Part shown: one piece after another, positions 1 to 64,000 of the stretch | How positions within the stretch are numbered: position 1 is the first letter of the stretch | Layout of the letters: each line of letters opens with the position of its first letter | NCBI GenBank assembly: GCA_964016885.1 | Contig: OZ024742.1 | Span: 307,706,001 to 307,770,000, forward strand | Reading direction: 5' to 3' | Length of the DNA: 64,000 nucleotides | DNA from: Eledone cirrhosa | Lineage: Eukaryota | Position numbers and translations under genes: made by a program | The notes under the pieces: generated by a model | The model's database searches: none | What the model saw: only the letters and a program-made list of their open reading frames with translations | Told to the model about the DNA's origin: nothing

Positions 1-707
1 CTTTTTAAATGTAATATGGAGTGATATGAATGAGATTTAGATGCTATTTCTTGCAGCTCGAGTGGCTCCAGAAATTTACTTCATGTTTAGTGATATGTCT
101 AATGTGACAAACGTTCTGTAGTGTGGTTGACATCTTTGATGTTCTGATGTGCTGAAAATGTGGTTGGTATACACTCACTAATGTATAGTAGGTTTCTTAG
201 TGACACTTCTGCCCGAGGATCAAAGATTATGTTATCTCTAAGTATGTCTATTGAACAGAGGAGCTTTCGTTTAATGTAATATAATTAGAAATTTGAGTGG
301 TGCAGCTAGATTAGCAAGACTACTAAAACATAGCATATCACGCAGTAGGATCTGGCTATCATAATACTTTTCAGAATATAACAACCAATATTTCACAATA
401 ACATCCTCGCACCCTACCACATATACACTCCCGCACCACATTGTACTCTACTACCAGCCACACCATGTGTGATATAGATATCTTCTACTGCTAGCCACGC
501 TGCGTGTGAAACTCGAATACTACTCACACATTGTGTGATACCGATATCCTCTACTAGCAGCTATATCGCGTGTGATATAGATATATAGATATCCTCAAAT
601 ACCAACCACAACTTGTGTGTCAGCCACATACTTTTGTTTATCAGATTATTGTCTAAGATGCGAATCATTCTCACCCAATAAAATGCTGAAAGAAATGTAA
701 GAGAAAA

Positions 708-903
708 ATAATTGCTTCTATTTTTGGCACAAGGCCAGCAACTATCCCAGTGCGTGACTGGTACTTTATTTTATCGACCTCGTAAGGATGAAAGTCAAAG
801 TTAACCTCGGCGGGATTTGAACCCAGGCCGTAAAGGGGCGTAACTCTATGCTGAAAAGCATGGCATCCGACCTTCTGCCGATACTGCCATTCCACCACCC
901 CTA
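708..903 (-). mobile_element. tRNA-derived SINE, family S1 (Deu/Nin-like core)
   Basis: Reverse complement reads GGTGGAATGGCAGTATCGG (A-box-like)...GGTTCAAATCCCGCCGAGG (B-box)...CTTTCATCCTTACGAGGTCGATAAAATAAAGTACCAG...GCTGGCCTTGTGCCAAAAATAGAAGC. More than 10 similar copies occur in the window. Confidence 0.85.
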
Positions 904-974
904 AGTAAGAGAAAATAATAATAAGAAGAAAAACAACACCAAGAACGGCAATAATAACTTTCTCTAGTATTCAG

Positions 975-1580
975 TTGCTAGGTGCAGTCCTGCTCCCAGA
1001 GGCTCAATATATCACGTAAGATGCTAGTAGTGTTGGTGATGGTAGTAATTAGGGCACTCCCTACGAAGTCCCGGATTCCAAGGCAATTCATAAGACACTT
1101 AAGATGTTTAAGGACCATGCCATACGTCCCTATGGCGAGTGGTACGACTTCTGTCTCTACATGACGACCAATTCTAATAGTGGCTGCAAGATCTGCATAC
1201 TCATTAATCTTTTCCATTTCCTTTTCAGCCACATTGTGATCTTGAAGGATTTCAGGCAAGATTCAAGAGGAGTATGTTCGTACCACTAACATTCCATTTC
1301 TATGTTGTATTTTTTGGACAACTCCCAAGGACTCTTTTTACTATAAGGTCATGTCGGATTTTGTTCGTTTTTTTTTTATTTTTTGCTACTTACTCACATC
1401 CACTTGCAATATGTGCCACAGATTAGTCTGTTTTATGGTATCCTCTGCAGAGTGGAGAGAAATTTAGTCCATCGATGTTAGCTTTCACCCAATTGGGCCT
1501 GAGTCCCTGGTCTTGTGCGGCAGTAATAATAGCCCCTGTGCTCTTTTTAACCCAACCTGATCTAAGGCAAAACCAAGAAC
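975..1580 (-). mobile_element. Degenerate R4/Dong-like RLE non-LTR retrotransposon 3' fragment (family D)
   Basis: Minus strand translates to LRSGWVKKSTGAIITAAQDQGLRPNWVKANIDGLNFSPLCR and KEMEKINEYADLA...VVPLAIGTYG...SILRDILSL, matching the AQDQ / CRxC / K..KYxDL / IPxVxGxLG pattern of the neighbouring RLE copies. Frameshifted. Confidence 0.7.
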
Positions 1581-1586
1581 TAGGAT

Positions 1587-1587
1587 C

Positions 1588-1621
<34 letters not shown>

Positions 1622-1635
1622 GCAGCAGCAGCAGC

Positions 1636-1710
<75 letters not shown>

Positions 1711-1746
1711 AATAATAATAATAATAATAATAATGATGATGATGAT
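1587..1746. repeat. (AAC)n/(AGC)n/(AAT)n/(GAT)n compound trinucleotide microsatellite
   Basis: Directly visible. Confidence 0.95.
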
Positions 1747-1948
1747 TTCTAGTATAGACCAGTAATTTGGGGGAGGGTAAAGTCGATTAAATCGACCCTA
1801 GTTCGTGACTGGTACTTTATTTGATGGACCCCGTAAGGATGAAAGGCAAAGTTAACGGCGGTATTTGTACTCAGATCATAAAAGGCCGTAACTCTATGCT
1901 GCAAAGCAAGGTGTTCGACGCTCTACCGTTTCTGCCAATCCTCCACCC

Positions 1949-1950
<2 letters not shown>
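1745..1950 (-). mobile_element. SINE family S1 copy
   Basis: GACTGGTACTTTATTTGATGGACCCCGTAAGGATGAAAGGCAAAGTTAAC core, same as 708-903. Confidence 0.8.
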
Positions 1951-1980
<30 letters not shown>

Positions 1981-1982
<2 letters not shown>

Positions 1983-2270
1983 CAGGACGATACCAGGACT
2001 TAAAGTGGGAGGTAAAAAGGATTTGGAACTGCCATGAAGTCAAAGTGATCCCGATTGTCATAGGCGCACTGGGGACTATCTCCAAAAGTTTCCAGGGATG
2101 GTTAAAGAAAATCGGCCCCTTCACGCTTTTTGGAATGCTTCAAAAGGCATGCTTGCTGGGAACAGCAAGAACCCTCCGATACGTCCTGAATATCTGAGGC
2201 TGCAGGTAGTGACTTGATATTCATTCCAACGGACTTTCCAGTTAACTAACATCAATGACTGAGATTCAAG

Positions 2271-2272
<2 letters not shown>
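1981..2272 (+). mobile_element. R4/Dong-like RLE retrotransposon extreme 3' fragment (family E), flanked by (AAT)n
   Basis: 1988-2197 translates RYQDLKWEVKRIWNCHEVKVIPIVIGALGTISK...LQKACLLGTARTLRYVLNI*, then a short 3' UTR and (AAT)n on both sides. This frame is not in the ORF track. Confidence 0.8.
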
Positions 2273-2351
<79 letters not shown>

Positions 2352-2352
<1 letters not shown>

Positions 2353-3197
2353 TTAACCCATCAGTGGTTGGCATCCTCTGGACTGAAATCGGAGACTGAA
2401 GGACTGATTATATCAGCACAAGATCAGTGTCTGCCAACAAAAAATTACCAAGCCAACATAATAAAAAATGGAAGCAGCCCATTATGCCGTGTATGCAAAA
2501 AACAACCAGAGACCATTGACCATATAATTTCAATGTGCAGTCCTATAGCTCCAACCGAATACCTAAACAGGCATGACAGAGCTGCACAATACATACATTG
2601 GATAATGTGTAAGCATTTTGACCTGCCCCATCAAAAGAATTGGTGGGAGCATCAACCACCTCCCATACTTGAAAAAGATCACATCTCAATCTTGTGGAAC
2701 TTTAGCATCCAAACAGACCGAAAAATAGATGCAAATAGACCTGATATAATATTGAAGGACTTTAAAAAGAGGGTATGCCTGCTAATTGATATGTCCGTTC
2801 CAATAGACAAGAATGTATCTATAAAAACATTTGAAAAATTGAGCAAGTATAAGGACCTGGAGATAGAAATTGGAAAAATGTGGAAATTGAGAACTAAAAC
2901 AATACCAGTGGTTGTAGGCGCTCCAGGAATGATACCTAAGGGGTCTAATGATTACTTATCGCAAATCCCAGGAAACCCGCGTATAGGAGAAATACAAAAG
3001 GTAGTACTAATGGGAACTGCCCATATAGTAAGGAAGATTCTGTCAATATAAGTACATCACAAGTCTAAACACCTAAAGATGCATGTGTGAGTATGTATGT
3101 TCTTTCTTGAACATGGCGGACCTTGTTGTCTCTTGAGGTCACTGGTTGTGACTTGGTGATAACTCGTATGAACATAAAGCAAGATAAATGCAGCTGT
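2352..3197 (+). mobile_element. 5'-truncated R4/Dong-like RLE retrotransposon (family B); ORF 2368-3051 with CCHC zinc knuckle and PD-(D/E)xK endonuclease
   Basis: SSGLKSETEGLIISAQDQ, CRVC...ETIDHIISMC, RHD, ANRPDII...LIDMSVP, EKLSKYKDL. 3' UTR ends in (AAT)n and the 5' end abuts (AAT)n. Confidence 0.9.
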
Positions 3198-3221
3198 AAT
3201 AATAATAATAATAATAATAAT

Positions 3222-3858
3222 GCTTTCTTAATTAACCACAAGGGTTTACATAAAGTAGACATTAAGGACTGTACAGGACAATACAGGACGGTACAAATGG
3301 GCATTTCTGCGTGTAAAAAACAAAAACAGAGGATGTAACAAAAAATAACAATCAAAAATTCCCCAATAGGGGGGAGACTTCGGGGGGACATTTGTGGAGA
3401 AAGCCCATTAAAAGGTCACAGTGAACCTGACCACCAGGGCAAGTGCCCTCTCCCAGTTTTCTACCTTTAATTTACAGACACATACTCAGTGTAGGCCTAT
3501 TCACTCGGGTCATTCTTGCTTCTCTCACCCATCTTTCAACAAAATGCTGGGAAGAGAGCACTTCCCTCTCTACTCTGATTTTCCTTTTCAAATAAAATTT
3601 GAAAAAGTCAATCAGGGCATCACCGAAGAGGTAAGTGCTCGTCTTCAGCCCTTTCAAACGTGTCCACCATACTATCTCTTTCGCCATGGCCACCAGACAG
3701 ATAAAAACTGCCTGCCCTTTCCGGCTAAAGGAAGAGGGCGGGGCAATCCTCACGATGGACTCAGCTGATAGCCGGATCCGTCCTACACGCGACACCAGGT
3801 GTTCGACATAAACGCACAAGTCAGCAATGCTCGGACACTGGACGAGTGCGTGCAGGAC
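3222..3858 (-). mobile_element. 5'-truncated Tx1-type LINE 3' end inserted in (AAT)n
   Basis: ORF 3472-3888 HALVQCPSIADL...AMAKEIVWWTRLKGL...RIRVEREVL...ERWVREARMTRVN is homologous to the ORF2 C-terminus at 47.8-48.2 kb. Both junctions are AAT repeats. Confidence 0.9.
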
Positions 3859-3870
3859 AATAATAATAAT

Positions 3871-5203
3871 AAAAAGAATCGACACCAAAGTCCGTAAGCT
3901 ACTGACCTGTAATAGGATGCACCACCCAAAAGCAGATGTGGATCGTCTTTACCTTCCTAGAACTCAAGGAGGCCGTGGCCTGATCCAATTTGAACTTGCT
4001 TACAAGACCACCATCATTGGACTGGCCAAATACCTTGAAACAACTAACGACTGTATGCTGAAATTTGTTGAAAAGCATGATAGAAGTAAGTAGCTTCATT
4101 CTATCTTGAAGGAGAGCAAAAAATATGCTACTGACCTCATGCTTGATACCCAGGCTGGACAGACTAAAGCAACTGTTGTAACTGAAGCTGCTAGGCACAT
4201 AAAATCACTGGCAAAAGCAAAAGGACAAGGACAATTAGCATCACATTGGGAGCAGAAACCTCTGCATGGCAAATATGTGGCCTGTAGCAAACAAGCTGAC
4301 GTTGACCAAAAGCACACCCATCAGTGGCTACGTAGTTCAGGGCTAAAGGCGGAGAGTGAAGGCTTCATCTTAGCTGCCCAAGACCAAAGCTTATTGACTC
4401 GTAATTACCAGGCCAATGTGATGAGAAAAGGAATAAACCCAAAGTGCCGATTCTGCAATGCTGAGGTTGAAACAGTGGATCACTTAGTCTCTGGATGTAA
4501 TATTTTAGCACCAGTAGAATACAAATATAGACATGACAGAGTTGGCCAATATCTACACTGGGTCGGCATTACAAAATCAAAGCTGAAGACAAATGGTACA
4601 ATCATCACCCTGAGGCTGCAACTGAAGGAGAAAAAGTAACAATTCTCTGGGACTTTCCTGTACATACTGACAGGACCATAAAAGCAAATAGACCTGACAT
4701 CATTGTAAAAGATCAATATATCAAGGTCTGTTTGTTGATAGATATGAGCATCCCATGTGATCACAATATCGCGGCAAAAGAATTTGACAAGCTACGAAGA
4801 TATAAAGATCTGTTTATTGAAATTGAGAAAATGTGGCACCTCAAGGCTGTTACAATACCAGTGATTGTGGGAGGACTGGGAATGATCAAGAAAGGAACAG
4901 AACAATATTTGCGAATGATTCCTGGTTTGCCCTCTCTGCACGAGGTGCAAAAAATTGTTTTGACTGGTACTGCACACGTATTGAGAAGAACAATACTTCT
5001 GTAAGATTGATATTCCTCCTTGTATTTACATATGCATATGCACATGTGTATGTATACTGTTTTTTATTTATTTTATTTTTTAAATTATAATCAATGTGCT
5101 GTATTAACTGGCTTACCAATGCACACTGTGAATTTATTTGCCCTAGGTGTCAGGAAGACACTCGGCATATATCTCAGAAACAATAATGAAATAAAATAAA
5201 AGT
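3871..5203 (+). mobile_element. 5'-truncated, frameshifted R4/Dong-like RLE retrotransposon (family C)
   Basis: HHPKADVDRLYLPRTQGGRGL, KPLHGKY, WLRSSGLKAESEGFILAAQDQ, CRFC...ETVDHLVSGC, RHD, ANRPDI, IDMSIP, RYKDL, IPVIVGGLG. Ends in (AAT)n. Confidence 0.9.
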
Positions 5204-5689
5204 AATAATAATAATAATGCAATGATAGTCGCAACAAGAATGGCAAAATCAATAGAGTGATCAATATTTAATGTTGGAATCGATGTCAAGAGATTATGAA
5301 GAAATGAAGTATGAGAAGAACTTTCGGATGTAGATCGATATGTATTTTTCCTTTTGTGTGATAATATTGTTAAGTTGAATCAAAGAATTGTTTTAGAAAG
5401 TGACAATGTCGGAAGGAAATCGTTGAAAGATTTATGTAAATACAAACCTCCTTCTGAGAAGTTTTTCACATTAGAACGGCTGGGAAAGATATAGCTTAAG
5501 TGAGTTTTAAAGACAAATTTCCAATAAGGTGTATAGTGTATAGAATCTTACAATCATTTGTAATAGTTCTGCTACTGTTTATTTGAAATAAATGACCTCC
5601 GGCTTATACCTAAGATGGATACAAATCCATACATATAAATATACACAATATCATAGTTATACAAAAGTATGTACATAAAGACACATACG

Positions 5690-5690
<1 letters not shown>

Positions 5691-5743
<53 letters not shown>

Positions 5744-5780
5744 GACACACACACACACACACACATACACACACACATAT
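5691..5780. repeat. (TC)n(AC)n microsatellite; one of dozens of (TA)n/(CA)n/(TC)n tracts across the window
   Basis: Directly visible. Confidence 0.95.
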
Positions 5781-6160
5781 ACAAAGTAATATTGTATAGA
5801 CGTACAAAGATCATAGATATACAAAAATATCAACATAAAGACATACGCACTCATACACACAGACACACACACATACACGCACGCACACAGTAATATTGAA
5901 GGAGATATTTTATGTAGATTCCTACAAAATCGGCCAAACATTAACTGAATAAGCACTTAACACAAGTGAGCAGAGTATAAGTTTTATTTTACGAAGAAAG
6001 GAATGGAAGGAACTCCAAAGTTTTGGTAAGTATTACCGTCGCACTTATCTTGAGATATATATATATACTTATCTATATATATATATATAATTATATATAT
6101 ATAAACGGAAAAAATGAAAATGTATACGTCTGTATACATATATGTATGTACGTATACATA

Positions 6161-6230
<70 letters not shown>

Positions 6231-6584
6231 AATATCCACGGTTAGTTGTGGGGTCTAGTCTGCATGAAGAACTCAATGTAATGCATATGTTTAAAATGTG
6301 TAGGTTAAAATAAATCCCGGAAAACAATAAAACATTGTCAAAATCAACGGCTGATGGAGGTAAATATATTCCTTATTTGATATTTTGTAACTAACCCTAC
6401 ATAGATCGATAACGAAATATGCGTACGATGTATTATTATCACCTAGAAACAATCGTAAAGCAGTGAAGTATATTTCTAATGACTTGAATTTTTATTTCAT
6501 TGTATTAACTTATATATATATATATGAATAAAGTGGTCCTTCATCAGTGATCTTCCAACCATCATCGGTATTACTTCGCTTTAA

Positions 6585-6628
<44 letters not shown>

Positions 6629-6673
6629 TTAAAGCGAAGATATACCGATGATGGTTGGAAGATCACTGATGAA

Positions 6674-6816
<143 letters not shown>

Positions 6817-6819
6817 TAT

Positions 6820-6850
<31 letters not shown>

Positions 6851-6852
<2 letters not shown>

Positions 6853-7121
6853 ACGAAGGAAATGTGGTAAGGAACCATATGGACCATAACGCACCAGAGT
6901 ACTCAATACTTAGGGTAGTAGTAGAGTGGGAAATAGGTAAAAGTATGACCCCGACGGCAGAGCTCAAGCCGTTTCGAAGGCTATTTCTGAAATACCCTTC
7001 GAAACGGCTTGAGCTCTGCCGTCGGGGTCATACTTGTTCCTATTACCCACTCTACTACCCTAAGTATTGAGTACTTTGGTGCGTTATGGTCCATCTGGTT
7101 CCTTACCACATTTCCTTCGTT
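6851..7121. mobile_element. Palindromic short element, family A (head-to-head arms, hammerhead 3' half at centre) in (TA)n
   Basis: 6851-6990 is the near-perfect reverse complement of 6990-7121. The sense arm begins CGAAACGGC-ttgagctct-GCCGTC-GGGG and ends ...CATTTCCTTCGTT(AT)n. Other copies at 12455-12640, 14224-14405, 34337-34415, 35863-36055 and 40527-40570. Confidence 0.8.
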
Positions 7122-7129
7122 ATATATAT

Positions 7130-7160
<31 letters not shown>

Positions 7161-7169
7161 CTGTATATA

Positions 7170-8084
7170 TATATAAAACTGAGGTTGTTTGTATGTCTGT
7201 CTGCTAAAACGGTCGGTACACATCTCATAAACCGTACGTTCAAATTTCGGTGAAATGTCTACACTTATAGATGAAGGTCCGGCAGAGACATCGGTCAAAT
7301 AAATTTTAAAATAGACCCACGCCAAGTGCAAAAATCGAATTTGTAATGTATTGATTTTTCAGTTAAAATGTATAAATACAGATGAGAGACGAGTTATTTG
7401 CCTTTTATGGCGTCATTCTGCTTATCTATTTACGTTACGTTAAACGACGCGTACAAAAATAAAAATATACCCGAAAAACTTTCAGGCCAGAAAAATTTTA
7501 ACCTGCAAAATTCATGAGTTCTAAATTTCAACATTAAGCTTCCATTTTGCTTCATTTCCATTAAAAAGTCTTTTAAAACAATATTTTTACTCGAAAACAA
7601 GCCTATTTCAATACACCGTAAAACAAGTAAATATTTTGTAAAAAAAAGCATTCATCTCGAATAAAGCCTTGTGAGATTTTCATTTAGAAGCAATGATTTT
7701 AAACGACAGACAGATAACGCATTTTTTTTTCTTTTTTCGTTTTTCATGTCCACCCAATTTCTTTGTTTCAAAATAACTGATAGTTTGGTTACGCTGATGT
7801 TTTTCTCTGAGACAAGTCTTGCAGTGTTTACATTTTCGATTTTTGTTTAATAGATTACCAGTGCAGTTTTCATCCCCAGCATCCTCTTTTGTTTTAACAT
7901 TCGGGTTATAGTTATGTTTTTTTAACTTCATAAGGCATAGTGTTGGTTGAGGGAATATTAATCAAAAGTACCACATGAAAGTCTACACTGTAGACTCTAC
8001 AGTTTTTAAGCCAAGAAAGTAACTTAACATTGTAACTTTAATACAGCTACTGAGCAGCCCGAGCAACGCCGAGTCTTACTGTTA

Positions 8085-8085
<1 letters not shown>
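7170..8085 (+). mobile_element. Non-autonomous Helitron
   Basis: 5' end TATATAAAACTGAGG resembles 58225 TATATAAAGCTGAGG. 3' end CCCGAGCAACGCCGAG...ACTGTTAG|T resembles the Helitron terminus at 61866-61893. Inserted in (TA)n. Confidence 0.7.
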
Positions 8086-8179
<94 letters not shown>

Positions 8180-8245
8180 TATATTTCTAATGGTAGCTAA
8201 GATGCGTCCATAGGCGGTATGCCGGTTGACCACTTTTACATACAC

Positions 8246-8338
<93 letters not shown>

Positions 8339-8400
8339 ATGTAAAAGTGCTCAACCGGCATACCGCCTACGGACGCATCTTAGCTACCATTAGACATATA

Positions 8401-8852
<452 letters not shown>

Positions 8853-8868
8853 CTACATATACATACAT

Positions 8869-8900
<32 letters not shown>

Positions 8901-9240
8901 CGAGCATGGCTTAGTGGTTAGAGCGTCGGCTTACAATCATAAGGTTGTGAGTTCCATTCTCTGACCGGGTTTTGCCTTGTATTCTTGAGCAAGACACTTT
9001 ATTTCACGTTGCTCCAGTTCCCTTAGCTGTATCGACCATTGCATTTTCTTTGGACAACTTCGGGGGAGAGGAGAGACTGGTGAGCATGGGTGACTGCTGG
9101 TCTTCCATAAACAACTTTGTCCGGACTTGTGCCTCTAGGTGCAAATCCCATGGACCGAAGGGAGTCAGACAGACATTTCAGCATGTCCTATCAGAAGCAA
9201 TCGTCTCCAAATGATCCTGCTGGATCCCTAAGCGAGACCA
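8901..9240 (+). mobile_element. tRNA-derived SINE, family S2
   Basis: TGGCTTAGTGGTTAGAGCG (A box), GAGTTCCATTC (B-box-like), then TTCTTGAGCAAGACACTTTATTTCACGTTGCTCCAG. Related pieces at 12188-12262, 17755-17860 and 36440-36570 (minus). Confidence 0.7.
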
Positions 9241-10357
9241 TTTTAGCTCATGGATGTTATCCAACCATCTTGCCCGAAATGAACCTTCTGGATTAACGAT
9301 TTGAAATACTTTCAATCATCGAACATCATCAGTATTATAAGGCCAAACATAAACGGAATTCAATACAAGGTAACATTAAGCAACACCTATGATATTTCAA
9401 AATCTGAGCACATGTGACATACAATTAAAAGACAAAAACAAAACATTTTGTCTCAGCGATTTCGGCACACACACATGATCAAACTGTAAACCAACTGAGA
9501 TAGACACAAAAATACTATTCTATGGCTGCAAGGAATTGGTTTCTTCTTGTTACAACGACTAAGTACAAACAAGTGCAGGAAAAATGTACATACACACACA
9601 AAGTGCATGCATACATACACACAAACTCAACGAAGCAATGAAAAATATGTGTTGGTTAAAGATTATTGACGGCAAAACTGACAGAATAGGCACGTAGTAT
9701 GACACAAGAAATGTTTACACGAACGGGACAAGCAAATCCATGGTCATCATCTGTTGAAATGGATTTCCACGACTGACGACCACGGGGTTGCTAGTCTCGT
9801 TGATCTAAACACTTTTGTGTCACCCTATGTTAGTTTTGTACTGCTATTTATATATATAAATATACCAATATAGTGGGGATTCATAATAGGAATGAATATG
9901 ATGGTATATACACTATGTTGATACACAATAAACATATAATCTCACTAAGTTTTAAGAAATGATATTTGTCATAGTTCTGATTAGATGTGAGAGAACTCCA
10001 GAGACTAGTCTTTAAGGATTTTTTATCCATCGTCAGTAACGTTTATTAACTTAATACTACGATTAGAATAAGCTATATCCTATATACCTATTACTTATAC
10101 AACATCTTCTGGGCAAGTTCATTCCCATATACCTCCTTGATATGGCTTGGATTAATTTTCAGTAATACTAACATAGCGGGTATCATATTGTATGTATATC
10201 TAACGACATATACGGCAGTTTTATGTATAATTAATATATACAGCTTTCACGATGGCTGATTCAGTTGTCATTATGTCATACCTATCTCAGTTACCCTGTA
10301 AAACACAAGGAATATGTATCTATTATAAAGGTGGAGTATAATATTTATTTATAGACA

Positions 10358-10512
10358 TGAGCATAGCTGTGTTATTAATGATTTCGATTTGTGTCCATGT
10401 GGTTTGGCGTTTGATATTGTCACGAATCACCTTTGTCTAGTGTCTTCTACTAAAGTCTCAGAAAGCCTTGTGGATGAAATTTCGTAGATGGAAACTGCAG
10501 AAACGTGTCATG
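10358..10512 (+). mobile_element. Degenerate SINE, family S3, ending in (TG)n
   Basis: AGTGTCTTCTACTA...AAAGCCTTGTG...GTAGATGGAAACTG. A reverse-complement relative lies at about 54375-54460. Confidence 0.5.
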
Positions 10513-12187
10513 TGTGTGTATGTGTGTGTGCATGTGTGCGCGCGCGCGTGTTTGTTTGTGTGTGTGTGTGCAAGCGGGTGTGCGTCCTATTATCCGTATC
10601 TACAACACTCACCCAGCATCTCATCCCTAAGCAATACCATCACCTCTCCACCAAGCGCCATAAATTTAGACTACATCTACTTTACAATCACAAGCTTTAC
10701 ATCACCAGCTGTACTGCTGCCATTACTACCTGAAAAACTAATTATAACGCCATTATCAGCGCTCACCATCGTTAGGAACGTTAACAACCATTAAATAACG
10801 CCAACACCATAACCATCTCTTACCCAGCACTGACACCACATACAGCAGCAGTATTAGCAGCAACGCCAAGGCCATTAACACCTTCACGTCTACTATCAAC
10901 TCCAACAGCACCGACATTTATTAACACACCCGTCAACACACCCGTCAACACACCCTTGAAATATCACCATCACTAACCATGCCACACACGACTGTTATAT
11001 TAGCAATTATCTAACGTCCAAATCGCTATCAACCTTTCATCTTAATCAACTTCTACAAACGAATAATACGAAAACAATACTGTGCAATGAATAAATATAC
11101 TCCACTTAAATGGCGCCATTAACGAGCTTGTTTTGTTTATATTCTTACTCTACTCACCAGTTTAATCGCCTGTGCTTTATCAGCCCATCTAATGATTTGT
11201 CCATCTGTCCATGCATGCTTGTGACCATCCAGCCGTCGTCTCCACAAATCCTTCATTTTAATCTTTGATATAACCAAACAGATTTCTATCTAGCTATTCT
11301 TCTGTTCATCTATTTATTCATTATTTCTCCATCCAATCTACAATCTATCTTAGCAACCAACCATCAATCGATCCAATGATTAGGACTGACCTTAGCCCAA
11401 AGAATAACAGCAACAGCCCATCCAACATAACAGTTATACATCTATAACTTATATTTAATTATCTTTCTACCTTAGTATCCTATAAAGTGTACTTACAATT
11501 ATTTACGGGTTCTGTTCATGCTAACCCTCTTGGGTGTAACAGATCTAATATTAAATATACAATGGATAGCGTTAACTGTTTTGTCACAGCACACACATGA
11601 TTGCAAAATTATTTTGCCACAGCACACACATAATTGCAATATCCGATCGCCAAAACAAATGATTATAGAAACCCCTCAGAAGCTCGAGAACTCAATCCAT
11701 TTCCTATCAGTATTGACATTCACAATATAAAACATTTGGTAAAAGCACTCACAACGAGGGACTTGACCTGTTAGAAATAGAATTAAATTACTTCGCAAAT
11801 GTCCCTGCATCTGAAATGGAGAAAGTGCGCATCGAATTAGAGAGAAGAATTATATGGTATTCAAAACACTGGTATGGTAAGATTGAAAAATAGACGACAT
11901 ACCCTTCCTGAAGCTCCACAAATTGTTAAATAACATATAACATGCAATCCAATGGTGAAACAATGCAATTTATTTCTATTGTTATTTACTAGTATATAGG
12001 TTAGTGTTCGACATGTTTGTATATATCAATGTTGTTGTATTATTATGGGAACATGCTTTCGGTCATTTTATTTTGTGTCACACTTTATTAACCTCTTATG
12101 TTTACTCTGGCTGAAAACGTAATACCATTTCACTCTATTGAGTGCTTTGTGATTGTCTGAAACAATTCGATTGGTATATAAAGTGAC

Positions 12188-12262
12188 AGCGGATGGCTGA
12201 GTGGTAAGAGAATTGGATTCGCAATCATGAGAATTGTGAGTTCGATTCCTGGAGCGGTCCGA
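12188..12262 (+). mobile_element. tRNA-like SINE head (family S2), not a functional tRNA
   Basis: TGGCTGAGTGG A box and GAGTTCGATTC B box; parallels the 8901 head; no convincing acceptor stem. Confidence 0.5.
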
Positions 12263-12284
12263 TTTGACGAAAGTTGATCGACCG

Positions 12285-12329
<45 letters not shown>

Positions 12330-12414
12330 ACAAACATAATAATTCGAAATCTGAGCATATGTGACACGGACAAGGGCAATACATTTTGCCTCAGTGAAAT
12401 CAGCACCCTACGCT

Positions 12415-12454
<40 letters not shown>

Positions 12455-12457
<3 letters not shown>

Positions 12458-12640
12458 AAGACGTTTTTTAACCCCGACGGCAGAGCTCAAGCCGTTTCGA
12501 TGGCTATTTCTGGACGTCGAAACGGCTTGAGCTCTGCCGTCGGGGTTAAACATCTTCCTATTAGCCAGTCTACTACCCTAAGTATTGAGTACCCTGGTGC
12601 GTTATGGTCCATCTGATTCCTTACCACACTTCCTTCGTTA
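12455..12640. mobile_element. Family A palindromic element (short left arm, long right arm)
   Basis: CCCCGACGGCAGAGCTCAAGCCGTTTCGA...TCGAAACGGCTTGAGCTCTGCCGTCGGGG; flanked by (TA)n. Confidence 0.8.
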
Positions 12641-12660
12641 TATATATATATATATGTATA

Positions 12661-12745
<85 letters not shown>

Positions 12746-12749
<4 letters not shown>

Positions 12750-13128
12750 GAAAGACGTAAAATAAGAAAATTTTAAAAATTAAAAATTAACTTACTAAAA
12801 TTTTCACTCCAACTAATTAGTTTCTGTAATGGGATAAATATAGTTACGCAATGTAACTATCGAGAATTCATTACGTTATCAGGGAATCTATTCTCAGCTA
12901 AGTTCCCAGGCAATGCGAGGACACTAGGGACTCATATAAAAATAATAATTCAGTGGATGGAATAGCTAGCAAGGACTAAATTCCGTAGCACTGATGACGT
13001 AATGAATTCTCGATAGTTACATTGCGTAACTATATTTAGCCCATTACAGAAACTAATTAGTTGGAGTGAAAATTTTAGTAAGTTAATTTTTAATTTTTAA
13101 AATTTTCTTATTTTACGTCTTTCATATA
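12746..13128. mobile_element. Inverted-repeat element (about 135-bp arms) with a hammerhead-like core in each arm
   Basis: 12746-12882 is the reverse complement of 12991-13128. Right arm: CTGATGA-C-GTAATG...CATTAC-A-GAAAC-TAATTA-GTT. Confidence 0.75.
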
Positions 13129-13844
13129 ATTGTTCTGCATCCCCTTGCATAGAACCACCTAGGTACTATGACATAACTTATATATTTGCTAGCATTAGTG
13201 TACATCTGTACGCATATGTTGGTAGATGTACTAATTCTCTATATTTATCTCCAAATTATTTATTTGTTGAGCAAACTTGCCAAATCCACGGCTAATTCAT
13301 AGTAGTGGTAGTAGGCTCTTGTCATAATACCACCCCACTCCTACTGACTAACCTCAGTGTCACGTGATTGATTCTTTAGAATCTGCCACTTGACCAGAGA
13401 CAGTGAACTTTTATTGTCATGAAATAAGAGACACAGGGACGTCTCTTATTTTATGACAATATATGGATACAGTTTCATAACTTCTATACAGATTTATCAA
13501 TATATATATATCTACACAAACACATATATTAACACCCAGCCACACACTTATGTAAACACATAAAAACATATATAAACACACATATATACATTCACTTACA
13601 TACTTGTACATATATAGGGAGGTATATATTTTTTGTATACACACAGACTCTCATATAAGAGAGAGAGAGATAGAGGGGGAGAGAGAGAGAGCGAGGATGA
13701 GCGAGAGAGAGAGAAATGTGTTATTTTCTTTGAGCCAAGGGCAAGAGCTGATCCTGTGGCGAATAGGTTAGAGTGAGAGGGACAAATATCATATTGGCTT
13801 CTACACACTGTATGAACCACACTAGAAATCAACATTGTACACTC

Positions 13845-13929
<85 letters not shown>

Positions 13930-13959
13930 TATATATATCAATCACATATATTTTTATTT

Positions 13960-14146
13960 TTGACCCGAATTACTTGGTCGTTTTTATGGCTGTGCGGATG
14001 ATTGTTTAACCATCATCTCAGTGTGTTTGGCCTTTAACGTTTGTTGTAGCTCTGGTTCATCTGAATCATTGAGCGCTTGCCACACATCTCGGAAGTTGTT
14101 TTTCGTTAATTCCTAAGCCGAAATGCGATTCTCGCTAATTTATATT

Positions 14147-14224
<78 letters not shown>

Positions 14225-14403
14225 ACGAAGGAAATGTGGTAAGGAACCAGGTGGACCATAACGCACCAAAGTACTCAATACTTAGGGTAGTAGAGTGGGT
14301 AATAGGAGGAGCTAGATAACGAAGGAAATGTGGTAAGGAACCAGGTGGACCATAACGCACCAAAGTACTCAATACTTAGGGTAGTAGAGTGGGTAATCCT
14401 TCT

Positions 14404-14448
<45 letters not shown>

Positions 14449-14640
14449 TTAACGAGAATCGCATTTCGGCGAGTAGAAATTAGCGAAACGCAACATCCGT
14501 ATTGTGCAGACAAGCGCTCCATGGATATGAAGATACCAGAGCTATAAACATAAGTTAAAATGGTCATATACACTGAGACGATGGTTAAGAAGTCATTAAC
14601 CATCTTAGCCAAAAAAGCGAACAAGCTAAACGGGTCAAAC
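13960..14640. repeat. Diverged inverted pair (13960-14145 / 14445-14640) bracketing two tandem minus-strand family A fragments
   Basis: GCCGAAATGCGATTCTCG vs CGAGAATCGCATTTCGGC; TAGCTCTGGT vs ACCAGAGCTA; related to the 19606/20221 repeat. Confidence 0.6.
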
Positions 14641-14843
14641 AAAATAAGATATATATATATATATCCAAAAATTAAATTATGGGTTGTCATGTCTGAGAGA
14701 CATGCGACATATCTACTGCAGAATAAGCTCAAATATTCCAATATCAACTAGAAATAGAATGACATATATATATATAAATTAACATATATATATATTTTAT
14801 ATATATATATGTCAATCTATTTCTAGTTGATATATATATATAC

Positions 14844-14888
<45 letters not shown>

Positions 14889-15003
14889 TATATATATAAA
14901 TATATATATATATGTAAATGTATATATATATATATGTACATATATATATATATATATATACATTTATATATATATATATATATGGTTTAGTTTTGAATAT
15001 ATA

Positions 15004-15113
<110 letters not shown>

Positions 15114-15590
15114 CATATATACACATATATACATATATATATATATACATATACATATATATATATATATATATAACTCTCGGGTTATATTAACTGTCGG
15201 TTAATAAAGATATTTAAGAAATATAGAAACACTTATGCATATATGTATATATATACAAATGAACAAATAGGAATAAATAAGGAAAATATGTTCATTCAAA
15301 AATATTTCTAGTAACGGAGTCATTTTCCTACACACACACAAAATATATATTCTCTTCATCTTAACATGCTAACCATACTCCCACACACACATAACCCCCC
15401 CCCCCCACACACACAACTCCCTCCCCCATTTCTACTAATAGAATTACTTTCCTACACACATACACACACACAAAATATATATATTCTCTCCATCTTAACA
15501 TACACCCACACACATATACACATAACACCCATATACACACACGCAACTCCCCCCCCCATTTCTACTAATAGAATCATCTTCTTATGCACA

Positions 15591-15667
<77 letters not shown>

Positions 15668-15739
15668 GCACACAAATAAACATACATATCCCTACTTTCT
15701 TTATTTCAAAAGTCTGAATTCTGAAACCCCAGCGAACCA

Positions 15740-16363
15740 GCCATATTCACTGAACCAGAGCAATTCTCCCATCCCATTTCTCTTAACCATTATCTTTTGT
15801 TTGTCATATAATTATCTAAAAAGCTACAAAATAAATTCCCAAATACGGGCGCGAATTTAATGAACCTGTTTACGTGACAGTCATAATTTAATTTATAACA
15901 ATCCAATTACATTTATTTAAAAAAACCTTCGTGAGCCACGTTTTTTAAAGTAAAAAGAAATTCAAACAAACTGGCATGAAAGCTGATGTGCTTATTCACG
16001 TGACTGCATCAACCAACCAAACTTCACTCATATATGAAAAAAAAACCCTGCCATATTCACTGAACCAGAACAATTCCTACCATCCTATTTCTCTTGACCA
16101 TTATCTTTTGTTTGTCATAAAATTCTCTAAAAGGCTACAAAATAAATTCCCAAATACGGGCGCGAAATTTAATGAACTTGTTCACGTGACAGTCATAATT
16201 TCATTTATAACCAATCAAATTACATTTATAAAAAAAAAGCCTTCGTGAGTCCCCCTTTTTTTTAAGTAAAAAAAAATTCAAACAAACTGGCGTGAAAGCT
16301 GATGTGCTTATTCACGTGACTGGATCAACCAACCAAACTTCACTCATATATGAAAAAATAACC
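15740..16363. repeat. Tandem duplication of about 311 bp
   Basis: CCATATTCACTGAACCAGA... starts near 15741 and at 16051, with the whole unit repeated. Confidence 0.85.
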
Positions 16364-16712
16364 TGAGCACCCCCCTCCCTTATTTGAAGAACTTTGTAAC
16401 GCGAACTGGCACGAAATTTATTATACTTATTGACCAACCAATCAAATTACTTCTCTAAAAACCTGGCGTTTCGAGCCACTTTTTTTTCCATATAAAACAA
16501 GTAACATTCAAAGACCAACCAGATGTGAGAAAAACCACAGACCCTCTATCTCAACTCTACTTTTGAAAAGCAGAATAACTACGAAACCGGTAAAGGAACC
16601 AAATAAATACATATATTTTTTTTTAAATAAGACTCCAGTTGCATCTTCGACTTCATCTTTTTTTCTATATACTTTCACTCGTGTTATTTTTCATTTTGTA
16701 AAATAACCTCAC

Positions 16713-16748
<36 letters not shown>

Positions 16749-16968
16749 GGAAAAGAATGAAACGAAATTTCATTTCTCACTCTTAGTACGGCTGATACAT
16801 ACTTATATTTATATATATATATACATATATGTATAATTGTTTCTATATTTCTTAAATATCTTTAATATATATATATACATATATATATATATACATATAT
16901 GTATAAGTGTTTCTATATTTCTTAAATATCTTTATTTCTAACCCGACAGTTATAAATTATGGAATAAC

Positions 16969-17018
<50 letters not shown>

Positions 17019-17210
17019 GTATAGGATTATCCTAGATGTAGTAATGGTTAATTACTACACTGGATATGGTTGACGTACGGTAAGAGATTACTCAACGAGT
17101 TATGGAAGAATTGTTGAAGAAACTTAGTTCCTGATCCTTCTGTATTCCGGAGTGTAGATAAAGAATGAATAATAACAGGTAGACATCATAAAAAGGTAAT
17201 TTATTCCGTG

Positions 17211-17322
17211 TGCTTACAAATGTTTCCACGGTGGTAATACAGCCTAGTTATGCTATGTGCAAATTTATAACTATTTGCAGAACTCAAATATCAAATGCTG
17301 TGACCACTGTATCATCAGAGCA
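17211..17322 (-). ncRNA. Type I hammerhead ribozyme (Penelope-like terminal repeat)
   Basis: Minus strand: UGCU-CUGAUGA-UACAGUGGU...ACCACCGUG-GAAAC-AUUU-GUA-AGCA. Stem I UGCU/AGCA, stem II 8 of 9 pairs, GUA cleavage triplet, AAUAAA 5 nt downstream. Confidence 0.75.
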
Positions 17323-17930
17323 GAATTATATATATTATATATATATATAGAAACTTATTACAGAATTATTTTCTCTCATATCTGGACTGTCGAATACTAC
17401 CATAATAAATATGTGATGTTCCTATAATTAACAGATCTAATACGTATTAACTCTGGTGGAACTTGACAAATAAGGTCACATACGCATTTTATATTCTGAC
17501 GTATATTTGAACAGTAATTATGAAAACGTAACTATAGGGAAAGCGTTTCGAAATGCAATAAAAATTGCAGTTTTCTTTTTTTATTTTATCGGGCTTAGAA
17601 TCTCAACAGACTTTCTTTGTCTGCATTTTTGACAGCTGTTAGTTAGCCTAAAATAATTGGTAACTTTATATATGCAACTTAGCTCCAGCTTTTTACTCCC
17701 CCCCCTCTATTCTTCATACAGCCACTCACCCCAACACTCTTATCTATGTATATGAATGCGTATTGATTTGTGCAATCGGAAATTATGAGTTCGATTCTTG
17801 GCGGGGTGTTGCGCCAAGAAGAACTTATTCCATGTTGCTCCAGTCCACTCAGATCGCAGTAACTCAAAACGCCAGACATTTCATTCAATGTCACACTGGA
17901 TATGTACATGTATATATATGTGTGTGTGTA

Positions 17931-17998
<68 letters not shown>

Positions 17999-18367
17999 AA
18001 TGTATGTATGTGTATATGTGTGTATATATGTGTATGTGTGTGTAGGTGTACGCTCTTTATATATATATATATATGTGTATATGTATATGTGTATGCGTGC
18101 ATTTATATATATGTGTATATATGTATGTGTGTGTAAGTATGCTTTTGTGTTTTTTTGTGTGTGTTTGCATGTGTAGTTTTATTTTATTTTTCCTTTCCTT
18201 CTCCCTTTTCCAGCCTCACTTTCATATAGATTGCATTTTTGTTTTTAGAATCCATATTCAATAAACAAACCAGGATTTTTCATTCTGAGGATTGAAAGCA
18301 AAACCTTTTGCTTTTAAGAAACCACTGGTAAATGGAATAATTGCCTTATGTTGTTTATTACATAATA

Positions 18368-18410
<43 letters not shown>

Positions 18411-18521
18411 TGTTATTAATTCTGGCAATATTACACAAATATGACCCTCCCCAAGTATAACAATATTTGTTTCGACACACGATTTCATATAAAAAACCTC
18501 GCTAAACTAATTCATCGCCGC

Positions 18522-18552
<31 letters not shown>

Positions 18553-19605
18553 CATTTTGTATTTCTTGTTTAATTTTTTCAGTAGAGCAAAATTTAAACG
18601 AGATATGAAAAGAGAAGGTATAAAAAATTATACATATCTTAATTACAGAATTATTTCAAAATTTTTGTTACATTTTCAATGCCATATAAATTTTTTTAAA
18701 AATATCCTGTTTTATTTTCCGTTATTAATATTAGAATCAGTATTACCTCTCCTAAGTTTTAATAAAGGGAGGAAGAAAAACCTGCAGGGGAGTTGAATTT
18801 TAAATTTACGATACAGATGAATAGTAGTCAGATTACTTACATACTTCGTTTCTATAGACTATGGTATAGTGGTAAAAGGTATGATTTAGGCATAGCAGGA
18901 TATCTTTTCCTCAGTGGGAACATGTTTAGACATGGTAGTAGTTGTAATCGGAGAAAGTTCAATGGAATGACCAGTCTTGCCATTGAAATGTGGAGAGTAT
19001 TTAGAATTAACGAAGTCATGCTTTCGAAAAGAGAAAAGTTATTTCGGTTATGTCCACTGCTTTCGTCGTTGCAACTCTTATATCACCATCTGTATGACAT
19101 GTCGGGTGCTAAATACATTTCTCTTCGTTTAGGACTGCAATAGCTGTGGTCAAATATCAGCATGCAACCTATTAGTTGACCAAATATAAAGTGATTGTTG
19201 ACAGAGCTCGTAAGTGAATATTTCAGAAAGCATCAATTTGATTAGTCGATCGATCTTCACAAGTTTCGGGAGAACAGTAGATAACTGCTATGTCATAAAG
19301 TCAATTCTTAAGACTAATCTTTTAAATATATATATATATATTATTAGAAAGATATATCGAAACAGAAGACATCACAAGTGTTCTATATTTCTATACTTTA
19401 GTAAAATAAGAAGCAGAAAATGTCATAAGGGTCTTATTTTCTCTAAACTACAGTTTTTAGATGAATGGGAGAGAATGGATGGTAGTAATATCACTTCTCG
19501 CTAGATGAACGAATGCTTCAATTTTCTATGATTGCTCAATCAACACCTCATTTATATTATCACACTTTTGAACCTTTTATACTATAATTCATAATTTGTA
19601 TTTAT

Positions 19606-20337
19606 AACGATAGTTATAGCTCTGATTCATCTGAATTATTGAGCCCTCTGCCGCTCATTTCGAATTTTGTTTATCGTGAACTCGTGCGCCGATTTTTCGA
19701 TACTCGATCTTTCTAATATTTTTAGCTCTGGACATAGCTATCCACCAGTTAATTTTATTGCTCATTTTTTGTCGATTCTATTGAGTGATGAATAGTTCCT
19801 GTTTTATTTTAACATGTCTATTGAGCACTTTCATTCGATATGTGTATTTCCACATTTCCTCGAATAGTTTTCGCGGATGTAGAGGTTATCTCCCTTGCCG
19901 GATTCCATGTGCGTATTTTGCTTGTAGTTAGCCTCTTATCCGCTAGGACGAAGCTCGTTGATGAAGTAAACTTCCAGTCCGCTTGCTCTAGAAGTCTTAT
20001 ATATTTATATGTGAGCTGATAGAGTACAGTCTAAGGATTTACAGAAACCCAAGAAGCTAGATTTAACACCTTTCTAGTGGGTCCGGGTATGATTTTACAT
20101 TCATTTAAATTATTGATGTATTGTTTTATTGATATTTTTTATCTGATTGTCCCGAATCTTCTATTATCGATTTTTTATCGTATGGTTGATTTTAGACTTG
20201 TTCTATGTGTGACGGTATTTTAACGATAGTTATAGCTCTGATTCATCTGAATTATTGAGCCCTCTACCGCTCATTTCGAATTTTGTTTATCGTGAACTCG
20301 TGCGCCGATTTTTCGATACTCGATCTTTCTAATATTT
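19606..20337. mobile_element. Element bounded by ~115-bp direct repeats (19606-19722 / 20221-20337); possible Penelope-like partial tandem
   Basis: TAACGATAGTTATAGCTCTGATTCATCTGAATTATTGAGCCCTCT...CTTTCTAATATTT occurs twice with about one mismatch. The repeat is certain; the element class is inferred. Confidence 0.55.
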
Positions 20338-20627
20338 ATCTCTTTTTAGATACAATTTAAATAATCGTATATATTAAATGTCTTATTTACATTGTATTTT
20401 TCATAATTTAATACATTTATGGTTTAAATATTGAATCGTTCCATTACTTAATTTATAAAAGAGTAGTTACTCTTCCTTTTTATATATTTAAATATTTCAA
20501 TTCTGTTATGAATTATATTTTACACAAAACATTTTAATCAGTTTACACCAGTCCACTGGTTAATACAAACGCGAATTAAAGTATTTCGAGAAAGTATTAA
20601 TGTTTTTTATTATCATGAACAGTATAG

Positions 20628-22108
20628 GGAGGGTGGATTGGAAGTATCGGTCGAGCGTATGACACCATGCTTCGTGACATAGAGTTATGGCCCTTTACGT
20701 TCTGAGTTCAAATTACGCCGCGGTTAACTTTGCCGATAAAATAAAGTACCAATCACGCACTGTGGTCGATTTAATCGACTTTTCCCTCCCCCCAAATTGC
20801 TGACCTTGTGCCCATATAAGAAACCATTGGTGGATTGGCAGTATCGGTAGAGGGTCGGACGCCATGCTTTCCAGCATAGTTACGTCCCTTTACGATCTGA
20901 GTTCAAATCCTGCCGAGGTTGACTTTGCCTTTCATCCTTACGGGGTCGATAAAATAAAGTACCAGTAATGAACTGGGTAATTGCTGGCCTTGTGCCTAAA
21001 GTAGAAACAATTATTATGAATACATTCTGAGTTCAAATCCCGCCGAGGTTAACTTTGCCTTTCATCCTTACGGGGTCGATAAAATAAAGTACCAGTAATG
21101 CACTGGGTAATTGCTGGCCTTGTGCCAAAAGTAGAAACAATTATTATGAATAGTATAATAATTATCATTATATTTTTGAGGGTGGTGGATTGACTGTATC
21201 GTATCAACGTCGAACAAAATGATATACAGTATTTAGTTACGACGTTTTACGTTCAAATCCGGCAGAAGTCAACTTAGCATTTTATCCTCCGGTGTTCAAT
21301 AAAATATTGTAGCAGTTAAGCACCGGATTGACGTATTCCACTTACCCGTCCTCCAAAATTTCTGACCTCGTGCAAAAATTAGAAATCGTTATTTTAAATG
21401 TTGCTAGTATTGTCTCTATAACCCTCATTTGCATTAGCTTTATGCTTTCTATTAGCATTTTTTTTCTTTCAACAATATATAGTTTATACATTTCTTACAT
21501 TGTTACACGATTTCCACAAGCTACACATTTTCTTCCCCCACTCTACTCCGTTTTTCTAATATTCTTTCACTTAATGCGCTCTCCAGATTCTATTTCAATA
21601 ATACGTGAATTATATTATAATATTTGTTCTAATTTATTATTTCTCAAATTTATCTGGCGTTTATGTTTGCGACTCCTCTCAACCTCTTAAATCTTTTCCT
21701 TGATGAAATAGTAGAGGTTAACTTTTCCTTTCATCCTTACGGAGTCGATAAAATAAAGTACCAGTCATGCACTGGGATCGATTTAATCGAATTTTCCCTC
21801 CTCCAAAATTGCTGGCCTTGTGCTGTATAAGAAACCATTATTTGTTTCAGCTCTGGATTGGCAGTATCAGAATAGCGTCATACACCACACTTTCCAGCAT
21901 AGAGTTATGGCCCTTTACGTTCCGAGTTCAAATCCCGCCGAGGTTAACTTTGCTTTTCATCCTTACGGGGTCGATAAAATAAAGTACCAGCAATGCACTG
22001 GGATGATTGTTGGCCTTGGGCCAAAAGCAGGACAATTATTTGTTACAGCTCTCTGTGGTTTGAATTTAAATCCTGCTGAGGTTACCATTGCCTTTCATTC
22101 TTTCAAAT
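20628..22108 (+). mobile_element. Cluster of about 7 co-oriented full or partial S1 SINE copies
   Basis: Repeated GAGTTCAAATCC...TTTCATCCTTACGGGGTCGATAAAATAAAGTACCAG...GGCCTTGTGCC units at about 20628, 20828, 21025, 21178, 21712, 21852 and 22045. Confidence 0.85.
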
Positions 22109-24780
22109 AGAGGTGCAGTACGGAGATCAATTCTTCTATACCTATTTCCCACATCTTCTTACAAAAGGCTTCTATTGTACCTATACATGGTAAAAGCTAC
22201 TGCTATGATCAACAGATGCAGCAACTCCTTCGTCTTTGGAAATACTTGGATGTGTTCAGACCTAGAGAGGGGTGACCTTCCTCAGGTTTAAAAAGACCCA
22301 AAGCACGCTTTATATCACTATGCCGCCACCACGTGTTTCGCGTTTAGAGAAGAAAAAAAATACATTGAATAGATTTATCATTAAAAAAGAAAAAAAACTT
22401 CGCCATTCGCTCTGCTTTGATTGTATCATACCCTGCATCATTTCAAATATTTGATATATTTATTTTACTTCTAGCTTATTTATCTTAGAGACGTATTCAT
22501 TTGCATTTCTTTAACTGGAGACTCGAGGACTTACCGTGAGGTGGATATTTTTCGGCAGCACCTTGTGTTTTGATAATTTCTCTGTTTATTATTGTTCATG
22601 TATAATTCTGAGATATTTCCTTTCTAAATTTAATTAGTAAAGAATCGGAATCATTGGAAGAAACAATTCCACTAATTAACTTTGTAACGTGCATTTTAAA
22701 CCGAATCATGCGTAATTTACTTTCTAATTCAGAATCGCATCTTTTGTTTTTTTTTGCTTTCGAATTTGCAAACAAGGTCTCTATCTTCCAATTATTTTTT
22801 TACAGATATTTAATGTTTTTCTAATGTGTGCAACATGTATAGTACACTTCATTTCATTTTCTGTTGTTGCATTCATTGCATCAAGCTCTTTGTCTGCTTC
22901 ATATAAATCAACAAGCAAAGGGCCGATTTGTCTTGTACTTCACATACGAGGTGGAAGATATATACCTGAAGAATGTCTACATTTAAAACATTGAAACCAT
23001 ATTGCTTTATGTCTTTTGCATATTAGAACCAAACCTCGACAGAAATACGTAACTATTAGACATAACCTCTGCTCAACACTGAACAAACGAGTATGTCACC
23101 TTGGAAGCAACACTGGTTTTCAACGTTTTTAAATAAATTGAAAATTTAAAGCTAATTAAAAAAATCTTCCCGAATTTTGAACTTTATATTTTGATGTAAG
23201 GTTGTGCAGTGACTCCATTATTTGTTTCTTTATTTGTTTTGTATCTCATCACCTAGTTTAATACCACATTCTCGCTCGTGGGGGCCGTGTGCGTAGTTCA
23301 CATTCTTGCAGCATCAGGGTCATGTTTTCAGCCTTGGTACATCATATTCGTGCCTTCTAATCAGACACAGGCCCTTCATCTCAGACTACAGAGTAAAAAT
23401 AAAATTCATCCTTGTAATTCTATAATATGATATAAAAATAGTTAAAGCATATCGTATCATATTGATACAAGTATGACTAATTAGCTCTGGTTGTACCTGT
23501 AAGACTAATGGATGATCCCTTACTATGGTATCGTTCTACATATATACTAACTAGATAAATTTGATTTTGTTTTTGCTAATAAATATGAAGTATTATTGAA
23601 CTTGCGGACGGTGGCCATGCCAAAGAAATGTTTAGATTAAGCTTATGCCTATATTAGCAATTTTATCGAAGGTAACTTTAAAGACATTTAGTCGTATTTT
23701 GAAAAGTATGCAGTAGGTGTTTTTATTCTTTAATACAATTCACACAACTATTATATTTTCTGACACGAAAATAAATTATTCTCTCTGGTCGAGATTTAAT
23801 TTGATGTAACTTTAAGAATATCAAGATCAATAAGAACGAGATGTTTAAACTTTTGGAAACAGCGCAACAATAAGAAGAAAGTGAATATAATTATAATCCT
23901 CTGTAACAAAATGGTATTTTGTAGAAAACAGACTATAATGGTGTTTAGGCCTTGCACCATATAAAACACTATTTACAAAACAAGCTAAATATAATCAGCA
24001 TTCATGATTCATCATAAATGCTCATACTTGTTTGCTGTATTAATTAAACAATACAAAAGTTTCTATTTTTTAACAATGAATTCTCACCGAAGTTGTATTA
24101 GTATTATGTGAATAATTAATTTCAGTAATTTAAAGGAAGAAAAAGGTAGTGTATCTGATGTTTGAAACTAATGAAATATGTATCAGAACGTTGCTTGAAT
24201 TTCTTTATTTCAAACTTGCCAATTGAATTATAAATCAGAAAAGAAAAATCTAAAAATATTGTTTCCCACGTGAATACAAAAGAGTTTTAGTTGAGGGAGA
24301 ATAAAGAATTTCATAACAGGCGATGCAGCATATATTTCAACGAAATTCCATGTAAATCCAAGAATAATTTAAAGCAAAAACATTTTAGTTTGGCATTAGA
24401 TCATTGTAAAGAATTTAATCTTACGATTTAACGGTTTCTCTTCCATTGGTCCAATTAATTATCGTGTTCTTTTGTAGGAGCTCTGAAAGGTTTAATCTGC
24501 AATGGATTAGTAAAGACTTAGTAATAATATTACGATTAATGAATTTCCCAATGACTGTACATGACGACCGGCTACACGCCTTTGTTACATGATAAATCAT
24601 TAAAGACATTCTAAACAAGCACAAATTGCAATAGTGCGATTGGTCACAATGTGCTTAGGAGCAAGCCATGTTTTTAAAACACACCAGCAAGACATTAAAA
24701 ATAGCAACAATAAGTTGGAATACACAAGAAGTGTGTTCTATTGTTCAAACAATACATTGTACTGGGGAATAATGTTTTGC

Positions 24781-25051
24781 TTGATAGAGATCTGAGTGTC
24801 ATTACTAATAGGGTATTTGAACACACAGGGTGTTTACTTTTAGCTAGTTGATAGAGATCTGAATGTCATTACTAATAGGGTATTTGAACACACAGGGTGT
24901 TTACTTTTAGCTAGTTGATAGAGATCTGAATGTCATTACTAATAGAGTATTTGAACACATAGGATGTTTACTTTTAGCTAGTTGATAGAGATCTGAATGT
25001 CATTACTAATAGAGTATTTGAACACATAGGATGTTTACTTTTAGCTAGTTG
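24781..25051. repeat. 67-bp minisatellite, 4 copies
   Basis: TTGATAGAGATCTGAATGTCATTACTAATAG...TTTTAGCTAG starting at 24781, 24848, 24915 and 24982. Confidence 0.95.
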
Positions 25052-25384
25052 AAATGCAATTTCTTTCCAGGTTTATCTTGGATAAAAGTTGCAGGACGCC
25101 AAAAGTTAGCCGATTTGAAGTATCATAGTGTTCATAAAGGTAACTGGTGGTAGATGGATGTCAGGTGTGTCCTTTGATTAGGTAATGAGTAAAAGTACGA
25201 TGACCTCTTAGTACAAGAAAGATATTAAAATCGCGACGTAGTAAGAAGTTCAACATAACATTTCTCACACACAACAAAGCGGATTTAGAGAGAAAGAGAG
25301 AGGGGGGTAGAGAGATAGATCGAGAGAGAGGGGGAGGAGAGAAGAGAGTGAGAGAGAAAGAGTTTGGGTGAGTCAGGCAGGTAG

Positions 25385-25535
25385 AATAATCAATACCAGT
25401 AACTGATTAGTATTTTATTTATCAAACGAGAAAGAATGAAAGGCAAGGTTGACCATGGTGGGTTTTTAACTCAGAACGTAGAGAGCCAGAACAAATACGA
25501 GTCATTCTAATTGACACTCAAGCAATTCTGCAAGT
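25385..25535 (-). mobile_element. Degenerate S1 SINE
   Basis: AATGAAAGGCAAGGTTGACC...AACTCAGAACGTA. Confidence 0.6.
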
Positions 25536-27009
25536 TTCTCGAATTATTTTCTTGATACAAGACAAAAATAGCCAAACGATCATCATTGCAAGCAAAGTTC
25601 AGAGAGAAATATAAGAAACACATGAATAAGGAGAAACAGTGCCTTTTAATCCGAGTAACAAAAATAATGTTTTGTTAAGAACGCCGAGGACAGGGGATTG
25701 TGCATAGTGCAAAACAACGCCTTTCAGAGCAATGTTAGATTAGAGAATGTGGAAATGATAGTTGGGATCGGTTATAACTAGGGCAATATTTTTAGACATT
25801 AAAATGTTTAGATTTTACACCTTATTTAGACCCTATTTTTAGACTTTAAAAGATGTTTATACCCTATATCGATCTAATGATATAAATCTTAATTGAAGAA
25901 CTTTATTATTCATTAAATAAACATCAAATGACAGAATCAAAACTATTTACATATTATACATTTCTGCAATATAAAACTTCACGTTTTCAGGAGAAAAAAT
26001 CTGCCTTTAGTTAGTATTTTACCGCGCATTGAAAAACTACGAGTTTTCCATCCGGCAAATTCACCCTGGATCGTTTTTCTGCAATTTAGAGTTCAGATAC
26101 ATTTTCCTTTGGCACGGATTTGGGAAAAATTCACATTAGTGAAACTTTTAACTGCTTCCTCAGTTGAATTTAGCTTTTTCCACAGTAATTCCTGCTTCAT
26201 CGATTCCATTATAACTATCAAACGAAAGTGCTATTCAACTCAAAGATGAATATCGTGTGTTAGTATGGATTTTAGAGTATTGGAGGGTGAGCTACTCTGA
26301 AGATTGATGGTGTGTCTTTTGTAGCTTTATAAATTGCTATGCTTTGTTTGATATGGATCTTTTAATAATAAATTGAAAGTAATTTTCAATACCTTATTCA
26401 TTCCAGTGAAGAAATAGAATAAATAAGTTATCTAGGTCTCTAGTATATAAATATAAAGAAATCAGATAAAAATCGCTAGTTAGGGAAAGAAACGTTGGAG
26501 AATATTCCAGAATTTTGACAGCTATTGAAGATGATATAGTGATAACCAAATATTTAAGACCACCTAGACACTATTTTGTATTTCTCAACCATTACAAAGA
26601 ATTGCATCATCCATTTTTTTCTTTGCAAAATACTTTCAGCAGTCTAGAATGGATTTAACCTTATAGATAGTAGTATATTATAATTATTAACAAACACCAA
26701 ATTTATGGCTCATAGTATCAAACAAGAGAAGCGGTCGCTCTCCAGAGAAACTGCTCCTAGAAATCACCGTATAATGAAGAATGTAGATTATTATAACAGG
26801 AATGCACCAGGTAAAGTACCAGTAATGTACTGGTTAATTGCTGGCCTTGTGCCAAAAGTAGAAACAATTATAACAGGAATGAATATTCCTGTTATAGTAA
26901 TGGAAAGATTAGTAAATCAATTAAATGATGTAATTTAAATCCTGTCTATTCTTTATTTATTTATATATATGGTCTCTGAAATTATAAAACTACTGTGATT
27001 GGAGATTTA

Positions 27010-27044
<35 letters not shown>

Positions 27045-27473
27045 TGTGTCTGTGTGTGTGTGTGTGTCTTTGTGTATGTGTGTCTTTGTGTATGTGTGTC
27101 TTTGTGTATGTGTTTGTGTGTGTGTGTTACGTGTAGAGGTCGCAGATCAGTAATTGCAGCTGGTCGCTTATTGTTGAATGTTTCAGTGGAATGCAACGCT
27201 AACCTCAATTATTTTCATAAATATGACTATCCTAAACGCGCCATTTAGTGAGGAACTGTGTAGATGTAAGGTGAGTTAGAGAAGGTTTATTTCTAGTAAT
27301 ACGGCCTCATTTAAGTGCATAATTGCATTGTGGGTATTGCAGAAAATCTACTGTAATCTTTCTTTCCGAAGATGACTGAATGATGTAATGGCTATTCGCT
27401 AGATGTACTAGACTTCTGGCATTCACTTGGCGAATTTTAATATCACACACAGATTAAGAGACTTTACTATTAC

Positions 27474-27558
27474 CTGGATAAAAAAGCCTAATTCATTTCT
27501 ATCAAATGGATCTTTTCCCATCGTTCTTCCGCCTGTATTACAGTCTATTTGATAAACA
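27474..27558 (-). other. Candidate exon of an unidentified host gene or pseudogene
   Basis: Minus strand: ctaatttatctttccag| 85 nt open as VYQIDCNTGGRTMGKDPFDRNELGFFIQ |gtaata. Splice signals only; no homology recognised. Confidence 0.25.
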
Positions 27559-28396
27559 CTGGAAAGATAAATTAGTTTGAATCCTGCTTTAAGCTGATAT
27601 CAAATTCGCAAGGAAAAAAACTATTGCGTAGTCTTTCTAACACCGACATTTCATAATTCCAATAACGTTACAGTAAAGACAGTTATATACACATCAACAA
27701 AGTTGCTACTTAAGACATCAATAGTAATGCGTTTATTGGAAGATGGGGAAATGTTTTCTAACTATAATGAATGATTGCCAACTGGAATTGAAGTTTCTTA
27801 TCAAACATTTGGCTTAAAGAATCATTCCGCTGATATAAACCATGACGTATGAGAGAAAAATAAAATCAACAATATAATACTGAATACAATCGAAAAAATA
27901 TATAAATGTTAAAAACTATATAAAAATAACGGGAATTGCATTTGGTGCTATTTTTGCTGTTGCTGTTGTTGCTGCTGTTGTTGCTCTTGTTGTTGCCTCT
28001 GTTGTTGTTCTTAATGTTGCTGCCATTGTTTCCACTTTATCTCTTCATTCTTAAGAAATAAAGGATTATATTAAGAGTATGGAAATCGATTTAATTTTTG
28101 TCAGAGAGACTTTTAAGCTTCTTAAATCAATATTGATCTTTAGTTTAAGGATATAGGTCACCTTGGAATAATCGAAACCTTTGTCTACTATGTAAAATGT
28201 GAATACAATAAATAATTATTTGTCGTCTATCTTGAAATGTGTGAATGCGAATTATTTCAGAGATAGACGAATTGAAAAATAAGCGTAATACTATATTGTT
28301 GGCTTCGTTGTTATTTAAACCTATTAAATCTTAAGAATATATATATACATACATTCATATATATATGTATACATATATATATATTCCATAAATATA

Positions 28397-28427
<31 letters not shown>

Positions 28428-28443
28428 GTATGTATATGTATAT

Positions 28444-28595
<152 letters not shown>

Positions 28596-28646
28596 TATAT
28601 ATATATATATTATATATATATATTATATATATATTATATATATATG

Positions 28647-28693
<47 letters not shown>

Positions 28694-28809
28694 ATACGTA
28701 TTCTAGCCTGCAACTAATAAATAATGACATGTAAGAATAAGAACTATTGAAATAATTCATCATGGAATTACCACTCGATATTAAAATGCCTTCTTGCTCA
28801 TAATTATAT

Positions 28810-29280
28810 TTTTCTTCTTCACCCACTTATTCTTCACCCAGTCCAAATAAATCGTCTCCAGTTGATTTGGTTGGATACCCAAGTGAGGCCAGCGGAGTTC
28901 ATGGGTGTTGTTATCCAACTATATTATGTGGGAGTACCCTTTGGTCTCCTGCCGGTTGGTTTTGTCCATAAAATCTGTGCATGGATTTTTCCTGGGACAT
29001 TCTAACCACATGCCCGTAATATCGGAGCTGTGATCTCTCAATTCGGAGAAGTAGTGCCTCTACCTGGAAGGACTTGTTGATTACACAAATCCCATACTCC
29101 TTATTAAGTCTCCCTAGTAAAGTCAATGCTAAGTATCTAGCAAAGAGATGTAGGGAGATTGTCGAGTACAAGCTAGCTGATGAACAGTGTGGTATCGCTC
29201 CCGACGCAGCATGGCTGACCAAATATTTACACTGTAGAATATTTTTGAGAAATCGATGAAGTACTGCCACGAATTGCACG
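28810..29280 (-). mobile_element. RTE-clade LINE remnant with an inverted RT fragment
   Basis: Minus: EALLLRIERSQLRYYGHVVRM (RTE C-terminal motif). Plus strand 29095-29260: SLLSLPSKVNAKYLAKRCREIVEYKLADEQCG (RT domains 1-2). Confidence 0.7.
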
Positions 29281-32200
29281 GAGACTACTGTGAAAGGTTC
29301 ATAAATATCCTCGAAAAGTTTTTTTTTCTTTTATAGTCACAGAGTGTGTTCTTTGAAAATACGTTTGCGCAGAGAATAAATCTCTTATATTCTGTTAAAC
29401 CTAAACCAAGATACTTGTAAGATTTTAGCAGGGTCCATTCTGATGCAACTATTTGGATCAAGTCTTTGGTTTGACGAGACTGTAATACCTTTTCCTACAG
29501 CTGCAAAAGACCTTGAAATGTGTCAAAGGTACTGATTAATCGAGTATCATATAATTTTTCTTTGATTCAATCAGTATCATATAATTTTCCTTTTCAAAAT
29601 CAATGGAAGATATTTTCTCGAAACATCATCGCACATACTGTGATTAAAGAATCAACAATTTTAAATAGTTTTCGAAAATAACTAAATCGTTAAGGAGAAT
29701 TTGTTCACTATCCTCAGCGTTGTATTGAGTTCTTTACCAAGATATTGGTTCAATCTTTGGTTGAATCTATCTAGCAGTAAATAGACACTGCATGATAAAT
29801 ATATACTAGTGATATTTCGAATTAACATTTTATTAGCTTGCAATGTGTCTCTTTAACGCCCAGAGTTAAAGTATTTACTACAATAATTAATAGACCATGT
29901 GTGAGTGTGTACATTTATGACATTCTCTAACCACCAAATGGTTTTAATATTTGATAAATATTAGTTATATGTTTCGATTTTAGACATTGAGATTAGAAGT
30001 TACAATACGCATATATTGCACTTCACTGATATTGCAATGCATATAAATTGTATGTCCTATCACTCAATTTGAATATTAGAATATATTATTTGTAGCCTGA
30101 CGTACGCTTGATTCACCATCTGTGACAATTCGAGATCGTCATAAGTAAACCTAACATCATAGGTTAAAGTTGAAAGCTTGAACTACTCCACTAAGTTATG
30201 AATGAAGTTTTCAAAATATATTGCAAAAGCTCGAAGTGAAAATAGAAAATTTATTGAAAATGTTAAACTTTAGTTATTTTACAGTTTCTTTGGTAGTCTT
30301 CAAAGAACACCACTTTATCCTTGCAGATTTATGGAATCTACTTTCTATATTTTAAATGACAAGATATTTGATATAAATAACAGTAAACATAGAATCAATA
30401 TCAAAATATTTCAATGGAATATGAACATTATTGTAATAGTATAAGGTGTATGCATAGGGTCTGTGTAATAACAGTGATGTGAAATTTGTTGATATGATAT
30501 AGAATTCTGAAATATATTTAGGGTAAACAATTATATGGAATTTATTAGACCTGGTCAGCAACGTCATGGACTTTTGTTGAACATGTGAAGAAAACTATCA
30601 AAGTTTTTAATAAAATATATTTTTTATATTTTAAGTTAGGCCATCTCTTTTAATTCGTTCAATTACCTTTTCGTGCGACTCATGTGATCTTTAATATACA
30701 TTATCTTAATAATATGGACGTTAAATATGTATTTATAATTTTAAATATGATAGAGAAATAGTTGGAGGACATTGTTTTATTCAGCAAGCCAAAGAACTTT
30801 AGAAAGGAATAATCACTTGTTTGATACCGCTGATGTACAACTCACAGTACGGAAAACGTCATTAAGCGTTATATTAATATTTATTTATAATTGCAAATAT
30901 TATATCTTAATATGATTATGGTGAAAGTTACGTAGAAATTGTTTGTTATATAAACATTAGTTAACGTGAGAAACCATTTATCCACTAATAAGCAGTATGT
31001 ATATTTGAGTCGAAAGTGTTAAAATCAGTATCAGTAGAAGATTAAAGAAAATAAAAGGAAACTCTTGTCTAATTTATGTAGTTCATGCTACATGTTCTAT
31101 ATAAGACAGACTGCAATTATATTAATGTTATTTTCTGTTTTTCAATTGAACACAGAAGATTAAGATATCAATAAAACATTCGCCCAATTCAAGAAAACTA
31201 TGCTGAACATAGAAAGGAAAATATCTTATAATCGAATGTATGATTATAAATACCATCATTATCGCTATTGATGTTTATAGGTTAATCCTGCGATTTATTA
31301 TACAAAAGACATTCAGAAGTTTTTATATGAATATTAAATATTTTGTAAGCGGATATCGAAGCACAAAATGTTCTGGTTATAATATCTTTACGGTTCGTCA
31401 ACGTCATCCCACAATATATTTATGGCGCTGAAATATAATGGCCTGGCATATTTATGGGATCAGAGTTTCATGATATAGCATCTTTATTATACATTTCCTA
31501 TTACTAAATATCTCTTTCATGTACACCAAAAATTGGAACACTCTTCTCGTTAGCTGTATCAATCTCTGCTAAAAGAGGAAATCTAGGAACATAAGGTCAA
31601 AGAAAAAGGACGATTCATTATACGTTCCAGCTGAATATACACCATTTGGATGAGGAAACTCGTGTAAATAAATAAAATATCACTTTACGTTTTGTTCTCT
31701 TTCTTTACAGATAGCCCTCTTTTCACAAGGCTACACAATCTTCTTATAGATCAGCAGAAACACTACAATATGGACGGATGTCTGCTAGTCACAAATAACA
31801 GAAAATGAGAAGAAAAACCCTTTTTGTTATTTCATTTCCTGTTTGACTGAGATGCTGCAAGGGCAAATGTAAATGCGTGTGTTAAAGAGAGAGAGAGAGA
31901 GAAAGAGAACGAGTAGGAATAGAATCTGTTGGCAGACAAAACATTTAATTTCGGCTCTCTGCTAATATATTGTTTGACTTAACTCCGCACTACCAGCGGT
32001 TTCAAGACGAAAACAGTCTAACATTATCAGATGTATTTCAGACAATGACTTGTCTCAAATACACATAAAGATTTATACGTGTTTTCGACATACCGAGAAT
32101 GAGGTACAGTGGGGAAAGAACAGTGTATGGCCTCTTATGAAAAATTCAATAAACACTATGTAATGCTTAATGTTCACTTGCATATCAGCATATTCCTTTA

Positions 32201-33232
32201 CGCCGAGTATTAATTAAATAAAATATTGAGATAACGTTAGTCGATAAATTTATATATATATTCTATATACGTACCGAACTCTCAAAATAGCTGTTAAACC
32301 GCAAGATAATCTCAATAGAATCTCTATAAATAACTCGGATACATTAGTCTGTTTTTACAGTATCTACTGAGTATAATCTTCAGCTGATATAGAAGATTTA
32401 CCGTAGATTACAAATATTAATGAAAAAATATTTAACATCTGACATGCTTTTTATCTCATTTATCTGCCAGGACAATTGTATATTCATTATTTATGTAGAG
32501 AACTGATTATAAATATGGAGTGAGATGTTCCATATATATTGCTTGAAGACCTATCACAATAAAACTCCTCAAATGATTATTTAGTATAGCGTCCAACTTG
32601 AAAACAAACAACAGAAATACAATTCTAGTCATTTCCTGAATTCATATGCCCAACCGAATATATAAATACAGCCAATACATAATCAACATCTCTTTCCCTC
32701 ACTAACAAGTATATAGACGTGCACTACATGTAACTGAAGAATCCGAGACAAAAGTCTAATATTTATCTTATTAATATTAATGTATGTATATTCACATATT
32801 TTATATGTTGACTAACCTCAAGAGCTGCTACACACAGAGAGAATTAACATAGGACGATAAAATACCAAGTATTGGTGGACAGATTCCACATTTTGTCGGG
32901 CGCTGTTGAAATCTCATCTTCTCTCTATCACTGTATACTGGTTTTTCTTACCCAAACCAGGATGTGGGCATCGTAATTATGGAAGCTGCTCCGAGAGTTA
33001 CAATGACGTATGTAGTGGATATTCCGGGTAGATTTTCCAACCAAAATTGTAGAGTTTTTTACACTCCCTTTTGTTCCCCTACTTTCATTTGTGTTTTAAG
33101 AATTCTAAATATATTATATTATAAATTATTTTGCAATATGGGTTTACAGATACCTTCATCACAACGCGCATATCTTCAGTCAAATGACTCTTTAAATTGT
33201 GTGTAGTGCATTTGTGTGTCGTATATAAATAT

Positions 33233-33418
33233 GTGTTTCTACTATTGGCACAAGGCCAGCACTTACCCAGTACATTACTGGTACTTTATTTTATCGACCC
33301 AGTAAGGATGAAAGGCAAAGTTAACCTCGGCGGGATTTGAACTCAGACCGTAAAGAGACGTAACTATGCTGGAAAGCATGGCGTCCGACTCTCTACCGAT
33401 ACTGCCAATTCACCGCCT
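33233..33418 (-). mobile_element. S1 SINE, well preserved
   Basis: Close to the reverse complement of the 20828 copy. Confidence 0.9.
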
Positions 33419-34336
33419 ATATAAATATATAATTCACCGCGTATAAAATATATAATGTTCCGTCTAAGGAGAACAGAATAACTTTGTAATATATGTCTGA
33501 CAAGGAAAAACATATTCATTGAATTTTTTAATATATTTTAGTTATAAAGGAAGTTTAAATTAAATGTTAGTGTAGTTTGATTTAAAAAAATATATTTTCT
33601 GTTATAAAGTAAAAAAAAATTAACAAGTATATATGTTATAAAGCAGTCAGTATTTTGTTTCTGGCAACCATACTAAATATAGTTAAATACTGTTTAGAAT
33701 TTATTATTTCATTCGCCCGAAGAGAATGTATAGACCTTAAAACGAAAAAAAAAAACAAAAAACAAAAAAATAAAACATGCAGTTTTTAGATTACAAAGCT
33801 AGCTTCAAAATTATCTTTAGATACATGCATATCTAATATAATAACTCTCTGTCTTTGTGTTGTATATTTCAATCATTATTTTCGTCGCAACCCAGCTAAA
33901 ATAATATAATAAATAAAGCAAGACAACCTAGTATTATTACCTCAGGAGAAATGACATTGTAAATTTGTTGATGTCTATTGTAAAGTTGCTCTTTTGAGAG
34001 AAAACAGTGCAGTAATGTCGCCCACGCAGTGAATAATAAGTAATAAATGTATTCGACAGGAGTATTAACTTTGAAAGCTCTATTGGAATTTAGATGTGAA
34101 GAAGCATTAACATTCAAATTTTTCTATTTTGAGTTATATTACCTTTTCATTTTCTCCTATAGATATATCTCTTTCTGTATCTTTGTTTCCCTCTTTAGCT
34201 GGCTATAGGTATTTAATATGAATTTCTTTCACTGACATACATACAAGCATATACATACATGTGCTCCAAAACGATTTCGAGACATAGTCACTTTTTACTA
34301 TATATATATTTATGTATATATGTATATATAGAGATT

Positions 34337-34413
34337 TTACCCACTCTACTACCCTAAGTATTGAGTACTTTGGTGCGTTATGGTCCACCTGGTTCCTTAC
34401 CACATTTCCTTCG

Positions 34414-34415
<2 letters not shown>
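34337..34415 (+). mobile_element. Family A 3' fragment ending in (TA)n
   Basis: TTACCCACTCTACTACCCTAAGTATTGAGTACTTTGGTGCG...TTCCTTCGTT(AT)n. Confidence 0.8.
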
Positions 34416-34466
<51 letters not shown>

Positions 34467-34598
34467 AAGACTAAAATCCAAAGAGATTTCGATAAGGATA
34501 AATATATATAAAATATATAAGGACACTAGAGCAAATATTAATTAAAATAACAGATTAAAGTTTAAGCACCTATTCTTTACTTAAACGTTAATCTGTTA

Positions 34599-34651
<53 letters not shown>

Positions 34652-35862
34652 AGTGTAACTTGGAGTTACTGTAGGTTCACCCGGGTGAGCACTCGATGTT
34701 TAGGTTCACTTCTGTGTTGAGGTGTAGATCTATACAGAGTGTAATATATTGAAAGGATAACAAGGGCGATTGTTTACTCCTTCATCACATTTATTGGTAG
34801 GTGACGCGCGTTTCGCCACTGATCAGCTCAAGGTTCGATCTGTATCGATCTTACCCGACTCTATAATCGGCAGCTCGACGTCCTTGTTATCCTTTCAATA
34901 TATATATATTTATATATATATATATGTGTGTGCATATATATGTATATATATGAGAGAGACATATATAAAGTACAATTTGAATATATCAAATGATATAAAC
35001 ATCAAAATTACGCTTGATATTAAATGATGTGATTAGAAGAAATATTTTTACTCTTTGTTCCTGTAAATAGACTGGGGCCATGCGGAGGCATCACCTTGAT
35101 TTAATTGATCATAACGGCACAAGTAATTCTTTTATTCAATTCTGGTATTTACATCAGCTGTAGAATTTTGTCGAACTGCTAAGTTATGGGGTGGGGGGAG
35201 GGTGTAATGACATAGACAAAAGTTAACACAAGACGGATAGCCACATGAACATATTTACATACATACATACATGCACCCCCCCATATATATATATATATAT
35301 ACATATGTTATATATATTATATATATGTGTATGTATATATATATATATATATGTATATATCATTGGATACCATCATGGTTCCAGGTGTTATATCAGAGTT
35401 TTCTTTCTCCTAGAATTCTGCCTTGACAAAGGCTAAAGGGTCATCTCTCCCGGTGATGTTGACTTGTTCTTATTTTTGGTAAATATCATCTTGGTTAAGA
35501 GAGTGGGACTGGCTTTGTGCAGTGCCTTTGCTCACTATAAAAGCTTCACGGCACAGGCATTGCTTTATATCTGGAGATCTCTCTGCACTTGTCGTCACAT
35601 GGTACCATGGGCCCAGCACTATGTGTCAATAATTGTCACAAGTGTAGTGTTTGTACCAGAGTTTTTAAGTCGCTGGCTGGACTAAAGAGTCACACTCGTT
35701 CAACGCATCGGTAGGGGTTCTCCTACATGGATATAAAGTAGTGGCCGTACTCGAAAACGAGTTGGCAACCACCATATGTATATATCGAGAGATAGATATA
35801 TATATATGCATGTATATACATATATATCTATCCCTCTATATATGCATGTATATATATATATA

Positions 35863-36055
35863 TGACAAAGAGGGTGTGGTGAGATACCAGGTGGACCATA
35901 ACGCACCAATACTTAGGGTAGTAGATAGGGTAATAGGAAAAGAGTCAGGACCCCGACGGCTGAGCTCCGGCCGTTTCGACAACTAGATCCGAACTGTTCG
36001 GATCTAGCTGTCGAAACAGCCGAAGCTCAGCCGTCGGCGTCGTGAATCTTTTCCT
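35863..36055. mobile_element. Family A-related palindromic element
   Basis: CCGACGGCTGAGCTCCGGCCGTTTCGACAACTAGATCCGAAC / GTTCGGATCTAGCTGTCGAAACAGCCGAAGCTCAGCCGTCGG. The left arm shares GGTGGACCATAACGCACC and ATACTTAGGGTAGTAGA with family A. Confidence 0.75.
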
Positions 36056-37289
36056 ACACACACACACAGACACAGACACACACACACGCGCATATATATA
36101 TATGAATTTATTTCTATATAGAATATAATGTACCCTCTATACTACTAATAAATTAGGTAGCGTATTTAAGTGTTGTTGTTTTCATTTCGTTTTGGAAAAC
36201 CATTCTTAATTTTAATTAGTGAACCCGAGATAGTTGCTCAAGGTGTCATGTAGCTAAACTGAACCAAGAACCAGATCTCTCTAACCACACTATATTGCTT
36301 CCGCTTAAACTTTTTAAAACGTATTAAAAAAGTCTCTTAAAGAGTTGTGCAGGCTTGAATAGAATTATACAGGGAGATTCAGTGTAATTTAGAGTATGAC
36401 AAGGCGGACCGTTTAAATTATAAGTACAACACATTTTTGCCAGGTGATTGAACTGGATGGAGCACCGTGAAATAAACTGTTTGATCACAAGGCGCCGCTT
36501 GGTAGTGACTTCTCAACCATACTGTAGTGAACGGAACACAACTAACCACTAAGTCACGCGCATTCACAGTATCTGTTCTATCAAAGTGACTAGTAAATAT
36601 AATGATTTCTAGGACTCACACAATATCACTAATGTTTTCAGGAAGGACTATTGTCGTATAAATCAGCTGCCATACTTGAATAAAACATATGTCTCTAATT
36701 TGGAATTATTACAGTAAATTCGACTTCGGCGCGAATTGAATTCAGTACCTGCATTTTGACCAATACTTTATCGATAGTTTTATCCTCATCATTACACTAG
36801 CAATATTAATTATTGAAAAGAATGTTTCTAGAAGAACAGCTTTTTAAAAACTAAACTGTTCTCCTGGTAACATTTCCAGAGGATATGTACATTGTCCTTT
36901 TCAATCTAGAAAGAATAAATAATAATAAAATCCTGATATATTAAATCATGATTCAGAAATATTTACAAAGCTACATTCTCTGATATTACATTGGTACTAA
37001 TATCGATATTTATATTACTTTCAGTAATGAAGAACATGCTGATCACACTCCCTCCGGCTCAATACTAACAGAAATCCATTATGACAATCTATAAGAAACT
37101 CATTTATTTATAAAGCAATAGCTTTAAATTCCATATAGATTAAGAAATATATGAATAATCTCTGTCGAGATGTAATTCACATTTGAAGTGAAACAACAAA
37201 ACTAGAATACGAAAAATATTTGCATTGTTATTACTAAGTTACCCAACTGCTGCTACATTGATTTTTACGATATAGAAAGGCCAAGTTTA

Positions 37290-38245
37290 TTCGAAATTTC
37301 ATAGTCAGTTACACTGATCCCAGTACCCGATTATGACATAATTTATTGATTGAGAAATGGGTTACTTAAAGGCATCTCTAGTGAGATTTGAATTGAGAAC
37401 GTAAAAAGACTAAGTAGCTAGGAAACTTAAGTTCTTTTTCTATGGTGCTTTATCGATTCTGCCATCTACCACTACAAACCTTCACTTTGATAATCAACAC
37501 TGGATCGACCTCAGAAAGGTCACCCAAGAATACTCGTAGCTACAATTACTAATATCAAACTGCCTATAAAACAGTAATATAAATGGTTAATAACAGCGAC
37601 ACAAATCCAATCATTTAGGAGGACGGAAAGTCAGTTAAACCGACTCCGGTACGTGAAAGGTACTTTATTTTATCGAACCAGGAAGAATGAAAGCTAATGG
37701 TCATCCAGCGGGATTTGGATACATAACATAAACAGCCGGAAAAATATCAACAACACTTTCATCCCGGGAAAAAACAATTCTGCCAATGCACCAACCTTCG
37801 CATTAATATCAATATGAAGGAGCAAATGTTATCTGAATAAATGAATCGGTTTTCTCATCGATGTTCTAGATGTTCAATTCTCAATATATTCTAGTTTACG
37901 TTCCTGAGCATTTCACATACATGTATATCTAATATAATATCCTCAAGCAGTATCATAAAACTTTGTTTGACGAAATTATGGCTTTCAATCGAGTGTATAC
38001 TCCATCAAACAGTTTTTCCCATGGGTTTGGCAGACAGTTGATTAACAGATAGTAGATCAACACGTCGGATGTATCATGATATTTGCTCCAGCTTTTTAGA
38101 TTTTGAGTTTAGATCCACTGAGGTCAACTTCATCTTCCAGGTTCGATAAAATAAAGTACCATTGAAGAAAGGGGATCGATATAATTAGCTTTACACACGC
38201 TCCCAAATTATTGGCTTTGTGCGAAAAGTACAAATCATTATTATT
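37290..38245. mobile_element. Three old S1 SINE copies (about 37290-37470 minus, 37590-37795 minus, 38022-38245 plus)
   Basis: GGTACTTTATTTTATCGAACC and CGATAAAATAAAGTACC cores. Confidence 0.6.
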
Positions 38246-40997
38246 ATATTTCTATGGACTGGCATAACTCGAAAATATCCCTTTGGTATTTAATTATGTT
38301 CGTTTTTATTTAGGTCAAATCTAAGCAACAATGAGTTTTACTTTCTCCTTGTCAAAGACAGTGAGACATTTTAATATTATAAGAAATACTGGACCCTCTT
38401 TAATTGACTATTCTTTTTCAATGTTGTGGTCTTTTGTCATTGAAAGAAAGAGAAAACAATCCATCATGATACACCTGAAACGCTGCAGAACGCTGTTACA
38501 TAATCTCAGTAAATAAACTCGGTAACTTCCCTTTTAACGGATTCGTAAAAAAAAATGACCTAAGTTATATATTCTTTTTTAAGGAATATAAAATAAATAA
38601 ATACGAATATGAGGTATCAACTGTTTAAATCTAACATAATGATATTGGGGAGCTAAGTGAATTGAAGCATTTTTCACACCCACATTGAAACAGTGTAACA
38701 GCTTTAAATCACCATAAATGTTTTCTTGCTCAATTGGTGTTCGTTATGTTATGTAATGCCTATTTGCCTTTTAATCAATTCAAAATATATAATAACATAT
38801 ATTTTAAACTGGAAGTTTGAAGGCTATATCAATCCAATCAGAAGATTAAATTCACATAAGAACACGAAGAAAGATATTGAATTATTTAATGAGCTTGATA
38901 TTTCAAAATATTCTTTCGTGAATATTAGATATGTTTGTCATTGTCCTTCTTTATATTTAATCTTCCGACTGCATTACTATAGCTAACACACATATGTCAT
39001 ATTCGAAAACACTTACAGCAAATTACAACGCTCTTCCATTATATTTATTACTGACTAAATGCCTCTCAGTATTTTTATGTCCCCTAAAGTCCTTTAATTG
39101 CTCCAACTTTGGACATTGTTTTTAATTCTTATGAGATGGATAAAGGAAATATTAGTTAAATACTAGATTCCAAGTAAGAGATCTCATCAACACATTCACA
39201 ATTTTTGCGAAAAGAAGCTTTTTCTGCTCTAGCGTCCATGTTACTTCAGTAAAAGATCCGATGGTTCGTTTTTGCTAAAATATTGCTCTAAGATAGGAAG
39301 CCTATCACTATTATTCATGTCACAAAATACCTGCTTCTCGTCCGGAGAAGACCGGTAGTAAGAGTTTAAACGCTGACAGAATCTGAACGCAGAGGGACAG
39401 ATATAACAAGGCGCTTCGTTTAAACAGATTCTGCAAATTATCCGCTCTATACTGTCTATTTATTTATTGAATATATTGTCTTCAGAGCACAGACACCTGG
39501 CAATACCTCAGCAAGGTATGCTGTCTGGCTATCGAGCGACTCTATTAATTGACGATCGGGTTAGAAACTCCAATGGAAGACTCAGTAGAGTGAAACAAAT
39601 TTTCTTGTAATATTGAGAAACATTGCGTTAAGACTTTCATTCAAATGGTACTGGGATTAATTTGAGGCACGATAAATACGGACACGTTAATTAGGGGTAC
39701 TGTTTCAATCCCATGATCCATACATCTAGATAATTGGTTTTGTTCCTATGTTAAAGATGATTACTCCCATTAAGTGAGTAATGGTGGATACCAGAATTAG
39801 CAGGTCTTTGGGGAAAATTTTATTAATTGTTTTTCTATATCTTTTAGTTTCTGAGATAAAATCCCATTGGAAATAACACCGTTTCTCATCCATAGATGAT
39901 TGATGAAATAAGACCAAATCAATCACTTAGTTTAATATAATCGGCTTCTCAACCTCACACAAAAATATTCTGAGAGTTTAGAAATCCTTTATTAGTTTGT
40001 GGCACAAGATATGATAACATATACGTTTTCGCCAAACAATCCATATACTTAAAAAATAAAGGCCAGCTTATGATAGTCCTCTATAGATAGCTGAAACAGC
40101 AATTCTGAAAATAGTATAATAGAAATAAGTTTCAATGTTTGTAAACCATTTATCTCCAAAAATACGATTCTCATAGCATGCAACATTTAATCAAATATCT
40201 TTTATAAAAATAAAAAAAAAAAAAATGTTTATTTTTGTTTTTAGCTATTGTAACATGATATGTCAGAATGTACTCCAAATAGAAACTTTTGCTTATAATA
40301 CAAGATATTTGTTTGGCGTCACGGTAGGGTTCATACCTCACTCTATACCCACTCTGCATCTGTCCATTACGCTTTTTAATTTATGATGTTGTGGCTAGTT
40401 AACACCGGTCACCGGGATAACAGAGATCGAGCGGTCATATAATCAAATTGCATCGACAACAAACATATAAGTACCTTTTCAATTTTCTGGTATTTATATA
40501 TATATATATATATATGAAAATGTTTGAGCCCGACGCTCAAGCCGTTTCGACGGCTATTTCTGGGTCCATCCGAAACGTTAAGACCCTCTTCCTGCTATTC
40601 CAAGCGTTAACCTAATATATTCCTTCCATATACTGTACCGGTTGTGTTGTTACTTCTGTTTATCTTTTACGCATACACACGCACACGCACGCACGCACGC
40701 ATACACACAGCACACACACACATATATATGTATATATTGTCATACTTGGGGAGGGTCATATTGTTATAATATTGCCAGAAATAATAACAGAACACACTCA
40801 CTGTTTGGTTTGGGTTGGTTTTTGCTTCTGTATCTTTTATATCTTCATAGTTAATTTATTTGGCAACCGATGCTTAAAAATACAGATATAAATATATATA
40901 TGTGAGTGTGTTCTGTTATTATTTCTGGCAATATTATAACAATATCACCCTCTCCAAGTATAACAATATTTGTTTCGACACACGATTTCATATCTTT

Positions 40998-41520
40998 TAG
41001 CCACGTATGGTCCCACAAAGACTCAGGTGTAGACTACTCCATTCAATGGTCCAAGACATACGCAAGGGGTAATCTATCTTGTGGACTGTGTATTGAAAAA
41101 TGGATCAATATTCTAAGCAGATTACGCAATAGAAATTGCCTAAATATAAGATATGAACTTTTTTTACGTTGTCCACGCGTCTGGTAACACCTCTTGCATA
41201 ACTACAAAGCTCCGAATTGAATAACATCAAGATTCTAATATTCTAATCAACTCGAACAATGTATTCCGGAGATTCGCAGTTATCTCCCTTACACCTTCCG
41301 ACCGTGGATTTTTATCGCTTGGGAGGAGTGGCCGTTTCTGCGCATGCGCGTTCATATGGTTGTTTTCTCCTTTTCCTGTTCCGTATAACCATTATCAGTC
41401 CCAGCTGAGGACCCGCATAAGGTGAAACAATTGTTCTCGGTATGGTGAACTAACTGTTGTGTTACTACTTTTACCAAACTCGTCCCATGGACTTGAGTGC
41501 TCTACTACTACGGATATTAG
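40998..41520 (+). mobile_element. Penelope-like element 3' fragment: endonuclease-domain C-terminus plus 3' UTR with hammerhead
   Basis: SHVWSHKDSGVDYSIQW..Y....SCGLCIEK..I.......LNIRYEL..RCP fits the SxHxWxxK...W...CxLC..K...LNxRxE...C tail I associate with Penelope-group GIY-YIG domains. Hammerhead core at 41400-41440. Confidence 0.7.
41400..41440 (+). ncRNA. Minimal type I hammerhead ribozyme
   Basis: CCCAG-CUGAGGA-CCCgcauaaGGU-GAAAC-AAUU-GUU-CUCGG; palindromic stem III ACAAUUGU; stem I 4 of 5 pairs; weak stem II. Confidence 0.6.
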
Positions 41521-42434
41521 CTTCCAGTATTCTACGTATATATATTCTACGTATTTGTTACAGTTGTGAGATATTGTTCGTTATTCAGGTATCACTTCTC
41601 TGTTTTTAGCCTAAGAAAATATCTATATGCGTGTGTAATTAATACACGCATACATTTATTTTTTAAAAATTAATTGAGTTCTTAACACGAAGGATTGATA
41701 ATGTTTTTGAAAAAACTAATTAACCCACGTGTATATTATTTTTCTTTTCTCGTGACTCATGATTGTCTCCCTTTCCTGCTTCATGGCGCTATGATACTTC
41801 CTCAGTCAAAGGACTGCTGGAATTTCAAATTTGGCGGTCATTCGATGCGTGAAGGGACAAATTAGCAGACACGAAAATTAACTGCGGTAAGAAATTTTTC
41901 TTATATCAAAGTTTAATGGGCTTCCACTGACGATTTATAAGTGCCCACCTAATTGTATTCTTACATGAAAATATATTAGGCTTCTACATAAACTGGAAAT
42001 ATTCTCCCAACTTGTAGAATACTTATAATGAAACAATTGTTTGGAAAGAGAGATATATTTTAATTTTAATTATATCTCATATAAAATAATACAACTGGCT
42101 TTCCACAAAATACATATAGTTGGCACCCCAGACACTAAATTGGGTTTATACTAACGTATAACCTAATGTTTGTTGAGTGAGATGGTTACCAGTCGGAGTT
42201 TAGCGTAAAGCTTTCTCTGTTATTGTATTAATTTTATATATATATATATATATTTCACTCACATTGCATTAGCCTAGGTTATCAGCAAATTATCTTGCTG
42301 AATGTACTACGCTGTGGGATTGAGCTCGAAGAACATACATTTGAGAAGAAAATGTGTTAATCGTAACAAAACAATAGTACCTCTTTTCACATTTCTTTCC
42401 CATTTCCTCTACGCTAACCTCAATATTCTTAAGT

Positions 42435-42725
42435 ATCTATCTATCTGCCTGTCTGCCTGTCTGCCTGTCTATCAATCTATCAATCTATCTGTCTGTTTGC
42501 CTGTCTTATATATCTATCTATCTATATATCTATCTATCTATCTGTCAGTCTATATCTGCGTCTCTATCCCTGTATCTTGAACCCTCTGTTTCTCTCATTT
42601 TCTATGTTTCCATTGTTCTGACTTTCTATCAGGCATGTCTCTGTTTATTTCTCTACCCATATCTCTCTCCATCTCCTTCTCCTCCTCTCTCTCACATCAA
42701 CCTCTATCTATCTATCTATCTATCT
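42435..42725. repeat. Degenerate (TCTA/TCTG)n and TC-rich tract; landing site of the Tx1 array
   Basis: Directly visible; pure (TATC)n immediately precedes the LINE 5' end. Confidence 0.85.
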
Positions 42726-42927
42726 TGATAGAGTAAGACACGCTTCGCATCGGCTCCGCTATTCCATCGGGATTTACCCTTACTATTGTAAGTACCGGAT
42801 ACATTTTTTAGTGCAACACATTTGGAACACTAACCCCTGTTATTTAGGGAAACATTTTTGCATTTACCCCCTTTTTAGGGGGTAAAATAAATATCTATTT
42901 TTGCCGAAAAATTTCTTTCTTGGCAGC

Positions 42928-44763
42928 ATGGCGGAAAAGATGGCAGACATGTCTGCCATTAGCTCTGCCACGCCCCCCAAGTCTGAAGAACAAAAAATAA
43001 TTACAACAAAATTAGACATTGAAACAAACAAACAAAATGAAAAAACAAATGTTAAGGAAAATGAGCAAACAGAAAACAAACAAACAGAAAATAATACAAA
43101 TAACGACAGGGCAACTTTCGCCCAGAAAACAAAGCAATCCATTACATACACACCAATTGACCTAACTGCCGCCAGAGAAAAACTGGCCGAAGCAAAGAAA
43201 CATATTGTTTTGGGGGAGAACGGAATGTTTTCCATTAACTCCCCCCCAGAATTCAAGAAAGCCAGAGCAGAAAACACAGTTATATACAGAACTATACTGA
43301 ACCAGACAAGAAAGCCAGCACAGCCCAGCCAAATGGAAATAGAGTTAGTCCTAAAAGACTATATGAAGAATATTCTCTTCATACGAAAGGACCGACTCTA
43401 TGGCAGCATTTCGGTCCTAACAAGAGACAAAGAAACGGCGGAGAAGCTTTCCCTAAGCCCACTCTCGTCGACAACATATAGCTTCTATCCCTCCTACATG
43501 GGTAGAAGAACACAGAGAGTAAAAGTAAAAACAATGCTGCCCACAATGGACTTCTGGTGGGCTATTGCTGGCTTCATTGATATGGGCGAAGACACTATGC
43601 TGTCAATGGGGAAGGCAACTGGAGATGCGTTCCTGGGAATGGGCCTCGACATACTAGTCCAAATGAGGCCCGAAAGAATAGCACAAATCCCGGATCGCAT
43701 CTGGCTGGATGACCTTACCCCAATAGACATAATTGTAGAGGGGAGAAGACCAGCATGCTATTTATGCATGGAAAGGGGACACGTTAAGGCTAACTGCCCG
43801 AAACGTATCCCCCAAAAAGGACTATTGCCCACACCCACCACAAACAGTACACCAGCACCACCCACCTCCAAAAATACACTAATACCACACACAGCAAACA
43901 AAATACAGACACCACCAACCACAAACACAACACAAACATCACCACCACCAGCACCAAACACAAGCACGACACAAAAATCACCACCACCAACCACAACACA
44001 AACATCACCACCACCATCACCAACCACAAGCACGACACAAACATTACCACCACCACCACCACAAAACCCATTCCAAACAAATAATAAAAAAAACAGTAAC
44101 AAATCTACCCCTCCCGCAAAAAAAAAACAACCACACAACACGTCCCTCCCACCTAGCGCTGAAGAGTTTCCCCCAACTTCTGAAGAAGAAGGAGGAGAAG
44201 CCTTCAGACAAGTTAAAAGAAAAAAAAGAAAACACACACCCAGCACACCACAAATAACCCACACACAAACACCAACTCCAATCAAAAACACCCCACCCTC
44301 AACAAACAAAAATAAATCTGCGCCTCCCCTCTCCGAAACATTGACAGCATCACAAAAAAAGACGTTGCAATACACATATATAAATAAAGAAAACAAAAAA
44401 CTGGTTAAATTAATAAACAATAACCCTATGATGCAGACCGAAGGGCCAAACTTTATCTCAACAGAGAACTTCACCCATTTAAAAATGATAAAGGTCCCTC
44501 TGGACCTTTATCGTTCCTTAAAAGAACAATTTAGACGGGACGTGAGCCCCCCCTGTTTAAAACCGTTGAATCGCGTCCTCTTGAAAGATTTCCCCATAAC
44601 CGCCCCTCTCCCTGACACAACTCCAAATACCCCAACCCCACCACACACGTGTACCCCCACACCACCACAAAACATCCCTCCACCCAACACACCTGATGCC
44701 ATGGAAATTACGCAACCCGGAGAGGTAAGTGCTTTTCTTTCTTCACTTTCAACACCAAAATAG
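42928..44763 (+). CDS. LINE ORF1p (gag-like, single CCHC zinc knuckle, long Pro/Thr-rich tail)
   Basis: Open frame of about 611 codons from ATG 42928; CYLCMERGHVKANC (CX2CX4HX4C); basic KRKKRK motif; directly upstream of ORF2. Confidence 0.88.
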   Translation: MAEKMADMSAISSATPPKSEEQKIITTKLDIETNKQNEKTNVKENEQTENKQTENNTNNDRATFAQKTKQSITYTPIDLTAAREKLAEAKKHIVLGENGMFSINSPPEFKKARAENTVIYRTILNQTRKPAQPSQMEIELVLKDYMKNILFIRKDRLYGSISVLTRDKETAEKLSLSPLSSTTYSFYPSYMGRRTQRVKVKTMLPTMDFWWAIAGFIDMGEDTMLSMGKATGDAFLGMGLDILVQMRPERIAQIPDRIWLDDLTPIDIIVEGRRPACYLCMERGHVKANCPKRIPQKGLLPTPTTNSTPAPPTSKNTLIPHTANKIQTPPTTNTTQTSPPPAPNTSTTQKSPPPTTTQTSPPPSPTTSTTQTLPPPPPQNPFQTNNKKNSNKSTPPAKKKQPHNTSLPPSAEEFPPTSEEEGGEAFRQVKRKKRKHTPSTPQITHTQTPTPIKNTPPSTNKNKSAPPLSETLTASQKKTLQYTYINKENKKLVKLINNNPMMQTEGPNFISTENFTHLKMIKVPLDLYRSLKEQFRRDVSPPCLKPLNRVLLKDFPITAPLPDTTPNTPTPPHTCTPTPPQNIPPPNTPDAMEITQPGEVSAFLSSLSTPK

Positions 44764-44768
44764 ATCAA

Positions 44769-47700
44769 TTGAGAGTTGGCTGTTTGAACGCGCGTGGCCT
44801 GAGCTCAGCTTGGAAGCAAGCAAAGCTTCTAAGTGACCTCAGGTCAGAAAGTATAGATGTGATGGTTGTTTGCGAGAGTCGGATCAGCAGCGTGAGACAG
44901 CTGGCGCCCGCCTTCGATGACTTTGAGATGCACGCATCTCTCTGTCAACCCGGAGGCGGGGGGGGGGGGGGAGTTGCCGTACTGCTGGATAAACGTCTGA
45001 CTCTCGACGTACAGATTGTTCACTCGGACCCGGGGGGTCGATTACTGGTGCTGGACGTCGGAGGTGGTGAAGGCGGGGCTTTCAGACTGGTCGGTCTTTA
45101 TGCTCCCTTCGGGGCGGAAAGAGCCGACTTCTTCCAACGTCTGGAGACTTTTCTAGGAACGTCGCGTTCCCTGCTTTTAGTGGGGGACTGGAATGGAATC
45201 CTAGATGCGCGTTGGGACTATGCAGGGGCATGTCCCGATAGAGGGGGGTGTAGCAGCCTCAAGGGGTTACTCGATCGATTCGACCTGGTCGATAGATTTC
45301 GACTAGATTGTCCAACTGCGCCAACCTGGACCTGGGCAAACCGCAGTGGACAATCTAGATCGTACCTAGATAGGTTTTTGGTTAGGAGTAAGGATAGGGA
45401 CGTATTTAGTTGTCCAGAACTGATCATGGTTGGCTATTCAGATCACAAATTAGTGACCTGCGTGGTCAACCTTGATAGAACGCATAGACAGGGTCCCGGT
45501 TACTGGAAGATGAACTTGTCCTTACCGACAAAGAAAGATTACAGAAACCGGATTAGTAGCTTAGTTAAGATGCGGTTGACGGGAGCGATCGTCAACAGTA
45601 GGTGGTGGATATCTCTAAAGAGAGAGATTAGAGTAAGTTCGATAGGTTACAGTAAGGAACTAGCGGCGAATAGAAATAGGAGGGAAAGGGAGTTAACAGA
45701 TAAACTAGAAGAGGCGATTAGGAGCGGAGACGTAGCCAGAGTGTTAGCGACGAGAACGGCATTGAGCCAGTTCTTTGACGCGAAGCACGAAGGCTGCGTT
45801 GTCCGAAGTAAAATACGTGCTTTAGGAAACGAGGGGACCAAAGCTGTTAGCTGGGCCCGCGTGACAGAAGCCAAGAGTGGGATTAAATCCACCATTCGGT
45901 CTTTGCGAGACCAGGATGGACGGGTGATCCTTGAACCTGAGCGAATGTGCGAGACCTTTCAAAGGCACTTTGCTCGACTGTTCGGAGGTGGCGGGGGGCC
46001 GGATGGGGATGTGGACTTCGGTCCATACCTCGACGGTCTACCGCGTCTTTCGAGCGGCGAAGCGGAGTGCTGCGAAGGGCCAATCACAGCCACTGAAATC
46101 GGGGAAGCGCTCAGCCAATGCAGCAGACGCAAATCCCCGGGTCTCGATGGTCTACCATACGAACTTTATTTAGCTATGCCGGTCTTGTTCTCCGAACTCC
46201 TCGAGGCTGTCTATTGCAACTGGCAACAGAACGGGAGAATTCCCTGTTCTGTGACCAAGGGCGTGGTCACGCTAGTGAGGAAGGACGAGAGCAAGGGGGA
46301 CGACTTAAGTAACTTTAGGCCCATAACTCTGCTGAATGCAGAGTTACAGATTTTGGCCAAGGTGTTGGCGAAGAGGTTGGCGCTTGTGGTGGGTGGTTTG
46401 GTGGGAGACGCGCAGACATGCGCTATCCCGTCCAGGTCCATTCACGACAACCTCCACCTCATGCGATACATCATAGAGAGGGTTGGCTACGAACCCGGCT
46501 TTAGTGGGGCCCTGATCAACTTGGATCAATCTAAGGCGTTCGATAGGGTCGACCATGGTTACCTGGATGCGGTGCTAGCGGCGGCGGGCTTCGGACCCGT
46601 TTTCAGGGGCTGGATTTCTGCCATGCACAGTGGCAACATCTACTCTAGGATTAAAGTAAACGGCTACCTCTCGGAGCCGTTTCAAATCACCCGATCCATC
46701 AGACAGGGGTGCCCCCTCTCCTCCCTTCTGTACGTATTGACTCTCGAGCCACTGCCGCGGAAGTTGGAGTTGCTGCGGGGCATACCCCTGGAACCGGGAT
46801 TGCACAAAGCGGTCTCGGCCTATGCCGACGACGTAACAGTAATGGTGGCGGACGCCTCGGAAATCGGGGCGATCGCCACCCTACTGGAGGAATACGAAAG
46901 GCTGACGGGGGCTAAGCTGAACCAGGACAAGTCAGTCGGTTTGCAACTCGGAACGTGGAGGGGCAAACCGATGCCGTTAGACGGTGTCGTCGGGCGGTGG
47001 ACGGAGGGCCCGGTGAAGCTGCTCGGGGTCTGGTTCGGACCGGACCTCCAGGTGGAGAAGAATTGGGGCGAGGTGACGAGCAGGGTGTTTGCGCTGACCC
47101 AGAAGTGGGCCAAGTGCAAACTATCACTGAAAGGTCGGGCGGAGGTGACGAACGCTTACATAGCGTCCGTCATCTACTACCGCCTGACCGTCGTGCCTTG
47201 CCCCAAGGAAAAGCTCACCATCATGGAACGCATGCTCTTCCAGTTCCTCTGGAAGAAGCGGCCTCCCATGGTGAGGAGATCCATCTGCTGCCAGCACCCT
47301 TCGAAAGGAGGGCTGGGTATGCCGTGGCTGTTGATGCGTAGGCACGCATTGAGGCTACGGCATCTACAGGTATTCCTCAACGGTCAGCCGGTGTGGGCCC
47401 CGTTTGTGAGGCGAGCCTTCCCACAGCTCGTCTCGCTCACCGAACTGCAATCCTGGGTGAAGCAAAGACCGAGAAAACTGGGCAACTGGCACACTGAGTG
47501 TGCCCAGGCGCTCACGGCTATCTGGCAAGCGGACCCGACTGTCAGTGGAGAATCCACCTCGACATTCTATAGAGGGTTGGTGGCTAGCAGGGGCGACGAC
47601 ACCCTTGGAGAGTCGCTAGGCATGGAGGAGGACGAACTGGCCAGCCTGTTCGGTAGAACTTTCGGCCCGGGACCCATGGACAACTTCCAGAGGTCCCTAG

Positions 47701-48203
47701 CCTGGCAGTGTTACCGGGGGGCTCTGCCCGTTCGAGAAAAGCTCTACAGACACGGGCGCCCGGGCAGGGATCCCGCGAAAAAGATCTGTCCCAGATGCGT
47801 GCGCGACGAGGAAACCGTTGCGCATGCACTGGTACACTGCCCGGGCGTTGCCGATCTGTGGGGCTACGTCGAACGACTGCTGTCGCGTGTGGCGCCGATT
47901 CGATTAACCGCCGAGTCTGTGGTGAACATCAAGCCGCCTCCTCCCTTCAGAAATGAAGCAGAGGCGGTCTTTCTGTGCGTAATAGCCATGATGAAAGAGG
48001 TTGTGTGGTGGACGCGCCTGAAAGGTCTGAGGTCGGGTGACTTTCTCTCCGGCCATCACCTGGTTTACTTCTTCCGATACCACTTCGGAAGAAGAATCAG
48101 GATGGAGAGAGAAGTGCTTGGTCCCAGACAGTTTTATGAAAGGTGGGTGAAAGAAGCGAGAATGGCCCGTGTAAATGGGCCTTCTCTCTACATTGTTCTG
48201 TAG
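44769..48203 (+). CDS. LINE ORF2p: APE endonuclease, reverse transcriptase and C-terminal zinc-binding motif (1144 aa, uninterrupted)
   Basis: EN: CLNARG, VCES, GDWN, SYLDRF, SDH. RT: KSPGLDG, NFRPITLLN, LDQSKAFDRVDH, RQGCPLS, YADD, KLLGV. Zn: CPRC...ETVAHALVHC. Starts at TTG, so the start is uncertain. Confidence 0.95.
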   Translation: MRVGCLNARGLSSAWKQAKLLSDLRSESIDVMVVCESRISSVRQLAPAFDDFEMHASLCQPGGGGGGGVAVLLDKRLTLDVQIVHSDPGGRLLVLDVGGGEGGAFRLVGLYAPFGAERADFFQRLETFLGTSRSLLLVGDWNGILDARWDYAGACPDRGGCSSLKGLLDRFDLVDRFRLDCPTAPTWTWANRSGQSRSYLDRFLVRSKDRDVFSCPELIMVGYSDHKLVTCVVNLDRTHRQGPGYWKMNLSLPTKKDYRNRISSLVKMRLTGAIVNSRWWISLKREIRVSSIGYSKELAANRNRRERELTDKLEEAIRSGDVARVLATRTALSQFFDAKHEGCVVRSKIRALGNEGTKAVSWARVTEAKSGIKSTIRSLRDQDGRVILEPERMCETFQRHFARLFGGGGGPDGDVDFGPYLDGLPRLSSGEAECCEGPITATEIGEALSQCSRRKSPGLDGLPYELYLAMPVLFSELLEAVYCNWQQNGRIPCSVTKGVVTLVRKDESKGDDLSNFRPITLLNAELQILAKVLAKRLALVVGGLVGDAQTCAIPSRSIHDNLHLMRYIIERVGYEPGFSGALINLDQSKAFDRVDHGYLDAVLAAAGFGPVFRGWISAMHSGNIYSRIKVNGYLSEPFQITRSIRQGCPLSSLLYVLTLEPLPRKLELLRGIPLEPGLHKAVSAYADDVTVMVADASEIGAIATLLEEYERLTGAKLNQDKSVGLQLGTWRGKPMPLDGVVGRWTEGPVKLLGVWFGPDLQVEKNWGEVTSRVFALTQKWAKCKLSLKGRAEVTNAYIASVIYYRLTVVPCPKEKLTIMERMLFQFLWKKRPPMVRRSICCQHPSKGGLGMPWLLMRRHALRLRHLQVFLNGQPVWAPFVRRAFPQLVSLTELQSWVKQRPRKLGNWHTECAQALTAIWQADPTVSGESTSTFYRGLVASRGDDTLGESLGMEEDELASLFGRTFGPGPMDNFQRSLAWQCYRGALPVREKLYRHGRPGRDPAKKICPRCVRDEETVAHALVHCPGVADLWGYVERLLSRVAPIRLTAESVVNIKPPPPFRNEAEAVFLCVIAMMKEVVWWTRLKGLRSGDFLSGHHLVYFFRYHFGRRIRMEREVLGPRQFYERWVKEARMARVNGPSLYIVL

Positions 48204-48444
48204 GTGAAGAAGTGAAGAGGAAAGGGGGAGCGCCTCCTCTCTGGGCTTCCCCCACGAAAAGAGTTGCACACTTTTCGGGGGTATGTGCAATCCCCAACAC
48301 GCCCCCTCCCTTTTGAGGACTTTTTATTGTTATATTATTATTGTTATTCCTTTTTCTTTACTCGATTTATGTAAACTCCCCCACTGTGTAAATGTCCCCT
48401 TCTTTTGTGCCCTCGTGGCAAATAAATAGAAATTTATCTATCTA

Positions 48445-49018
48445 GTAGAACGACTATTGTCGCGGGTGATACGAATCCAGTTGACCACCGAGACCATTGT
48501 CATAATCAAACCGCCACCCTCCTTCAAAAACGACGGAGAGGCGGTTTTCCTTTGTGTGATAGCTATGGCGAAAGATGTTGTATGGTGGACAAGGTTAAAA
48601 GGGCTGAGGTCAGACACCTTTCTCTCCGACCAACAACTGATTCTTTCTTTCAAATACCACTTTGGAAGAAGAATCAGGATGGAGAGAGAGGTGCTGTACC
48701 CCAGCAAGTTTTATGAAAGGTGGGTGAAAGTGGCGAGAATGGCCCGAGTGAATGGGCCTTCTCTCTATATCAGCCTGTAGGTTGAGGAAAAGGAGGAAGA
48801 GAGGAAAGAGGTAAAAGCTCTTCGTACTCCTGGAGATGAGGGTTGCACATTTTTTTTGGGGGGGGATGTTACCCATATGAAATGTCTCCCCTATTGGGGA
48901 AAATCGATTGACTTTTAAATTACATTTGTGATAATATTTTACACGTTTTTATTGTATGTAAACTTCCCCCTTTGTATTTATCCCCTTCTTTTGTGCCCCT
49001 GTGGCTAATAAAGAAACA
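48445..49018 (+). mobile_element. Tx1 copy 2, 5'-truncated (3' UTR type b)
   Basis: ORF 48457-48780 matches the ORF2 C-terminus; AATAAAGAAAC then (TCTA)n. Confidence 0.92.
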
Positions 49019-49043
49019 TATCTATCTATCTATCTATCTATCT

Positions 49044-50018
49044 ACTGAGTGTGCCCAGGCGCTCACCGCCCTCTGGCAGGCGGATCCGGTTATCAGTGGA
49101 GACTCCACCGCAACATTCTATAGAGGGCTGGTACGCAGCAGGTGCGACGACGCCCTCGGAGAAGCCCTAGACATGGAGGAGGACGAACTGGCCAGCCTGT
49201 TCGGTAGGACATTCAGCCCGGGACCTATGGACAACTTCCAGAAGTCCCTGGCCTGGCAGTGCTACCGAGGGGCTTTACCCGTTCGAGAAAGGCTCTACAG
49301 ACACGGGCGCCCGGGTAGGGACCCCGCCAAAAAGATCTGTCCCAGATGCGTGTGCGACGAGGAAACCGTTGCACACGCATTAGTACACTGCTCGGGCGTA
49401 GCCGATCTGTGGGGCTATGTCGAACAACTGCTGTCAAGGGTGGGACCGATCCGGTTGACCACCGAGTCTATTGTAATGATCAAGCCGCCTCCCCCCTTCA
49501 AAGATGAAGCAGAGGCGGTGTTTCTGTGCGTAATAGCCATGGCGAAAGAGGTTGTATGGTGGACGCGTCTGAAAGGACTGAGGTCGGGCACCTTTCTCTC
49601 TGGCCAACAACTGGTCCGTTTCTTCCGATATCATTTCGGAAGAAGGATCAGGATGGAGAGAGAGGTGCTGCACCCCAGCCGTTTCTATGAAAGATGGGTG
49701 AAAGTGGCGAGAATGGCCCGTGTGAATGGGCCTTCACTCTACATCAGACTATAGGTGAGGAAGATGAAAGACCAAGGGAGCACCCCTTCTCTGTGCTCCT
49801 GAGGAGAAAGGTTGCACACTTTTTTCGGGGGTGTGTGCGACCCCACAAGGCGCCTCCTCTCTATTGAGGATTTTGTTAAAAATTTTATTTTTTGTTATAT
49901 CTTATTTTATTTTTATATTTTGTTATTGCCTTCTCCTTATTGAGGACGCCTTTTTGTGTAAACTCCCCCCTTTGTACTTGTCCCACTTTTGATGCCCTAG
50001 TGGCAAATAAAAGAAATA
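49044..50018 (+). mobile_element. Tx1 copy 3, 5'-truncated
   Basis: Open frame TECAQAL...NGPSLYIRL to 49754; 3' UTR; (TCTA)n on both sides. Confidence 0.92.
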
Positions 50019-50064
<46 letters not shown>

Positions 50065-50065
<1 letters not shown>

Positions 50066-50194
50066 TGTTATTTTATTTTATATATAGTTTATTGTTATAT
50101 ATTAATGTTAAAGTTGCATGATTTTTATGTAAAACCCCCGCCGTCATGTCTTGTAGTGTCCCATTTTTGTACGCCCGTGACAAATAAAGAAAGA

Positions 50195-50195
<1 letters not shown>
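50065..50195 (+). mobile_element. Tx1 copy 4, 3' UTR only
   Basis: TATGTAAAACCCCC...GTCCCATTTTTGTACGCCCGTGACAAATAAAGAAAG parallels the other 3' ends; flanked by (TCTA)n. Confidence 0.75.
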
Positions 50196-50269
<74 letters not shown>

Positions 50270-50285
50270 ATATCTATCTATCTAT

Positions 50286-52767
50286 AAGACCGAAAAGGAA
50301 CTGGTAGATAAAGTAGAAGAGGCACTTAGGAGTGGCAACGTAGGCAGCGTGCTAGCGACAAGAACGGCCTTGGACCAGTTCTTCGACAACGAGGCGAAGT
50401 TCTGCGAAAGGCCGATTTCGGCCGCTGAAATAGGGGACGCGCTGAGCCAATGCGGCAAACGCAAATCTCCAGGTCTCGACGGTCTACCCTACACATTTTA
50501 CGTAGCAATGCCGGACTTGTTGTCCGGTCTCCTGGAAGTGGTCTACTGCAACTGGCAGCAGACCGGGAGAATTCCCAGTTCTGTCACCAGGGGCGTAGTC
50601 ACACTAGTCAGGAAGGACGAGAATAAGGGGGATGACATAGGCAACTTCCGGCCCATAACTCTGCTAAACAGAGAGTTACAGATTTTGGCCAAGGTGTTGG
50701 CAAAGAGGCTGGCGCTTGTCGTCGAAAACCTGGTGGGAGAAGCGCAGACATGCTCAATCCCGACCAGGTCCATACACGACAACCTCCACCACATGCGATA
50801 CATCATAGAGAGAATAGGGTGTAAACCTGGCTTCGGTGGGGCCCTGATCAACTTGGATCAGTCTAAGGCTTTCGATAGGGTTCACCATCGTTACCTGGAT
50901 GCGGTGCTCCAGGCGGCAGGCTTCGGACCCGTGTTCAGGGGCTGGATTGTTGCAATGAACAACAGCAACATCTGCTCAAGAGTCAAGGTGAACAGCTACC
51001 TCTCAGAGCCGTTCCATATCACGCGATCCATTCGACAGGGATGCTCTCTCTTCCCCCTTCTGTACGTGCTGACTCTCGATCCACTACTGAGGCAGTTGGA
51101 GCTATTGCAGGGCATCCCTCTGGAACCGGGACTGCGGAAAGCAGCGTCAGTCTACGCCGACGACGTCACAGTAATGGTGTCGAGCACCTCGCAAATCGAG
51201 GAAGTTGGCACCTTACTGAAGGAATACGAAAGTTTCACAGGAGCGAAGCTGAACCGGGACAAGTCCATCGGTTTGCAACTCGGATCGTGGAGAGGCAAAC
51301 CGATGCCTTCCGATGGCGTCGTCGGGCGCTGGACGGAAGGACCGGTAAAGCTGCTCGGGGTCTGGTTTGGTCGGGACCTCCAGGTGGAGAAGAACTGAAA
51401 CGAGGTGACGGCCAAGGTGTTTGCACTCACCCAGAAGTGGGCTGATTGAAAACTATCCTTGAAAGGTCGAGCGGAGGTGGCGAACACTTTTATAGCGTCC
51501 GTCATCTACTACCGCTTGACCATCGTGCCTTGTCCAGCCAAAACGCTCACCAAAATGGAGCGCGCGCTCTTCCAATTCCTTTGGAAGAGCGGGCTCCTTT
51601 GGTGAGAAGATCCCTCTGCTGCCAACACCCTTCAAACAGAGGGCTGGGGATGCCGTGGCTGACGATGCGCAAACACGCGCTCAGGCTGCGGCACCTCCAC
51701 GTACTCCTCACCAGACAACCGGTGTGGGCTCCGTTCGCGAGGCGAGCATTTCCACGACTAGTCTCGCTGACCGAGCTGCAGTCCTGGGTCAAGCAAAGAC
51801 CGAGGAAAATGGGCGACTGGCACATCGAATGTGCTCAGGGGCTCACAACCCTCTGGCAGGTGGACCCGCGCGATCAGTGGAGACTCTTTTTCGTCATTCT
51901 ATAGAGGGTTGGTCCGCAGCAAATGCAACGACGCGCTCGGAGAAACTCTGGGTGTAGAGGAAGAGGAACTGAGCAGTCTGTTCGGTAGAACCTTCGGCCC
52001 GTGACCGATGGACAACTTCCAAAAGTCCCTGGCCTAGCAGTGCTACCGGGGAGCTCTACCAGTTCGAGACAAGCTCTACAGACACGGGCTCCCGGGCAGG
52101 GACCCTTCGAACAAGATCTGTCCGAGATGCGAGCGTGATGAAGAAACCGTCGCGCACGCATTCGTACACTTCCCTGGCGTTACCGACCTGTGGGACTATG
52201 TAGAACGACTATTGTCGCGGGTGGGACCAATCCGGTTGACCACCGAGACCAATGTCATAATCAAACCGCCACCCTCCTTCAAAAACGAAGGAGAGGCGGT
52301 TTTCCTTTGTGTGATAGCTATGGCGAAAGAGGTTGTATGGTGGACAAGGTTAAAAGGTCAGACAACTTTCTCTCCGACCAACAACTGATTCTTTCTTTCA
52401 AATACCACTTTGGAAGAAGAATCAGGATGGAGAGAGAGGTGCTGTACACCAGCAAGTTTTATGAAGGGTGGGTGAAAGTGTCGAGAATGGCCTGAGTGAA
52501 TGGGCCTTCTCTCTATATCAGCCTGTACGTTGAGGAAAAGGAGGAAGAGAGGAAAGGGGTACAAACTCTTCGTACTCCTGGAGATGAGGGTTGCACATTT
52601 TTTTCGGAGGTATGTGTTACCCATATGAAATGTCTCCCCCTATTGGAGAAAATCGATTAACTTTTAAATTACATTTGTGATAATATTTTACACGTATTTA
52701 TTGTATGTAAACTTCCCCCTTTGTATTTATCCCCTTCTTTTGTGCCCCTAGGCTAATAAAGAAACAT
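50286..52767 (+). mobile_element. Tx1 copy 5, 5'-truncated, internally deleted and degraded (3' UTR type b)
   Basis: RT motifs in 50349-51398; jump FFD to EAKFCE removes about 90 codons; stops and frameshifts downstream; 3' UTR nearly identical to copy 2. Confidence 0.92.
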
Positions 52768-53087
52768 ATCTATCTATATATACATATATCTATTGATCGT
52801 ATTTTATATCTATCTAATATATATTTCTCATTCTCATTCCTCTTGCACTTGTTCGTATTCCCCGCATTCGTTCTGTTTTGTTATTTTTATTTAATTCTTC
52901 TTTGGGTAATCCACCAGTGCAGCTGTCAGTTTTCATCATAACGAAGGTGCATATTCGACAATGGACTCAAGCATGTACAGACTTAGTTTGTCATTTAGTA
53001 TAGAACTTCAGTCACATCCAGCTTATGCATTATGATGCAAATGGCGAGGTTGATGGAAATAATGCAGATTATCTAATGGACGAGGTG

Positions 53088-53259
53088 GATTATGATAAGG
53101 ATGATGGTGATGATGATGGCGAAAGTGACGATGATGATGGTGATGGTGATGATCATGGTCATGAGGACTATGACGACGACGACACTACTATTTAAGAAAA
53201 CCATGTGGATGGTGAATATGATGATGATGATGGTGATGATAATGTTTATTATTATTATT
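53088..53259. repeat. Degenerate (GAT)n followed by (TTA)n
   Basis: Directly visible. Confidence 0.85.
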
Positions 53260-54245
53260 TGTTTTCATTTATCTTGCTTTATGTTCATACCAGTTATCAC
53301 CAAGTCACAACCAGTGACTTCAAGTGACAACAAGGTCCGCCATGTTAAAAAGAAACACGCACACACACACATGTATCTTTAGTTGTTTACACTTTTGAAG
53401 TACTTATATTGACAGAATCTTCCTTAGTATATGGGCAGTTCCCATTAGTACTATCTTTTGTATTTCTTCTATACGCGGGTTTCCAGGGATTTGCGATAAG
53501 TAATCATTAGACCCCTTAGGTATCATTCCTAGAGAGCCTACAACCACTGGTATTGTTTTAGTTCTCAACTTTCACATTTTTCCAATCTCTATTTCCAGGT
53601 CTTTATACTTGCTCAATTTTTCAAATGTTTTTATAGATACATTCTTGTCTTTTGGAACGGACATATCAATTAGCAAGCATACCCTCTTTTTAAAGTTCTT
53701 CAGTATTATATCAGGTCTATTTGCATTTATTTTTCGGTCTGTTTGGACGTTAAAGTTCAACAAAATTGAGATGTTACCTTTTTCAAGTACGGGGGTGGTT
53801 GATGGGGCATGTCAAAATGCTTACACATTACCCAATGTATATATTGTGCAGATCTGTCGTGCCCGTTTAGGTATTCGGTTAGAACTATAGGACTGCACAT
53901 TGAAATTATATAATCAATGGTCTCTGGTTGTTTTTTGCATACACGGCATAATGGGTTGCATCCATTTTTTATGTTGTTGGCTTGATAATTTTTTGTTGGC
54001 AGACACTGATCTTGTGCTCCATCAGTCCTCCAGTCCATCAGTTCTCCAGTCTCCGGTTTCAGTCCAGAGGATGCCAACCACTGATGGGGTAAAGTTTTGT
54101 CAACATCAGGATTGTTAGCTCTTTCTGGGTATTTTCCATACAGAGGCTTTTCTTGCCATTTCCTAGCCAGCTTCTGAAGCAGTTCTTTCTGTGCAGTTAC
54201 TTTTACATCCTTTTGTAATCCAAATCTCGGGTTGCTCTTTATCTC
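53260..54245 (-). mobile_element. Second copy of R4/Dong-like family B
   Basis: SSGLKPETG...AQDQCLPTKNYQAN, CRVC, ANRPDII, EKLSKYKDL; 3' UTR matches 3052-3197 and ends in (AAT)n on the minus strand. Confidence 0.9.
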
Positions 54246-54782
54246 TTTTTCTGACTTCAGTTATTGGACTGCAGCTAAGCTTGGACACCACCTTCAAGGG
54301 TTTAAACGATCATGTTGGCTATAAATATTTATAAACAGAATGTAGGAAGAAAGAAAGAAACTACGTACATACATATCAATGGCTTCTGCGTAGTTTCCGT
54401 CTAACAAATTAACTCTCAAAACCACATTGAGACTATCTTTTTAACCAAGCAGCCATATTCATATTCACCACAGATTTTATTGAATACTTTAATGTTATCG
54501 CTTTGGAATGGGTTAACATTTATCGTGGCAATATTATGAGAAAAACTTGACATAAGATATTAAAAGGATATTGCATTTTTGGAGAATCTTTTAAATGAGA
54601 TATAAGTGCCTATATTGTTTTGTTTTGTTTTCTAGATGTTGATATTAAATTATATACTTAATGTATTTCATATTGAATAGTGTTGTGTGCGGCTGTGTGT
54701 GTGGAGTGTGTGTATGTGTGTGTGTGACTTTGTTTGCGTCTCCATGTGATGATATTTATATATATGTGTATATATACATATA

Positions 54783-54834
<52 letters not shown>

Positions 54835-54857
54835 CATACACATGCACACACACACAC

Positions 54858-54947
<90 letters not shown>

Positions 54948-55182
54948 ACATATGTATGTATATATATATGTATATATATGTACAGTGTGTATGCATGTAT
55001 TCGGTATGTTTATAGATATTCGCAAATCTGTTCAACAGTAGTTACCTCTTAACAAGAATCCTCTTAAATGCATTCTTGTAATATTAGTAAATGACACTAG
55101 CCTATCTATCTAACTTCCTACCTATACACCAACCCATTCATACTCTATCACTCGCTGAAGACAAATACATACATGCATGCAT

Positions 55183-55214
<32 letters not shown>

Positions 55215-55281
55215 ACACACACACATACACACACATATACATATACATATATATATATATATATAGTAATAATAATAAATT

Positions 55282-55785
55282 TGAAGACTAAAATCCAAAG
55301 TGGGCTCGATAAGGATAAATATATATCAAATATATAAGAACCGTAGAGCAAATATTTATTAAAATAACAGATTAAAGTTTAAGCAAAAATCGTGGTTTTG
55401 TCTTTGCGTGCAATTGTTCTCAACGCTCCACATATGACGTATTATCTTCGTTTTTTTCCGTTCATTGCCAGAGAACGTCTCTATGAACCATTTAAGAGAA
55501 TATTAGTCTACGACTTCTTTTATACCATAAACGTGGTTCTGTCTTTGCGTGTAATTGGTTTTCACCGCTCCAAATAATGACGTATTATATTCGTTTTTTC
55601 CCGTTCTTTGCCAGGGAACGTTTCCACGAACCAAAGTATCGTCTTTCTGTCTTCCTCCGGTTGCAACGTTTTTTGAAATATTCACTTCTGCGTTTACAGA
55701 TTGACTTTGTTAGTTTCAGAAGATCCCGTTAAGGGTGAAAGCAGCGATTCTTTGCTTAAACTTTAATCTGTTATTTTAGTTAATA
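55282..55785. mobile_element. Short element with terminal inverted segment and internal ~140-bp duplication; shorter relative at 34465-34605
   Basis: TAAAATAACAGATTAAAGTTTAAGCAAA / TTTGCTTAAACTTTAATCTGTTATTTTA; degenerate core CAGAAGA-TCCC..GGGT-GAAA near 55717-55740. Confidence 0.55.
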
Positions 55786-55795
55786 TATATATATA

Positions 55796-55833
<38 letters not shown>

Positions 55834-55914
55834 ATACTTTGGGAGGGTCATGTTGCCAATATCGGTTTCAACACACGATTTCAGATAAAGAATCTTGCTA
55901 AACAAATTCAGAAA

Positions 55915-55967
<53 letters not shown>

Positions 55968-56098
55968 CTGAAGTAAGCGTTAAGAGCACTCAGTCCATAG
56001 GACGAGTTTAGTATAAATAATTACAACAGTGACATAAACAAGTACACAAGTTTCGTTGGGTTCTGGGCACCAACTCATTCAGCATTCAGACTGACAGG

Positions 56099-56195
<97 letters not shown>

Positions 56196-56274
56196 TAACA
56201 GAAATAACAATACAATCGGTACAGTACATGGAAGGGATATATTAGGTTAACGGTTGATATCGCAGGAGGAAGGT

Positions 56275-56308
56275 CTTAACGTTTCGGACGTTAGTCCTTC
56301 ATCAGAAG
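56275..56308 (-). ncRNA. Minimal type I hammerhead ribozyme (family H, in a short element ending in (CA)n)
   Basis: Minus strand: CUU-CUGAUGA-A-GGACuaacGUCC-GAAAC-GUU-AAG. Degenerate plus-strand copy at 57380-57413; 3' half at 40569-40665; matching CUGAUGAAGGA at 6536 and 6667. Confidence 0.75.
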
Positions 56309-57488
56309 AAAGAATGAAAAATAAGATAGATTAAGGGGACGGGTGGGTTGTAATTGGAAAAAAATGTCTTGGGATAAAAATAACAGGTCCATTCATGTTG
56401 ATATCTCTTGCAAAATTATATATATACATATAAATGTGGATGTGTGTATATATCTATCAATATATCTCTCTAAATATGATTTTGTTGGTATCTGTGGTTC
56501 TGTGACTGTGGGGCTCTCTCTGTTTGTACGTATTAAATGAGATGTCTCAATTCTGCATCTTCTGTTAACAAGCAAATATTAGCTTGTGTTTCTTTTCTTT
56601 TTTCCGTCAGCCAAAATTGATATATTTCTTATTAAATACGTTATATCTTTGTTTGTTTGTTAACTTCTTAACTACTTATCCACTTGACTATAACGTCAAG
56701 GAATACCTTTATTTAAGATTTAAATTACTGAAGAAACGAATGATGAAAAGTGTTATGGCAATCATCGTTCACCAACACGATCATCATTGCTGTCATATTC
56801 CCTAAATTGTCATCATAATGATCATCATAGCTAACTTTGTCGCTAATATCATCGACATACCCATTATTGTCACCAACCACCTCTCACCCCTTCCTCCTCA
56901 CCTTGATCATCATCAATTTCATCATCATCACCGTCGACATCTCTATCACAATCATCATGGCGACGACTATAAAATCTAACATTAGCATCGACAGCATCAC
57001 TATCATAAGAGCGGTGAATATTTTGATTCAAATTCATCAAACACATCATGCCATTAAATCAAAGCAAAGTGAAACGCGTGGTCCGAACACGCATATTTTC
57101 CAGAATATATGGTCAACATCTTCTTATATAAGTCTATGTGTACTAACCATAATATACCAACAACTCCCTGTCCTAACAATAACTTAGGAACGACAATCTG
57201 CACTAATTATAACTTAGTAATAACCTCTTGTATATAACACAAACTTAGGTATGACAATCTTTACATTCAATAACTTCGAATTAATCTTTTGTATTAACCC
57301 TAACTTAGTTTCGGCCTCCTGCATTGACAATACTATCCCAAATAAAATTTTCCTGTTCTTCATCTTCTCATCTTTCCATTTTCTAATGAAGGACTAACGT
57401 CCGAAAAATTAAAACCCTTTTCCTTCTATATTAAGAGTTAAAATAACACAAATCTTCATTCTACTGTATCATTGTGCTATGTTGTATA

Positions 57489-57612
<124 letters not shown>

Positions 57613-57656
57613 GGAAAACGAAGATTCAGTGATGCATCGGAAGACAATTTATTAAC

Positions 57657-57745
57657 GTATTACAATTGTTTCTCCAGCGAACAGCTCGAGGTTCGATCTA
57701 TTTGTGGATCAAACCTGACTCTGGATTCGCAAGTTCCTCAGATAC
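57657..57745 (-). ncRNA. Type I hammerhead ribozyme with extended stem II
   Basis: Minus strand: GUAU-CUGAGGA-acuuGCGAA...AGGUUUGAUC-loop-GAUCGAACCU...UUCGCugga-GAAAC-AAUU-GUA-AUAC, then AAUAAA; flanked by (TA)n. Confidence 0.72.
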
Positions 57746-57782
57746 CTCTAGTGACTTCGAAGCAATTCGTCTGTCTATATAC

Positions 57783-57862
<80 letters not shown>

Positions 57863-58173
57863 GACGCACACTCATACATAAATACAAAAACATACACGCA
57901 TGTACACAGAAAATAAGATGACACACGCGCATTTCCATCAATGTTATACAATCCACACACTTACACTGAAGTAATAAAGCACACCCAGTCAGTCTGCACA
58001 CACATAACAGCACCCATGATACACCTGGACTCTCCACATTGGTCCCCCACTACCAAATACCGGACTACTTTCATACCACCCCCAGCATTCTTAATTTTTT
58101 TTGTTCCCCAGGTCTGATGTTCTTTATATATATAGATATATATATGTGTGTGTCTGTGTGTACACACACACAT

Positions 58174-58221
<48 letters not shown>

Positions 58222-58231
<10 letters not shown>

Positions 58232-61200
58232 CTGAGGATGTGTGTGTTAAGGTTTGTAACGTATGCATGTCCACAATTTACAACAGATTCTATTCAAAGT
58301 CGGGATAGTTATAGCCTTTGGTCAGGAAAAGGTCATGAAGCAAAAATGTTTCAAATCCATCAACAATAAGGGCAAAAATCGATCATGATCATTCCCCTCT
58401 CTATAATTTAACTGCTTTACTCTCTCTGTCGCTCTTCACTCCCTATATGACAACACTGCAGAGAGAGAAACAATGTTTATGATCAAATGGAGCGTTCCGT
58501 ATATTCCCTCTCTCTATAATTTAATTGCTTTACTCTCTCTGTGGCTCTTCACTCCCCATATGACAACACTGCAGTGGAGCGTTCCGTATTGAGCGTTCCG
58601 TATTGACATACGGCTTATGTGGGGCATTTTCAATCGGTTTATTGCAAATAGCAACCCGCAAAATAACACTTCACATAACAGATTAATGCTATAGACCGAT
58701 GAATCGGAATGTAACCCGTGAACTTTTTCCTGGGCAAAATTATTCGAACAGACATGACCTCATTGCCAGAGTGTTCAGACTGAAACTGGCTAAACTCATG
58801 GCTTTAATCAAAAAGGGCCAGGTATTTGGGGCTGTAAAATGTGACATGTTCACAGTCGAATGGCAAAAACGAGGGCTGCCACATGCTCACATTTTGATTT
58901 GGTTAGCTGATAAAATCAATTCAAATGCCATAGTCAGCTTCATTTCGGCTGAAATCCCTAACCCAGCAACTGACCAGGAATTACATGACATCTTCAAAGC
59001 TAACATGGTCCGTGTACGTCTGGTCCTAATGAGCATCACACGTGTCTGAAAGGGGGTCGTGCAGTAATGGATACCCCCAAAGATTTGTTGACCAGACTCA
59101 GACTAGTGGCGACGGGTACAGGCGGAGACGGCCCGAGAACGGTGGCTTCACCACAACAGTAAAGGGAGGTCAAGTCGACAATAGATGGGTGGTCCCTTAC
59201 TGCCCGCTTCCCTTGAAGAAGCGGGCAGTAAGGGACCACATCAACGTTGAGTTTTGCAACTCCGTCAAGTCGCTAAAATACATATGCAAATATGTAAATA
59301 AGGGGTCTGATGCCGCAATGTTCGCATTTCATGCTGAAAATAGCAGGGACGAGGTCACAGAATACCTGGCGGGGCGGTACGTCAGTAGCAATGAAGCTTT
59401 TTGGCGCTTATTTGGTTTACCCCTACACCAACGGCACCCCGCCGTAATACAGCTTGCGGTACATTTGGAAAATGGGCAAATGGTTTACTTTACGAACCAA
59501 ACCGCCGCCAAGTTGGCCGCCGATCCGAAAGAGACCACTCTGACGGGTCTCTTCAAACTTTGCCAGTTCGATACATTTGCGCAAACAATTGTGTACCCCC
59601 AGGTTCCATCCTACTTTTTATGGTCGAATAAACACTTGGGTGCGAAGAAAATCAGGTCAGGCTGTTGAAAGACATCCTGATGTAAAATTTGACAGCTGTC
59701 TTGGAAGGGTTTACACTGTGCTCCCAAGTCTTCATGAAGTTGTAGGCCCACAAAGTTTTCAGGACCTCAAAACTGTTGATGGAGAAATATGTGATACGTA
59801 CCGGGAAGCCTGCTTTAAGCGTGGTCTTTTGGAAGATGATTCGCAATGGGATTCCACTTTAACAGAGGGTGCTTTGTTGAAATCACCTAAAGGTCTACGG
59901 GAACTATTTGCCATTTTGCTTCAAAAGTGTGAATTGGGTGATCCCAAATCTTTATGGGTCAAGTACAGAAACTTCATGTCTGAGGACTTCCTGCGCCTAG
60001 CTCATCTGCAGTATACTTCAGTGGAAGTTGGTTACAGCGTCATTATCTACAACAGGGGACTCATTGATATCGAGGACGCCCTCCTCAACATGGGTGGGAG
60101 TGAGTTGGCGACGTATGGCTTGCCGTCAACCGTCAGAGAAGAAGCTAACACGTTGGCCCCGGATTTTTTGCGGAAAACAGCATTTAACATCGAATCCCTT
60201 TCCCAATACTTAGAGGAAAATGAGCCCAAACTTCTGTCGGACCAAAGGTTGGCCTATTTAACTATCATTGACGCGGTTCAAAATAAGACTGGGGGTATTT
60301 ACTTTCTCGATGCTCTTGGGGGTACCGGAAAAACTTTTGTAACGAAATTGATTCTTGCTAAGATTCGTCAGGAGAAAAAAATTTCGTTGGCCGTTGCATC
60401 GTCCGGGATCGTTACTACTTTGCTGCCGGGAGGCAGGACAGCACTTCAACCTTTAAACTCGCCTTGGATTTAATAAAAACTGAGACACCAACATGCAATA
60501 TCAGCAAGAGTTCACACGAAGGTCTGGTTCTCAAAAAATGTTGTTTCATTGTTTGGGATTTGTGCACAATGGCACACAAGGGTAACCTTGATGCATTGGA
60601 CTGGACCCTGATAGACATTACGGATTCTACGGCACCTATGGGTGGCGTAACCCTTCTGCTATCAGGGGATTTTCGGCAAACGCTGCCTGTCATCCCCAAT
60701 GGGACAAGAGGTGATGAAGTGCGTGCCTGCCTTAAGTCGTCCATGTAGTGGTTCTAGGTGAAGAGTTTGTACCTGAACACAAAAATTCGTGCTCATTTGC
60801 ATGGTGAGAACATGTCTACAGCATTTGCTCAGAACATTTTAGCACTGGTGATGGCAAGGTCTCTGCGGATGACAAGGGCGGCATAGCAATCGACTCCCTG
60901 TGCAACATTGTGAGCAGCCCTTCTGACCTTTGGGAAGCAGTTTTTCCTTTAAAAACCTCGATTGGCTCAGCGAAACAGCCATCCTTGCTCCGGAAAATAA
61001 TATGGTTAATTTTATTAACGAGCAGCTGATTGAGAAGAATCCCGGTAAAGAGCACATCTTCAAATCTATCGACCGGACGTCAGACCCCGACGATATCGTT
61101 AATTATCCGGTTGAGTTATTAAATTCCCTTGAGCCTCCAGGGCTCCCACCTCACATTCTTAAGTTTAGCGTTGGCTGTCCCATTATGCTAATAAGGAACT

Positions 61201-61893
61201 TGCGTCCACCAAAGCAGTGCAACGGTACTCACATGGTCGTCAAGTCACTGACACCCCACTTGGTTGAGGCCATCATTGTAACGGGGTGCAGGAGAGGGGA
61301 GAATGTTTTCATTCCAAGGATGAACCTTTACCCCTAGGCGTCAGATGCCCTGTTCGATTTCCGGCAATCCCAATTCCCGGTTAGACCATGTTTTGCCATG
61401 TCCATTAATAAGTCACAAAAGCAAACATTGTCGGTGGCGGGCATCCATTTGCGGGAGCCATGCTTCTCCCATGGCCAACTTTATGTTGCCTGTTCCCGCG
61501 TAGGGAGCAGGAATGGACTTTTTGCTTACACTCCTCAAGGGATGATGCGCAATACCGTCTACAAAGTGGTGCTATAGATGTTGGTGCAGGCGTTGGAGGT
61601 GCTGGAGCTATGCTGTCTGGAAAACTGATAAGGTCACCCATCGCGGACAGATCTGACACCCAGCGGCATCAGGGCCTCAATCTTGCAAATTTGGTCTACT
61701 AAATTCGCTATTGGAAGATTATTAACCCATCATTGATTGTCCAAAATGCTAATTGGTTCGTAACTTTTAATAACCGGTTCAACTGCTTTATGCACTTAAT
61801 TGATAAGCGTATTCGCTTTCAAGCCACGTTTACCTGTATGTAACTTTTCATAGCAAATGAACAAACCCGAGTAACGCCGGGCTAAACTGCTAG
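58222..61893 (+). mobile_element. Helitron (decayed, probably 5'-internally deleted)
   Basis: Rep and helicase remnants; 3' hairpin CCCGAGTAACGCCGGG followed by CTAG|T at 61890-61894; inserted in (TA)n. Confidence 0.92.
58699..61577 (+). pseudogene. Helitron RepHel (HUH endonuclease plus Pif1-like SF1 helicase), multiple frameshifts and stops
   Basis: VEWQKRGLPHAHIL (HUH), KYICKYVNKGSD (Y2), GGTGKT, LAVASSGI, SGDFRQTLPVI, PIMLIRNL..CNGT, INKSQ, GQLYVACSRV. Confidence 0.93.
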
Positions 61894-63589
61894 TATATAT
61901 ATATATACTTCCAATGAAGATCATGCTTCCAATGAAAACGCACTCACATTTGAATTACACTTCATTTCATATAATTTTTCGTCGGTAAGTTTAATAACCG
62001 CATGTTTGTTTTGTTGTTAATTGTTAACTCTCTTTCGTCACACATTCTGTGACCTCTTCAGTGACTACTTTTGTTATTTTATAGATACAAGATGTTGTAT
62101 AACAGAACAAAGAGGAGACACAAATTAACAAAAAGGGACAAAATGTAATATAATGTATACTTCGTTTTTGTATTTATTTTGCAAAATTGCTTATCTGAAA
62201 ACGTGTATTGAAATAGATATTGTTATACTTTGGGAGGGTCATGCTGCCAATAAAAACACATGCACCTGTTGTTTTTCACTTCAATTTATTATAATTTCCA
62301 GTCGGTTAGTTTAATAACCGGTTGGTTGTTTATTTGCTTATTGTCAAAGCACTTTCGTCACATATTCTGTGACCTCCTCAGTGACTAATCTCTTATTGTG
62401 TGTCTCTCCTTTTTCTCTGTCCTACACCATATTGCCTATGATGTATGTTTCCATGTTTTTGTGTGTGTACGCAATAGATTCTGCATAACACAATATTTGA
62501 GAAGAGCCTCAGTTAAATATTTTATTTTTAAAATAATTAATTTTTTCTTGAAGAATCTGATGCTGAGACCTATTATGTAGGAGTTTGACAGCCAAATTTA
62601 CTTGACAATATCTACATTAAGAATCTAAATATTTGCTAGTTATTCTGATACTTGTTTTTTCTTTTACCTGCTAATACGATGCATGTGATGTAAGATTTGT
62701 GTGCTTGATGTTTAACTACAACCAATTCCTCGGTTTTCAGAAATCTTTAGAATTATATGTTTTGCTGAGTAATACAAAGAAGAGATAATGCTAGAATCTT
62801 ATGAGATAAGAACAACTAATTGACAATGACAACACACTTGTAATGTTACGTAAAAATCGATTATTAAACCACCAATGATACTTGTGACATATATCCGCTT
62901 CTAGAAATATGCTCTTCGATTGTTGGGCAATCTTGAATTCATGACTATACAAATACTATCGCAAATATAATCTGTATCTGCTTTCTGTTTGAAATATTAA
63001 TGCTACAACTATTTCTGTTCCATTAAACGTGTAAGCTTTGTATCACTTGATAAACAACCCTATGAACCTCAGTCGGTTTCGTCGACGAATCTTCTAGCTT
63101 CTTGATCAACAGAATGTCTTGCTCATGAAATTATCGTGCAAGCGCTGAAATTTCCAAAGGCACGTGTGCCGGAAGAGTGCTAAGGTTCGTTTTGCCCTTA
63201 GTCACGTGGGAAGGGCCATGATCTATTTTGTAAGATCTGTGATTGATGGGAAGGAGAGACTGAGGTACGTTGCAACCGAAAGGACACTAAACATAACCCA
63301 GAAATCAATAATATTATATATATTAATATAAATATTACTTATATAAATAACTTGAAACCTATTATATTTCGTTGAAGGTTCGTACCAGAAGCTATACCTA
63401 AAATGTCTGCAGCTGATATTGACCCCATTTCAAGCTAAACAAAATGATGTTATCTATTAAGATATTTACTTTAAAATCCCTTTAAATGTAAAATATTTTC
63501 GATAGCCAGATTAATTCTAAAGATTTTCTTTCTTATTCGTGATCCTTTTCGTGACATAATAGACTGATGCAAAGGAGAGAAATGGGAGA

Positions 63590-63870
63590 TTTGACCCGGA
63601 AATCTAGAAAACAGACCATTGTGTGAAACTGGGCCCCAGATCAAGTCGACAACTGCTGTGGTCCATAGTGGGATTTGATCTGAGAACAAAAAGATCCACA
63701 CCGAACATAACATTTGCGGCTCTAACGAATCCGCCAGTCCAGAGTTCTGGCCGACACTTTATTTATTAACGTCGGATGGATTAAAGGCAAACTTGCTTTC
63801 CGTGGAAGTTGAACTCAGAACGCAAAAAGCAGGAGTAAATCCCGCAAAGGACACTGCCAATTCACCGAAA
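63590..63870 (-). mobile_element. Old S1-like SINE fragments
   Basis: TTAAAGGCAAACTTG...TTGAACTCAGAACG...CTGCCAATTCACC. Confidence 0.5.
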
Positions 63871-64000
63871 CACTAAAGTAACTTAATTCTGGCATAATAT
63901 ATTCTAAAACAAAAGCTTTGCAAAGGAAAAGTTTTTCTATCCCACCGTGGATAATAAAATTAGTTTTAAGATACCACAGCCTATCCAATAATATATACCA

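What the first reader, a model, noticed from the sequence alone, without database searches (positions are those of the whole stretch)
40527..40665. Two different ribozyme families fused head-to-head at their hammerheads
Minus strand 40527-40570 is family A (GAUGG-acccagaaauag-CCGUC-GAAACGGC, revealing its stem II). Plus strand from about 40569 is family H (CCGAAACGTTAAGACC... matching the reverse complement of 56190-56285) and runs toward a CA-rich tail. Both are truncated at stem II. A heterologous head-to-head fusion cannot arise by fold-back of one molecule. Inference: two RNAs were copied from opposite ends of one break and joined, which would also explain the homologous palindromes.
Basis: partly seen in the sequence, partly recalled or inferred. 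Interest (0 to 1): 0.72.

Follow-up and report, generated by a model that had tools for sequence, protein, structure and literature searches.

The report
Two Penelope retrotransposon stumps fused head-to-head
Short end-pieces of two unrelated Penelope-like jumping genes are joined head-to-head, but the join still carries five bases of a lost mirror copy of the first one, so the second element likely replaced that copy in a separate step rather than two RNAs being pasted into one DNA break together.

Summary
The junction is in the assembly: family A (minus, 40514-40563), GTCCA, then family H (plus, to 40670). Both are hammerhead-bearing ends of Penelope-like elements (PLEs) of different clades by motif (A Hydra-like, H Neptune-like). 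This exact junction is unique, but the class recurs: 4 of 133 head-to-head joins in 1.43 Mb mix families. Best reading (0.62): an A/A palindrome came first and lost its right arm from the centre, during or after a neighbouring H insertion. Co-insertion of two RNAs stays possible (0.22). No short-read contig bridging the join was listed (inconclusive). Earlier scan notes described the homologous palindromes elsewhere in this genome; none I saw described mixed-family fusions.

The parts
40495..40515 (.). (TA)n target tract at the outer end of the A arm
   Evidence: sequence
40514..40563 (-). Family A PLE stub: 3' strand of hammerhead stem II, GAAAC, stem III, predicted cleavage site and the short terminus. 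One substitution (40528) and a 6-nt deletion in stem III (after 40535) against the A1-CAAAC subfamily
   Evidence: short/long termini
40564..40568 (+). GTCCA: first five bases of an A plus-strand arm; with the preceding TTTCTGG it is identical to the centre of intact A/A palindromes L043 and L119
40567..40568 (+). CA, the possible microhomology: shared with H copies of the GCAT type; absent if the donor was of the GCGT type
   Evidence: 6 nt upstream of CCGAAAC were TAGCGT in 16 and TAGCAT in 11 of 44 other H blocks
40569..40670 (+). Family H PLE stub, 5'-truncated at hammerhead stem II, ending at the usual H terminus; 3 differences from the family majority in 93 nt
40671..40737 (.). Mixed (CA)n/(TA)n tract at the outer end of H
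   Evidence: sequence
40734..40993 (.). Head-to-head palindrome of a third repeat family in the same microsatellite, showing repeated use of this site
   Evidence: 40734-40969 self-inverted; 40880-40993 matches 18377-18490

Best explanation
The locus holds an A stub, five bases of a second A arm and an H stub in one piece, and it likely arose in two steps: an ordinary A/A palindrome was inserted first and likely lost its right arm from the centre, the free end being joined to a separately primed H copy. Step 1 (inferred): the A enzyme cut (TA)n and copied the front of its RNA onto both ends, giving a short left arm and a long right arm joined at GGGTCC. Step 2 (inferred): either H inserted into the microsatellite on the right, its cDNA stalled at stem II, and the resected left end folded into a hairpin, was opened near the tip and was joined to the cDNA by CA (about 0.40); or H was already there and a later break at the palindrome centre deleted the A arm up to H (about 0.22).
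For: GGGTCCA equals an intact A/A centre and cannot be templated by the minus arm, which continues GGAC(T). Chance of 3-5 matching bases is 0.016-0.001. Of 7 loci with this centre not followed by G, 3 resume in A's own tail. Among 55 A arms reaching the head in the unselected set, 4 resume in A's own tail and 2 run into microsatellite. L216 shows an A centre joined by a 5-base overlap into the tail of a neighbouring complete palindrome, and L105 a tail-to-tail fusion with both primed ends lost; neither can be a co-insertion. In 5 of 10 mixed fusions one partner keeps its own palindrome centre plus a 5-46 nt stub, and in 0 of 10 are both partners at their natural head, judged by eye. The A arm has the short terminus, and 96 of 109 A/A pairs are one short plus one long. 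H is mostly solo; 4 of 19 other H copies begin within 11 nt of stem II. A and H carry endonucleases of different clade type. Precedent: microhomology 5' joins and deletions in PLEs (PMC3846280, passages); asymmetric centre deletions of palindromes (PMC8701086, passages).
Against: Polarity: 10 mixed fusions keep two outward-facing primed tails and only 2 have lost one, although tail-to-tail neighbours are the commonest (28 of 37 mixed neighbour pairs across a microsatellite in the unselected set). This argues against plain random deletion and fits co-insertion as well as integration-coupled loss. A-short plus H-long is also the pattern one twin-primed event would give. The arms are of similar age (1 substitution plus one deletion in about 50 nt; 3 in 93 nt), so no order is shown. 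Short A ends also occur unpaired (8 solo stubs against 39 paired). The overlap is only 2 bases and depends on the H variant. No ancestral allele was available.
Confidence: 0.62

Rival explanations
1. Co-insertion: an A particle primed the left end and an H particle the right end of one break; the H cDNA stalled at stem II, jumped by CA onto the 5' end of the A RNA, copied three bases and was joined like an A/A centre.
For: Outward-tail polarity 10 to 2; short plus long termini here; similar ages; PAc cuts and extends both strands in vitro (PMC11167929, parts 1-2); nine L1-made insertions from two transcripts, those in opposite orientation ascribed to joining of separately extended ends (PMC11702581, section 7).
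Against: Needs an extra template jump in 5 of 10 cases. 0 of 10 have both natural heads. L065 is short plus short and L227 long plus long. Sister subfamilies hardly mix. The partners belong to different clade types. No cross-mobilisation was seen between the two PLE types of Adineta (PMC3846280, passage).
Confidence: 0.22
2. No second A arm ever existed: a solo A and a solo H were inserted one after the other at the edge of the same (TA)n, and the bases between are filler that matches A by chance or by repair templating.
For: Solo short A stubs exist. L212 and L227 look like this, with TA-like overlaps and no stub.
Against: The filler equals the A head in 3-5 of 3-5 bases and no TA remains at the join.
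Confidence: 0.09
3. Assembly error joining two repeat copies.
For: No listed short-read contig bridges 40563-40569, and depth is 0 over 40518-40532 in all four runs laid.
Against: The tool filters contigs and drops rare variants, so a hole is no finding. The left flank is matched with 0 differences over 584 nt. Both arms have private changes, and the same architecture occurs at unrelated loci.
Confidence: 0.04

Closest known systems
EN+ PLE insertions with an inverted 5'-truncated copy and tail (PMC8557442 passages and section 11; PMC3846280 passages)
   Same: Head-to-head arrangement, (TA)n targets, hammerhead in the pseudo-LTR, one arm with and one without the tail.
   Different: Here the two arms are of different families and clade types; the passages I read describe only same-family pairs.
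PAc internal initiation at two sites (Frangieh et al. 2024, PMC11167929, parts 1-2 of 4 read)
   Same: Two fixed termini per family (96 of 109 A/A pairs short plus long); both strands cut and extended.
   Different: In vitro with one RNA species; it does not test whether the two ends use one RNA or two. The A tail is about 85 nt against the 30-40 nt usually cited.
L1-made insertions from two transcripts in opposite orientation (PMC11702581, passages and section 7)
   Same: Two different cDNAs facing each other, joined with microhomology or filler.
   Different: Those are single de novo events in cultured cells; here a stub of a third cDNA arm remains and no single event is shown.
Asymmetric centre deletions of palindromes (reviewed in PMC8701086, passages)
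   Same: One arm lost from near the centre.
   Different: Shown for kilobase transgene palindromes; these arms are 55-140 nt.

Membership tests
Penelope-like element (family A) | RT followed by C-terminal GIY-YIG endonuclease upstream of the hammerhead repeat | tested here: met
   Broken ORFs in L124-L132 with YRDD RT and VIY...YIG motifs read by eye; ORF end runs into the hammerhead in L128. Pfam gave no hit for 5 A-linked pieces; Atlas features 0.96-0.98, 9 of 30 hits in clusters with GIY-YIG on 23% of members.
Penelope-like element (family H) | GIY-YIG endonuclease upstream of the hammerhead repeat | tested here: met
   L317 frame with IYA-CxxC-YIG and two His; L316 carries the same C-terminus continuous with the H hammerhead.
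Penelope-like element (family H) | RT domain in the same ORF | not tested
   Fetched H loci did not reach the RT core.
Hydra clade (family A) | CxCX5C linker and no CCHH in the endonuclease | tested here: met
   CNCPDISTC in L128, no CxxC between the GIY and YIG equivalents; definition from PMC8557442 section 11.
Hydra clade (family A) | RWK and DKT motifs; RT phylogeny | not tested
   No N-terminus fetched, no tree built.
Neptune clade (family H) | CX2-5CxxC linker plus CCHH, C-terminal endonuclease | tested here: met
   CSRPRCSSC across two frames and CSLC...H...H in L317; motif definitions from PMC8557442 passages.
Neptune clade (family H) | RT phylogeny | not tested
   No RT sequence in hand.
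PLE type I hammerhead | Core, extra base after A9 or U3-A8 variant, palindromic stem/loop III | tested here: met
   H: CTGATGA-A, AACGTT; A: TTGARAA core, GAGCTC loop; variants described in PMC4209133 (passages). Rfam found no hammerhead in the window and MFE folds did not recover the fold.
PLE type I hammerhead | Self-cleavage | not testable with these tools
   The fused copy lacks both CUGA cores and cannot be a ribozyme.
Single two-RNA insertion event | One target-site duplication around the whole composite | tested here: inconclusive
   Both ends lie in microsatellite.
Single two-RNA insertion event | No remnant of a third cDNA at the join | tested here: not met
   GTCCA stub.
Non-LTR retrozyme | Tandem units each with a complete hammerhead | tested here: not met
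   Two truncated single stubs; definition from bioRxiv 10.64898/2026.07.22.740005, part 1 of 5.

The most novel reading that the evidence does not exclude
About 3% of head-to-head PLE insertions in this genome (roughly 2,000-21,000 loci) record two particles of different PLE clades working on the two ends of one break, with the reverse transcriptase jumping from one family's RNA onto the 5' end of the other's, while normal palindromes come from one RNA or one source locus.
Probability: 0.2. Interest if true: 0.7.

Novelty: new variant of a known kind. Interest (0 to 1): 0.33.

Why it matters
How PLEs build their inverted ends is open (PMC8557442, PMC11167929). Mixed-family fusions could have shown that each end takes its own RNA. 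The counts point the other way: about 8,000 A palindromes almost never mix sister subfamilies, which favours one RNA or one source locus per insertion, with the caveats of different activity periods and arm-to-arm conversion. The fusions most likely measure how often a PLE insertion or repair event destroys a neighbouring palindrome. If the co-insertion reading held, it would be the first sign of cross-clade PLE cooperation at one break.

Tried and rejected
Rfam scan: only microsatellite-driven miRNA matches, no hammerhead. My first core scan missed A and H because of the extra base and the U3-A8 core. H/H pairs centred at stem II: 0 hits. A/H joins deeper in A: 0 hits. A head followed by another GAAACG[ACT] hammerhead: 343 matches, 100 listed, 47 inspected (30 fetched automatically, 17 picked), none a recognisable second family. 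Searches were discarded: faulty masking, and a SINE in the library that made false mixed pairs. One search was superseded after two families had to be split from A. The subfamily classifier had an offset and classified only 45 of 109 pairs (43 concordant); I rely on the edit distances and. The L125 row was given on the wrong strand and is ignored. Read support: three contig sets from one sample and two reduced-representation runs gave no bridging piece; inconclusive. Dating the two arms did not separate them. L079, L214 and L158 (head of one family at the intact tail of another) were left out of the fusion count. Paper searches found no report of mixed-family head-to-head PLE fusions; the library is incomplete and no supplements were read.

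Full report
What is there. The plus strand reads (TA)n, family A antisense (40514-40563), GTCCA (40564-40568), family H sense (40569-40670), then mixed (CA)n/(TA)n and a third family's palindrome.

What A and H are. Long A copies lead upstream into broken frames with a YRDD reverse transcriptase and a C-terminal endonuclease with CxCX5C and no CCHH, the Hydra pattern of PMC8557442 section 11. Long H copies lead into an endonuclease with CX4CxxC and CCHH, the Neptune pattern. Pfam did not detect the A domains, so these calls rest on motifs read by eye and on the Atlas search. Both families carry type I hammerheads of the PLE kind (PMC4209133, passages): H with an extra base after the core and an AACGTT palindrome, A with a U3-A8 or C3-A8 core, a long loop II and a GAGCTC loop.

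The join. The minus A arm would continue TTTCTGGACT. It reads TTTCTGG-GTCCA instead, which is letter for letter the centre of intact A/A palindromes such as L043 and L119; 1 of the first 50 of 3,141 A1/A1 centres listed has this form. So five bases of a second A arm are present. H starts after them, sharing CA if the donor was of the GCAT type (11 of 44 other H blocks had TAGCAT, 16 TAGCGT).

How common. The exact A/H pattern has one hit, itself; two other patterns had none. I annotated 143 stretches of 10 kb (140 evenly spaced, 3 beside the window; 1.43 Mb) with a library of 38 repeat families taken from palindrome arms; most of these families were not checked for a PLE frame. Direct head-to-head joins: 129 same-family, 4 mixed (L065, L212, L227, L270), or 3.0% (95% interval 0.8-7.5%), against 90% if partners were drawn at random. 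Loci fetched for other reasons added L049, L171 and three cases with a palindrome centre, a 24-46 nt stub and then a foreign tail (L017, which also ends in H; L106; L152). Families missing from the library are not counted.

One RNA or two for normal palindromes. A1/A1 centres number 3,141 and A2/A2 4,757. Centres with A1 on one side and any other base at the diagnostic site number 160; 67 of the 100 listed have the A2 base, so about 107 (counted by hand). Random pairing predicts about 3,839. Of 21 such loci fetched, 19 are same-subfamily pairs with one point change, 1 cannot be told (L141) and 1 is a candidate hybrid in a rearranged cluster (L142). In 109 of 124 A/A pairs with a readable variable segment, 88 have arms within one edit, against 19.1 after shuffling (only 26 of the 124 come from the unselected set). 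Arm-to-arm mismatches overlap between A1 and A2 (means 1.79 and 1.25 per 27 nt; 14 and 12 pairs). Independent choice of RNA from a common pool is therefore unlikely. Not excluded: two RNAs from one source locus, separate activity periods, or later conversion between arms. This test does not exclude a rare co-insertion.

How this locus most likely formed. Loss of one arm from the centre is common. Of 7 loci with this centre not followed by G, 3 resume in A's own tail, 1 is a point mutant, 1 has an insert, 1 runs into other DNA and 1 is this locus. Among 55 head-reaching A arms in the unselected set, 36 have an intact partner, 9 continue upstream, 4 resume in A's own tail, 2 run into microsatellite, 2 meet another family head-on (L227 and this locus), 1 meets a neighbour's tail (L216) and 1 other DNA. 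L216 and L105 have lost primed ends and so are rearrangements between separate insertions. H copies often begin at stem II by themselves (4 of 19), which explains the H break without a special role for the ribozyme. I infer an A/A palindrome first, then loss of its long right arm, more likely coupled to H integration than by a later deletion, because 10 of 12 fusions keep two outward tails. Hairpin opening near the tip is inferred from the centre-deletion literature (PMC8701086, passages) and was not tested.

Against this reading. The same polarity, the short-plus-long ends and the equal ages fit co-insertion, and L1 offers a precedent (PMC11702581, section 7). That reading needs an extra jump onto the A RNA and two particles of different clades at one break; I give it 0.22. 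Reads did not settle the join: flanks are present at single-copy depth but no bridging contig was listed.

Verdict. A real, recurrent and apparently unreported variant of the known PLE inverted structure, most likely made by ordinary end-joining between successive insertions. Interest 0.33.

Noticed in passing
L125, L127, L128, L130, L160, L195, L266 (family A hammerhead): Family A has a U3-A8 core in some subfamilies and C3-A8 (a predicted mismatch) in others, with a loop II of about 35 nt and a fully paired stem III.
   Followed up: partly
window 6933-7043, 12453-12561, 35934-36056: Three A/A palindromes of different subfamilies; each has matching arms.
   Followed up: partly
window 14138-14437 inside 13929-14664: Tandem A tail fragments nested in the centre of an older inverted repeat.
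   Followed up: no
window 61921-62387: Two canonical CTGA.GA hammerheads on the minus strand, 320 nt apart, from the family that also forms the palindrome at 40734-40993.
   Followed up: no
L002 1504-1851 (-), L019: Head-to-tail H pairs in which the second copy starts at stem II right after the first copy's end.
   Followed up: no
L040 2123-2269: Family G palindrome whose one arm runs through a short inverted insert into a second family; a possible further composite, not counted.
   Followed up: no
A/A centres; L087, L106, L121: Many centres carry short templated inserts copied from the arms, as polymerase-theta joining would leave (recalled, not tested).
   Followed up: no
many families: Short termini often end in TAT, ATAT or TATAT, so the second priming may use TA microhomology with the target.
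   Followed up: no
window 46058-52826: GC-rich block of internal direct repeats (2.4 kb at 79%; units of about 0.6-1 kb).
   Followed up: no
window 2352-3211 and 53246-54093: Two 860-nt copies of one repeat in opposite orientation, 88% alike.
   Followed up: no

Follow-up and report, generated by a model that had tools for sequence, protein, structure and literature searches.

An L1/Tx1-group LINE array probably built by separate insertions into (TCTA)n repeats

Five LINE copies lie head to tail in one orientation in the window (the whole 64,000-nt stretch of DNA analysed), with (TCTA)n on both sides of each. We consider it probable that these are separate L1/Tx1-group copies stacked by insertion at TATCT steps of the repeat. 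Among the components of this reading, targeted insertion is almost certain and the endonuclease is likely the main chooser of the site; we lean, with less assurance, towards the annealing of a leader carried on the RNA, suggested by analogy with R2, and are similarly inclined to AUA reinitiation rather than frameshifting at ORF2.

Layout of the array and placement of the family

The array comprises the following features:
42703..42725, + strand: (TCTA)5-TCT, the repeat run flanking copy 1 on its 5' side (target and probable RNA leader)
42726..48434, + strand: copy 1, full-length and of the young subfamily A, whose majority sequence it differs from by 0.28%; 3' boundary placed to within 2 nt
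42928..44763, + strand: ORF1, 611 aa, with a Pro/Thr-rich tail
43756..43797, + strand: CCHC zinc knuckle of ORF1 (PF00098, E = 0.0013, 19.2 bits, below the 20.8 cut-off)
44725..44730, + strand: GTAAGT near the ORF1 end, splice-donor-like by sequence
44760..44763, + strand: ORF1/ORF2 overlap, ATA over the ORF1 stop TAG
44760..48203, + strand: ORF2, 1147 aa from the ATA, with APE endonuclease, reverse transcriptase (YADD) and C-terminal zinc motif
48435..48444, + strand: spacer TATCTATCTA between copies 1 and 2
48445..49018, + strand: copy 2, 5'-truncated, subfamily B
49019..49043, + strand: (TATC)6 spacer
49044..50018, + strand: copy 3, 5'-truncated, subfamily C
50019..50065, + strand: (TATC)11 spacer
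50066..50194, + strand: copy 4, a 3' UTR fragment only, fifth subfamily
50195..50285, + strand: (TATC)22 spacer with one interruption
50286..52766, + strand: copy 5, 5'-truncated, decayed subfamily B with stops and an internal deletion of ~270 nt
52767..52778, + strand: terminal flank TATCTATCTATA

As the initial annotation had described, each copy starts right after TCTA and lacks poly(A); the end of each reads AATAAA..GAAA plus two bases. Copy 1 is full-length and belongs to subfamily A, while copies 2, 3, 4 and 5 are each 5'-truncated at a point of their own; copies 2 and 5 belong to subfamily B (94.8% and 93.6% identity to a full-length B copy), copy 3 to subfamily C (97.4% identity) and copy 4 to a fifth type that recurs at other loci. 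The annotation counted at least three 3' UTR variants; several types are indeed present, and we correct the number to four. It also credited copy 1 with two open frames and all catalytic motifs: the frames are open and the endonuclease and reverse transcriptase residues of ORF2 align with those of human L1 ORF2p, yet no ATG stands upstream of the endonuclease in ORF2. Copy 1 ORF2 also has three private amino-acid changes, and the copy is at most a candidate for activity.

The family has the layout of an APE-type, L1-group non-LTR element (APE endonuclease, reverse transcriptase, C-terminal zinc motif; Pfam PF03372, PF00078 and a weak PF13966 in ORF2), together with the 5' truncation and target-site duplications of target-primed reverse transcription. 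The best solved relative of ORF2 was L1 ORF2p (170 bits, vs. 80 for R2), whose score lay far below the 285–331 bits obtained for four proteins labelled YTX2/TX1 by NCBI. In a reverse transcriptase tree of 40 rows, none a curated Tx1 or vertebrate L1 row, the family stood in an open fork with the YTX2/TX1-labelled proteins and formed its own clade with an Argonauta protein, apart from the vertebrate proteins so labelled. A CCHC knuckle in ORF1 is a feature of the Tx1 clade, and ORF1 here has CX2CX4HX4C, with PF00098 just under its cut-off. By sequence, the family appears to be an L1/Tx1-group LINE, its Tx1 side being judged against database-labelled proteins only. The ESM Atlas gave matches only to unnamed reverse transcriptase/endonuclease clusters. 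A sister family, with ORF2 60–69% identical, sits in (ATT)n (15/16 3' ends).

Preference for (TCTA)n as insertion target

Exact 3' ends numbered 547, 5,846 and 4,132 genome-wide (more than 10,000 together), and controls gave 0. We scored the flanks of 126 copies (60 A, 30 B and 36 C). The 3' flank opened with TATC in 60/60 A, 25/30 B and 29/36 C copies, and contained two or more units in 95/126, and no copy lay in the opposite orientation (0/126); subfamily C was loose, with two units in only 17/36. A perfect 8-nt TCTA run abutted the 5' end of 22/56 5'-truncated copies (background 0.2–0.6%; 0.18% of window positions outside the array have such a run within 16 nt), rising to 32/56 under loose scoring, and 10 strict and 19 loose cases did not lie behind another copy. 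We looked for the pattern that would have spoken against the annotation, a repeat confined to the 3' side with random 5' flanks, and these counts do not have that form. At both the 3' side and the truncated 5' side they exceed the PMC4494074 criterion for a target-specific family, a single sequence type in more than 20% of flanks. On the other side, the scored 5' junction lacked the TCTA motif in 24/56 truncated copies. Some of these 24 junctions trace to chimeric copies, to insertions made later, to (TA)n sites or to alignments that ended early.

Matching target-site duplications of at least 10 nt that were not pure TCTA occurred in 15/56 truncated copies (permuted pairs 3.2 ± 1.6; 0/500 reached 15), and about 10 of the 15 contained a locus-specific interruption; full-length copies showed no significant excess (10/65 vs. 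8.2 permuted). Truncation points also differed genome-wide, as the annotation had noted for the array, with 45 distinct among 52 scored. Copies followed by (TA)n, a hexamer or a minisatellite had that sequence on the 5' side too, so the tail is not fixed. These results confirm that the repeat is the target and not an encoded tail; the truncated 5' flanks, locus-specific duplications and varied truncation points support the earlier proposal of a family targeting (TCTA)n/(TAGA)n. The family prefers a TATCT core without strictly requiring it, and some copies have landed in unique DNA or in (TA)n, (TC)n or (CCTA)n. Of 68 junctions considered for microhomology, 16 could not be scored; truncated junctions without extra bases overlapped by at least 1 nt in 16/27 cases vs. 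41% under the null, with no clear enrichment. Among DNA contigs from two samples, inspected for empty sites, none spanned the 5' junction; the element's 5' end had coverage in each of the four runs.

In the proposed mechanism, the endonuclease likely nicks the TAGA strand at a TATCT step, in one orientation, and the nick would prime reverse transcription at the fixed 3' end of the element. Because insertion duplicates ~13–22 nt of target, as seen in truncated copies, a landing site would be left on both sides, where later copies could pile up. Another family copy directly adjoined 38/60 A copies, and no stacking polarity was seen among the neighbours (24 upstream vs. 25 downstream). Co-mobilised B–A dimers were ruled out, the upstream B pieces at four loci differing in variants and truncation.

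We weighed two other accounts of the repeat. Were it an encoded or slippage-made tail, with a 5' head, then insertion would be random and the array a product of tandem duplication; exact tandem duplicates do exist elsewhere (L018/L019 and L051/L052), and full-length A copies carry a 5' repeat that behaves as element-derived (see below). However, the array holds four subfamilies, with copies 71–81% identical to copy 1, which upholds the annotation's view of independent insertions, and the solitary truncated copies with a 5' repeat, the locus-specific duplications and the scattered truncation points leave this account largely refuted and extremely improbable. Alternatively, the RNA might pick the site, transcripts extending beyond the 3' end by a few UAUC units and pairing with nicked (TAGA)n, for which a lax endonuclease would be enough. 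AATAAA stands 10–15 nt before the 3' end and no poly(A) is copied, so the RNA would be cut within the adjoining repeat; the endonuclease hairpin and loops differ little between the TCTA and ATT families, and TATC opens the 3' flank of every A copy. We nevertheless regard choice by the RNA as unlikely, since 7/36 C and 5/30 B copies lack 3' TATC and still have a precise boundary, and since interruptions of the 3' repeat are duplicated at the 5' side and therefore originate in the target, not the donor.

Full-length insertion and the ORF2 start in subfamily A

Full-length copies made up 55/60 of subfamily A vs. 10/61 scored B and C copies (p = 4 × 10−18), although single reference copies served to score the latter, older subfamilies, and this may inflate their truncated share. 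TCTATCT stood at the 5' junction of 55/55 full-length A copies. An interruption in a short 3' run was repeated 5' in 2/17 full-length A copies vs. 13/29 truncated copies (12/21 of those flanked by TCTA, p = 0.006). The 5' repeat of full-length A copies behaves as element-derived, and it is therefore not independent evidence for targeting. By analogy with R2, the fixed TCTATCT junction probably arises from a repeat leader on the RNA: transcripts of subfamily A likely start within the upstream repeat, a few bases from its end, and the cDNA end would pair with the target and complete the insertion without a seam; this would account for the fixed junctions. No Rfam family exceeded its gathering score in 42600–43100, a search that an undescribed ribozyme could escape, and, judged by eye, the junction's short inverted repeat fits neither an HDV nor a hammerhead core. 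With an APE-type enzyme and no Rfam match at the 5' end, either the start site or read-through would supply the leader.

None of 56 aligned A copies has an ATG upstream of the endonuclease; the ATA junction was found 624 times and an ATG version 0 times. The ATA occupies the exact place of the ancestral ATG, which sister subfamilies keep. Subfamily A ORF2 has a dN/dS of ~0.23, and variants in at least three A copies were more often synonymous (28 synonymous:21 non-synonymous) than private ones (112:286, p = 1 × 10−4), substitution patterns by which it is under purifying selection. The position of the ATA over the ORF1 stop, together with this selection, makes non-AUG reinitiation likely, with ORF2 translated by termination–reinitiation at the overlapping AUA. 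A start–stop RNA pairing, assessed over ~1,100 windows, was only partly borne out: the partner ranked first in A and C1 but 4, 17 and 28 in B, D and C2, and the own partner was best in 3/5. The GTAAGT near the ORF1 end is common to subfamilies A, B, C and D and the ATT sister family; an ORF1–ORF2 splice fusion in A was rejected on reading the sequence, with no in-phase acceptor before the first catalytic motif.

The missing ATG could also mean that subfamily A is non-autonomous and moved in trans, or that ORF2 is reached by −1 frameshifting on the run of A preceding the stop, giving a fusion protein; the A AAA TAG geometry permits a one-tRNA slip, and both frames are open in only 6/53 scored A copies. 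The ATA lies exactly at the ancestral ATG, however, and mobilisation in trans is opposed by the nested A haplotype groups, all without ATG, by purifying selection on shared ORF2 changes and by the lack of any stop common to at least three copies. We give these explanations together little credence, although the frameshift variant retains some probability. As a tentative synthesis favouring AUA reinitiation, subfamily A may start its RNA in the target repeat, integrate all 5.7 kb of the element without a seam nine times in ten with no ribozyme, and translate its enzyme from an AUA tied to the stop of ORF1, forming with the ATT sister a ready pair for studying microsatellite choice.

Significance and relation to known elements

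How APE-type elements choose microsatellites is described as not well understood (PMC3812793), and the close kinship of the TCTA and ATT sisters makes a test of endonuclease swap vs. RNA swap direct. Full-length insertion into an abundant repeat bears on the LINE truncation problem and on gene-insertion tools; a fixed non-AUG ORF2 under selection, if true, would be natural evidence of AUG-independent reinitiation. GATA marker loci in these animals would often be broken or multiplied by LINEs.

Microsatellite-targeting Tx1 elements as such are already known, including Kibi in (TC)n and Koshi in (TTC)n of teleosts (PMC4494074) and crocodilian families in (TTCC)n/(TTTC)n (PMC4494074, PMC3812793), and the Tx1L endonuclease is sequence-specific in vitro (PMC1950540). 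The present family is likewise a two-ORF, APE-type Tx1-group LINE in a pyrimidine-rich microsatellite, but its host is an invertebrate and its target is (TCTA)n, not (TC)n or (TTC)n; the portions of PMC4494074 and PMC3812793 consulted list no (TCTA)n/(TAGA)n target. No paper on a TCTA target was found in a search of the literature, outside which Repbase and Dfam lay.

R2 also has uniform 5' junctions, attributed to pairing of the target with a stretch of its own sequence carried at the 5' end of the RNA; the R2 ribozyme cuts upstream, within 28S sequence (PMC3774820). The R2 endonuclease is restriction-like and its ribozyme HDV-like, whereas the family here is APE-type with no Rfam match at its 5' end. 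As in SART1, LINE-1 and caliciviruses, for which termination–reinitiation is described, the ORF2 start adjoins or overlaps the ORF1 stop, and the calicivirus system tolerates non-AUG codons (PMC5972666). SART1 and L1 naturally keep AUG, while the whole of subfamily A (~600 copies) has AUA. Loss of its AUG is reportedly tolerated by L1 ORF2, in work attributed to Alisch in 2006. The family resembles human LINE-1 ORF2p (PDB 8uw3) in the order of endonuclease, reverse transcriptase and zinc motif, with all catalytic residues aligning (E = 4 × 10−49), and differs from human LINE-1 in having no poly(A) tail, a microsatellite target and a CCHC knuckle in ORF1.

The array and its LINE family

Five pieces of one LINE group, all in the same orientation, occupy 42726-52766 of the window; (TCTA)n flanks each of them on both sides and poly(A) is absent. 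The family comprises subfamilies A (the young one, that of copy 1), B, C1, C2 and D; copies 2-5 were classified by comparison with full-length copies taken from the genome.

42726-48434: copy 1, a complete LINE; ORF1 (42928-44763) of 611 aa with a CCHC knuckle, ORF2 at 44760-48203
48445-49018: copy 2, truncated, subfamily B
49044-50018: copy 3, truncated, subfamily C
50066-50194: copy 4, truncated, a fifth type
50286-52766: copy 5, truncated, subfamily B
3221-3858, minus strand: truncated copy of the ATT sister, a related LINE family, with (TTA)n on both sides and 57% aa identity to copy 1 over this piece
59544-60473, plus strand: PIF1-like helicase ORF (E 1e-18), by its sequence probably a Helitron piece

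Copies 2-5 are each truncated at another point and, where aligned, are 71-81% identical to copy 1 (copy 4 gave no alignment). ORF2 of copy 1 comprises an APE endonuclease, a reverse transcriptase (RT) and a zinc motif. Among proteins of solved structure, human L1 ORF2p is its nearest relative, and the catalytic residues of the two align; membership of Tx1 is likely. The nearest named protein, 67% identical across the RT region, comes from Argonauta hians, which points to an octopod as the probable host. The initial annotation had described co-oriented copies without poly(A), several 3' variants and a first copy with open frames and catalytic motifs, all of which we recovered. Copy 1 is among the 6 of 53 scored A copies open in both frames, but it has three private ORF2 changes and could therefore be either competent or not.

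Exact 3'-end patterns numbered 547 for A, 5,846 for B and 4,132 for C in the 3.0-Gb assembly, and reversed controls gave 0. A copies, spread over many chromosomes, differ by a median of 0.44% from their own majority sequence, and protein identity in ORF2 among A, B, C1, C2 and D is 79-90%. We sampled 60 of the first 62 positional matches for A (the remaining two, obtained earlier, were both full-length), the first 30 for B, and the first 30 plus six of the next eight for C. For junction counts, five loci whose sequence ended ahead of the 5' junction were excluded, giving 65 full-length and 56 truncated copies.

Insertion into the repeat

The 3' flank opened with TATC in 60/60 A, 25/30 B and 29/36 C copies, with at least two repeat units in 54, 24 and 17 copies, respectively; target fidelity is thus looser in C than in A and B. 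None of the 126 copies was inserted in the opposite orientation relative to the repeat. If the repeat were an encoded tail, it would be confined to the 3' side with random 5' flanks, yet truncated 5' junctions carried a perfect 8-nt run in 22/56 cases (0.18-0.59% of background positions) and a 5-mer in 32/56 (6-9% of background positions), and 10 and 19 of these, respectively, had no family copy upstream. The other 24/56 truncated junctions, which lack the motif, include chimeras, insertions in (TA)n and copies cut by later insertions. Matching duplications of at least 10 nt that were not pure TCTA occurred in 15/56 truncated copies, compared to 3.2 in permuted pairs (0/500 permutations reached 15); about 10 were 13-21 nt long with a locus-specific interruption, while five were (TA)n or differed from pure repeat by a prefix only. 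Nearly all duplications start with TAT, from which we infer that the TAGA strand is nicked first, at GATA/GATA to within two bases. At (TA)n, hexamer or minisatellite loci, the same repeat was found in both flanks. Together, flank motifs, duplications and matching flanks at non-TCTA loci indicate that the repeat, with core TATCT, is the insertion target, and that the family is real and its insertion targeted.

Over all loci, 45 different truncation points were counted among 52 scorable truncated junctions, which fits independent insertions. Both proposals of the initial annotation, targeting of (TCTA)n/(TAGA)n and independent insertion as opposed to tandem duplication, therefore held. Another family copy was in contact with 38/60 A copies, upstream and downstream equally often. 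In three pairs of sampled loci (L018/L019, L025/L026 and L051/L052), full-length A copies are repeated exactly in tandem, and an identical interrupted spacer flanks them on either side; this suggests that arrays can also arise by local duplication.

5' junctions and ORF2 of subfamily A

The 5' end was reached by 55/60 A copies compared to 10/61 scored B and C copies, which are older and may look more truncated through decay. TCTATCT directly precedes all 55 full-length A copies, ATCT precedes 30/30 top-scoring A 5' ends, and a junction pattern lying 2 kb from the start of A was counted 624 times, close to the number of 3' ends. Where the repeat at the 3' side is short, its interruption recurs 5' in 13/29 truncated copies but in only 2/17 full-length A copies, so the 5' run of the latter did not arise by simple duplication. 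The most economical explanation, by analogy with R2 (PMC3774820), is that A RNA would carry a short repeat leader whose cDNA would anneal to the target. The 5' ends of C and D are less uniform than those of A, and no Rfam ribozyme match was found at the A 5' end. At 42720-42732, the A 5' end and upstream repeat form an inverted repeat, TCTATC-TT-GATAGA. In B, the last TC of the repeat completes TCAGT, which we take to be initiator-like.

In B, C and D, as in the ATT sister, an ATG lies ahead of the endonuclease. A has ATA at that place, overlapped by the ORF1 stop, following a small deletion close to where ORF1 ends. ATG was found there in 0/56 aligned A copies, and genome-wide the ATA pattern occurred 624 times and a partly degenerate ATG pattern 0 times. 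ORF2 changes in at least three A copies were 28 synonymous and 21 non-synonymous, compared to 112 and 286 for private changes (p = 1e-4); dN/dS was 0.23 for changes in at least six copies and 0.8 for private ones. The shared changes lie on nested haplotypes, and this pattern of selection indicates that A ORF2 was required in cis. Reinitiation at AUA would suit the overlap geometry and the tolerance known in calicivirus reinitiation (PMC5972666), though a -1 slip could also reach ORF2. Many of the frame breaks in A copies fall in a G-run within the endonuclease coding sequence (44954-44971), whose length differs from copy to copy; this may reflect slippage or assembly error.

All subfamilies have GTAAGT, resembling a splice donor, where ORF1 ends (44725-44730); the stop codon of ORF1 falls within this motif or directly after it. 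In A and C, the 5' UTR contains a comparable motif (~42788-42793). Predicted RNA pairing between the ORF2 start (44748-44783) and stop (48175-48212) ranked first among ~1,100 windows for A and C1 and was weaker in B, C2 and D.

Site choice and known targets

ORF2 of the ATT sister is 60-69% identical to that of the array LINE, and 15/16 top-scoring copies lie in (ATT)n, with four full-length ones beginning after it. The two endonucleases differ at numerous positions, among them the tip of the hairpin that contacts DNA in L1 (PMC1950540); the association between endonuclease and target differences is only a correlation from two groups. Some copies combine a precise 3' end with the absence of TATC, which argues that RNA pairing is dispensable for site choice, although it may serve as an aid. 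C-terminal pieces of another non-LTR element with weak zf-RVT matches (2263-3051 and 4094-5004, plus strand) share the (AAT)n tracts of the sister copy on the opposite strand.

Searches of the openly accessible literature found no publication that describes a TCTA/GATA target. A 2026 annotation of Octopus vulgaris repeats counts 13 recently active L1-Tx1 families, and its annotation passages do not contain the word "target" (PMC13282606). Allowing for a prior record in Repbase, Dfam or subscription papers, the TCTA target is new relative to the microsatellites known to be targeted by Tx1 families, namely (TC)n, (TTC)n, (TTCC)n and (TTTC)n (PMC4494074; PMC3812793).
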